A DNA stretch of 64,000 nt, taken from positions 23,746,001 through 23,810,000 of the forward strand of contig OX597836.1 in NCBI GenBank assembly GCA_951406725.2, given 5' to 3'. The translations under genes were made by a program, and so were the position numbers. Under the pieces are notes generated by a model. The model had not been told where the DNA came from and did no database searches. It saw nothing but the letters and a program-made list of their open reading frames with translations. Every line of letters begins with the position of its first letter. Positions within the stretch are counted from its first letter, which is position 1. Shown here in pieces: positions 1-64,000 of this stretch. This DNA is from Octopus vulgaris (lineage: Eukaryota).

Positions 1-134
1 TGTAACAATTAAATAATTAAATTTAGAAAAAATTAAAAGAAAAGTTTTTTTTAAAAGAATATTTGTATAGTGTTCAAATATAAGTGGCGTTTTCCTTGTT
101 TCTGCCTTTCTCTGTCTCTCTTGTTTACTTTGTG

Positions 135-168
<34 letters not shown>

Positions 169-437
169 CACTAATATTTTCTGAGGAAGACTTTTGCTTT
201 CATAAGCTGACAATTTTATCCTGATGTGCCCTTCCATGAGACAAAAATGTGGACTCCGATTATTGTGGTGTGTCTATAATTGGCCCTTCTGAAAATATCA
301 GAGATTTCGTAGACGATCATGAAATGACGAGTCAGTAGAAATCATCGAACTTTTTAATAGTCATCGACGAAATTGACGGAAATTCATTGACCATGCAAAA
401 AGGTGTCGATACATACTCGCTTGCGAGCTTGGTAAAT

Positions 438-669
438 GGCGAGCTGGCAGAAACGTTAGCACGCCGGGCGAAATGCGTAGCCGCATTTCGTCTGCCGTTA
501 CGTTCTGAGTTCAAATTCCGCCGAGGTCGACTTTGCCTTTCATCCTTTCGGGGTCGATTAAATAAGTACCAGTTACGCACTGGGGTCGATATAATCGACT
601 TAATCCGTGTGTCTGTCCTTGTTTGTCCTCTCTGTGTTTAGCCCCTTGTGGGTAGTATAGAAATAGGTA
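438..669 (+). mobile_element. tRNA-derived SINE, family A (Meta-domain-like core GCCTTTCATCC..GGTCGA..AAGTACC)
   Basis: Head has pol III A-box-like (GCTGGCAGAAACG) and B-box-like (GTTCAAATTCC) motifs. Near-identical reverse copies lie at 51918-52153, 51700-51912 and 57285-57500. Confidence 0.8.
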
Positions 670-729
670 AATAAATATATTTCAAGTTTCATAATCAAAA
701 TTTGGGAACACTAATAATCATACTTACAT

Positions 730-883
730 CATTCATATGTATAATTACATACATACGTACATACATACACACACATACATACATACACACACACATACAT
801 ACATACATACACACATACATACATACATACATACATACACACATACATACATACACACATACATACATAGATACATACATACA

Positions 884-915
<32 letters not shown>
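730..915. repeat. (CATA)n/(CA)n compound microsatellite
   Basis: Directly visible. Confidence 0.95.
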
Positions 916-939
916 GCCATATTATTTTACGTTTCAGTC

Positions 940-1478
940 ATAATCAACCTCAGGACTTATCCTTTGTAAGCCTGGTACTTATTATATCAGTCTATTTGCC
1001 GAACCGCTAAGTTACGGGAACATAAACACACCAGCATCGGTTGTCAAGCGATGGTGGGGAAACAAACATAGATACAAACACGCACGCACACACACACACA
1101 CACACACACCAACACACACACACACAAACACATATACATATGACCGGTTTCTTCAGTTTCCATCTGCCCAATCCATTCACAAGACTTTGGGAACACTAAT
1201 AATCATACTTACATCATTCATATGTATAATTACATACATACACACACACATACATACATACACACACATACATACACACATACACACACATACATACATA
1301 CACACATACATACATACACACATACACACATACATACATAGATACATACATACATACATACATACATACACACACACATACATACACACATACACACATA
1401 CATACACACATACATACACACATACATACACACATACATACATACATACATACATACATACATACATACATACATACA

Positions 1479-1510
<32 letters not shown>

Positions 1511-1613
1511 GCCAGGCTGTAGTTGAAGACACTCGCCCAAGATGCCACACAGTGGGACTGAAACTGGAACCATGTAGTTGGGAAGCAAGCTTTTTACCAC
1601 ACAGCCAGGCCTG
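940..1613 (-). mobile_element. tRNA-derived SINE, family B, interrupted by a ~325-bp local duplication
   Basis: Head on minus strand (TGGCTGTGTGGTAAAAAGCTTGCTTCCCAACTACATGGTTCCAGTTTCAGTCCCACTG) matches 8715-8877 and 51000-51365. Body is split at 1191-1514. Confidence 0.75.
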
Positions 1614-1626
1614 ACACACTCTCTCT

Positions 1627-1669
<43 letters not shown>

Positions 1670-2320
1670 TATGTGTGCACACACATATCCCAATATACAT
1701 GTATATGTGTATGTGTGCGTTTAAATATATATATCTTTATATTTACATCTTTACATGTATAGAATATGCGTGTACATACATATGGCTTTTTCTTTTTATT
1801 TTTTTGACTTGTTACAATCACCAGACTGCTGGCACCCTGGGACACCAGCTTGAAGAACTTTTTTTCCAACTTTTAGTCGACTGAATTGAAGTGCCACCTA
1901 ACGCCTCATTTAACTGGAGAGTCAACATGACCCGTTAAGGGAAATTCAGTTGCTTTTACATTACATTGATGCTTTCAGTATGAAACCACATCATCAGTAT
2001 ATATTTAACTGTAATTCTTAAACTAGATTTAGAATCACAATTGCTTGAGAAATTCAAACACATATACACTGTCACTTAGAGGCACACACGCATACATGTT
2101 CGAGTAACTCTTTTACGCGCTGCACCAGCATTGAACAGCTCGTTGTTAATTAGTCGAACTACACCGGGATTCAAAGCAGTTGCCGCCTTTCAAACATACT
2201 CTTAGTGCATTGACCGACCGAGGACACTTGTCGAGGATGATGTGTAATAGGACTGAACTCAAAACAACATGGTTACGAAGCAAACCTTAAATTTCACTTA
2301 TATATTTATGGGTATAGGAA

Positions 2321-2407
<87 letters not shown>

Positions 2408-2440
2408 CTTTATTTAAAAGCAGCAGAAATTCAACAAAAC

Positions 2441-2478
2441 CTGTTACTCGGGGTTTCCCGTTCCCGTTCGTCGGACAG
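2441..2478 (-). ncRNA. Minimal type-I hammerhead ribozyme motif (family H1)
   Basis: ctgt-CCGACGA-acgggaacgg-GAAA-ccccgag-TA-acag; stem I ctgt/acag, GUA triplet. Confidence 0.6.
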
Positions 2479-2494
2479 TTTTTGTTAACAAAAA

Positions 2495-2532
2495 CTGTCC
2501 GACGAACGGGAACGTGAAACTCCGAGTGTCAG
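2495..2532 (+). ncRNA. Minimal type-I hammerhead motif (family H1), cleavage site mutated
   Basis: ctgt-CCGACGA-acg ggaa cgt-GAAA-ctccgag-TG-tcag. Confidence 0.55.
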
Positions 2533-2651
2533 GTTTTGTTGAATTTCTGCTGCTTTTAAATAAAGCATATTACTCTACCCCTGGTATTTGAGTACTCTTT
2601 TTTTCCACCTTGTTTCACACTTATGTGTTTATTCCGGTATATATGTATATG

Positions 2652-2696
<45 letters not shown>

Positions 2697-2700
<4 letters not shown>

Positions 2701-2731
2701 TGCAGGCCTATGTGATAGTGCATAAATACAT

Positions 2732-2766
<35 letters not shown>

Positions 2767-2799
2767 TATACAGGCCTATGTGATAGTGCATAAATACAT

Positions 2800-2802
<3 letters not shown>
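2697..2802 (+). repeat. Two copies of a ~38-bp unit (AGTATRCAGGCCTATGTGATAGTGCATAAATACATTGA) separated by (TA)n
   Basis: Copies at ~2697-2734 and ~2765-2802. Confidence 0.9.
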
Positions 2803-2844
<42 letters not shown>

Positions 2845-3653
2845 TATGCTCGTGCATGTGCGTATCTATATACACATCTTTCTTTCTCTATCTGATTCAT
2901 CAGCCCCCACAATCACTTTAGCTCGCACAATAAATACCTACGTCAGTTTTTAGAAACTTGACCATTATATCTTATTATTCTTCCCTTTCTATTTGAGATT
3001 TACTACTCACTTTAGTACAACCCCATATCATTTCCTTTTCCTATCCCTCCACCTTCCTGCCTTTGAAGCATATCACCCCACCTCCCACTTCTCACACATT
3101 TCCTCCTTACATTCTTATCTCTTCCTTCTATCCCTCCCCCTATTCCTTTTATCCTGATAGCTCTCCTCTGCCACTCCTTCACAATATCTTGACCACCATT
3201 TTTTCATTTTTCTTCCTTCCTTCCTTTCTTTCTTTCTTTCTTTCTTTCATTCTTTCTTTCTTTCTTCTTTCCTCTATTCCTTTTGACTAATACATTCTCC
3301 TCCTAACATACATATCTATTCTCTTCTCTCTATCTACTTACCCCTGCCAGTACATCCTCAAAATTCTATTCACACCACAAGACCCCTTTGAATGAACAGC
3401 ACATGGAATTTATATCTCCATACTATCCACTTGTAATAACAAAATATGAGCTTCTCTCGGAATCTACATACCGTGGACAAGAAGCATTTCTGCCCATTCT
3501 ACACAGCACTTTCCTTGGATAATGGAACCGCACTATAACATCCAACATATATTTTTATTCTCTTGTTTCCCTTTATACTTCCTATATCCACCTTTTTCCC
3601 AAATAACTCATTATATTGAACTCTTACTATTTCCCTCTAGTTAACTCTCTCAT

Positions 3654-3701
3654 ATCTCTGATGAAGGGTTATCCCTAATATCCCAGAAACAGTTGGAAGG
3701 C
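3654..3701 (+). ncRNA. Degenerate hammerhead motif (family H2) in a probable Penelope-like remnant (~2940-3905)
   Basis: atct-CTGATGA-agggttatccctaatatccca-GAAA-cagttg-GA-aggc. Homologous to the better-preserved copy at 12874-12925. Confidence 0.5.
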
Positions 3702-3924
3702 TACCTTTCCCTTTATCGATGTCCTATAAATTCCACACAGACTTGGCTTTGTTGTCTCATTTTATTTAACATATACATGCTCATACAAGACCTGCATTAG
3801 ACTCCTCACTCGTATTATTATCGAACCGAGAGTCTAACTACAGTCCTCCCGTAGCACTTACATAGCCTTACCTGTCATCTTGGGTCTTCAGGATACCAAT
3901 ACCTCTTATATATATATATATATA

Positions 3925-5254
<1,330 letters not shown>

Positions 5255-5259
5255 ATATG

Positions 5260-5297
<38 letters not shown>

Positions 5298-5384
5298 GTG
5301 GGTGAGATAAACATTTCTGGCGGTGTCCCAACATGGTTGCAGCCCAATGACTAAGACATGTATAAAAGTTAATGTATATGTATG

Positions 5385-5488
<104 letters not shown>

Positions 5489-5586
5489 ACGGGTAGCTTT
5501 ATGAAAATAGACAAAAGACGAAGGCAGGTGGGAAACAAACAAACAATGGTATTAGTATGGCGCTCAGGAAATATAAATAAAACAAG

Positions 5587-5624
5587 TCTTTAACGTTTCG
5601 AGCCTACGCTCTTCAACAGAAAGA
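5587..5624 (-). ncRNA. Minimal hammerhead motif (family H3), core A6 mutated
   Basis: tcttt-CTGTTGA-a-gagc gtag gctc-GAAA-cg-TT-aaaga, within a TA-adjacent element at ~5489-5700 related to 8380-8553. Confidence 0.55.
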
Positions 5625-5743
5625 TACACAGAGAGAAAAAAAACACAGAAAGAAGGAGAGAAAAAAAATGCGTGCAGTAACTAACGAATCAACATGTAAA
5701 AAATGCTGCTATATTAGACAAATTTTTAATTTTTATATATACA

Positions 5744-5786
5744 TTATAACATGTTTCGGTTCTTAAAATGATGAACCTTATCAAAA
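5744..5786 (-). ncRNA. Degenerate hammerhead motif
   Basis: TTGATAA-ggttc..gaacc-GAAA-catg-TT; stem II and palindromic stem III intact, core decayed. Confidence 0.35.
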
Positions 5787-6096
5787 AAAAGTTATATATA
5801 AAAAAAGATAGTTCATGCTATCAAATATAAAAAAATTCATTTATAATATACAATAGAGTCAGACATCAAAAGTTCATATATAGTGAAGTGAGTTCGTTCA
5901 TGCTATATGTTTAGAGAGTATGATGCAGTGGTTCATAGTGGTGATATGCATTCAATATAAAAAATAGATCAAAGTGGTGATATGCAGTCAATATAAAAAA
6001 TTGATGTTCCTGAAAGAGCGAGGAATTCATTTTAGATTTTACCTTGAGTAACTGTGATGACTTTTGGTCGCTATATATATATATATATATATATAT

Positions 6097-6322
<226 letters not shown>

Positions 6323-6552
6323 ATATATATATATACATGTATATATGAGCCGCTATGTTACAGGACGTAAGCAAACTAAACCCAGTGGTGGGGACAAGCA
6401 CAAAAACAAAGACACACAGCAATACACATCTATTTGTTTATCTATTTACCTATCTGTTTGTCTGTCTGTCTGTCTGTTTCTTTCTTTTTCTATCTTTCTC
6501 TCTCTATTTATCTATAACACATGTGCGCGCTCGCGTGTGGAACGCCTGATTG

Positions 6553-7500
6553 TCAGATCGTATAAAAACTTTGCCTGGAATGCCTCGCAATATCCGTTCT
6601 GGCTCTTTCTGATGTAACATTAACACCTGGGACATTATTGATGCCATCCTTTATTTTTGGCACTATGCTGGCGGTATTAACTTCCAGAAAAAACGGTGTC
6701 GTTCTGAAAGGATACTTGCCTACATTGTCATATGATGTATGCAGGTTGTTCCAGCTACTCGAAATCAAAATTTTCACGGTTTCAACGATGTAGACAGTTG
6801 TATATTGGTGTGCATTGTCGTGCAACAAAAATACTTCATTTGACAGTAGACCTCAGTGTTTGGTGCGAATTACTGGTTTCAGTTTGTTGGCCAGCATTTC
6901 GCTATAGTTTCTTTTCTTGCTAAAGTTCCAGTATAGGCTCTTTTAAGTTAATATCACTTTCTCTACGGAAGGTGGACTGTTGAATTTATTTTCGCTACTG
7001 ACTCCAAGTATTTCCACACCATTTTCTACCTTTTGGGTTCTGGTTCTGATGGAGCTAGGTCTCACCTCCTGTAACTATTCTCTCCAAAAACGCCTCGCCT
7101 TCATCTATGTAGCGGTCGAATAAGCGTTGACAGATCTACACACGATTACGCTTATGCACTTCGGTAAGCTCTCTTGTCACCCATCTCGCACACACTTTAT
7201 AGAAACGAAACTTCGTATGCAAAAGCACTTGTCGGTTCGCTAGATCCATCTCTCGAGGTTGTTGAGTCTTCCGTCATTTTAAAACTTCTTGATCCACTCA
7301 TACATACTTCTATGTGGTAGAGCGCTGTCCCCGTATTGTACTGAAAGTCTGCGATGAATTTCAACCCTTGACATTCCTTTAGAACAGAGATACCAGATCT
7401 CTGACCTCTGTTCTTCCTTGGTGTATATTATCAGCGATGCAGCCATGTTTACTCTGTGATACAAGAAAGAAAACTGGAGCGATCAAGGTCAAGCCTCTAA
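6553..7500 (-). mobile_element. Heavily decayed mariner transposon
   Basis: ORF fragments LHDNA.. and EEQRSEIWYLCSKGMSRVEIHRRLSVQYGDSALPHRSMYEWIKKF (mariner N-terminal HTH). TIRs not recognisable. Confidence 0.75.
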
Positions 7501-7558
7501 GTGACCTTAAGAGAACCACCTTTTAGCTGAAAATAGTGCGGAAAACATAAAGTATTGG

Positions 7559-7612
<54 letters not shown>

Positions 7613-7619
<7 letters not shown>

Positions 7620-8370
7620 CAAAAATAACCAACAAGAATGAATCCGATAATTTAGTACAATTGTTTCATACTACAACATTTTATTAAAAGCTGTAAATAT
7701 TACAGTAGATTTAAGATGCTGAGTAATCTTCAGCTAATTTATATAGGTTTTCCAATAATATAAAAGTTTTCAAATCAAGTAATAACATCTTAGGGAAGGT
7801 AAATATACAGATAAAGATGTAGATATGAATTTTAGGAACATGAGGTCGTGTGGTTCAGATGCTAACTGACCAAAACTTTGCTTATAACTGACTGCTGTAA
7901 GAAAATTTCTTTAGTTATAAGGATTAGGTAAGGGAAGGTAAAGAATTCAAGTTAGTTGTAGAAAGAGGAGGAAATTCAGGATACATAAAGGAAGTTCAGG
8001 TTGTCACTAGAACAAAAAGTCAATTTATCTATGTGGTGACAAGAAAATTAGGTTAGTGTAGAGAGTTCATTAAATACTCAAGAGCATATGAGGTTGTAGA
8101 TCAGATACTAACTGACCAAAACCTTACTTGCAACTGAAAGCTATAAGAATTTTTTTAGTTATAGAAATTTGGGTAAGGGAAGGTATTAGAATACCGTAAA
8201 AGGGATTTAAGCTTTTAATAAAATGTTGTAGTATGAAACAATTGTACTAAATTACCAGATTCATTCTTGTTGCTTATTTTTGATTATATTCACCCCGCAT
8301 ATTTTTATGGGTAACACCATACAAAATTCTGGTGCATCTAAACTAAGTACCATATTCATTTGAATCTAAA
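7613..8370. mobile_element. Penelope-like non-coding element with 79-bp inverted repeats (7613-7691 / 8211-8289), family H4
   Basis: The inverted repeat is visible, with an internal ~105-bp diverged direct repeat (7838-7943 / 8085-8184). Homologous to 32812-33290. Abuts (TA)n. Confidence 0.65.
7649..7739 (-). ncRNA. Type-I hammerhead with extended stem-loop II (family H4)
   Basis: aattag-CTGAAGA-ttactcagcat...atgttgtagtat-GAAA-caattg-TA-ctaaatt; stem I ttag/ctaa, palindromic stem III. Confidence 0.65.
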
Positions 8371-8422
8371 TTGTTGCTGATCTTATTATGTCTTCCCTTC
8401 TCTGGATCTTTCCTTCTCCTGT

Positions 8423-8457
8423 GTTTCCGACGAAGAGCTCCGCTCGAAACGTTAAAC
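8423..8457 (+). ncRNA. Minimal hammerhead motif (family H3)
   Basis: gttt-CCGACGA-a-gagc tcc gctc-GAAA-cg-TT-aaac; all three stems pair. Confidence 0.7.
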
Positions 8458-8548
8458 CCTCCTTTCCTTCTTTCCTGAGCGTCCAATAATACTATATTTG
8501 TTCCACGTCCTCGAGTTGTTGTGTTTCTTTGTGCTTTCTTGTTTGGAT

Positions 8549-8602
<54 letters not shown>

Positions 8603-8643
8603 CATACATACATACATACATGCATATATATATATATGTATCT

Positions 8644-8712
<69 letters not shown>

Positions 8713-8714
8713 TA

Positions 8715-8874
8715 GGTGCAGGAGTGGCTGTGTGGTAGGAAGCTTGCTTACCACCACATGGTTCCGGGTTCAGTCCCACTGCGTGGCACCTTGAGCAAGA
8801 GTCTTCTACTATAGCCTAGGCCGACCAAAGCTTTGTGTATGGATTTGGTAGATGGAAACTGAAAGAAGCTCATC

Positions 8875-8877
<3 letters not shown>
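8715..8877 (+). mobile_element. SINE family B, 5' half
   Basis: tRNA-like head GTGGCTGTGTGGTAGG..GGTTCAGTCCC followed by CTTGAGCAAGAGTCTTCTACTATAGCC. Confidence 0.8.
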
Positions 8878-8949
<72 letters not shown>

Positions 8950-9062
8950 AATTTAATCTATAATCTAAACAACTACTAACAATTTCATGGTTTTATGATA
9001 TCTCAACTAGCATAATTATAAATACAACATATATCGCCAATCTTTTTGACTCTGTTTATGCG

Positions 9063-9126
<64 letters not shown>

Positions 9127-9358
9127 CAAGGACTCTGGATAGTGAGAAAAAAAGAAAAAGGGAGAAGATAAGCACGATGAAGATTAATGCAAAAGATAGA
9201 AAGCGAAGAAAGAAACGAAGAAAACTAGGAACCTCGTCTTCTCTTGATTGCAGAAACCGCACTTAATGCAACTGGTGTAGAACAGAAAATATTCTTCGAG
9301 ACAGCAACTTTGTCTGGAGCGAGTGGTGTCCTCCAATTCGACAAAAGAATCCTTTCCA

Positions 9359-9408
<50 letters not shown>

Positions 9409-9423
9409 TGGAAAGGATTCTAG

Positions 9424-9559
9424 CAAAAACTGTCTGATGAACGGCAACGAGAAACTCAGAGTAACAGATTTTGTTGATTTTTCTGCTGCTTAAAATAAAG
9501 CATATTACTCTACCACTGGTATTTGAGTACTCTTTTTCCACCTTGTTTCACATTTATGT

Positions 9560-9563
<4 letters not shown>
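9424..9563 (+). mobile_element. Second copy of the H1 mini-element
   Basis: Near-identical to 2489-2630, followed by (TA)n. Confidence 0.75.
9430..9467 (+). ncRNA. Minimal type-I hammerhead motif (family H1), canonical core
   Basis: ctgt-CTGATGA-acggcaacga-GAAA-ctcagag-TA-acag; stem III ACTC/GAGT, GUA triplet. Confidence 0.72.
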
Positions 9564-9658
<95 letters not shown>

Positions 9659-9924
9659 TGTATGTATGTATGTATGTATGTATGTATTTATGTATGTATG
9701 TATGTATGTATGTATGTATGTATATAGATAGATACATGAATACACGCATACACGCGCGCGCATATATAAATGTGTGTTCTAGCATCGACATATACATATA
9801 TATACATATATATACATACGTAAATATATATGTATCTATATGGGCGTGTGGATTCTTGTGAAAGTGTCTACCGACTTATGCACATAAATATATATTTACA
9901 CATTTCTTTGTCTGCTTAGTTATG

Positions 9925-10640
9925 AGGGTTCCTTCAGCATCTCCTCAGCAGCTGCCCCAGGACCTTAACTGATGGCATGTACCGCTGGCAGCATACCTAA
10001 GTGCTCAGGGGATATCAACTGCCATTATGTCCAGCAAATACCTCCCGCCCCAGTAAAGAAGTCATTACTTTTCTCGAAGCCGGAGAGAAATCCAGTTCAA
10101 TGAAACTTCAATGTCCGTCAAGCCTATTCTCCACAGCCATAGACTGGCTACTGTGAGTCGATCTCGTGGGACTGTTAAAGTTCCCAAACCACATCGTGCC
10201 TTCAACACTCTGTCCAGACATAGTGAACTTCTCAAATTCCATCAAGCAGATGATTATATAGGAGATAACTGTGCTCTGGGAGAAACATAGAGAGGAAGCT
10301 CATGAGAGGAAACTTGCCAAATATCAGAAGCTGGTAGATCAGTGCAGAAATCAGAGCTGATAGGCATATCAAGAGACAATAAAAGTGGACTGTGGAGGGT
10401 TTGCGGGACATTCATTCTGAAAAGCTGTGAATGGGCTTGGAGTTACTGGTGCAGCAAAGACGAGGACTATAAATACCATCGCTGAAGCTGCAGAGAAGGC
10501 TAATAAAGGTCTTTGGATCAAGAGGGCAGAGCAGCGGTTTGATTGGGATGCAAGCTCAGACTTGATCGACTCCGGCCGGGTCGACTGGGCAAGGGATATG
10601 ATGTTTGAAAACTCAGAGTTGGTAGTTCTGATGATACATA
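9925..10640 (+). mobile_element. 3' fragment of an RLE non-LTR retrotransposon, HERO-like
   Basis: Decayed PDIV..GEITVLWE..EEAHERKLAKYQKLVDQC..VDCGGFAG..AEAAEKANKGLWIKR C-terminus, typical of the HERO-clade restriction-like endonuclease. Confidence 0.7.
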
Positions 10641-11112
10641 TCTCATGGTAATCTGTTAGCTTCTTTTATCTCTGTTTCTGCTATTGACTTTCATCTCCAA
10701 ATGAGGAACACTTTATCATTAATATCGAACATATCAACTAATTATTTTTCCTATAATATTACTCGCTTTTAAATAACCATCATTGAACTTCATTTCAAAT
10801 GGTGAAGAGCTGCATTTAATTGAAAGAAAACCAAATTATTTTTAGAATATTATTTGTTACTTTTTATTTGAATTTTAAAACATATTTTTGTTTAGACACA
10901 CACACACAAACACACACACACACACACACAAACACACAAATATATATGTATATATATATATTTACACACACACACACACACATATGTATATATATATTTA
11001 CATGCGTACACACACACATATGTATGTAATTATTCCCTAACTAGACGGGCATATTAACAACATGACAGCCTAAACCCAGGGTCTTTAGTGTTACACTGCT
11101 TTATGTATGGAT

Positions 11113-11215
11113 GTACCTGATGAGACCAAGACTGCAGAATGGATGCAGCCCAGCACGTTGAACGGAGTCCCACCCATAAGGAGCAGCACAGTATGAATCG
11201 AAACGAACGTTGTAC
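11113..11215 (+). ncRNA. Hammerhead motif with large loop II (family H5)
   Basis: gtac-CTGATGA-ga...(~70 nt)...tc-GAAA-cgaacg-TT-gtac; stem I gtac/gtac. Lies in a ~330-bp unique island between (CA)/(TA) tracts. Confidence 0.55.
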
Positions 11216-11362
11216 TAATTAAGATTAATACCAAATCCATCTGGTTATTTAAATTATTATTATTATCTGTGGATGACACCGGGTAGCCCAAACCGTGCCA
11301 GTGTTCTACTCAACATACTAATCGACACATACCCATTAGTCTGAGTATCAAATATAAGTATT

Positions 11363-11436
<74 letters not shown>

Positions 11437-11594
11437 TGTATATATACACATATATATTTGTATAAATATATGTATATATGTGTGTATATATGTGTGTGTA
11501 TGTATATATATATATGTATATATATGTATATATGTTTATATACACACATATACAAAGCTTTGACTATCATGCCCATTTTCTGTTTATTATTGTT

Positions 11595-11802
<208 letters not shown>

Positions 11803-12237
11803 ACACATGTACATCACACGCTGTGATAGATAGATTAATACATACATTCATATATTAATTCATACATACATACATACATACATAGATGTATATGTGCATG
11901 AGTGGTAGGTATATAGTTAATGTTCGTCTCGAGCCTACAGGTTAGGACAGAATCCACGTATCTTGGCATCCGAATCGTTAAGAAACGTAGAGTAGAGTTT
12001 AGCCGCTAAACAGGAAGCTAGCTTGTCGCACGATTAATTACCTCATTGGCTGTGGAGATCACGACCATAACATCGTCAGTTCAACAGACTAACCACTGGG
12101 TCACATACTCGCAAATATTTCTCCCTCACCCCGCACACATTTAAACATATGCATATTCTAACACAAGCGCAAAGTCTGAAATTTCAGTGAAGGTTTTAGC
12201 TCGTTATATCGACACTAGATTTTCACTATTCATGAAG

Positions 12238-12305
<68 letters not shown>

Positions 12306-12308
<3 letters not shown>

Positions 12309-12615
12309 CGTGATCACCGTGACCGACTAGGCTATCAGATGTTGCTACACATCGCTGGTCACAATGCGCTGGGCATTGTTTTAGCCTTCAAATGACGCCA
12401 CCCCGCTGGCTAAGCGAGCAGGCCAACAATAGAAAGAGTGAGAGACAGTTGTGGCGGAAGAGTACAGCAGAGATCGCCATCCACCCCCCTGCCGGAGCCT
12501 CGTGGAGCTTTAGGTGTTTCCGCTCAATAAACACTCACAACGCCCTGTCTGGGAATCGAAACCGCGATCCTTCAACCGCGAGTCCGTGCTCTAACCACTG
12601 GGCCATTGCGCCTCC
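12306..12615 (-). mobile_element. tRNA-derived SINE, family C
   Basis: Head GGAGGCGCAATGGCCCAGTGGTTAGAGCACGGACTCGCGG..GGTTTCGATTCCC with A and B boxes; short tandem tail (CACGGTGA)2. Confidence 0.8.
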
Positions 12616-12636
12616 ACACACACACACACACACACA

Positions 12637-12638
<2 letters not shown>

Positions 12639-12679
<41 letters not shown>

Positions 12680-12829
12680 TCTGTCTATCTAGCTGCCCAG
12701 CTATCTCTTTCATTCTTTCTGTCGTTGTGCCATTTACAAACATATACAATTTATGTTGTGAATATGTGTATTTGTATGTATGATACAGACATACATACAT
12801 ATATCCGTATATATACGTATATACATATA

Positions 12830-12870
<41 letters not shown>

Positions 12871-13018
12871 ACCGTCTCCGATGAAGGGATATTATTAATT
12901 AATATCCTAGAAACAGCTGTAAGACCTTCTATCTATAAATGCTCTAATATCTAGACAGCTTTGGTTTTTTATTTTATTACGCAAAAAATTCTTATATATA
13001 TATATTTAAGACTACAAG

Positions 13019-13057
<39 letters not shown>

Positions 13058-13206
13058 TATATGTATATATACGGATATATGTATGTATGTCTGTATCATA
13101 CATAAAAATACACATATTCACAGCATAAATTGGATATGTTTGTAAGTGGCACAACGACAGAAAGAATGAAAGAGATAGCTGGGCAGCTAGATAGACAGAG
13201 GTTGAA

Positions 13207-13257
<51 letters not shown>
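12639..13257. repeat. ~230-bp inverted duplication enclosing a 155-bp hammerhead insert
   Basis: 12674-12864 is the reverse complement of 13020-13205, extended by (CT)n / (GA)n. Confidence 0.9.
12874..12925 (+). ncRNA. Type-I hammerhead motif (family H2)
   Basis: gtct-CCGATGA-ag ggatatt attaatt aatatcc ta-GAAA-cagctg-TA-agac; stem I gtct/agac, 7-bp stem II, palindromic stem III, GUA triplet. Confidence 0.72.
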
Positions 13258-13261
<4 letters not shown>

Positions 13262-13429
13262 GAGAGAGAGGGGTAGAGAGAGAAAGACAGAGACTGATGT
13301 ATGTTACATCAGTAAGTTTTGTTGAAATATAGAATACTACATGAGGAGTATATATATATATATTTAATATCTTGCTGTGTAATTTTTCTTCTGTACCTGA
13401 CTTAATTACATTTTAAAAATAAATTTAAT

Positions 13430-13495
<66 letters not shown>

Positions 13496-13527
13496 CAAAG
13501 TAATTTATTTTACTAAGCCCTTTTATA

Positions 13528-13565
<38 letters not shown>

Positions 13566-13611
13566 TAAATAAAACATATGCATATATATATACATATATG
13601 TACGTACCTAC

Positions 13612-13651
<40 letters not shown>

Positions 13652-13746
13652 TATCAATAATAAAAGGGTAAAATCAATTAATTATTAATTAATTTTACCA
13701 AGTAGTGTTCAGTATGTAAGAGGGCCATTTAAGGTATATTTAAAAC

Positions 13747-13863
13747 ATTACGTTATATAATTAGGGTTAAGTAAAATAGCTAAGATTTTTTGGCTGCTAC
13801 TTCTAAAAGTTCAGTGTGTTGTAAAGTAAATTATTTTACTGAACCCTAATTATATAACGTAAT
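13747..13863. repeat. 32-bp inverted repeat in a TA-flanked island (13652-13865)
   Basis: 13747-13778 versus 13832-13863, one mismatch. Confidence 0.85.
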
Positions 13864-13928
13864 TTATATATATCTATATATATCTATATATATATACATA
13901 TATATATATACATATATATATATATACA

Positions 13929-14080
<152 letters not shown>

Positions 14081-14657
14081 CACACATATATATATACACA
14101 CACACACACATATATATATATATACATACACACACACATATATAGCGAGGGAAAGAAAGAGAAAGAGAGAAGCACATACACACATATGCATATATACATA
14201 TATACATATGGGTGTGTACGTGTGTGTGTGCATGTATGTATATACACACTCACACAAACACACGTATAATATTTCAATTCAAATGACAGTTAAAATGTAG
14301 GTAATAAGTAGCTTCCTAAAATTGTAATTCATGTCAATAGACAAATATGTCTCAGTGTACATGAATTATTTTTCAGAATTGGTGATTTCTTTAAAGTATT
14401 GTTGATATTCTCCACAAAACTTTAAGTGAAAAGCGGTACATGTCCCATAAGTTGTCCCAGAATAAATTTACATCTAATTTACCCCAAAAGAGTTGCAATG
14501 AGAATTGTAGTGTGTGTACATAGGGTGTTTAAGTTCCAAAGCTATTAAATATTCTAACATTAAAGTTTTTAAGATTCAACTTTATGTTCGGCTCTATAAA
14601 TAATTAAGATATGACTATATGCATGTGTGCGTATATATGCATATGCGTATATATGCG

Positions 14658-14700
<43 letters not shown>

Positions 14701-14754
14701 TGTGTGTGTGTGTATACGTATATGTATATATATATGTGTGTGCGAGTGTGTGCG

Positions 14755-14779
<25 letters not shown>

Positions 14780-14786
<7 letters not shown>

Positions 14787-15018
14787 CTGCAGCCATGAAG
14801 GGATACCGACTTGGGACCAAAAATAAACGAACACCGGTTGTCAAGCGGTGGTGCCAGGCAAACATGAAGTCTCTCACATACAGATACATACATACACACA
14901 TACGTACATACATACATACATACATACATACATACGTACATATATATATATATATGCATGTATATATAGACATATATAGATGCATACAGACATGTATATA
15001 TGTATATATACACATACA

Positions 15019-15079
<61 letters not shown>

Positions 15080-15237
15080 ACGGGCTTCTTTTAGACACCG
15101 CCTACCAAATCCACTGAAAAGGTTTTGGCCGGCCCGGCGCTATATTAGATGCTTGTCCAAGATGCCCCGTTGAAGAATTGCACCCACGACTAAATGCTTG
15201 TGAAGGAATCGTGTTCACCATTCTGCCACGCCTGTAC
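14780..15237 (-). mobile_element. Decayed SINE family B fragments split by microsatellites
   Basis: ACACCGGTTGTCAAGCGGTGGTG and CTACCAAATCCAC..GGCCCGG..CCAAGATGCC motifs shared with 940-1613. Confidence 0.55.
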
Positions 15238-15282
15238 CTATGTCGGTTTCTCTGTGTGTTTGTCTGCCTGTTTGTCTGTCTG

Positions 15283-15427
<145 letters not shown>

Positions 15428-15548
15428 TCATGTATGTATGTATCTATCTATATTTATATATATGTACATATAAAAGTACACACACACATATATATGTACA
15501 CACACAGTTATATACATACATGCATACATACATACATACATACATACA

Positions 15549-15579
<31 letters not shown>

Positions 15580-15927
15580 CTATGTATGTTAACGCAGTAT
15601 ATATAGTATGTACATTCACATACTCATGCACACACACACACTCACACACTCACGTATGTACAATACAAAGTTGTGCGTGTGTGTGCGCTGTGTATGTGTG
15701 CATATGTTTACAGAGAGGTTGAAAAGAAATCAAAGCATGAATATATTTACTTTTTAATTATTTTAATCAATAGAAATTATAAAGCCACTCGAGGGAAAGA
15801 GTTTCGCTCATGTTACTCATGAAAGTTAAGTGCATTGTATAAAACTGAGTTACTTTGTAACTTCAAGGGATTAAAAATAACACATATACATACATATGTA
15901 TGTATATACATGCATACATACATACAT

Positions 15928-16015
<88 letters not shown>

Positions 16016-16184
16016 TGCCCCAGCATGGCCACAGCTCATTAGCTGAAACTGGAAAAATCAAAAAAAATCATCAATATATATATATATATATATATATGTA
16101 CATATATATATATATATGTGCATGTATTCATATACACGCACAAACAAGAGAGTTGTGCATATGTGTGTGCGTAAGAATGAATAA

Positions 16185-16294
<110 letters not shown>

Positions 16295-17795
16295 CTCTAT
16301 ATATATATGATAGTATATATATATATTTAATATATATATATATATATATATATACACATCAAATGTATATATTTTATATTCCTCATAATTGTAAATGTAG
16401 TACTAATATATTCTGCATTGTTTTGTTTGTACCACTTTTGTATTCTGCATGGCGTTAAAAAATGCGCATTTGGGGTCCGATGAGACTGCGTTTTACTCTT
16501 TGTAGTCCAATATGATGTTTACAGTTTTACTATAGTTGGTTTTAGCAAATCTACTCTTCGCAGGCGACGCCCCAACCAAGTCTAATGGTTGGATCTAATA
16601 CACACGCACAACGACCCTATATCTAGAATTTGAATTATTTATATTTTCATTGAAATACATTTCAATTTTATTCAAATATATTTATTACATTTGTACCTCA
16701 TTTCCTAAATGCTTTTCGTGTTTTAGTATATGCATGCATATTTGTATGTGTGTGTGTGTGTCTGTGTGTGTCTGTGTGTGTGCATGCATTTAAGTGTTTG
16801 TATCTGTATGCATTTGTGTGTTTCTATGTTTGCATGCATACAAGCACACATATATATACTAACGTTGCTTCATATTGAATATTGACTATGGGTGGGCAAA
16901 TGAATTCTAAATCTTTAATTATCGGTTAAATATTTCTCCATCAAAATGTTTAGATAGGCCATGGTCTATTTTAATGAATTGATTATAATTACTAGATTCT
17001 AATAAAATGAAGCCAGCGAGATATCAATAGTTAATCCAGAGGAACAAAAGTAAATAACAGGGAATGCTAACTATTACATTAACAAGGCAAACATCTATCA
17101 TTGCACTAAATACATCAAGTGACAACTATAACTAGGACAAAAGCTCAACCTAAACATCTGCAAACACCTCCAGAAATCTTCTCACACAAGCAAGCTTAAG
17201 CACACACACATACTCACAAATGCAAACACATGTAATTGAGTGTGTGCATTGGTATGCATGCGTGCATATCTGCGCAGGGATATAATCTTTATGTATGCAT
17301 ACGTACATACATACATACATACATACATACATACATACATACATACATACATACATGCATATATACACACATACATATACAAATACATGCATATATACAC
17401 AAACGATGTTATTTGTTGTGTTACATTAATAAATTGAAGAAGAATTCTGCATAATTGAATGTAATTTCTAACTCTTCCAATATTCTCGACACATGTTCGA
17501 ACAGGAATATTATTTCAAAATAGATGCACGTGGGAAAGAAACCGATAAAAGTGGGATGTTCAAATAATATCAGAAAAACAAAATCCACCATTCTGTTTTA
17601 CGCGGGCAAACAAGAACCATGTCAAAAATTAGAATTCTTTGTTCATTACAAGAGAAAAGTAAATGCATAATGAATTTGGCAAATAGTTAGTTAGATATGA
17701 CTATCCGAATTCAGTCAATTCCCAAAGAAAGCAGGAAATAATACAAAATGTTTAAATATATCTTGTTTAACAAATGCAAAAATATAGTTGTAATA

Positions 17796-17837
<42 letters not shown>

Positions 17838-18075
17838 CATTATTCTTTATATTAGACAAATTTCAGTTAGCATTTTTTATACAACATATTCCATGCTTAA
17901 AGTATAGAATGTTGAGTGTCATTGTATGAAGAATGAAAAATAGATTGTAATAGGAAAGGACATCAAAAGTCTTTACGAAAACGAAAGAATTGGATGCTGG
18001 TATTATTCGATTACAACTACTTAAATTTAAATGGTAGACTAGTAGCAGTAGCATAAAAAAGAATAGTAGCTACAA

Positions 18076-18123
<48 letters not shown>

Positions 18124-18849
18124 GTATTGTTGTTATAGCAAATGTAGTTGGAGTGGTAGTAGTGGTAGATGTGGTAGTAAAGCGTATTTATGTGTAATAT
18201 ATATGTGTACGTACGTACGTGTGTGCGTGTGTGAGTGCGTGTGTATGTGTGTAATAATATAAAAATCAATGATTTCTATCAATGTAGCTACAATACTTTC
18301 TAGCAAATAAAACTATATAATACTATTACTGTCTCTTCTGTTCATCCTACTAAAACTTATGACATCTATGACCATTGTATATCAAATAAAAGTGAAGCGA
18401 ATTGCTTAATATAAATACAACTAAAATGGGAGGACAAACCTTTAGAATACAAGGGATTTTTTTCTGTCAGTATGTATAATGCATACCCAGCCAGTCCGAG
18501 CTAGTGCATTTGGCTGCGCAGAGTATTTAACTAATGAAAATGTTTTGTTCGTCCGAGAAAAAAAGATCAGGCATAGAGTGTGAACCGCCCCTAAACATAT
18601 TTCCGTAAACTGCAATATAATAAATAAAAAAAAGATAAGAAGAAATAACAGCTTATGTCAATCATTAAACTGGACGCACGCTGAAAGAAAATTCATGTCA
18701 CAATTTCCATTTTATGAAAATTGCAACAAAACTAGTAATATTGTAAGTAGGTAGACATTATATCAGTGTTGGTCATGTACAACAGATATATACATCAATA
18801 GTGGCATAAAGACTCTGTTGATACCATTATCACCATAACCCTATGCCTC

Positions 18850-18872
18850 GTCATCGTCGTCATCACAATCAT

Positions 18873-18903
<31 letters not shown>

Positions 18904-18980
18904 ACCACCACCGCCACCACCACCGCTACCACAACCACCACCACCACCACCACCACCACCACCACCACCATCATCATCCT
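18850..18980. repeat. (CCA/CCG/CAT)n degenerate trinucleotide repeat
   Basis: Directly visible. Confidence 0.9.
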
Positions 18981-19349
18981 CACCAATGCTTAATTGTCTT
19001 GGTTTTGTTGACAGGCTTTGATTAGTCAACATCGCGAGCCTCGAATATGAGCTGTATTTTATTTTAGTCTTGTATTTTCTAGCTTATGGGGAGTAATCTC
19101 TGTAATTAGACGCAGCATTTGATATAGCTATCTTACATCTGATTGTTGTGCCTATTTGAAAAACTTGTAACATATGGTTGTGTTTCTCTACTTGTTTTAG
19201 TAATGACATCCAAAGCACCTGTTACTATAGAGTATCTTTCTGCTAGAATCCTGAAGAAGATTCTTGAGATTTGAGGAGATTTCTTGTCAAATATGAAGAT
19301 AAAATCCCTGCTAACTAAATTAATATGCACTATCATAATAGTGATGATG

Positions 19350-19413
<64 letters not shown>

Positions 19414-19425
19414 CAACAACAATAA
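19350..19425. repeat. (AAT)n/(AAC)n microsatellite
   Basis: Directly visible. Confidence 0.97.
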
Positions 19426-19589
19426 TGGTTTCTTAAACTTTCTTTAGAACAACACTGTACAAAACTACATATATGGCACCCTTGGCATTGCATCAACATG
19501 AACTTCTAACTTGTCTCTTGAGGTCTCTGGGTGAGACTTGGAGTCAACTTGTAAAAATACAAAGCGCAAGTCAAACATAAAATAATAAT

Positions 19590-22086
19590 AAGAAGAAGAA
19601 AGCAAAGATGGTAAGATACAACCAAAGAATGAAGGGTTACCACAAGAATAGGTTATTCAGAGCAGATCAGAAGAGATTCTATAAAGAAATAAATGGAGAG
19701 TGTACAGATGAAAAGTTGATACCAGATAACAATGGAAGACAAAGGTTTTGGAGTGACATCTGGAGCGAAGACGAAGGGTACAAGAAGGATGCTGAATGGC
19801 TGCAAGAACTGAAACAAACATTAGTCTGTCTAAAACAGGCAGAACTAGTCATTTCAGTTAGGGAAGTGAAGGAAATCAGCAAAAAAATGAGCAATTGGAA
19901 GGTCCCGGGACCAGATGGAGTTCAAGGCTACTGGATAAAAAGATTTGGTGAATGTCATGCACGAATAGCTGCGCAAATCAACGCCTTGTTAAATGCCGAC
20001 CAAGGAACACCCGAGTGGTTGACATTGGGTGGTGCTTGAAAAACATCGAAAAAAGCAATATGGTAGACAATTACAGGCCGATATCCTGTTTTCCACTTAT
20101 GTTGAAATTATTGACTGGAATACTCGCAGAGTTAATGTATGAACATCTGGAAAAAATGGAGTCCTGCCACATGAGCAGAAGTGTTGCAAGCGTAGGTGCA
20201 GAGGCACCAGGGATCAACTCCTGATAGTCAACACGGTATTTAGAGACTGCAAGAGGAGGAGAAATAACTTAGCCATCGTAAGGCGTACGATATGATCCCA
20301 CATTCTTGGATTATGGAATGTATGAACCTATTTGGTATTGCATCGAATGTTGAGCGATTGCTTGGAAAAAGTATGGTGAATTGGAGGGCAGACCTGACAG
20401 CGTACGGAAGCAGTTTAGGGATAGTAAAAATCAGGAGGGACATCTTCCAAGGGGACTGCCTGTTCCAACTGATCTGTTTACTGTGCTTGATACCACTAAC
20501 ACTGATTCCGAGGAAGGCAAATGCTGGATGTGTATTCAAAAGCCGCGAACAAAAAGTCAACCATTTGCTATTTATGGATGACCTCAAACTGCATGGTAAA
20601 TATGAATCCTAAGACAGTTCCCTCGTTGAGATGGTGTATACTTTCAGTGGTGATATCAGAATGGAGTTCGGACTGAGAAAGTGTGGTGTGTTAGTCTTGA
20701 AGAGAGGCAAAATCAAATATATGGACGGGCTAACGATAGCGTCGGAGTAGGTTATGAAGCAGATAGAAGAGACGGGCTATAACTACTTGGGGATTTTGGA
20801 AATGGATAAACTGATGGAGAAAGAAATGACAGAAAAAACTTTAAGGTGGAGTACTTGCGCAGCCTGAAACTGATCCATAAGTCGAAATTAACGGAATAAG
20901 ATTGAAGCTATCAACACCTGGGCGGTTTCAATCCTAAAATATGGAGCAGGGGTAATCGCATGGACAGTATACGAAATAAACACCTTAGACAGAAAGACAA
21001 GGAAGTTGCTAGCTAGATATGGGATACTCCACCCCAAAAGTGACACAGACAGACTGTATGTACCAAGAAAAAGAGTGGGGAGAGGACTTATTGGATGCGA
21101 ACACAGCATTAGAGCAGAAGAAAACAACATAGCATGGTATGTAAAAATGCCACAGAACCGCTATTATTTGAAGTAAGAAGGTCAGGCTTGTGTAGGATAA
21201 AAGATTGCAAAGATAAAGCGCTATACAAAAAATTGAAAACGAATGAAACTGAAAATATGTGGGTTAAGAAAAGAATGCAAGGTCAATTTCATAGAGATGT
21301 TGAAGATAAGACAGACAGAAAAAAGATAGCTGTGGATTACTAAAAGTGATTTAAAACCGGAAACGGAGGCTCTAATCTGTGCTGCTCAGGAGCAAGCACT
21401 AAGAATAAATTACATAAAATACAGAATAGACAACGTCAGAAAGTGATAAGTGCAGAATTTATGGTGAAACCGTATGGCATATTACCAGTCAATGAACGCC
21501 ACAAGCCCAGAAGGAATACAAGAGACGCCACGATAATATAGCAAGACTTATCCATTGGACACTTTCCAACAAGTATAGACTTGACAGAGCAAGATATGTT
21601 ACGACCATAAACCTGAAGGCATCATCGATAATGATAATGCAAAGATCCTGTGGGATTTTATGATTCAGTGCGACTATGAGATAGAGAATAGGAAGCCAGA
21701 CATAGTCTTAATTGGGAAGAAAGTAAACTATGCAAGATCATTGATATAGCATGCCCAGCTGACAACAAGGTATGCGATAAGGAAGAAAGAAAAGTCGATA
21801 GATATATCAGGTTATCTTGGGAGGTTAAGCAGTTGTGGTCGATGCAAAGGTTGGTAGTAGTAGCAATAATTATCGGAGCCCTGAGAACAGTGAGTAAAAA
21901 TATTGAGAAGTACATGGAACACATAGGGGCTGCAATAAGGGAGGAACACTTGCAGAAAACAGTACTGCTTGGAACCACTCCAATACTCCGGAAGGTGCTC
22001 GAAAAATAAGGGGTGTTACCTTAGTTCACTGGTAGGGAAAAGCTGACACCATAGTACATCTCCAGCATTAGAAGCCGTGCAAAGGC
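19590..22086 (+). mobile_element. 5'-truncated R4/Dong-type RLE LINE, decayed RT + CCHC + RLE
   Basis: [94 protein letters not shown]. Multiple stops and frameshifts; ends in (AAC)(AAT)n. Confidence 0.9.
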
Positions 22087-22116
22087 AATAACAACAACAA
22101 CAACAATAATAATAAG

Positions 22117-24812
22117 GATGATAAGAGCAAACGGAACGTAAAAGACCACACTGGCGTAGATGAATTTGTAAGAAATAAACAAAGTTGAAAAGACATTTAG
22201 GACAACTGGATAGATATGAAAATAGAAAAGAACGAAAGCATAAGAATAGTGCTTGAAAGGACATATAGAATAAGAGATAAAAGGTATGATGTGATGATGG
22301 AAGAATTGAAACAAAGAGTAGGAGCAATCAAAGCAAAACTAGAAAGATATGACAATAGAACAAAACAATTCAGGCAAAACAGATTGTTTGAAGCAAATCA
22401 GAAGAAACTGTTTCGGGAGCTAGATGGGCAACTACACGTAACAATGATTCCAGATGGAGACGAAAGCAGGGCGCTCTGGAGAGTGATCTGGGACCCACCT
22501 GTAGAGCATAACAATAAAGCGGAGTGGCTGCATGAAATCCAAGACAGGTTAAGAAATATAGAAGGCCAAGACGACATAAAAATAACTATATAAATGATAA
22601 AAAGCAATTAAGAAAATTCCCAAATTGGCAGAGCCCAGCACCGGATAGGTTCCGATGTTATTGGATGAAGAAGCTGTGAGGGCTCCATGAAAGGATATCA
22701 CAACAGCTTGATGAGTGCTTACAGGAAGGCGTGATACCCAGCCGGACGACAAAAGCAAGACATTGTTATGTGCCAAGGATCTTGAAAAGGGTAATGCTTG
22801 CATCCAACTTTCGACCAGTAACGTTCCTTCCACTAATGTGGAAACTAATGTCAGATGCTTTAGACGGTCAACTGTATAGATACTTAGAAAAAAGTGAGAT
22901 GCTACCGATTGACCAGAAAGGGTTCCGAATGAAAGATCAGCTTTCAATTAATAATCTAATTACCAGGAACTGCAAGAGAAGACACACAAACTTGGGTTTG
23001 GCATGGATTGGCTATCGTAAAGCATACGATATGAAACCACATTCATGGATAACAAGAACAATGGAAATGTATGGAGTAGCAGAAAACATGAGAAGTCTTA
23101 TATGGAACAGCATGAAATGTTGGAGAACTGAATTGACATCAGGGAATCAGGTATTAGGATAGGTGGAAATCAAGAGAAGAATCTTCCAGGGGAACAGTGT
23201 CCCCCCACTGATATTCGTACTGGGGGGTGATCTCCTTGAGTGAAATACTACAGAAGACAAAGTTGTGTTATAATCTGGGAAGAGGTAAAGGAGAACCCGA
23301 CTATTTGCTATTCATGGACGTTTTGAAGCTGTTCACAAAAAGTGAGCAGAACTGGACAGCCAAGTCCAGTCTGCGCAGATTTCTCGAATAATATTATGAT
23401 GGAGTTTGGACTCTCAAAATGTTCTACGATGGTGATGAGACGAGGAAAGCTTGTCAGGACAGAAGGTGTATGTATGCCAAGTGGTGAAATGATTATGGCA
23501 ATTGAAGCTCAATCCAGTTATAAATACCTTGAAATTAAACACAACGCTTTGAAAGAAAAAACAAAGAAACAGTACCTGCGGTGAGTGAGAAAGGTATTGG
23601 CTTCAAAGTTGAATATCAGAAACATAATTTCGGTAATACACTCGCGCGCAGTCGCAGTGGTTCGATATGGCGCTAGAATTCTGAAGCGGACAGAGGAGGA
23701 GCTAAAGAAGATGGACAGGAAGTCAAGAAAACACCTAACGATGCATGGAGCACATCATCCACGTGCAGACTACTGATCACCTATACATGAAAAAAAAAAC
23801 ACAAAGGGAGGAAAGGGACTGATACGTGTGGATGACTGCGTACGTATCGAACTCAAGAGCTTCATGGGATACCTTTCCCAAAGTAAGGAAACCTTGCTAG
23901 TGACAGTTAAGAACGAGGGAGTATTGAAAGCAGAGAAAAAAGGAATAGCAAAGGAAGCAGTACAAAAATGACGTGAAGAAGAATTACGCAAGAAGGGACT
24001 ACACAATCAATTCCATATAGCCAAAACAGATTTGCCGGAAAACATAGATACATAGATGGGATTACCTGAAGAAAGGAACACTAAAACAAGATGCTGAGAG
24101 CACTATACTAGCAGTACAAGACCAAGCTTTGGCTACAAATTGCAAGGTCAACCTTAGGAAAGAGCAAGTGTCTCCGCTGTGCCACATCTGCAATAGAGTG
24201 AACGAAACCATTGACCATATCGCGAACGAATACTCTAGACTTGCCCCAAACGCCTATAAGTTGTGATGATATGATAAACTGTGCGAAAAGTGGGGAATAG
24301 CGAGAGGCAAGACGTAGTATGAGCACAAACTACAGAGAGTATCGGAGTCGGAGACTAGAAAATTCCTCTAGGATTTCCCAATTCAAACAGATCAGGTGCT
24401 TGAGCATAACAGACAGGATCTATTGGTGGTCAACAAGATTCACCATATGTGCTATGTAATTGATGTTGTGTGCCCCCTTGTCCGACTTATAGTAAAAAAT
24501 GAAGGTAAAAAATAGATTAATACGACCCTGTAAAGTACGAAATAACCCGGCTATGGAAAATGAAGAGGGTTAAGTGCCAATTATTGCTGGGTCATTGTGG
24601 GAGAGTATCAAAAGGCATCAAGAGGAATATAAAGGAAATCAGAATAGAATACCCAGTAGAACTGTTACAGAAGCTTTGCCTCCCATGGCCAGAATAATCA
24701 GGAAAGTATTAGATAATTGAAAAGAACAGATTGCATGGTACCGTAGGCAGCAAGCCCGATATACATGCAAGACTCCAGGAGTTCCAACAAAACCTGTGAT
24801 AAAAAGAAATAT
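22117..24812 (+). mobile_element. Second, divergent R4/Dong-type RLE LINE, decayed
   Basis: FRQNRLFEANQKKLF, NFRPVTFLPLMWKL, KAYDMKPHSWI, LLFMD, MEFGLSKC, INSRAV-like, AVQDQAL, HNRQDL. Ends at (GAT)(AAT)n. Confidence 0.88.
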
Positions 24813-24826
24813 TAATGATGATGATG

Positions 24827-24901
<75 letters not shown>

Positions 24902-24904
24902 TAT

Positions 24905-26630
24905 CGTGAAAAGGCAGTGGCTACTCCTGTTGGAACTAGAGATCTCCATAATAGTGAAAGAGTGTGTGTATGACTTTGCTGAACTAGGGGAGCAAAAAGC
25001 AGACAAGAACTGAGATTAGTAGAGGGACCAATAATTCCTCACACAATAGCTACTTGGATGATGGTAAATTTTACTTTGTGGAGGGAAAGACTGTTAAAGA
25101 GGAAGAAAGAAACTTACTGCTACACCTGAATGAGATGCCAAATAGCGGAAGAAGAAGGCTGCCAGCTCTGAAAGGAATCGAAAGAGGAAAACCATGTAAA
25201 ATAGTGAAGAAAATGGACGAATTGTTAACGAAAATCTACATTGAAAATATAACAGATTTAAACTGCGCAAACTGTTAGAGTTGATAGTGAAAGAAAAACA
25301 AAGGACAAAATGCCATGGTGGGAATGAAGACTTGAGAACCAAATTGATAATCTCAGGAGAGAACTTGGACGGATAATTGCAATCATAGAAAAGAAGAGGG
25401 TGAGGAAAAGACATTGGACCAAACTGCAAAGAAAGCACAACACAAGACACAAAGGACTGCTGGTAGTTAAAGAAGAACTAAGACAAAGAATTAAAGCAGT
25501 GTCGGGTAAAACAAAACAAAGATAAAAAAAACAAAGAAAGATAACGACAGAGAGCAAATCAATACAAGTAGAATAGACTCCTCAAGAACAATGCAAGGGA
25601 ATTCTATAAATAGCTGAACAATGAAAAAGAGCATCAGGGAAATAATATAGCAGAGGCTGAAGGAACAAGAAAATTATGGGTAGAAATCTGCGACGAAGAA
25701 GTCCAGCATAATATAAAAGTAGAGTGGTTAATGAAATTTAAAAGAGAAATGAAAGTTGGAGTAATAGAAAAAGATATAGGAATCACGGATAAGAAAATAA
25801 AAGAAATGATTAAAAGAATGGCAAACTGAAAAGCCCCTGGGCCAGATGGTGTCCAGGGTTTCTAACTCAGAAATCTCCCAAATACACAGTTATATACAAC
25901 TAATTTTTAGTTCTAAACTGCTTAGAAAATGAACATCAACATGGATGACAAAATGAAGAACAATGCTGGTACAGAAAGAAAAAGAAAGGCAAGCAAAGTC
26001 AGCAATTATAGACCTATTACTTGCTTATCATTATTCTGGAAAGTATTAACTGGCCTCATTGCAAATGAAGTGTATAATTTTCCGTTTCTGGAGAAGTAGA
26101 GTCTATTGCCAGAGGAACACAAACGGATGTTGGAAGAAATCAAAGGAAACTAATGATCCGCTATATACAGATAGTAGATTAGGAAGGTGCTCGAAACAAA
26201 ATTAAATGGAGGGAGCATAATCAAATCCATAAATACATAGGCTATTCCCGTATTGAGATACTCTGCTTCTGAAACGGACAGAGGTCGAGCTAAAAAAAAT
26301 TTGTATATAAAAGCCAGAAAGCTGCTGACAATACAGAACACTCTCCACATTAAATGCAATAGCGATCGACTCTACCTACCAAGGAAGGAATTTGGCAGAG
26401 AGTTACTAAACGCAGAAATAAACTGTCAATACTGTGATACTGAATCTGAAAAATTACGTTGGGCAGGGCAAAGAAAGAATATTGTAGGCAGCCAGAAATC
26501 CCTAAGAAGTGACCGATACAGTAGGATAATTCAAAGAGAAAAGAAAGGACAACGGAACCAACAGATGGAAAAAAATGGATATGGCCAATTCAAGCAACAG
26601 ACCGAAAATGTTGGAAGTAAAGATCGGTAA
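24905..26630 (+). mobile_element. Third R4/Dong-type LINE, internally deleted
   Basis: KAPGPDGVQGF, NYRPITCLSLFWKVLTG, KLNGGSIIKSIN, SDRLYLPRKEFGR fragments. Confidence 0.8.
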
Positions 26631-27100
26631 CTCTTGTTGACGGAAATATGGGTGTTTCATTTAGCATACCTGTGAGAACATCCATTTCAGCAGCAATCAA
26701 TTATAACCACCGATTTTTCATAGGTTGTGCTCCTGTGGTGCTGTTGAATATATTCCATTTTCAGTGATATATGATGCGTTGCTTTGTGCTGGCTTTGTTT
26801 AACAGTTTACCCACGAACATACACATTCACGACCAGCCGGTGAGCATTCAGAATGCTGGGTTCACCTGTTTTTGGTCCGAATTGTTTCGTTTCATTGCAA
26901 ACTGCTAAATCATTTGTCGTTTAATTTGCGTTGGAGAAAAATCATTTTCCCCCGTTTTATAGTATTCGTGTTCAACTACAAAGTCTTGAATGCAAGTATA
27001 CATTTATTTTCATTTCTTTGAATCCCAGCAATATGAGACAATTAAGAACGTCTTAATTGTGCTAGATAATTTTTAAAATTTTGTCATATTATTTCTCTGT

Positions 27101-27154
<54 letters not shown>

Positions 27155-29352
27155 TGATTGAGGAGGGAGTGATTGAGGAGGAGGAAGAAATAATTTAGCA
27201 GAGTAAGGAAGATATATGAATAACATTTCATAATTCGTTAGTTGCCCGTTTATTTAATTATATTTAAGCCAATCTTTTCAACTAACAGTAAATTTTAGAA
27301 ACACCAGTTTATGTTTCTTATAATTCCTTACATAAAAAAGCAAAGGTGACACCAAGCATACACTAATTTGTCATCATTTGAACCATTTATAGATGGCCAT
27401 CGGCACTTTTACATTTAAGTAGGCTTTGCCATAGCAAGATAAAAACCAATGACATTTAAAACTAAAATCTATGTTAAAATTTGTATCTTATAACGTGACT
27501 GAGATTTTATTCGATTTAATCTGTATTTGCATTTATACATTCGATTTTATTCACTTACTTATATGTATTATATTTTCTCCATAATTTCCATAAAATATAA
27601 AGATCTAGAAGAAACAACATTTTTGATAATGACTGAAATTGCGATACCCCCCACCCTGTCTGAGGATAAAATGCTTTACTTGTTCTGTGACACTACGCCA
27701 ATCATAAGAGTGACACTCTAAACATGACAAAGTGTCATGGAAACATAGCATTGTAGAAAATGTAAAGTTGATAATTTGTAACAAACGCAATTCTTTCAAG
27801 TAATCTTAAAGCAAAGGGATGATACAACTGATGCAAATGTAACTTATATATTTGGATAAAAGAAAGTCAATGAAAGCGATACGGGAATCGTAAATTAATG
27901 GATTGTTCAAGTTCAAAGGCGCACAAATGCCATATCATTCGGCACGTCAATTAACTAGTTAAAAAGGACGACACTATATTTAACATTTTTAGATGAGTCA
28001 ATTAATACTACAAATTTTGTGCAAATGTTGTGCCGCTTTTTGTTAGTGCTCTGCTTATTCGAAAATAAGGATTTTCACTGATTTGCAGAACTACTCGTCT
28101 TGGGAATTTATACATGTAGAACAGGTGGAATTGATATTTTTAACAACTTAAAAGATAATTGCTGTGAACTTATACAACAAGTTCACATATATTCCACGGG
28201 AAAGCTAGAAAGATTTATTGTAGAGATAAAAACGAAAAACAGTTGTTTGAAGTAGATGCTTTAATTATCGGTTTATTGTATTTTACGCCAGCAAAATATT
28301 TACCCGAAATATACTGTAGAAAATGATACTTTGGCTCAGGTGAGATACAGTGTTAACTTTGTCAGAGAAAAGGCACACTAATTTAATCTCTGCTATTTCT
28401 GCAGCAAGCTTCCCTGGATTCCGCGCACATATTAAAGTATGTTGCATATTTTAGAGAAATATATTAATCAAAATTGTATCCTTACAGGAGCAGATTGCTA
28501 ACTTGTTTTGGGACAAAATTAGAACTGCGATTTGTTAAAAAGTGGATTTCTATAGGTATATAACATTTTTGTATGATAGTATACCTTTAGAAGCAATGAA
28601 AAACTAAATTTATACATTATATAGTGGTAAACCCAGTCATTTCGAAAAAAATGGTGAAGGTTTTCAATACAGTTCTGACGCAAATAGACATTTCTGGTGA
28701 ACATTTTCCTCAACTTGGAAAGGTAATCATTACCGATAAAGCTTCACGTGAATTATTAGAGACTATATTGCTGATATAGACTTATTACTTCTAAATATAA
28801 TGTAAAATTCGCTTCATTTGTAAAGCGTCATAACTATGAATATTGGCTTATATATTTGCGCATGTTTGTGTGGTTTTCTGTGCTCGGTTGACTGAAAAAT
28901 TACAAAATAATCACTCATAAAATCTGTGCATTATTATGTCATCTGTTAAGGTAAAGCGTGCTTATCTATAAAAGTGTCCACGGCTGATTCTAAAGGAGCT
29001 CACATGGTCGCAAATCAATGCTTGTTGTAAGCTACAATTCATATTTACATTCACCGAAAGTAATTATAAGTGTAGGTAAAGAAATATAAAAGAGTAGAAA
29101 TGAATATAAAATTGGCAAGGACCTAAACAGATGAGCTTTATATGATATTAAATCAACAAAAACTTATTCCAGTTAATTGATTTCCCTCAACAATCGTGCA
29201 AATTTCAAAAGCCAGCTCAGGACCCCCGAAAACCGCAAATTCCCTATTTGGGGTGCGACATTTCTTATGGTGGTTAAGTTACTCTTTTATTCGTTTCAGC
29301 CATGCGGTTGCAACATGCTGGAGCAACACCATGGAAAAGAAACATCACTGTT

Positions 29353-29435
29353 TGTCAGACGTGGGATTCGAACCCACGCGGGAAGACCCGACTGCGACCT
29401 GAACGCAGCGCCTTAGACCGCTCGGACATCTTGAG
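29353..29435 (-). tRNA. trnL-CAG: tRNA-Leu(CAG), diverged, possibly a pseudogene
   Basis: CTCAAGATGTCCGAGCGGTCTAAGGCGCTGCGTTCAGGTCGCAGTCGGGTCTTCCCGCGTGGGTTCGAATCCCACGTCTGACA, 83 nt. Intact anticodon arm, T arm and long variable arm; three acceptor-stem mismatches; T-run downstream. Confidence 0.8.
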
Positions 29436-30677
29436 TCCTAAAGGTGCTAAAAAATTTTTGTACAATTCCTAAGACAGAAGAGGGGTGGGGTTGGAACAAA
29501 TTCCTGAACTTATCCAATGTTTGAAAATGTTTTATTTCAACAGCCACATTCGTTTAGAATTATTCCACTGCATAGGATCGATATCACAGTCAACTGAAAA
29601 GCGTGAAATGCGCAGTTTGGATTCCGATAGGAGTAGAATTTTTTTTAATTGTGGCACTTGTAGACGCCTGATAACCACTCAGATCAGCATATTCATACAT
29701 TAATGTGTGTGTGAATGTATACATGTATACATACATCCATCCATACACACACATACATACATACATACATACATACATACATACATACATACATACATAC
29801 ATACACACATACATACGTCGCACTGTAAAAGACTAACACACGATATTGAGATTATATGGATTTTATTACATTTCTAGGTAATTTGACATCAGGAAGATGT
29901 CAGTGACCCACAACAACACTCTCTTTTGAAAACACAAGGATTGCATTTAGAGTTCGAATTCGTTCACTTTTCGCGAACGCATTTTTATGAAAAGCATAAT
30001 GCACATGCAAAACGTTGATTCACTAGGTATAAAAGACACTCAAATTTACCACCCTACCATTCTCCCCTCCCCCAGTTTTTTGAGTTGGACGGTGTAAGCT
30101 TTTATTGTAAGTTGAACTGATTGTTATTTGTTGAATTGCTGTTGAACTGTTTGTTTGGTAACACTTTGTTTTACTGTTTTGTGGCAGAGCTGTTAACGTT
30201 TCCCCACTTGTTTGAATGGGGAAATTTGTGTGTGTGTTAAAATGATATGCTCAAGCATTAGTTCTGAGGAAGAGTTGGAGCAGTAGGTACAGAGACCGAA
30301 CAAAGTAATGACTTAAAAAAAAAAACAAAAAAAAACACGACTCGGGTAATGTACACAAGGATAACAAAAAAGACTCGGATAATACAAACAAGAAATTTTA
30401 AAAAGCTATTAATTTTGTGGCGGTAGCCGGTGTAACTAAAGAGGAGTTAACTATTGAGAAAAATCAACTAGATAAATACAAGGGATTGTTACAAAAGGAG
30501 GGGCACGAAATTAAGTCGACCCTCTCCTAATGAAATAACACAAAACATTGTAAGAAAAACCCTTTGTCTATCCCCTCTGTGTTAGTCCCTTGTGGACAAA
30601 TAAAAATCAATTCGCTCCCCGCACTTTTTGAGTTCGGACGTGGTGTTTCAAAGCTCCAAGGTTGGTATGCTTAACTA

Positions 30678-31675
30678 TTGGGTTGGCAACTAAGTTCCCG
30701 CCGTTTTTTTTTAAATTTTGGAATTTATTGCGTTTTTAAATTTTGGAATTTATTTTTTTCGGGAATTCTATTTTGAATCATTTTGGAATCTATTTTGTTG
30801 TTTTTTTCTTCTAGTTAATTTTAGTTAATTTTTGTTTATTTTCAGATTATTAAAATGGAATGTCATGTTAAGAAAAACGAGCATTTTCGACAGCTCCTTT
30901 TTACTTTTAATCAAGGTTCTAAGGCCGCAAAAGCTTCTCGCGACATTTGTGCTGTGTATGGAGGGGGTGCCATAGCTGAAAGAACCACTCGTGATTGGTA
31001 AGCCAAGTTCAAAAATGGAAATTTTGACCTCAGAGATGCACCTCGTTCTGGCCGTCCAGTTGAGTTCGATGAAGAGCGATTAAACCGACTTTTGCACGAA
31101 AATTCTCGTCAAATGACAAGGGAACTGGCAGAGAAAATGGAATGTTCCCACACTGCTATAGAGAAGCATCTTCCCTCGATGGGAAAGGTTCAGAAGTATA
31201 GAGCATGAGTTCCGCATGCTTTAAGTGACAACAACAAAAATCAACGAACCACAATATCCGCTGGTTTGCTTGCCCGTCACCGCTCAACTCATGGACACAA
31301 GCAACAATTTCTTTACCAAATTGTTACTGGCAACGAAAAATGGTGCCGGTGGATCAATATGAAGTAGCGTAAGGAATGTCTTAGCCCCGGTAAATAAGCA
31401 ACACCGCGCGTGAAACAAGATCTTCATCCGCGGAAAACTATGTTGTGCATATTGTGGAAGTGGGAAGGTATTATCCCTTACGAATTGCTCGAACGGAACC
31501 AAACGGTCAATGCAGAACTCTATGTTCAAGATATGGAACGACTCAACACGGCTATTCAAATTGTCTTCTGCACGACAACGCCCGCCCTCATATCGCCAAT
31601 ATGACCAAGGAAGCCATTCAAACGCATGGCTAGGAAGTGCTGCTACACCCGCCATACTCTCCTGATTTGGTACCA
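30678..31675 (+). mobile_element. 3'-truncated mariner transposon
   Basis: TA plus left TIR TTGGGTTGGCAACTAAGTTCCCGCCG. ORF from 30855 (MECHVKKNEHFR..DAPRSGRP..VTGNEKW..LHDNARPH..PPYSPDL) with stops. Confidence 0.9.
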
Positions 31676-32727
31676 TAAAACCGGTTCCTTATTTCTGCCT
31701 TATTTCGTTCAAAAATCACTGATAAGGGATTCATCTACACTAACTTCTACAGAAAAGCGGCATGCTGGAGTCCTATTTGTATATTACAATTCTTCATTAC
31801 CTATGCGGTTCAAGAGAAGCTGCATAAGAAATAAAATCTACAGGGTAGGCAGTAATACAACGAAGCAGGAGACAAATGATCAGCAAATTGCAATGCCGAA
31901 AATTCCTTATGGATAATAATAACAGTTATAAAATTGTACACGGAGTAGAAAACATGTAATATGTCTTCTATTAGAAATTCTTCAGACAGGGAATCAGATA
32001 ATACATTAAATGAAACATACATAATAGTGAATAGATAACATCAAAAAGCTTTCCAATCTCCTGTTTTGAGACATAATTACTCCGCAGAAAATATTTTCCC
32101 GTAGTTTCAACTTTTATGTATATCTCACACAAATATAATATCTTCATACAGATGTGCTACAATCTGATGTGCTACAAGAGGACACAGTTTGGATTTTAAG
32201 TATATTTGTATGAATATGTATGGAAGTATATAGTTAAAAAGGTACAAATTGTTAAGCCCTCAATTTTTACCTTTTTCTCTTTGATCTCTAAAAATTCTAT
32301 ATAATATTATATAAGCTGGATACATCGAAGCCGGTTATGTTTTAAATCTCTCACTGTAACAAAAATATTAAACATTCTCTAAAATATACTTGATTATTTT
32401 CCAACTTTATTTACTTTTTCAACTACAATTTTTGATTTGTATAGACTCTTAACACCTTTTCAACTCTATGTATATTATATATATATGTTTGTGTATTTTT
32501 TCAATGTGTACAAATAACAGGGAAAAAATACCAGGGTAGCAAAAATTCACATAAATACCAAGGATATTACAGCCTACTTACAAAGGTAGAAGTTCCAGGG
32601 TTTGGTACAATGTTTTTGAATACCATAGATAAATTAAGAAATGGAGTTGAAATCTTTACAATTCCGACATATATTTCGAAGAAAATATTCCTGAGGGATT
32701 AACACCTGTGTTTAACTCTATATCTTA

Positions 32728-32808
<81 letters not shown>

Positions 32809-32931
32809 GCAAAAATTTAGATTCAAATGAATATGGTACTTAATTTAGATGCACCAGAATTCTGTGTGGTGTTATCCATAAAAATCCGTGGGGTGATTAT
32901 AATCAAAATAAGCAACAAGAATGACTCGGGT

Positions 32932-33022
32932 AATTTGGTACGATTGTTTCGTACTACATCATTTTATTAAATGTTGTAAGTATTACAACAGTTTTAAAAT
33001 GCTGAGCACTCATCAGCCAATT
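32932..33022 (-). ncRNA. Type-I hammerhead with extended stem II (family H4), canonical
   Basis: aattgg-CTGATGA-gtgctcagcatttt...aaaatgatgtagtac-GAAA-caatcg-TA-ccaaatt. Confidence 0.72.
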
Positions 33023-33168
33023 ATAGAGGTTTTCCATTAATACAAAAATGTTCATATCAAGTGGCAACATTATAGAGAAGGTAGATATATAGACAAAGAT
33101 ATATATCTACCTTCACTATAATGTTGCCACTTGTTATGAACATTTTTGTATTAATGGAAAACCTCTAT

Positions 33169-33259
33169 AATTGGCTGATGAGTGCTCAGCATTTTAAAAC
33201 TGTTGTAATACTTACAACATTTAATAAAATGATGTAGTACGAAACGATCGTGCCAAATT
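33169..33259 (+). ncRNA. Type-I hammerhead (family H4), GUG at cleavage site
   Basis: aattgg-CTGATGA-...-GAAA-cgatcg-TG-ccaaatt. Confidence 0.62.
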
Positions 33260-33288
33260 ACCGGAGTCATTCTTGTTGCTTATTTTGA

Positions 33289-33350
<62 letters not shown>

Positions 33351-34029
33351 CCTTTATCTTTACTTGTGACTTTACTGGCGCGGCTTTCTGGGGCATCGCC
33401 TGAAGGATTTTTACTCGAATAAATCAACTCCCAAATCTATTTTTAAAGCCTGGAAATTATAGCTTCTCTCTCCTTTGTTGAACCATTAAATTAAGGTGAC
33501 GTAAACACACCAACGCTGGTTGTCAAGCAGTTGTGGGGCACACACACACATGCACACATACAAATGGGAGAGGAAGTAAGCGTAGCTTTGATAGTGAGGT
33601 GCAATACACGGTGGATGTGCAAGACACGGTAGTGAGGTGCAAGACACGCTTTCTACCCACAAGTGGAAGGGAGGCGAGCATCCACCAAATTCAAAGTTCA
33701 GTCGACCACACTTCCCATATGACAACTAACAGTAGCGATAGCGTCATCACAGCTCATGAATTTCATTGTAGTTATGAAGCTGAGTTTCCGTTGATTAATG
33801 ATACTACAACACTAGCAAGAAGTCTACGAGTACGATCACAACCTACTCTGCTACCACTTCCACTACAACAACGACAAAAATTATGAAAAAGGAAAAAAAT
33901 TAAACAACTTAAACGGCAACAATATTTCCACAGTGAATAAGACCAACAACACTGCATTCGCAGCAACGGCTGCTAAAGGCACATAGCTATTTAAAGTGGA
34001 TATACTGTAGAAAGATATCTCGATCCAGC

Positions 34030-35000
34030 AGCCAGACTAATAAGAATGGTAAAAGGTGCGGACGGATATTGCCACCCCGCACCGAGGTATTGGCAGAAAC
34101 GCAGAAAGTTATTTATAACTATGTTTCTATAAGCACAAAGAAGCCGGAGACGGCTAGTCAGGCAGATGCGCTAGGTGAACTAAAAGAGATAATGCACCAC
34201 ATTCAGCATGTCTCGAGGGCAAAACAGTTTGCGAGCATTTCAGTGATCTTCAAGTCTGAAGCTCTGACCACAAAACACTCTATGACTCGTTGTCAGAGCC
34301 AAAAATATGTGATCCACCCAACGTATTTAGGGAATGGACGGTGCGGATAAAGATCTCAGGAATTCCACCGGAGATAAATTTATGGTGGATTTTAGAATGT
34401 ATCGCTTTGGAAGGGAGTAATAACCTTATGGAAATGAAGCGGATCCGGTGAGAAAATTGGTCTGGGATCTGCGTGGAGGTGTTACTTTACTTTAAACCAT
34501 ACACGATCCTAATTCACCTTCCTGGAGGAGAAGAGCTACACGTCCCTATTGATGGTAGAAAGCCACGGTGCCACCTCTGTAGACAGCCTACTTGAGAGCT
34601 TTCTTCCCACAATAGAAGACGGAGAAACATGGAGTCCACCTACTACCAACACCAGGTCCCCAAAACCCTTAACAACCAAACCAGCAACGATAAACAACAA
34701 AAGCGACACAAACCCGGCAACAACGGCATCATCAGCAGTAGGAGAAGCAAAACCAGTAAATGCTGGAAGAACATCAGCACCAGCAACATTACCACCACCA
34801 CCACCACCACCACCACCACCATCATCACCTTCAACATCAGAAAGAATAATAATAACGGACACACAGAACACCCAGGGGTTTTCCACTCCCTCTCCCTTTC
34901 CGCCTCCTCCAAACTCAAATACATTAATAGACTCACACCCTGATTCTACAGACACAGATTCATCTGCAACACGCAATGAAAATGAGTGAAAACCAGAAAC
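34030..35000 (+). mobile_element. Possible decayed L1/Tx1-like ORF1 (RRM-like segment plus Pro/Ser/Thr-rich tail)
   Basis: Near-continuous broken reading frames (34069-34350, IKISGIPPEI, 34549-34989), ORF1-like composition, no splice evidence. Inference only. Confidence 0.35.
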
Positions 35001-35639
35001 AGCAAAAAGAAAGCACAATAATACATCATGCCCCACACCAACGCACTCACAAATAGCATAGAAAACACATCCATAACAGCCATAGACACGCCTACCACAT
35101 CATCAAACTTCCCATCTCAACAAGTGTCAACACATCTTCTGCTATCACAACCAGCTACCACAACTGCAACTGCAACGAAAAGAAAACACCCACTACAGCT
35201 AAACTAACCACACAAACATAAAACTTCATACTTGTGAGGAGGGCCAACAAAGAATTGATGATCCTCATAGCACGAATGAATGACATCGAGAGGGCGTATG
35301 GTCATCGGCATCAGCACCTTTCAAGTAACAGAAATACTGATGATGGTGCGAATGTCTCTAGAAACATAAAAAAAGAAACAAACATTAGGGTGAGTTCCCT
35401 CGCGACGTGAGAACCTCTAATGTAAATGCTAAGAGTAGGTTTTTAAGGGGATTCATAAAGGGACCGCAAACCGTTTTAAATCATCCACAAAGAGAAGGTG
35501 GTTGAGACGAGGTCCATTCTGTCTCAGAAAGTGGGATTAAGACTATAACAAATAACAAAGGTGAACAAAAACCTCTCTAGAAGATACCTTTTTTGATTGT
35601 TACCTCGGCTGAGTGCTGGTTGTTACAGAAAAGACGTGT

Positions 35640-37400
35640 TTTCCAACTAGGCACGCTGTATTTAATCAGTGCTTACAACTTCTCAGCTATTCCACACCTG
35701 TCGAGTGTTTCCAGAATCCACGAATGAAGCAACATGTAGTAAGACTTTTAAAGTCTATCCTGACCATGCACAAGTTTTTTTAAGTACCGTTTTTAGTTCT
35801 TTATTATAACCTTGTCTATCACAAGGGGGTTCTTGGTGCCCTTGGATCCGTTTTGGTACCCCTCTTGTTTTACCGGAAGTAGGTTGTCTTCTGCAAGGAA
35901 CGTATATATTTTCCCTGCGAGGATGCCTTTTATCACTTTCAATAAGAGTTTAAGACAAACAATGGGTCGGTAATTGCCAACCTCATTGCCCTTTAACTGA
36001 TCTTTCATCAACAATATTGTCTTTCCCTCTACAATCAATTCTGGAACTGCACTAAACTGTAGCAAATTGTCTAATTGCAACACAATGACCTAAACCCTTT
36101 AAACCACTTAAACCAGTAGTCTAGGATTCCGCCAGCTCCTGCCACTTTCCAGTTTGGGAATTTTGATACCTGTGTAATTACATCTTTCGTTATCATGCGC
36201 GCATGGTCCTGTCGTGGAGCCTCGGGGAAATGGAGTTCGGATCACACGGAATTAAACCACCCAACACCGGTGGTAGTGAGAAATCTCTTTCTCTTAGATG
36301 TTATTCCAAAATTGGCAGGTTTTCTCTGCTTCATGAGGTATATTATCTTCTGTATCTCCTCCTAAGCTCTTAAAAACTGCCTCTGGTTATTTGAGAATAA
36401 CCTGTTTTGCTGGAACTGCAATAGACGATCCCCGTAGCGTTGTATCTTCAATGTTTTGCCCGCACATGTTGTTTTAGGGTTTCGATAACAGTTTTGAATC
36501 CTTTCTTTTCTATTTGGATGTTTCCATTGTCCTTTAGACTATTCTCCTATGTGAGATTTTAATATCACCTTCAATTCTTCGCTTCCACCATGACTCCTTC
36601 TGTCTGCCTGTTTTCCTCTCTTTCTTTTCATCCAGTTCGCCTACTAAAGCTGAAGTGGATCTAATCAAGTTCCTTGTTTTCGATAAATCTTTGTTAGAAT
36701 GTATTTCAGTACTCCTTCAACCTTTTGGATTGCGCGTTTCACAGTCGAAGCATCTCAAATCCACCGGTTGGGTCGCTGTTCTTGTAGCTAATATATCTTC
36801 GAGTCGTATTATGCGGTCTTTCTATTCCTTAGTTATATCCTCTCGTAATACAGAGTTCTCCACATTATATTGATTGATAGGCCTCCTCTCCTCTACTACA
36901 ACTCCACCTTGCCTACTCATTCACTGATTTATACCTACATTATCCTCCTCGAGGTTATCCCCACTGCAGAAGCTTTTCCCTGATTGTCCGAATATGGGCC
37001 TCATCAAGAATCATTCTTCTGTGATTCATGAACCCATTTTCAATAATCTGCAAATACCCAGCTGGTTCCAAAGTTCTAATGATCTTTTTCCGACAACTTT
37101 ATATTTCCCATTGTTCTTGTCTAGAATGGTTTGTTCATGGCGCTTAATTGCCTTTTTGCTCTTTTCGACAGACCACTTGCGGTTGCGAGCTCGTTGCATA
37201 TTTTGACCATTAAAATGACTACAACTGGGTGGAGTCTGGTCTTCCACTCCATTACCCTCCGAGGTCCCCTGCCGAGTGCGGGAGATCTGGTATATTGCAC
37301 ATCCAGGGGAGTCTTCCTGTTCATGCTGTTATTTGGTTTGGTATTAGTTGTCAACATTTCAACGAATGCAAATGATTTCTACAGTGTTTGCTCACCGGGT
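35640..37400 (-). mobile_element. 5' half of an R4/Dong-type LINE
   Basis: N-terminal RNRKWSVEK..LELWNQLG (Myb-like), QQNRLFSNNQ, EGKTILLMKD..GNYRPIVCL, GTKNPLVIDK. Confidence 0.82.
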
Positions 37401-37864
37401 GTGTTTATTTAAGATTTTCATATAAAGTGTCAGCCCAAATACAACCAGCTCTAACTTGGTTGTCGGTCAAGACTTACAGACGCCAAGTTTGCCCTGTACA
37501 ACTTGCTGCAGGACTCTCACAAATGCATAAGTTACACCGGTCTATGCAAGACAGGGTTGGCCCCAATTCCCTGTGCTGTTCACATGGACAACCGCATACA
37601 TAGTTGCACTATCCGATGTGCTATTTCTCTTAAATAACTCACCTCTGGTGACAGAGGTGTTTCGATCAACATCCTTAAACAGACCTTATTTAAGGTGAGA
37701 TTTGAAACAGATTTAACAGCTCTTTCTATCAAGCCGAATGGGTTCTCAGAGAGTTCATTGTCCACTTGCAATCTTCTTCGGCGGACAGGCTCAACGTATG
37801 AAAAAAAAGATCGTTGCTTCTGTCCTTACGTCTGTAGCTACGCTAAGTGTATTTAACGTTGTTT

Positions 37865-38125
37865 TTTCTTCTTCTTCTTCTTCTTCTGCTCCTCCTCCTC
37901 CCCTTCTCCCCCTCCCCTCCCCTCCCCTCATCTCCACCTTCTCCTTCCCTCCTACTCCTTTTTCCCTCTTCCTCCTTCCTCATCCGCCTTCTTCTTCTGC
38001 TCCTCCTCCTCCTCCTCCTCCTCCTCCACCTGCTACCCTTCTCCCATCCTCCACCTCCTCCTCCTCTCCACCTCCTCCTCCCCTCCACCTCCTCCCCTCC
38101 TGTTCCTTCTTCCCTCTTCCTCCCA
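37865..38125. repeat. Polypyrimidine (CCT/CTT)n low-complexity tract
   Basis: Directly visible. Confidence 0.9.
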
Positions 38126-39373
38126 GACAATACAGGTACCAGAAGTTGTTCGGCGCATCATCACATCCTTTCTTTCCACCTTGTTGGCTTGTGACTAGAT
38201 CGCAAGAACCGTAAGTCTTGGAAAAATTGGTTTTAACAGATTGTGTACATACTGTACATACTGTTAAGATATTAATGGACTTCTCGTGCTCTACCAAAGC
38301 AATGTTTCCATTCTTGACAATTAAGTTTGCACGTGCTTTGGCAAGCCAGTTCGGTATGTTTACTTTCCATAGATTTTTGATACCTCGTATGTATCAGTGA
38401 CTCCCTCTTTGTATATGTATATATGCATATATATTTGTAAGTATTTGGGTGTGTTTGTGAACCTGTATGTGTGAACGTGTATCGTATTTTACATCAGCGA
38501 GGAAATAGAAAAGTTAGTGCTTCTGCAGTGAAATACCCTATTATATTTGTTCTACACTGAAATATACAGAACTCAGTTGACACACTTGCCGTCTATAAAT
38601 GCGTTGAGCAAATGATTGGTCGTTTGAAACCCGAAATTAACGACAGTATTCTTCACCAACTGCGAAATAAAGAAGGAGATAAATAATTGATCAGCTTAAT
38701 AACGATTCAAATTATGTTTAAAAAGTAACGTTATCTCTATCATCGGTGGTCGATAAATATACGTAGTGGTACATTAAGGTCGAATCAATTCGACGCCCCT
38801 TCTCTGTAATAATTTCTCCAGGGACTAAAAAAAATCTATCAATGTACGTTTGAACATTCCAAAGTAACACAATATTGATCTAATATTATAAATTGAGATT
38901 GTGTGATGTATATTGTTGATCTTTTTCGCTTCGATTGTAGCATGTTGTCCGTTGTTATATCCGACGCTTTATGTTTTTTGCCACGTCACACTCGTCAGCT
39001 CACATGCACAGATACAGAAACACGTATATATTCATTATTTTACTAATTCCAGTATTTTGAACTACGGCCATATTTTTGGCAATCCTTTCAATAGTTTTCA
39101 GGCGATTCAGTCCAGTATTTAATGTTACTTATTTTAATGAACGAAATGTATCAATTGGCTGACTTCTTTTTGACGTAAAGTTGAGTAAGTCTATATCTCT
39201 AAACTACAGAGTATTTTAGTTCAGCATATCGATTTACACCGAGAAATGCGTAAATACAACGGGATTCGGGGCAGTGGATTTATGGTAAGATCCTTACAGT
39301 TGGACGCATCCTAGAACGACATGGTTGCGAAGCAAACTATTCTCTCTCTCACACACATGCACACACATACACA

Positions 39374-39428
<55 letters not shown>

Positions 39429-39469
39429 CATGCACACACGTACACACATATATAAACACATACATACAG

Positions 39470-40556
39470 GCCTAGAATACATAACCAAAGAAGTCGCACA
39501 ACTTTACCGCAACGCATCATCAGATGAAAGGATGAGCCTATATGAGAAGAAGACTATGCATGGATATGGCAGTAGAAAGCCCCAAGATGATAGTGATATT
39601 GATCATCAAAGCAGTCTATCATGGACCAATATCCGGATTACTACCTCTTACTTTGGAGGGAATGCGTTTGCAATCCAGGAACAGGAAATATCATCCAAAT
39701 ATCATCCAAACACAAAAAGGATAGAGATGCAGGAAAAGCAGTAAAATGTGACAACCGATGCTGACTTTGTGGAGTTAACACCGATTATATCACCCACATC
39801 ATAAACAGTTGTCCGAAAATGTCATCACGGTATAATATACCATGATACTGTAGCTAGGACACTCTATAACGAAATACGTTGGAAGGATAACTCCGAGGAC
39901 AAAGATATAAGAACCCATAATATGGTAGAAGCCATAGCCGCTTATAATAAAATGACTACTTGTGGATTGTCCCAGTCAAGACCTCAATAAAATGTAAGCA
40001 CAACAGACCTGATAGAATGATATCGGATATAGAAGAGAAACTGTGTACAGTTGTGGAAAGTATTGCCCAGCGGTTGTTGATAAAACTGATGACCAGTGAA
40101 AAAGATATACCTACACTTAAATATTGAAAAATTTGCAGTTACTCTATCCAGATTACAAGTTCAGGTTTATAGCTGTAATTATTGGGGCACTGGGATATGT
40201 TACACACTTCCTAAATACCAATCTTCAGAAATTAGGCTTTTCAAAACCAGAAAGGAGAAAGCTAATTGGAAGACTGCAGATCCAATCCATCACTGGAACT
40301 GTAAAAACCTGTAACACTTTCCAGAGGTTTATCATTTAAATATATATGAGCATGTCTAGATATGCAACTATATGCATGAGCATGCATACGTAAAACAAAA
40401 CATCCAAATATGCACAGATAAATATGTACATACATACATGCATACAAAAGTACCCTGTTGTTGATGTTGAAAATTCCAACGAAGGAGTTTTGGATCTAGG
40501 TTAGAAACCAGCTCTTTCTCTATTGGCAAGGAATCTTGAAATAAAACTGAACAATG
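39470..40556 (+). mobile_element. 3' fragment of an R4/Dong-type LINE ending in (CATA)n
   Basis: AFAIQEQEI, CCHC remnant, HDTVA, HNRPD, FIAVIIGALG..LQIQSITGTVKTCNTF, then 3' UTR and (CATA)n. Confidence 0.82.
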
Positions 40557-42989
40557 ACATACATACATACATACATACATACATACATACATACATACAT
40601 ACATACATACATACATACATAAACGCCATATTTAGCAATTTGGATAAATTCGAAATCAATAACATGCAAAAGTACTATGTTGGAAGCATTTTCAATGATA
40701 TTCTTTTAAACAGAATCTTTTCAAACCTTTTCACATTATATATAGCTTTGCATTCTCATTTGCCAGCAAGCTCTAGTTTATAGCTTATCTTTCACACATT
40801 GTCTGAAGTATGAAGTTTTCAGCTACTGGTAATGTCAAAGTTACTTGAAGGATTGTGTTAACTCAATTTTGTATATGTGTTTATGAAATTTTTTTATTCG
40901 TTTAGATTTTGATTGATGAAATTTTAACCAAAACGGATCTTGAAACAAACTTTATTCACATGTTATACAGCTTAAGGACACCGCTGTTTTATAAGCACGC
41001 AGGACAACTAGCTCGCCGGTAGGGATATCCAATCCTGAAATATCGTAGCATTGTGTCTGGTATCAACTTCTATAGCTCCAAATCATTCGTTTATGATGAA
41101 AATGTCCGTTTTATAACTACTTAGATATAAAATGCTTCTGTAGATAATGAATATCTTCACTAAAATCATACTCTGCCACTCCAGTTTCAATAGTATTATG
41201 AAATACATGTAATTGTACAACAGTATAAATCTGGAGTTTATATTGGACCCAGCCATCTGTGTGAGTGATTGTGTTACATATGTACTGCTTTACTACCTTT
41301 CATCTGAAAGATGAAAGGTAGCAGATTACTTACGTCTTCAAGCATATACAGCAGCTGTCTTTTTATTCGTTATTTCATCATTGTATATCAATAAACAATA
41401 CGGTTACCAAGATTCTATTCTATTTTTAGAACAATTTACAGCTAATTTCATAATAAAAACTAGTTCGTAACATATAAATGACCATATGTTGAAAAAAAGA
41501 AAATATTATCATTCGATTACTTATAATTCTCTGTGGTTATTTGGCATTATTTACCGTATTTCTCTGTCTCTTAAACTGAAGAATACCTAGGAGAGGTTAA
41601 TACTTCAAATGTTCCGTCTAACGTCTTGCAGTATGACGAAAATATATGCTCTAGAAATTTCTCCAGGGGTTTTACTTCAAGGAAAATAAGACGAGTATAA
41701 CAGTTCAAATAACTTAGAATATACTGTTGCACTTGCAAGATACGAGCCAACAAACTACTACAGCTCAATAGTACTTTCAAACTGCTCGTAAGTGAAATCC
41801 TATCATTAAGGCAAACAATTTTTAGGTTTACTAATATAAAGAAACGTAGCAAAGTACATTTCGCCGACGCTCTACCGATTCCGACACCAACGTTTTCATA
41901 AGAAATAATATTTCTAAAAGGCGAAAATTGCTCAGTTGTTTTAACAGGGCAGATGGCAGAAATTTTGTGTACATAATCGAAGTTGTAAACACTTCATTTG
42001 TAATTAATAAGAAAGTACCGTGTCTAACAAAAAAATTTCACTTATATGTTCATCCTCATCTAGGCATGTGTTTTGCAATAGTGATACGACTCAATTGTAT
42101 TCAAATAAATAAAAAAGTTTAATTTTCCATCTCATATATGTACACAGTTTGGATATAATATCTGGATATTCACAATTTATTTTCTACAATAAAGCAAATA
42201 GTTTTCTTTAGATGAACAGAAGAAACTCCCCCAAAATTCCATTTATCTTACAAAGCTTCAATTAACCGAGAAGAACCCAAGGATCACTTTATATTCGCTT
42301 GTTAATGGTACAAAGGGTTGTTGGTATTGGTTCCTGGCTTACAAGATTTGAATGATCTCACACAATATTTTTTCGCGATTTCCTAATAAGTATTTACTAT
42401 TGAAAAAGTTAATCACTTTTAATTTCATTTTATCTCTCGTTTTCAGTTGTTCACTGGCAGAGTAAAAAGTGGAAATTTTTGCAGAATCTGTAACTTGTTA
42501 ATTCTAAGACATATTTTCTGACTATATTTTGAAGTTATTCGACATTTTCGTCCCTTTTATTCATGTCTTTAAGCAAAATATTATTTATCAACACTGTACA
42601 AAGATGTGAAAAACTTACAAATAATTTACTTAAATGTAGAGTAATTATTACCATAGTAACAAATAGCCATAGTATTGTGACTTAGGATTTAGAAATTCAG
42701 ATGCAATCTGTATCTTTGGGATATGAATTATTGTGTTGTATTGTAAAATATCAATATGTTGGGGTGGGGCGTGGGGAAAGGTGTAGAAAATGCATTTATG
42801 AGTTAATAAATATTTTCTCAAAGTCCTTTTAATTGAGGAAAAGCGACCTTAGGATTACAGATTAATTTCCATTCTCATTTTTTTAAATGATGAATTCATT
42901 CAAAAATACATTCTACACAGAAAAAACTGTTCCCAACAACTGATATATTTCTACAATAATAGAGGGAAATAGAAATTTAAACCAGACCC

Positions 42990-44645
42990 TGTGAGTTTAA
43001 TATCACATGATAAAAAACATTTCTGTCGTGAAAAATTGGAACCTGAACTTGGATTTTTTTACACACAAAATCCGAAAACAACATCCATTTATTACCAACA
43101 AGTCAAAATTTTAGGACATTGGATCCATAAAATTGCATTGGTTTTTCTTTCCAGTAAATCAGTTTATGAGGGACTAGGCATAACGTACAAACATACACAG
43201 AAATTGGCTTCTCTTCAAACTCGAATATTTTTTATTGAAAAATTAGTAAACATATCAGAATTTCTACAGACAAATTATATCATTGTTTATGCCTATTTTC
43301 TCTGAATTTGCATTTGGATGATTCTCTTGGATGCAGAACACTAGGAAGATCATGACAAAAAGTTAGTGAAATATTTAAAATGTTTACAGTTGGATAGATA
43401 GACAAATATAACAAAATAATTTGATAAAAAATGTGAATTTTTAATTATTTTCTGAGATTTTACAAAAACCACAAAAATATTTTTTAAGTTCCAGCAATAG
43501 TCCATCATCATACATATGCAAGTCCAATCTGCTTTAATACCCTTGTTCCATTGATGTCTTTTTGTGCAGTAAGTCATTTATAACTATCACAAGTTAATTT
43601 CATGCTGATGCTTCAATGCAATTCTTTAAATTTACAAATTTCTTCAATTTTTTATTATTTCAAGCACATCAAATACTCCGGGTTTTTTTTTTTCACTACT
43701 GAGAATGGGCAATGTGCTGCAGATGTAGTTTAAATCATGATTCCCGTCTGTATCCAGAGCTTTAGCGAACTGCTTCATAATGCTAAGTTGCATTTGATGT
43801 CATGTAGAATAAATTTTCTTGGTTGAACTAACTAAAGGCGCTTCAGCTACATTAACAAACCTGGAACCTGCGACCATATTCTTTGATCATCGAATGTTCT
43901 TCCCTGGATTTGCAATCTCACATATATAAATTGTATGAATATTTGGCGTATACTCTTTGTTGTCCTGGGAAAAAATTGACCATCTTAAAGTCCACGCATA
44001 TCACTTACTGATGATATGTGTTACTCAATTTTCGCTAGCACTATTTTCACTACTTCCTATTTCTCTTCTAGTTTTTCAGAATAGTTGGGACAGAGGCCAA
44101 TTATATTTCCTTTATGAAGTAGAACACATTTCAAACTTCTTTTCGAGATATTGATCAAAAGGCGCCAATCACTTGCATCATATTCTGCTAATCCCATCCT
44201 TTGAAGCAGATCCACAATGTTTATGTAATACACTGACTCATTTTCTGTGAATGAAGGAAGCAATTCAGCATCCTTAGTGCGATAGAAGGTGACTTTAGTT
44301 CCTTCTTTATGAAGGCTTTTTTCCTTTGATAGAGACGCAAGAACTTCTGCAGATTTGTTTGATAGTGTAAGTCCCTGACCAAATCAATGAATTCCTTTTA
44401 ATCAAGTATCTCAAGGTGTGATGACGATTTTGTTCCAAATTAATCCAGATCATCTTTGGCTTTCTCTGGCACAGCTGGTACTTTCTGGTTATCAAGTTCG
44501 TAGCGTACTAAATTTCACACACAAACAATGCATTTTTTTAAAAAATGAGAAAAATTGCAAAACTTAAGGATTTTGGGTATCTTGAAACCTAGACGTGATG
44601 ATAAAAAATGGATTCTGTTTTTGGAATCAGCATATCAAAAATACC
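42990..44645 (-). mobile_element. Decayed Chapaev3-like (CMC) DNA transposon
   Basis: Motifs YDASDWRLLINISKRSLKCVLLHKGN, IMKQFAKALD and MMMDYCWNLK recalled as Chapaev3-type transposase. Superfamily assignment is from memory; boundaries approximate. Confidence 0.6.
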
Positions 44646-44687
44646 TTAGGAATGAGAACTCAGGGTTGGGTTCAAAATTCCACCAGG

Positions 44688-44731
44688 ACACCTGATGAAA
44701 GCTGGAGAGTAAATCAGCCGAAACGTTGGGA
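44688..44731 (+). ncRNA. Minimal hammerhead motif (family H6)
   Basis: acac-CTGATGA-a-agctg gagagtaaat cagcc-GAAA-cg-TT-ggga; core and stem II recognisable, stem I decayed. Confidence 0.55.
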
Positions 44732-44999
44732 TAACAACAAACAAGATGAGGACACATATCCGTCCAATGTAAATAATGAATTCTTATATTGTTTTATATA
44801 TTCTATATATTTCCTAAGTATAGGAAAATTACATTATTTTACTATACTTTAAAATAAATAATATAAAATTGGTTTGTTATATTTTCCTATTAAGCCTATC
44901 TTAAGCAATTCATATTACTCCTCTGCATCGTTTTAATCTCTCTTAGTACTGTACAAAAATATAAAGAATGATCCGACTTCCTGCTTTGAGGGGGGCAGC

Positions 45000-45560
45000 T
45001 ATGTTAAGCATCCACTCCACTTTTATAATTTTCCTCCGTTGTCAAAGTAGTTGAGCATATGAGAAGAACATAATTAAAGAAGAAGCTGCTGGTAAATCTA
45101 AGACAAATTTGAGCATTCTGATAGCTATATTGATGAACAATACGCGGACTCTTTTTCTGGTAGAAGAATTACTCTCTACATTAGACGCTACTATAGCCCC
45201 AGGGTAAATCGAGACGAATTTTATAAATTTTTTCCAAGAGAAATTTGAATATAATTTGTTTAAATCTGATAATAAATGAATCAGTTTAAGAATCAAAAGG
45301 CTAGAAATTACCATGAAAATTTGCTCCGTGCGAAACATTAATATTCAGGAAATGGCCTATGAACTGTTGATTTCAAACAAAACAGTTATGCTAATCGTAT
45401 TTAATAATAAATACGTAATTAAAGTTAGAAAGTCAATATTGTCTTCGTTCAAATACTTCGTAATAATTTTATAGTTCCAATTAGCTAAAAGTCCAAGCCA
45501 ATATCAATTCACAAAAACCTTCCTGGCCTCGAAATATTTGGCTTTTGAGGTGAAAAATTT
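45000..45560 (-). mobile_element. Possible ancient L1/Tx1-like RT remnant
   Basis: LLANWNYKIITKYLN resembles the RT motif ISLLNxDYKIxxK. Weak. Confidence 0.3.
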
Positions 45561-47595
45561 ATTTTTTTCTTTTGTTTTTGAACTGTGGTGAACGGAATCA
45601 GAGGAGTTTAGAAAAATAGGTGAAATAAACCGCAACAAAATAACGAGTGAAATATATATTCATTGTGATAAACTTATTTGTATTTAAAATATCGTTAAGT
45701 AAATTTTAAATTCTATTGAAATAATTATATCATTCTAAATCTCACAAGCAGATAACCAGTAAACATTTTTGGAAAATGCAGTACATGAAAAGATAGTCTT
45801 AATACTGAATAAATATACAAACGAGTGGCGCAAATCGCATAACAAAATCAATCAAAATGATATCTATTTTGTGCTTATTTTATTCTATACGAGAAGGAGC
45901 TTAGCCTAGTGTGATCTTGAACGTAATATTCAATGGTAAATTCGATACCTCGACCAAAGGTACTGTCACCTACGCTTTTCTGCTCATCTGAAAATGACTA
46001 CCTATTTACGTATGAGTGAGTGTCGGTGAAGGTGATCGTAATCGTATTCATATTAAACAGAAGAAAAACTGTGAGAAGCATAACCGAACATTGATGAACA
46101 CTAGTATTTACTGAGCGGTTGTTAAAGAGAGTTCTGCTAATTATTGCAGCAATATTTCGGTCTAACAGAAAGTTTCATATCCAAGTGGCATGCACGGATG
46201 AAGCCCACAGATTGATGGGTCATAGTTCGTCTATCTTTTTTCATTCATCTTTGCCATAGCCAACCTATCACTCGCTGACAATCCGCTCACGACTAATGTA
46301 AAAACATATTTATCATCAAACTCGCATTGGTGAACACTGGATCTTTGGATTTATTTGTGTCACATATATTACTAATAATAACGTCTGTTATATAGCCCCA
46401 ATTAGGAATTAATTGTAAAAGATTATTATTTTGGGTGGAACATGAAAAATTAATATGTTTTCATATTTTCTTATCTACTGTTGAACGATTTTAATAATAA
46501 AGTCAGTGTGAAATTGCGAATGATTCTGAATTGCAGAGGAAGTAAAAAAACTTATTAGTATCACAACTTAATTCTTTCGGTGCATTTCCAAATGTCTTCT
46601 AACTTTTTCAGACATATAGTAAATATGTTGCTCAAGAAGTTCTCTCGTAAAAATCATTTACGTAAGTTTCTAAATCAGATAACAATTGATCGCAATTAGA
46701 TGTTCTCCATAGAGTGAAACCTAGAAAAGATTTTTCCAAGCTTAAAAAAATATTACATTTAATCAAGGCCATTTTCGTAGTTTATAAATGTGGAAATATA
46801 TATTTTATATAGTACAAATTCATTTGCTTCGCATTACATTTTCGGTTGTGAAGACTAGCTGGGGACTTTGAAATAAAATCCTATTATTAATGTACCTATT
46901 AACAGTTTAACATCTGTAAACTGAAAATTGTTCGTTATTAGCTAAAATCGGATGTAATTGAAACATTCCAGAAGCCAGATAGACTCTCTCAAATGAATTA
47001 TATTAATAATGTGCGTTTGGGTGTGTTTTGCGTATATTCCTAGATATGTCTTAACAAATAAATCTATGCGAGTGTCTATAATATATGTGATATAAAGGGG
47101 GCGCGTAAATTTCTTTGTATGTCTGAGTACGGAGACTTGTTCCCAGTAGGACACCAAATCCCATGTAGTTGTTTACTTTGAAGTCATAAAAGTGCGCTTC
47201 TCTTCAGTGCGGCTCATTGACATCCATTGAAGATGCAACATACAGCTGATTCTTCGTAATCATGATTTTTTTCAGCCATATATCGCAAAGGTTTATATTT
47301 TCTTTTTATATATGCCTTTTCTTTAGAAATTATCTTCCGAGTTATTCTTACAATGAAATTTTATTTCATCAAGTTTTCAGTTTCATGGCATAAATCCAAT
47401 AGATCTCAACATAAATATTTTGAATAATATATTTCATAAGAGTGGTTACTTCTCAATGTTTTTCTGCTCTTTTCGGATTGCTTAAAGCAGCAGTTTAAAT
47501 AATAGAGTATTACCGTAGAAAACTGGGAAAATAATGTCATAAATAAAGTTTACATAAAGTTAACTCTTCATTTTAACTGTAGTAGTCTAATTTAC

Positions 47596-47627
<32 letters not shown>

Positions 47628-47895
47628 CATACATACATACATACATACATACAAATATACATACATACATACATACATACATACATAATTAACACGTAGC
47701 AGATAAGCTTGGACATCAGGTACTTAGAAACTTATATACAAATATTGTGAAGTAACATAAGTAATTGTCTGTAAACAGTTTCTGAAAATGTTTTTAAACC
47801 AACAAAAGTAATGGTGGGATTTTGATGACGATACCCCACCTCCACTATCCTACCATTACCGCCACAACTACTATTACAGCTAGTGTCACAAACCA

Positions 47896-47938
<43 letters not shown>

Positions 47939-50097
47939 GGAGAACTTCTGTCATGCATAGAACACTTTTTTAGTAGCAGGGTCGTATCAAAGGAACGCTT
48001 CTGTATTGGATAAATCATGATTATTTAATTTTCAAAATTCATGGCTGTGTAATTAGTTTTTGTACTAAGGTTTAAGTCATCATGTAGATTTTAGAGAATT
48101 CTTCTGCAAGTGATTTCAGATTTGAAAGAAAACGAAACTTAGCTTGCAGACAAGGATTTCGGCACACCTTGTGGTCGCTCAACCTACAAAAAGTAACAGC
48201 CAAATATTCTTTCAAATTACTCCGTTTTATTTTAAATATAGAAAGGACATATTAAATAACGTAGTCCTACGTATCTACTATGGTTTAATGGCAAATGTAA
48301 TTCCTCGTTCAGGGTATAACATTCTGTTGAAAAATTTGCCGCAAGCTTAATATATAGAATGGTATCAACTATAATATTGACAACATATTGATATTTTTAT
48401 ATTGATATTTGTATATTATAATTATGCACTATTGCTTTTGCTGTTAATTTCGATTATTTCAACATAATTATAACTTTTGTTGATGCAAACGTCGCTGTTG
48501 CTGATATTCACTTTGTTGTTTATTTTATCATTGCTATGTTTCAGTCGAGTGTTTACGCTTTCAGTTTCTGATTGATTACAAAGGAATTTTTAATTTGATG
48601 AGTAAAGAGTACGAAAACGAAACATCCAGGCATCTGTATCGCCAGATACAGGTAAACAATACTTTATGAAAATTACTGTAATTTAAATAAGGGAAAGACT
48701 AAATAGACTCAAGAAGAATATTTCCATAATACGAGCAAATTTATAGCTACATATAATGTGAGCTAAACCAAAACTATTGCAAATTATAAATTATATCTGG
48801 AGAGAAAATATCTCAACAGATTAGATAATTTAAGGAATTAAACGCTCAAACTAAAAATATCCAAAATGTAAAACCAGAACACTTAAAAGTAAAGAATATA
48901 AAAAACATAAATGTGAGAATAAAATTCACTTCTATAGATCAAGCATATGCAAAACAAAACAGATTGCAAAACTACAGAATCAAACCAGTACTGAGCAACC
49001 GAATTTGAACCAAAACTACACAAATGAAAATATGTATGAAAGAGAAAGTATAATCTAATGATGTTGAGAGTTAAATAATTAAAATTGACAGGAGATAATT
49101 TATGCACATTCCTAATTATAAACCATGAAAAGTTTCCAAATTATAACAATAAAGAATGCAAAAACGGTGATCTGAAACTACAATATCGTAAATATTAAGC
49201 AAATGATGTGGAACAATAACAGTAGTCCCGATGTATATTTCCTCAAATCTATTCTTTTAGAAACATTTAACTGTGAGAAAACAACATAGAAACTTCCCAA
49301 TCTTTAATGAAATCAACAATAGATAGTAAAAAAATATTGAAAAGGACTACAACAAATATTCCTGGAATACATTATAACAAATTAAGAAAGCAACAAAGAA
49401 TAAGTGAAGCAAGGCAACTTCTTTTTATAAAGACAGATTCTCTTTTTGACTATTCATTCTTATAAAAAGCCATTACATTTCTTTCAACAAAACAATCAGT
49501 TCGATTCGAACCGCAAAAAGTCATTATCAAAATCAAAGTAAAAACATTATATGTAAATCTATGTATCTTTAACAAGAAGACAAACACGAATATAACTACT
49601 AAAGAATAATAGAGTATTTTCTGCCTTCAGGAAAGCTAACAAATACAAAGTGTAAGTTGAAGACTGAGATTATTGTGATGAGAAAGGAGGAACACTGTGA
49701 AAAGAAAATTGAAAACTAAATGAAATACTTATTATGAAATACTTATAGAAAAGGTGGTAAAAATATACTTCACAAAGAGTCATAGAGAATGTTAATCTGC
49801 ACACATAAGGCGACGAAGGCAAATCAACCAGATTCTATTATCACGTACTTGCCAGGAAAGGAAATGTCTTCTGGCTGGAGAAGCAATTATAAAAGACTAA
49901 CGAATTTCCCCAAAATGAAGATGGTATTCATATATAATGATTTGGAAATAGAGAGAATCAGAATATAGAGAATGAAAATAGGATCCATCCCTATTATATA
50001 TAACAAGGCCTCAAGAATGTTTAAAATAAATTCAGAAAAACAATATATCTAAAATTGCCGAAATAATACCTAAAATAAAGGAAATCACTGGATTTGC

Positions 50098-50955
50098 GGA
50101 TCTTTTCACTTTGACCGGCAGATCTTTAAAATAATTTCTTTGTAACTAAACACTTTTAAACTTCGTATACTGGTAGAATGTGTTCCATAAAACATCTTTT
50201 TCTCTTGGCTTTCTTGAGAAAATTCTGTAGTTTGTAAGCTATTTCTTGTTAAATTTCTTGCATTTCGGCAATTTCACCCAATCAGTGACGTCTAATGAGG
50301 TGAATACAATTTCTGCGGTTCTTTGTCAACAACAATTTATTGCGGTGTCTACTCAATTTGTCACTGTTATTTATGACATATTTTATATCAGTTACGTTCG
50401 TATGAATAAAAGATTATCGTTATTAAACTTTTATTAATAAACACATATTCTAAGTTCACAACATATGCAGTTTTAATTTCCCTCTCTGCTGCACATATAC
50501 ACACATTACATATTATATATTCGTTTAAGAAACAGATTGGGTTTCTGAAGAAAAAAGATACCCTTCGCCTCAACCCTAACCCTAATCCTAACCCTAAAAC
50601 ACATTGAAATGCAATAGATCGATACTAGGGTCATAATTATGGGTGGACACTAAATGAGGGAACGGTTTTGTTTTCCAGCTCTGTTTACGGGTGACCCCCT
50701 CAGTTTATGGCCACACACGTGTATTTGTTTACATTTGAAGAAGATCGTCACTTTCCGTAAAATTTTAATTTTTTTTATACATGTGGGGTTATGGTTATGG
50801 TGAGAGGTGGGGGGCTTACAAACTACAGAATTTTTTCAAGAAAGCCAAGAGAAAAAGATGTTTTATGTAACACATTCTACCAGTATACGAAGTTTAAAAG
50901 TGTTTAGTTACAAAGAAATTATTTTAAAAATCCGCCGGTCAAAGTGAAAAGATCC
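50098..50955. mobile_element. Non-autonomous DNA transposon (MITE) with ~142-bp TIRs and 8-bp TSD, possibly Merlin-like
   Basis: TIRs 50098-50239 and 50814-50955 begin GGATC. Flanks GGATTTGC (50090-50097) and GGACTTGC (50956-50963). No ORF. Confidence 0.85.
50572..50597. repeat. Interstitial telomeric-type (CCCTAA)n repeat inside the MITE
   Basis: AACCCTAACCCTAATCCTAACCCTAA. Confidence 0.85.
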
Positions 50956-50999
50956 GGACTTGCCTCTCTGTAATATACCTATAACACTATACATAGTAT

Positions 51000-51365
51000 C
51001 TTTTATCTTCTACTTGTTTCAGTCATCTGACTGCAGCGATGCTGGGGCACCGCCTTCAAGAAATTTTTGTCGTATTTAATCTTGTAATATTCTAGTAGTT
51101 ATTCTATCGGTCTGTTTTGCTGAACTGCTAAGTTACTGGGACGTAAATGCATCAACACCAGTTGTTAATCGGTAGAGGGGAACGAACACAGATACAAAGA
51201 AACATAGACACACGCACATACGACGGGATCTTTCAGTTTCTGTCTACCAAATTCACTTATAAGACTTTGCTCGGATGGGGTTATATTAGAAAACACTTGC
51301 CCAAGGTGGGACGGAACCCGGAACCATGTAGTTGTGAAACAAGCTTCTTGCCACACAATCACGCC
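51000..51365 (-). mobile_element. SINE family B, near full length
   Basis: Head at ~51365; tail ..GACTGAAACAAGTAGAAGATAAAA is shared with 55990-56157. Confidence 0.75.
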
Positions 51366-51514
51366 GGGTAGACTAGTATCAGTACAATAGAAAAAACAAA
51401 GGCCAATCTTATACGTACCGATAGAAGAGCTGCGTTTCGTTATGCGTTGAAATAAGATAGTTACTAATCCTATTAGTAACACAACAATTTCAAATGTTAG
51501 CACAATATCAGTTA

Positions 51515-52153
51515 CTTTTTCGGAGAAAGGGCAAGTCGATTACATGGATCAGAGTGCCCAGCTGCTGCTTATTTCATCGACCGCGAAAGATGAAAGCCAA
51601 ATTCGACCTTGGGAAAATTCGAACTACGGAAGAAATGCCGCTAAGTATCTGACCTCATCACGATACTGTCAACTTACTCGTAATGATGATGATAATTATC
51701 CTTTTCTTCTCTAGGCACAAGGCCCGAAATTTGGGGGGGGGGACCAGTCGATTAGATCGATATCAGTACGCAACTAGTATTTAATTTATCGACCCCAAAA
51801 GGATGAAAGGCAAAGTCGACCTCAGCGGAATTTGAGCTCAGAACGTAACGGCAGACAAAATACCGCTAAGCATTTCGCCCGGCGTGCTAACGATTCTGCC
51901 AGCTCGCCTCCTTTAAATACCTATTTCTTTACTACCCACAAGGGGCTAAATACAGAGAGGACAAACAAGGACAGACAAACGGATTAAGTCGATTATATCG
52001 ACCCCAGTGCGTAACTGGTACTTATTTAATCGAGCCCGAAAGGATGAAAGGCAAAGTCGACCTCGGCGGAATTTGAACTCAGAACGTAACGACAGACGAA
52101 ATACAGCTACGCATTTCGCCCTGCGTCCTAACGCTTCTGCCAGCTCGCCGCCT
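51515..52153 (-). mobile_element. Head-to-tail cluster of three family-A SINEs (51515-51650 decayed, 51700-51912, 51918-52153)
   Basis: Each matches the reverse complement of 438-669. Confidence 0.8.
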
Positions 52154-53369
52154 TTGATAATGATAAGTTTTGTAACTATGGTTTTTATTTGTCATAAGAG
52201 TGACGGATATGGAAATTTACTAAGATAAATTGAAAAAATTTATGCTTTTACTTTGAGTGAAAAATGAAAATAAAAATATGGATATCAATTAGGAAATATT
52301 GAAAAGGGCTTTACGTTAGAGGAAAAAAAAACGTCTTCAGTCTTGTCAAAAACTAACTCGTTTGTCATAATTAGCAGCCAGAAGGTCAGAGAAAGCAATT
52401 CAGGATTATCAATACTAAGATTTGACTGACTGTTTGATTCATCTTTCACTTGTTAATGTGTTCGATGTAAATTCCCAAATCAGTAATATTCGGACACAAA
52501 ATAAATATGAGGATGTTATGCATGTAATTTATATTTCAAGCTGGAAACGCAGTCCAGTGTCAAGTGATGGACTTTTTACATTTGTCCATATTCACTTTCC
52601 TAAAAGTCTTTCCGATCATCGTCGGCGCCCATGATATCTCCCAGAATATCGTTTGTACACCTTCCCGAAATTTTTTATAGAGTGGAAAGATTGACGTTCT
52701 ACTAACGGTATTGCTTGACTAATTGAGGACTGTTGACGTCCAACAACATATCAGATACTAAATATGCTATCGTAGTCACCGTTGACGCAGCAATAACACC
52801 CCAGTTAACAATACGAAACGAGAAAAACGCGTTAAATAGATGACATTCACACTTATTCCCGTTCACATTTATCTAGATGCCTATACAGGTGACTGTTTGA
52901 ATTTTTAAGTAACTTGTTCATCTCCCGGAAAGTCCGTTCAATTTGACTAGATACTGCTTACCCTTCAAGTTCTTCAGAGAGTTAACTGCTTGGAATCTGA
53001 AATAATGCTGTGCTTTAATCTCCTGTTAGAACAAATTTTCTCACGCTGTTATAGACTATAGGAAAAACGAAGTTCACTACGTTTTTCTCTCCTAAATACG
53101 GAAGATTTGGGAATAACTATGAGCCACATATATTTATTCCAGCAGCCTATGTTATTTAATACAACGCAGATAGGTCAATGAATTGTGATCAACTGCTCAA
53201 CAACTCAGTCGTTCACAGTATTTGCTGTTGAAGATCTTTCGCGTCAGGAAACAATATGTAGGTTTCTGTGGCAAAGAAATTAATAACAAATAACTCGAGT
53301 CAACGAAATATTTTAAAATTTATTATTATTATTATTATTGTTGTTGTTGTTGTTGCTGTTGTTGTTTTT

Positions 53370-54460
53370 GTTTACTTTTAATATGCATGCTTGTTACAGT
53401 CACTCACCGAGAAACCAGCGTCCTAGTCCGAGTGAAGGATATAGAATGTTATAGAATGACTGAAAGCTTGAGGAGGGGAATTAACCTCTCGCATTCCATG
53501 CAGTCTTGCCATTTCCACTTTCAATTCGGAGTACTTGGGGATTTTTTTCAACCTCTTTACTCACAACATTCATGAAATTTGGTATGGCTACATCAGTGAT
53601 CTGACAGTATTTGTCTCTCTTTTCAATATGACAATATCCGGCCGACAGTGTTCGATTACACGATCCGTCTGAAAATCATAGTCCCAGAGTATCGTTACTT
53701 TTCTATCATCCAACACAAATTTACTTGGTACATGCTCATACCAGTTATCTGTAACTTCCTATTGGTAGTTACGGCATAAAAACCACACATTTTCCACACT
53801 TCACAGTGTCTGCGTTTCTGGGTGTCAGAAGTTTTATAGATGCTATACTTCATTGAATTGGCACCGAGAGTTTGGTTTTGTGCAGCAATGAACGATGCTG
53901 TATTATCCTTATCGTCCTGTGTATTCCTTTCAAACTGTCTATGCATTCTTATTTCTAGAAGGTCTTCTATTTTTTTTTATCATTAGCTCTTTGATTAAGC
54001 TCTTTCCCTGCCCATCATTTCATCTGCATTTACACCCAAATTTTTCGCGGCGTTTTGCAGCAGTTCTTATTCACTCCATTTAAGTAACCCTGCCTCCTAA
54101 TCACTCTCACTTGGTTCATTAGTGTATTTTCTGACATTGGACACATGTCATTTTCCATCCAAAATTTCAAGGTACGTCAGCTTACTCTGCGATTTATTTC
54201 CAGCTTTGCTCTTTCATGATATTCAATAAGTCTATTGTACACTTCCTTCGTCCACTTATGTCTATTTTTGCGTACACCATGCATGTGATCTGTTGTGACA
54301 TAACGACTGTCCGAGGCCAGATCACTGCCACTAATGCGGGAGGTTTCGGACGTGCCGGGCAGGAAACGTTCACTATGATCGGCTAAAGCCTCATTCTCGC
54401 CGTTAATTCTTTCCTTGTTGTGTTGCATCATGATTTCATGAGTCGTTTGTGGGGTTCCTC
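53370..54460 (-). mobile_element. Internally deleted R4/Dong-type LINE ending in (AAC)(AAT)n
   Basis: N-terminal RHKWTKEVYNRLIEYH, AAQNQTL, ILWDYDFQTDRVIEHCRPDIVI. Repeat tail at 53320-53365. Confidence 0.75.
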
Positions 54461-54994
54461 TTCCTCTCTTTATGTGTATATACACATGCACGTGTATGTA
54501 CATACACACACATATATATAAATAACGTACTTGCATTGTGTTGCCTCCATAAGTACAGTGATTATCATTATCACCATCGTTCTACCTAGAACATATAAAA
54601 ATATCAATTATAATAAGTGTCCCGCTATATTGCAGCAGATCTTCGTCTCTATTTATCAAATATTCGGCAAGCGTTCGCTTTCACTTGTTATACAACGGTT
54701 TATATTAATCAGTCCTCTGCCACCATTCTTTTTTTTTATATATACAGACTGTTTACGTTTGCAGTGAACACTTAATACTATCTTTTGCGTTCCCTGTATG
54801 AATGACAATCCAGGGGTTATTCTCAACTAATTTTTAGTTCCTTTACTGGTCATTTCAAGTGCTCCCATTTATCCTCCTTCTCCTCCTCCTCCTCCTCCTC
54901 CTCCTCCTCCTCATCATCATCATCATCATCGTCATCGTCGACGTCGTCGTCATCATCATTATTGTTCTAAATTAAACGAATAAATATATATATA

Positions 54995-55894
54995 TTGGGT
55001 CACCCCATAAATAATGCGGCTTTTTCAGTTGCATGAACTAAAAGTAGGAGGGCGATGGTATAAACTACCTGCATTAACTTGCTATAAAAGTGGGATGGAA
55101 ATATAACTTTGTCATTATTCTTAGTACAAGTCTTGAAGAATGCAGTTCGATTTTAACAGTTATTTTTTCAAAGCTATAATGGAAGTGACAAAGGAGCACA
55201 TTCAACATATTTTGCTTTATGAGTTCAATAAAGACACCAACGCAGCGGTAAGTGCGAGGAATGTTAATGCAGTATATGGGGATCGGACAATAAGCATAAT
55301 CCAGTGCCAATTGTGTTTTCAGAAATTCCGAGTCGCAAACTACAGTCTAGAAGATCTGTAGAGCTGCACGAGGACGTCCTGCAAACTTTGCTGGAGCAAA
55401 ATCCCATCGTAACTGTTGAGGAACTAGTAGAGAAGCTTGGATTTGGTCATTCAACCATTTATCGACAACTGCGTACCATCGAAAAACGAATGTCTTTAGT
55501 TTCAAGATGAAAGGTGTTCTTCCAAGCGGATAAAGCTCGGCCACATACAGCGAGGATGACATTCCAAAGGCTGGAGCAGTTTGAATGGGCAACGATGCCC
55601 CACCCACCATATTCGCCGGACATCGCTCCCTCTGATTATCACTTATTCCGCAGTCTTCAAAGTCATTTGGACGGAAAAATAACTTTGTTGAGTTCAGAAC
55701 AGTGGAGGAGTACTTTTCGCCACGGACAAGTGAATTTTGGGGCAAGTGAAGAGGGGCCTTGCAAGTTTAACAGAGAGATGGAAGAGCATTCTAGTAAATG
55801 AAAGAGAGTATATTTTTGATTGAAAAAGAACTTTGTTCATCTTAATTTTGAAATATAAAAGTATAAAAAACCGCATTATTTATGGGATAACCCA

Positions 55895-55895
<1 letters not shown>
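54995..55895 (+). mobile_element. Internally deleted mariner (901 bp)
   Basis: TIRs TTGGGTCACCCCATAAATAATGCGG / CCGCATTATTTATGGGATAACCCAA, TA flanks. MEVTKEHIQHILLYEF..; DKARPH..HPPYSPDIAPSDYHLF. The first catalytic D region is missing. Confidence 0.93.
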
Positions 55896-55926
<31 letters not shown>

Positions 55927-55989
55927 TTGTGTGTGTGTGGGTGTGTGTATGTGTGTGTGTGTGTGTGTGTATGTAGGTGTATATATATA

Positions 55990-56157
55990 TGTCCCCGTCT
56001 CTTAGCGGTTCGGCAAAAGAGACCGATAGAATAAGTACTGGGCTTACAAAGAATAAGTCCCGGGGTTGATTTGCTCGACTAAAGGCGGTGCTCCAGCATG
56101 GCCGCAGTCAAATGACTGAAACAAGTAAAAGAGTAAAAGAGTAAAGAGTAAAGAGTA
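55990..56157 (+). mobile_element. SINE family B 3' half with (GTAAAAGA)n tail
   Basis: Reverse-complement match to 940-1030 and 51000-51145. Confidence 0.75.
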
Positions 56158-57099
56158 TATGATGATGATGATGATGATGAAAGAGAATTATTATGAGTGA
56201 ACATTATTATGGGTATGAAATTTATGAACAATTTCTAGATAAGTACTTTTCCTTGTTATATAGACTTCATGTCTTAGAAACACATGCCAGCTATAATTTT
56301 GTTTCAGAAAGGATTTATATTAGTTACGGTATTACGAACATCGTTAATTGATAGAGAAGCAGCTGCAGCAACAACAACAAAAAAGGATGGAGGAAACGCA
56401 GCCTTTTTTTATTTCTATATCTTAATGAGTTTAAGTATAATAGTAACAGCTGGTAAACTTTTATTCCTAAAAACATCTTTGATGGTATTTTTAGGAAAAT
56501 ATTCAAGAAGATTATCCTAATTTTGCCCTAGAATTGTATTCAAAATGTTGCTCAATATAAGAATCGATACATTCGAATAGAATAGTGTCTAAAATGTTGA
56601 GTATTGAAACATTTGACAATGTGTAAAAACAGCTTTAGTAGACGAGAAATAGTTTAGGGTTAACTGAGGGAAAACTTTTGTTCTACGTCCCAGCAGAATT
56701 ACTAATTCTTTCTCATTTATAACCTGAAAAAATTTAGATACAGGGAAAGTTACGGAGTTCATCTTTTCCAAGGTCATTATTTACTATAATGGTTTCATAA
56801 TGGTTAAATTTGCCTGAGCAGATGGTCAGCTTCTAGAGGAGTCGAGTGAAATATAGTCGAATGACTGTATCCTGGTATGTCATTTTTAATCAGCCTGGAG
56901 GATTTGAATTCAGAATGTTGAGGTACGGAGAGGTTAAGGATAAGTATTGATTCATCCAATTTACTAGTAAATAAAGCTAAATAGCAGTTATATTGATACT
57001 AGGAGGAGGTAAACTGATGTCATAAGATATGTTTTTTTCTCATGAATATTAACTAGATAAATAATGGACAATGCTTTCTGATATCAGCATAACGCCAGT

Positions 57100-57510
57100 A
57101 ATTCTGGGGGAAGGGGAATGATCGATACCAGTGAATCCAGTACTTGACATGTACATTATTATAACAACTCCGAGGGGATGAAATGGCGTGATTTGAACAC
57201 AGAAGGCAAATAACCGGAGTAAATGCTGCAATTCAATTCTTTCCAACGCTCTAACGAATCTGCTAGCTAGCCGCCTTATAAATAACCCTTTCCACAATAG
57301 ACATAACGCCTGAAATTTTGAAGGAGGAGGAAAGTCGATTATATCGACACCAGTGCTCAACTGTTACTTATTTTATCGACCCTAAAAGGATGAAAGGCAA
57401 AGTCGACGCCGGCGGAATTTGAACTCAGAACATAGCAACGCACGAAATGCCGCTTAGCAGTGTGTCCGACATGCCAACGATTCTTTCAGCTCCCCACCTT
57501 AGCCGCCTTA
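57100..57510 (-). mobile_element. Two tandem family-A SINEs (57100-57278 decayed, 57285-57500)
   Basis: GGATGAAAGGCAAAGTCGAC..GGCGGAATTTGAACTCAGAA motif. Confidence 0.7.
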
Positions 57511-60500
57511 TAGATGATGAGAAATTAAAATAGGAAATTAGCATATGATATCACAAACCATTAGGCATATAATTTTACTGGTTTAGTCTTGTTTTTGTTA
57601 ACGATAGTAGCTTGATATTTTGCCACAAAATGAAATGAGAGAAAAATATGCAAAATTTACACGTTTCTCGAGTGTTTCATTAATTTAAAGTAAATCTAAT
57701 CGTAACGAATGAGAAATTATGCAGCATATTCATTTATGAGTTTACTTCTAACTATATTTACTTCATTACAAATGTGGCGTCACGTAACAACTCACAAAAT
57801 AATTGTTATACACAGTTTCAGATTCATTGATAACAAATCGGCATAAAGGCTGAAATTTTAGTGGAGGGAGCTAGTCGATTACATCAGCATCAGTGCTCAA
57901 CTGATATTTAATTCACAGACTCACAGTGCAAAGCCGGGCAAAATGCTAATACGAAATTTGTCCGGAGTACTAACGATTCTGAACTAAATGCATAAATGCA
58001 TGAAAATAACGAACACTACATAGAATTATGGTTTATTCTGGGGTGTGAAATATGATGCCTAGGATAGAAACACTGTTCTTCAAAGAAATTTTGATGTTTC
58101 AGGATTCTTCTTTGGCTTTATTCCCTTGACACCTGCGCCTTAAAATTTTTACTCCATTTAGAGATGACATCATATCTTAAGTGATAAGATGCCATCTCAA
58201 AATGAAGTAATTTAAAATAAATATTTCATTTATTTAGTGTTTGCTGTGTAAGATAAATTCCATGCAAACTTCTGTTAGTATATCTGTGACAATTACATTT
58301 GCGAAACCCACTGCATTCAAACTACAAGGGAATATAATCATTGCTAGCTAACAAAATATCAGTTTTATAGTGTTGACACTGCTTATGACTAGGATGTGTA
58401 TCTTTAACTTGGTGAACTTCAAGCTATTGAAGGTTTATCTCAAGACTGAATCCATGATAAGGTCGATCAGTTTATTTGTTCGCAGATCGGTTCCATATTA
58501 ATGTTACAATTTACTCCTTATCAACTCACCAGTTTTTGTTATGCACAATTATTATTCTGCTCGTCTCCGAAGATTTACTAATCCATTTTGTTAGTGTTTG
58601 ATGGTCCTTATTTGTAAATTTAATGTCATCAACCAAATTCAAATACATGAATGCGTTTTTCATGTAGTGCCTCTTTATCATTGAACATTATTTGGATATT
58701 CTCAATTTAGTTTGCTCAAACACAAAATGGAATTCTTTTATTTCTTTAACAGAATCAAATAGAGGTTTATCATACACACATTTCGTTTATATAAGATAGT
58801 CAACAGGAGTTTCTTTTCACTACCTATGGTGTTAAATGAAATATGCAATGCAAGTACTGAATGCCAGTCTGTTGCAAGTAACTTTTCTTGCAGGCTGAAT
58901 TGTGTTCAGTACTGCAAACGAATGACACTCTAACCAATTTTGCAGTGGTAGCTTACACAAACCGTTGGCATATAATTGCAGCCGGATGGAAGCGGGAGTT
59001 CACCGCAGACACAATAAGGTTGCCGGTGACCCTTATTATGCCTGTGGTATCTCAATCAATTAATGACTCAGTCATTTGCTATCTCGCTTGGTCTGTATGC
59101 TTCTTTTTCCGAACACACACATGGCGCGCGCGCACACACATACACACATACATACACACTCGCAAACATACACACGCACACACGCACACACGCACACACA
59201 TGTGAATACGTGCATACACTATGCAATAACATACAAATACCCGCACGCAGACACACTGCATATATACATAGGCATGCATGCATGCATGTATGTATGTATG
59301 TATGTATGTATGTATGTATGTATGTATGTATGCAAGTATGTATGTTCTTCTCTTTCTATTTTTAATTTAGAGTAAATTTTGACTGACCACTAATTGGGAG
59401 CAAGGCTGTGAAGGAAAGCATCTTGTTTTGCACAACATCCTTTAAATCTTAAGGTTTTGATAATTTTTATAGTTCCAGATATCGTGATCACTTTTAGTGT
59501 ATGAATTAAGGTTTTGCGTTTACTCTTGAAGAATCCAAGTTCACACATACTCTGCTCCAGACGGGTTAGTATGTATCCTGTCACTCCAGTAATAATATAC
59601 ATGAAACTAAAAATGTATGTTGGCTAGTGGATTTGCAAATACCTTATTAATGGTTCATAAATATCCCCTTTCACTTGTATTTTTCAAACCACATTGGTCT
59701 CCCCAGGGTAGATCATTTCCACAATAGAACGTAACTTTTCTTTGTGGTCCCACACAATAATATCTGGCTGCTTGTGTTCTAACTTGGTGGCTGTTTTAAT
59801 ATTTAGGTTCCACCAATATTCTTTTGAATATTCTTTCGAATCGTCAACTTCCTTTGTAGCTATTTTCTTTTTTGTTATCTCGTTATAGACCGACATGGCT
59901 ACTGTATCACAGGAATGTCTGAAATACATTTTCTTACAGTTGGCAATAATGTGATCGATGCCTTTAGTCTTGGTCTTGCACAGCCTACATGTCTGTCAAA
60001 GTTTTCTGCCTGTGGTGCTGTAGATACTTGGTAGGGATCTCTTGTTCTTGAATTGCATGGCGGTAGCCGTCAAAGTGGTATGTCATAAACTTGTTGGTGC
60101 TCCATGCTAAGCATATAACATGATCAATCCAGTACATTTTTCGTCTTATTCATGCTAAGTACCCTTGTACTGTCTTTACACTGAATTCGACCATATTTAA
60201 AAATTTTTTTTCTGATAAATAGATTTTACCAATGCTTCGTGGGGAGAGCCCTGTATCAGCTCTTATTTCATACGTATCCTCAATTTCATTAGCTATTCTA
60301 ATTACGTCATTAATTTCTTTGACGTAAACTTAGGCGAGATAGTTACTAGTCTCTTTCCTCTGCTGCAGATGTTTTAGTGTCACAATACGTGCTTCGTATG
60401 ACGTCAATACAGAATTGAGACTACGACTACCAGCGTTGCGTGGGAAGTATAGACTGTCTACAACTTCATTAATATTGAAATTTCCTGTTAAACTGAGCAA

Positions 60501-62004
60501 CTTGCAAGTTCGAACATCTGTCTCATTGAGTTCTTGTAGTGACTAGTTCGGAAGGCCAAACATAGGTGTGAGGACGCACTGCAAAGGACAGACAGATATA
60601 AGTGTAAGATATGCACTGCAATTTACTTGTAAGCTGAGCTCTGACGACCAATTTCTCTTCACACTTCTGAGGTTTTCATTCCTGGCCCTCTCCTTATTTA
60701 TAGGACCATAATGTCTGACATTATCATCTTGTCCAAGTTACCTATAATTGTCACTTGATGTAGAGGTTGTATTGTTAAGCAGCTCATTTTAAGGTTTTCA
60801 GAGGAAGACACTATTTTTCCGCGTCTTATTGTCAAAAATACACATTTTGATTCATCAACTTTCATTCCAATGTCTATGGAAAATTGGGTAATAAGGTCCA
60901 ATTGATTTTTTTATATAGTTGATATAAAAATGATGATACTTCTGGATCCATTTCTGTGTCCACGATGTTTTGTGAGCAGGTATAATAGTGCGTTTAATGA
61001 GAGGACGAAGAGCAACGCCAATGGGCTATCATCCTAAATTATGTCTTTTTGATAGTGTTGTGTGGACGCCCCCAGACTATGAAGTAGACTAGCCCAATAC
61101 GTAGATATAGAGGGAGAAGTCTAGACGTCGAGTAGCAGAGTAGAGCGAGTAGAGGCATCCGAACGTGCGACATAACAGATAGTAAATGCTATCCGACTCA
61201 ATTAGCTCCTTATCACTCCTAAGGAGCACAATGGTATACCAAGTCTTGGTCAGCCCGTTCAGTAGCACTCACTAATGATTGTGGGACTTAGGCTAACTGT
61301 AAAGCCCTGATAATGCACCCATGTACGCTATCAAAAGCCTTCTATTAGTCCAGCCGTACTACGGTTAAGTTTCCGCGATTTTTTACTGTTTTTCTTGGAT
61401 GGTTTTATTAATTAGTATCGCTTCTTTCCTCCACATTGATCAGATGCCATAATGCTGTTGGCAGAACAATGATTATGCAAGATCAGAGAGAAGCACCCAG
61501 TGTATTATATGTACATGATGTTCTGACAGGTTATTGGGCGGTAATTTTTAGCATGGGTGGTTTGGCTATTCTTGGAATTGAGTAGAATAGTTGTAGTTGC
61601 TAACCATTAGGGTAGCTCTTGTGTTCTCTTGATAATTTCTCCATACAACAGTATAAGAACTCGCCAACAAAATGTATAATTGTACGGTCAGTGGTTTATT
61701 ATGAGGTCTGGGACTGGCGATTTCCTGTTAGATATTTCCTGTAGAACAGTTTACAGTATTTCGTCCTCTATTTCATACTACTTTTGCTGGACATGCTGAT
61801 AGCAGTCCTGCTCCAGTTCTTTTAGCAATATAGCTTGTTGTTGAATATTTGTTTCCCATACAGATCTCCAGTAGCCCTCAACCTGATCTTTGCGGATGTG
61901 TCTTTTACAGATATTGAGCCTTTTGCCCTGAAACCGCGATAAACTGACTTGGTATTTCTGGCAAATGATTTATTGAGCATTTTCTGTTTTATGTCGTAGA
62001 TTTA

Positions 62005-63215
62005 CGAGGGGCGTTCAATAAGTAATGCCCCTGACCCACTTGCAGTTGTTTGATCTAGCTGAAATTTTGCATGTGCACTTATTTATACCTCTATAGATGA
62101 AGTAGTGAATTACAGCTCTGAACTAATTGTGGTTTCTGATTTACAGGTGTTTGAACTGAGTCAAGTGTGAAATGGAGCCTGTTGAGTGTCGAGCAGTGAT
62201 CTGGTTTTTGTATTTGAAAGGACGCACACCACGGGAGACTTTTGATGAAATGAAAGTAACTTATGGTGATGATGCCCCATCATATGACCTTGTAAAACGC
62301 TGGCATTGTGAATTCAAACATAGTCGGAACTCTGTGGAAACAGCTCCCAGATCTGGTTGCCCCCTTCTGCCGTTGATGAGACGTCTGTCCGCCAAGTTGA
62401 GGCTGCCATTTTGGAAGGTCAACGCATAACTATTCGCCAAATAGCCCATAAGGTCAAGGTTAGTACCGGGTCTGTGGAAACTATCATTCATGACCATTTG
62501 CATATGCAAAAGGTGTCTGCCAGATGGATTTCCAGGTTGCTCACACCTTTCCAGAAGCAAGAACGCGTTGAGTGCTCGAGGATGAATTTGGAGATGTGCC
62601 AAGAAGATGAGTCAAAATTTTTCAAAAGACTGATTACACAGGATAAAAACTGGGTCCATCACTATGATCCAGAGACCAAAGCCCAGTCAATGCAGTGAAA
62701 GCACCGTGACTCACCTCCTCCAAAGAAGGCAAGGGTGCAGCCCTCCGCTGACAAGGTTATGCTCACAGTCTTCTGGTACCAGGACGGAGTAGTGATGACA
62801 GATTTCCTGGCTATCAAAATCAAGAGGCGGGGCAAGATCAGCAAAGGCATCCTCCTTCTGCAGGACAACGCTCCGCTCCACAACTCGCGTGTCGCCAGAT
62901 CAGAAGCACAGGCGTGGAGCTATGAACTCCCCCCACTTGCACCCTCTGATTTTCACCTCTTCCCAGCCATGAAGTTGATTTTGAAAGGAAAGCGTTTCCC
63001 AGATGATGCAGCCTTGATTTCTGAAGTCACGTCGTGGTTGGAGGACCAAGCTGGGGTCTTCTACAAAAACGGTCTCCAGAGCTGTATCAAACGATGGGAG
63101 AAATGCATAACTCTGGGTAGTTCCTATGTAAGAAAAGACTAATAACTGTGCCAAGTGTCGTTGCTCTACTGCTATAGGAAGTGGGTCAGGGGCATTACTT
63201 ATTGAACGCCCCTCG
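62005..63215 (+). mobile_element. Mariner transposon with perfect 37-bp TIRs nested in a LINE
   Basis: CGAGGGGCGTTCAATAAGTAATGCCCCTGACCCACTT and its exact reverse complement; TA TSD. Confidence 0.95.
62172..63142 (+). pseudogene. Mariner transposase with frameshift, stop and deletions
   Basis: MEPVECRAVIWFLYLKG.., KVSARWISRLL, ITQDKNWVHHYDPETK, LLQDNAPLH, LAPSDFHLFP. Confidence 0.92.
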
Positions 63216-64000
63216 TATATTTCAGTTTTTCAGCTGCAACTGTGAGTTGTTTAAGCTAGTGCAGTTTGGAGTTAGGTTTTTGAATCATGTAGCATGAAAT
63301 CGTCTCTCTAGTTTTTTTTTCTCTTTTTTTCTCTTTTTTTATATCGTGTGAAATTGTTCTCTGTGTTACGTTTCATAACCACAATGATCTCTGAGATTCT
63401 TTTTTGCAGAAATAAAATTTAATTTTTTAAGTTACGAGCCCATGTTTGTTCAAGCTTTCTGCTTGAATCTCGTTTTCGTGTCTTCAGCTCTTTGCAATAC
63501 ACTAGTAATGTAATAGCTAAGACATATATGAAAAGGTTAACGTTTTAGTAGATTGGTTTTATACCTCTAGACTGTGTGGTCTTCAGATATTTGTTTGCTA
63601 TTTCATTTACTGATTCTAACTCTAATTTACTAGTTTCGTTACTTATACTAGTGTTGTTTGACCTGTCATCCAGATCACTTATAAGGTGTCCACAAGGTTT
63701 TGGTGTTCTGTTTGTACAGAATAAGTATGGATTTCAACAAAATTGTTGGTGTGTTGGTTACTGTTAGCTAGATTCAGCTTGCCTTGTGTCAAAAATTGAA
63801 ATCTACATTTTGCATGTTGCCTTAATATGAGCAGAGTTAAATAGTCTGAGTATCGGCCTAACTATCACAGTCACCATGTCCTGTGTATGTATGTATGTAA
63901 GTATGTCCTGTGTATGTATGTATGTATGTATGTATGTATGTATGTATGTATGTATGTATGTATGTATGTATGTATGTATGTATGCATGCATGCGTGCGTG

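Follow-up and report, generated by a model that had tools for sequence, protein, structure and literature searches.

Penelope-like elements (PLEs) are the closest described counterparts of the DNA considered here. In the accounts drawn on, features on record for these retroelements include inverted 5′-truncated copies, a tail on one side only, and pairs of hammerheads on opposite strands 100–700 bp apart. In the portions of Craig (2021, PMC8557442) used here, the Hydra clade is diagnosed by the RWK and DKT motifs, a CxCx5C linker, the absence of CCHH, the presence of CxxC and CxH around E and N, and a (TA)n target, and File S1 of that paper places an octopus family, Hydra-1_Obim, in the clade. 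What the hammerheads do for these elements is stated to be unclear in both Craig (2021, PMC8557442) and PMC11167929. In the sections consulted of the latter, hammerhead mutants of Poseidon PAc insert unaffected in vitro and no RNA-seq ends fall at the cut.

The window, a 64,000-nt stretch of the Octopus vulgaris genome, contains a two-armed insertion around 33 kb. With a probability of roughly 85%, this insertion is the 3′ end of a Hydra-clade PLE that entered a TA microsatellite twice, back to back, with each arm carrying a selected type I hammerhead structure whose covarying, unbranched domain II spans 59 nt.

The insertion and its parent element

The inverted repeat (32898-33091 / 33100-33293) has 194-nt arms that are 97% complementary and differ at six positions across an 8-nt spacer. 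The 386-bp hairpin reported by an earlier sequence-only reading is thus real, its length being that of 189 + 8 + 189 nt once the TA ends are left off the arms. After the CTGATGA core of each arm come 59 nt, GAAA, six nucleotides, a U-N site, and CCAA, which pairs with the TTGG preceding the core. This is the layout of a type I hammerhead, a three-way junction with the boxes CUGANGA and GAAA and an open stem I. The same reading had called both ribozymes canonical, and while the boxes bear this out, each copy is non-canonical for its family. The plus-strand arm reads CGATCG-TG, that is, GUG with G at position 17, and the minus-strand arm reads CAATCG-TA (GUA), a stem III that is no longer palindromic. 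The computed self-duplex energy is +0.3 kcal/mol for CAATCG compared with -10.0 kcal/mol for CGATCG. By analogy, the G17 of arm 2 would not necessarily be fatal, as the part of PMC3884650 referred to here describes impairment by G17 in minimal hammerheads but continued activity in tertiary-stabilised ones. An Rfam search of the 64-kb window at gathering thresholds returned no matches.

Table 1. Positions of the two insertions and their parts within the window
Feature	Position	Strand	Detail or basis
(TA)n(TG)n microsatellite, left flank (target)	32731..32808		Sequence
Whole insertion, read as a 5′-truncated Hydra-clade Penelope-like element with a second, tail-less copy attached in inverse orientation to its 5′ end	32810..33293		Inverted repeat; tail on one arm; same layout with ORF in L051
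3′ tail, ~95 nt, on one arm only	32810..32902	-	One-sided tail in 8/8 loci; ends cluster at two places
Arm 1, pseudo-LTR (pLTR) 3′ end, element sense strand	32903..33091	-
Type I hammerhead 1	32935..33020	-	Stem I TTGG/CCAA; core CTGATGA 33016-33010; domain II 33009-32951; then GAAA
Hammerhead 1, stem III CAATCG and cleavage site		-	Palindrome broken at 32945; GUA site; predicted cut after 32939
AATAAA, candidate poly(A) signal, arm 1	32963..32968	-	3′ strand of domain II; 24 nt before predicted cut
Spacer at inversion junction, 8 nt	33092..33099
Arm 2, inverted tail-less copy of pseudo-LTR end	33100..33293	+
Type I hammerhead 2	33171..33256	+	Core 33175-33181; domain II 33182-33240; GAAA 33241-33244
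Hammerhead 2, stem III		+	Palindromic CGATCG; G at position 17 (33252)
AATAAA in domain II, arm 2	33223..33228	+	Sequence
(TA)n microsatellite, right flank (target)	33290..33347		Sequence
Sister-subfamily copy, ~600-nt tail-less arm	7614..8211	-	79-82% to L084 and L085, both behind a Hydra-type ORF
Hammerhead of 7.6-kb copy	7737-7652	-	U.U closing stem II; CAATTG stem III; GUA site
Short tail-bearing arm of 7.6-kb insertion, begins inside domain II	8210..8380	+

The copy at 7.6 kb, with which the sequence-only reading had compared the hairpin, belongs to another two-armed insertion (7614-8380), of a sister subfamily, and forms one of its arms. Between the two, stem I changes from TTAG/CTAA to TTGG/CCAA, a true double change (A-U to G-C), and the inner TGTAA..TTACA hairpin is kept, both as had been claimed. 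The asserted replacement of CAATTG by CGATCG in stem III applies to the G17 arm but not to the other, which reads CAATCG. The 3′ UTR of the sister subfamily contains a ~246-nt internal duplication (7849-7908 and 8095-8154), and that of the 33-kb subfamily a similar one of ~230 nt. Directly behind the tail of the 7.6-kb insertion (8421-8460, plus strand) lies a degenerate minimal hammerhead-like stub, CCGACGA-AGAGCTCCGCTC-GAAACGTT, likely the end of another PLE family; at locus L081 the motif is intact, reading CTGACGA with a domain II of 12 nt. Elsewhere in the window are an inverted repeat with 221-nt arms of 95% identity and a 160-nt spacer (12639-12859 / 13020-13240), in which the window scan found no hammerhead, and a dispersed repeat family with inverted members at 438-675 and 51912-52149 (238 nt at 95%) and further copies at 51746-52155 and 57333-57501.

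A search of the host genome (G000) with one arm recovered at least 1,965 candidate copies, with 45 matches at 96–100% among the best 40 scored. In 28 other loci that carry the arm, 5′ truncation is variable upstream of a fixed 3′ end; an inverted partner lies within 1.5 kb in eight of the 28, and in all eight the tail is found on one side of the inversion only. The 3′ ends fall at two discrete places with TA repeats next to them, at query positions 193–198 in 23 of 47 distinct ends and 281–296 in 20, the other four being internal. The ~95-nt tail at 32810-32902 has a weak fold (-14.4 kcal/mol over 100 nt). By analogy with Poseidon PAc in vitro, reverse transcription would have begun at two points of the element RNA, at the end of the tail for one arm and ~95 nt further in for the other. 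As in endonuclease-bearing PLEs, pLTRs in direct or inverted order, 5′ truncation, and a tail at one end are all present.

Walking upstream in sister copies leads, in two steps, to a GIY-YIG domain and the C-terminus of a reverse transcriptase (RT). In L051, an inverted tail-less arm is followed by a broken ORF (RT C-terminus, CxCx5C linker, GIY-YIG) and then by an arm with its tail. An ORF combining RT with a C-terminal GIY-YIG, marked by YRDD and VIY..Y[FL]G, precedes the repeat in sister copies L051, L072, L075, and L076 as well as in the intact L102, and among the best 150 of 7,710 candidates in a protein search of the host genome, open frames reach 981 aa. The element protein has at least 236 homologs, with PF26215 in many and PF00078 in one, and an RVT_1 match is found in one of 26 aligned relatives; five translations from the host genome matched no Pfam family, and a PDB profile search found no match. 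Asn-rich, microsatellite-like insertions between RT and endonuclease (L051:6286-6981 and the L102 ORF) bring the ORF to ~980 aa compared with ~700 aa in relatives.

Several of the Hydra diagnostics are found in these copies. DKT replaces DKG (as ADKT) in the same-subfamily copies L072 and L074 and also in L102 and L110, and the N-terminal RWK appears as IRWK in L102 and IRWR in L110, both of sister families; an intact RWK was not found in the six same-subfamily copies examined. The CxCx5C linker (CNCRIRSKC or CKCRIKSKC) is present in eight of nine loci. CCHH and the inner CxxC are absent, with a single Cys between VIY and YFG, and same-subfamily copies carry YRDD and read VIY..YFG. CxxC and CxH around E and N appear as CQLC and as CIH or CVH, and the intact 981-aa protein of L102 carries RWK, CQLC, and CVH. 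The (TA)n insertion target is a further trait of the clade that is found here. On these motifs, and not on a reference RT tree, the element is assigned to the endonuclease-bearing (EN+) PLEs of the Hydra clade. Within the sub-clade whose long-domain motifs could be tied to Hydra-type ORFs, direct hammerheads lie 183–218 nt before and 0.6–1.7 kb after the ORF. Hammerheads of same-strand pLTRs are ~4.6–4.7 kb apart in L099, L102, L103, L105, and L108, and the 3′ UTR ranges from 0.6 to 1.7 kb. A non-LTR retrozyme was rejected as the source: instead of head-to-tail tandem non-coding units, the copies are inverted and derive from a coding element of which they keep a truncated end.

The long domain II and its poly(A) hexamer

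Folding predicts for the 59-nt domain II one stem of 22 pairs, interrupted by a bulge, a mismatch, and an internal loop, at -15.9 kcal/mol (z -3.5), a stability matched by one of 200 shuffles. The sequence-only reading had described an unusual, branched domain II of ~58 nt; its length is indeed unusual, but it is unbranched, and neither the subfamily fold nor the alignment consensus has a multi-way junction inside domain II.

This domain recurs on a genomic scale. The pattern core-N42-70-GAAAC-N4-GTAC matches the host genome 10,244 times, compared with 10 for a reversed control pattern. A scan of 142 host loci that required a domain II of 40–72 nt gave 141 hits (82 distinct, since loci overlap), which form 20 clusters at 80% with domains II of 49–70 nt. 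For covariation, 18 copies of the alignable sub-clade were aligned, leaving out the distant long-domain families L045, L063, L091:261, L097:959, L108:6236, L193, L199, L200, L202, L211, and L215 and the deletion copies L084 and L208. Across 28 named pairs, 87.7% of 503 cells are paired with 64 double changes, a result equalled by none of 500 shuffles, and slid controls reach 32–52%. When relatedness is taken into account with a tree-aware null, the 20 pairs of domain II are 84.7% paired compared with 62 ± 5% expected, and show 48 double-change cells compared with 13.7 ± 6.1 (0/500 in both cases). Neither the number of distinct domain II pairs with a double change (9 vs 5.8 ± 1.9, 42/500) nor stem I (31/500) is significant under this null. 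The structure was derived from the same 18 sequences, so the covariation test favours it.

In stem III, 12 of 20 family representatives are strictly palindromic and 97% of cells self-pair; among 66 subfamily hits, in which overlapping loci are counted repeatedly and from which the pattern excludes GUG copies, CGATCG occurs 49 times and CGATTG 12 times. Taken together, the earlier claim of a functional, dimer-acting ribozyme holds in part. Covariation is present in the family alignment and, with the 10,244 motifs, supports, at the family level, selection on a hammerhead whose domain II is unusually long; the palindromic stem III and the PLE literature make dimer action plausible. The support does not extend to the twin unit at the hairpin.

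In the full element, the 5′ and 3′ pLTR hammerheads, being on the same strand, would use the palindromic stem III to pair with each other, with cleavage at GUA. The transcript of an active element is likely cut as such a dimer, perhaps with help from the element protein. Stem I is weak, at only 4–5 bp, and the long stem likely lends the fold stability. How PLE hammerheads become activated could be asked with this natural construct, which combines a 4-bp stem I with a long, covarying domain II.

Among relatives from other hosts, 39 motifs were found in 33 of 78 metagenome loci, all with a domain II of 10–25 nt although 8–90 nt was allowed (shuffles 0–2). Within the host genome, a second long-domain group of 55–70 nt (L045, L063, L097:959, L193:1941, L199, L200) has different 3′ flanks and no hexamer in domain II, and may represent an independent lengthening. 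Intermediate domains II of 27, 43–45, and 51 nt (G000 C1:12728931, 16812262, and 19593120; L081; L102:5807) suggest a continuum of lengths in the host genome. When assembled contigs from four sequencing runs were mapped to the arm in the window and from four to the sister family L102, both were covered, and the loose ends listed included no poly(A) and no pile-up at the cut, a negative of no weight given that contigs do not display transcript ends. A step in their depth near 32925 was set aside because the segment 3′ of the cut is common to many families.

The 3′ strand of domain II contains AATAAA or ATTAAA in 12 of the 20 clusters, where 2.2 are expected from shuffles. The hexamer lies 20–27 nt before the cut in nine of the 12 and 14–17 nt before it in three; two of the remaining clusters have TATAAA alone and six have none of the searched hexamers. 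Poly(A) signals lie 10–30 nt from the cut as a rule, and the retroviral poly(A) hairpin offers a parallel. The two hexamers interchange among families, a U/GU-rich stretch lies downstream, and the pattern hexamer-N8-16-GAAAC-N4-GTAC has 12,398 genome matches compared with 701 for its control. Short-domain relatives from other hosts have the hexamer adjoining the ribozyme or overlapping its edge in 17 of 32 families, against 0.4 expected from neighbouring windows and scores of 1–5 for six control hexamer pairs, although these windows were picked after the data had been inspected and their background includes coding DNA.

On this evidence domain II holds a candidate poly(A) signal, and that it works as one is a tentative proposal. 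Four of the six nucleotides of the hexamer are paired in the predicted fold of the 33-kb subfamily, so the long stem would partly mask the hexamer, and folding would compete with 3′-end processing near the same site. An extension of the main reading goes further and holds that domain II is long mainly to carry and mask a functional signal, with the fold choosing whether the product is a tail-less, polyadenylated mRNA or a read-through RNA still bearing the tail that reverse transcription requires. This is possible rather than probable. The host families are related, so 12 of 20 does not amount to 12 separate events, and the hexamer is missing from six long-domain families; the A-rich internal loop could instead serve RNA tertiary contacts. 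In the Hydra rows consulted in File S2 of Craig (2021, PMC8557442), a strict hexamer is present by eye in only ~6–8 of 25, weaker than 17 of 32. More speculative is the broadest version, in which active hammerheads with a 50–70-nt domain II embedding a poly(A) signal form a 3′-end switch of cephalopod-type Hydra elements, and hammerhead/poly(A) coupling is general across the Hydra clade, which would explain why PLEs keep hammerheads that are dispensable for insertion in vitro. The unclear role of PLE hammerheads could be tested directly and cheaply through a hexamer that lies within or next to the ribozyme.

A vestigial core, in which the long stem is kept for protein binding or packaging while RNA cleavage has been lost, is improbable. 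PLE hammerheads do cleave weakly in vitro, or only with the element protein, and in nine of the 18 aligned copies the closing pair 10.1-11.1 is unpaired, with U.U or other mismatches (the outer pair of the inner hairpin is unpaired in 11). However, U10.1.U11.1 is found in active natural hammerheads and in published Hydra motifs, and the catalytic positions do not vary between families whose remaining sequence differs widely. The boxes C3-U4-G5-A6, G8-A9, GAAA, and G16.2-U16.1-A17 are unchanged in all 18 copies; At the place of the NUH cleavage triplet, GUA is shared by arm 1, the 7.6-kb copy, and the 18, which had been selected for it, and arm 2 has GUG.

Fate of the hairpin

The selected hammerhead of the family and the hairpin at this locus are to be kept apart. 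The two motifs lie on opposite strands, so any one transcript would hold one hammerhead and its antisense, and a cis-dimer of the two arms was rejected on that ground. For a read-through transcript, the predicted fold is -307 (plus strand) or -311 kcal/mol (minus strand), compared with -195 or -203 when the hammerhead is enforced. With the duplex favoured over the ribozyme fold by ~110 kcal/mol, RNA read through 32810-33293 is predicted to form a 194-bp duplex in place of the ribozyme.

This near-perfect duplex would be the asset if the hairpin itself had been co-opted at the locus, either as a twin dimer ribozyme or as a double-stranded substrate for editing or small RNAs, and two of the six differences between the arms are A/G changes located in the ribozyme. 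Such co-option is nevertheless quite unlikely. Opposite-strand motifs are unable to form a cis-dimer and both copies are lesioned, which, together with the predicted duplex, leaves the twin functional unit that the sequence-only reading had proposed unsupported. Two-armed inserts are also routine in the family, as the eight partnered loci among the 28 indicate. One lesion per ribozyme copy and 97–98% identity to dispersed copies make a young, inert insertion the simplest reading. No ORF remnant is left at the 33-kb copy; the locus is an ordinary retroelement stub, its hairpin the usual inverted-pLTR footprint of a Penelope-like element, and it is likely an inert passenger.

A further alternative, a MITE of Tc1/mariner type whose long terminal inverted repeats sit in a TA target and whose resemblance to a hammerhead is fortuitous, shares the palindromic form and TA flanks but was rejected as very nearly impossible, since there is no fixed-length pair of terminal repeats (arms occur singly, with variable 5′ ends and a one-sided tail), the arms run on into an RT/GIY-YIG ORF, and the core boxes stay invariant in 18 of 18 copies while the stems covary.

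Comparison with described systems

The element resembles the Hydra clade, as described in the parts of Craig (2021, PMC8557442) relied on here, in its inverted 5′-truncated copy, one-sided tail, type I hammerhead with a stem III that is short and, at the family level, palindromic, and a stem II often closed by U.U. It differs from the same source in three measures. Its domain II is 49–70 nt compared with ~11–26 nt in File S2 (~23 nt in Hydra-1_oBim), its tail of ~95 nt is about three times the 30–40 bp given for PLEs, and its unit of ~4.7 kb, with Asn-rich ORF insertions, contrasts with <3 kb there. In the same portions of the paper, no mention of a poly(A) hexamer in domain II was found. Against the minimal hammerheads of PLEs, as presented in the portion used of Cervera and De la Pena (2014, PMC4209133), helix II here is ~22 bp with an internal loop, and helix III has 4 bp per half in the dimer.

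Long domains II have a precedent in the hammerheads of PLE-X1_sMoe and PLE-X1_sTam of spike mosses, which the rows used from Craig File S2 mark as non-canonical (~53 nt in sMoe). These belong to an unrelated, EN-minus plant lineage that targets rDNA, with a single family each, and no covariation analysis of their hammerheads was seen in the corresponding parts of Craig (2021). Because relatives from other hosts have 10–25 nt, the Hydra motifs of Craig ~11–26 nt, and the unrelated PLE-X1_sMoe ~53 nt, the long domain II is a lineage-level variant with one distant precedent.

Poseidon PAc of Anolis, in the sections consulted of PMC11167929, has a tail from two RT start sites, a pLTR hammerhead, and protein-assisted cleavage, features that the element recalls. 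Yet Poseidon PAc belongs to the Penelope/Poseidon clade and has a minimal hammerhead that overlaps the start codon, whereas here the ORF begins ~185–215 nt past the cut.

A literature search for long-stem-II PLE hammerheads, cephalopod hammerheads, and poly(A) signals in PLE hammerheads, with subscription papers and Repbase outside its coverage, found no description of the variant. The main text of an O. vulgaris repeat annotation (PMC13282606) contains neither hammerhead nor ribozyme, and the accessible portion of a bioRxiv retrozyme preprint contains no mollusc or stem II terms. Since long-domain motifs escape Rfam and the spacers of published descriptors are short, a genomic hammerhead population that ranks among the largest may have gone uncounted; the class comprises >10,000 intact motifs in this genome, from which ~20 families were sampled.
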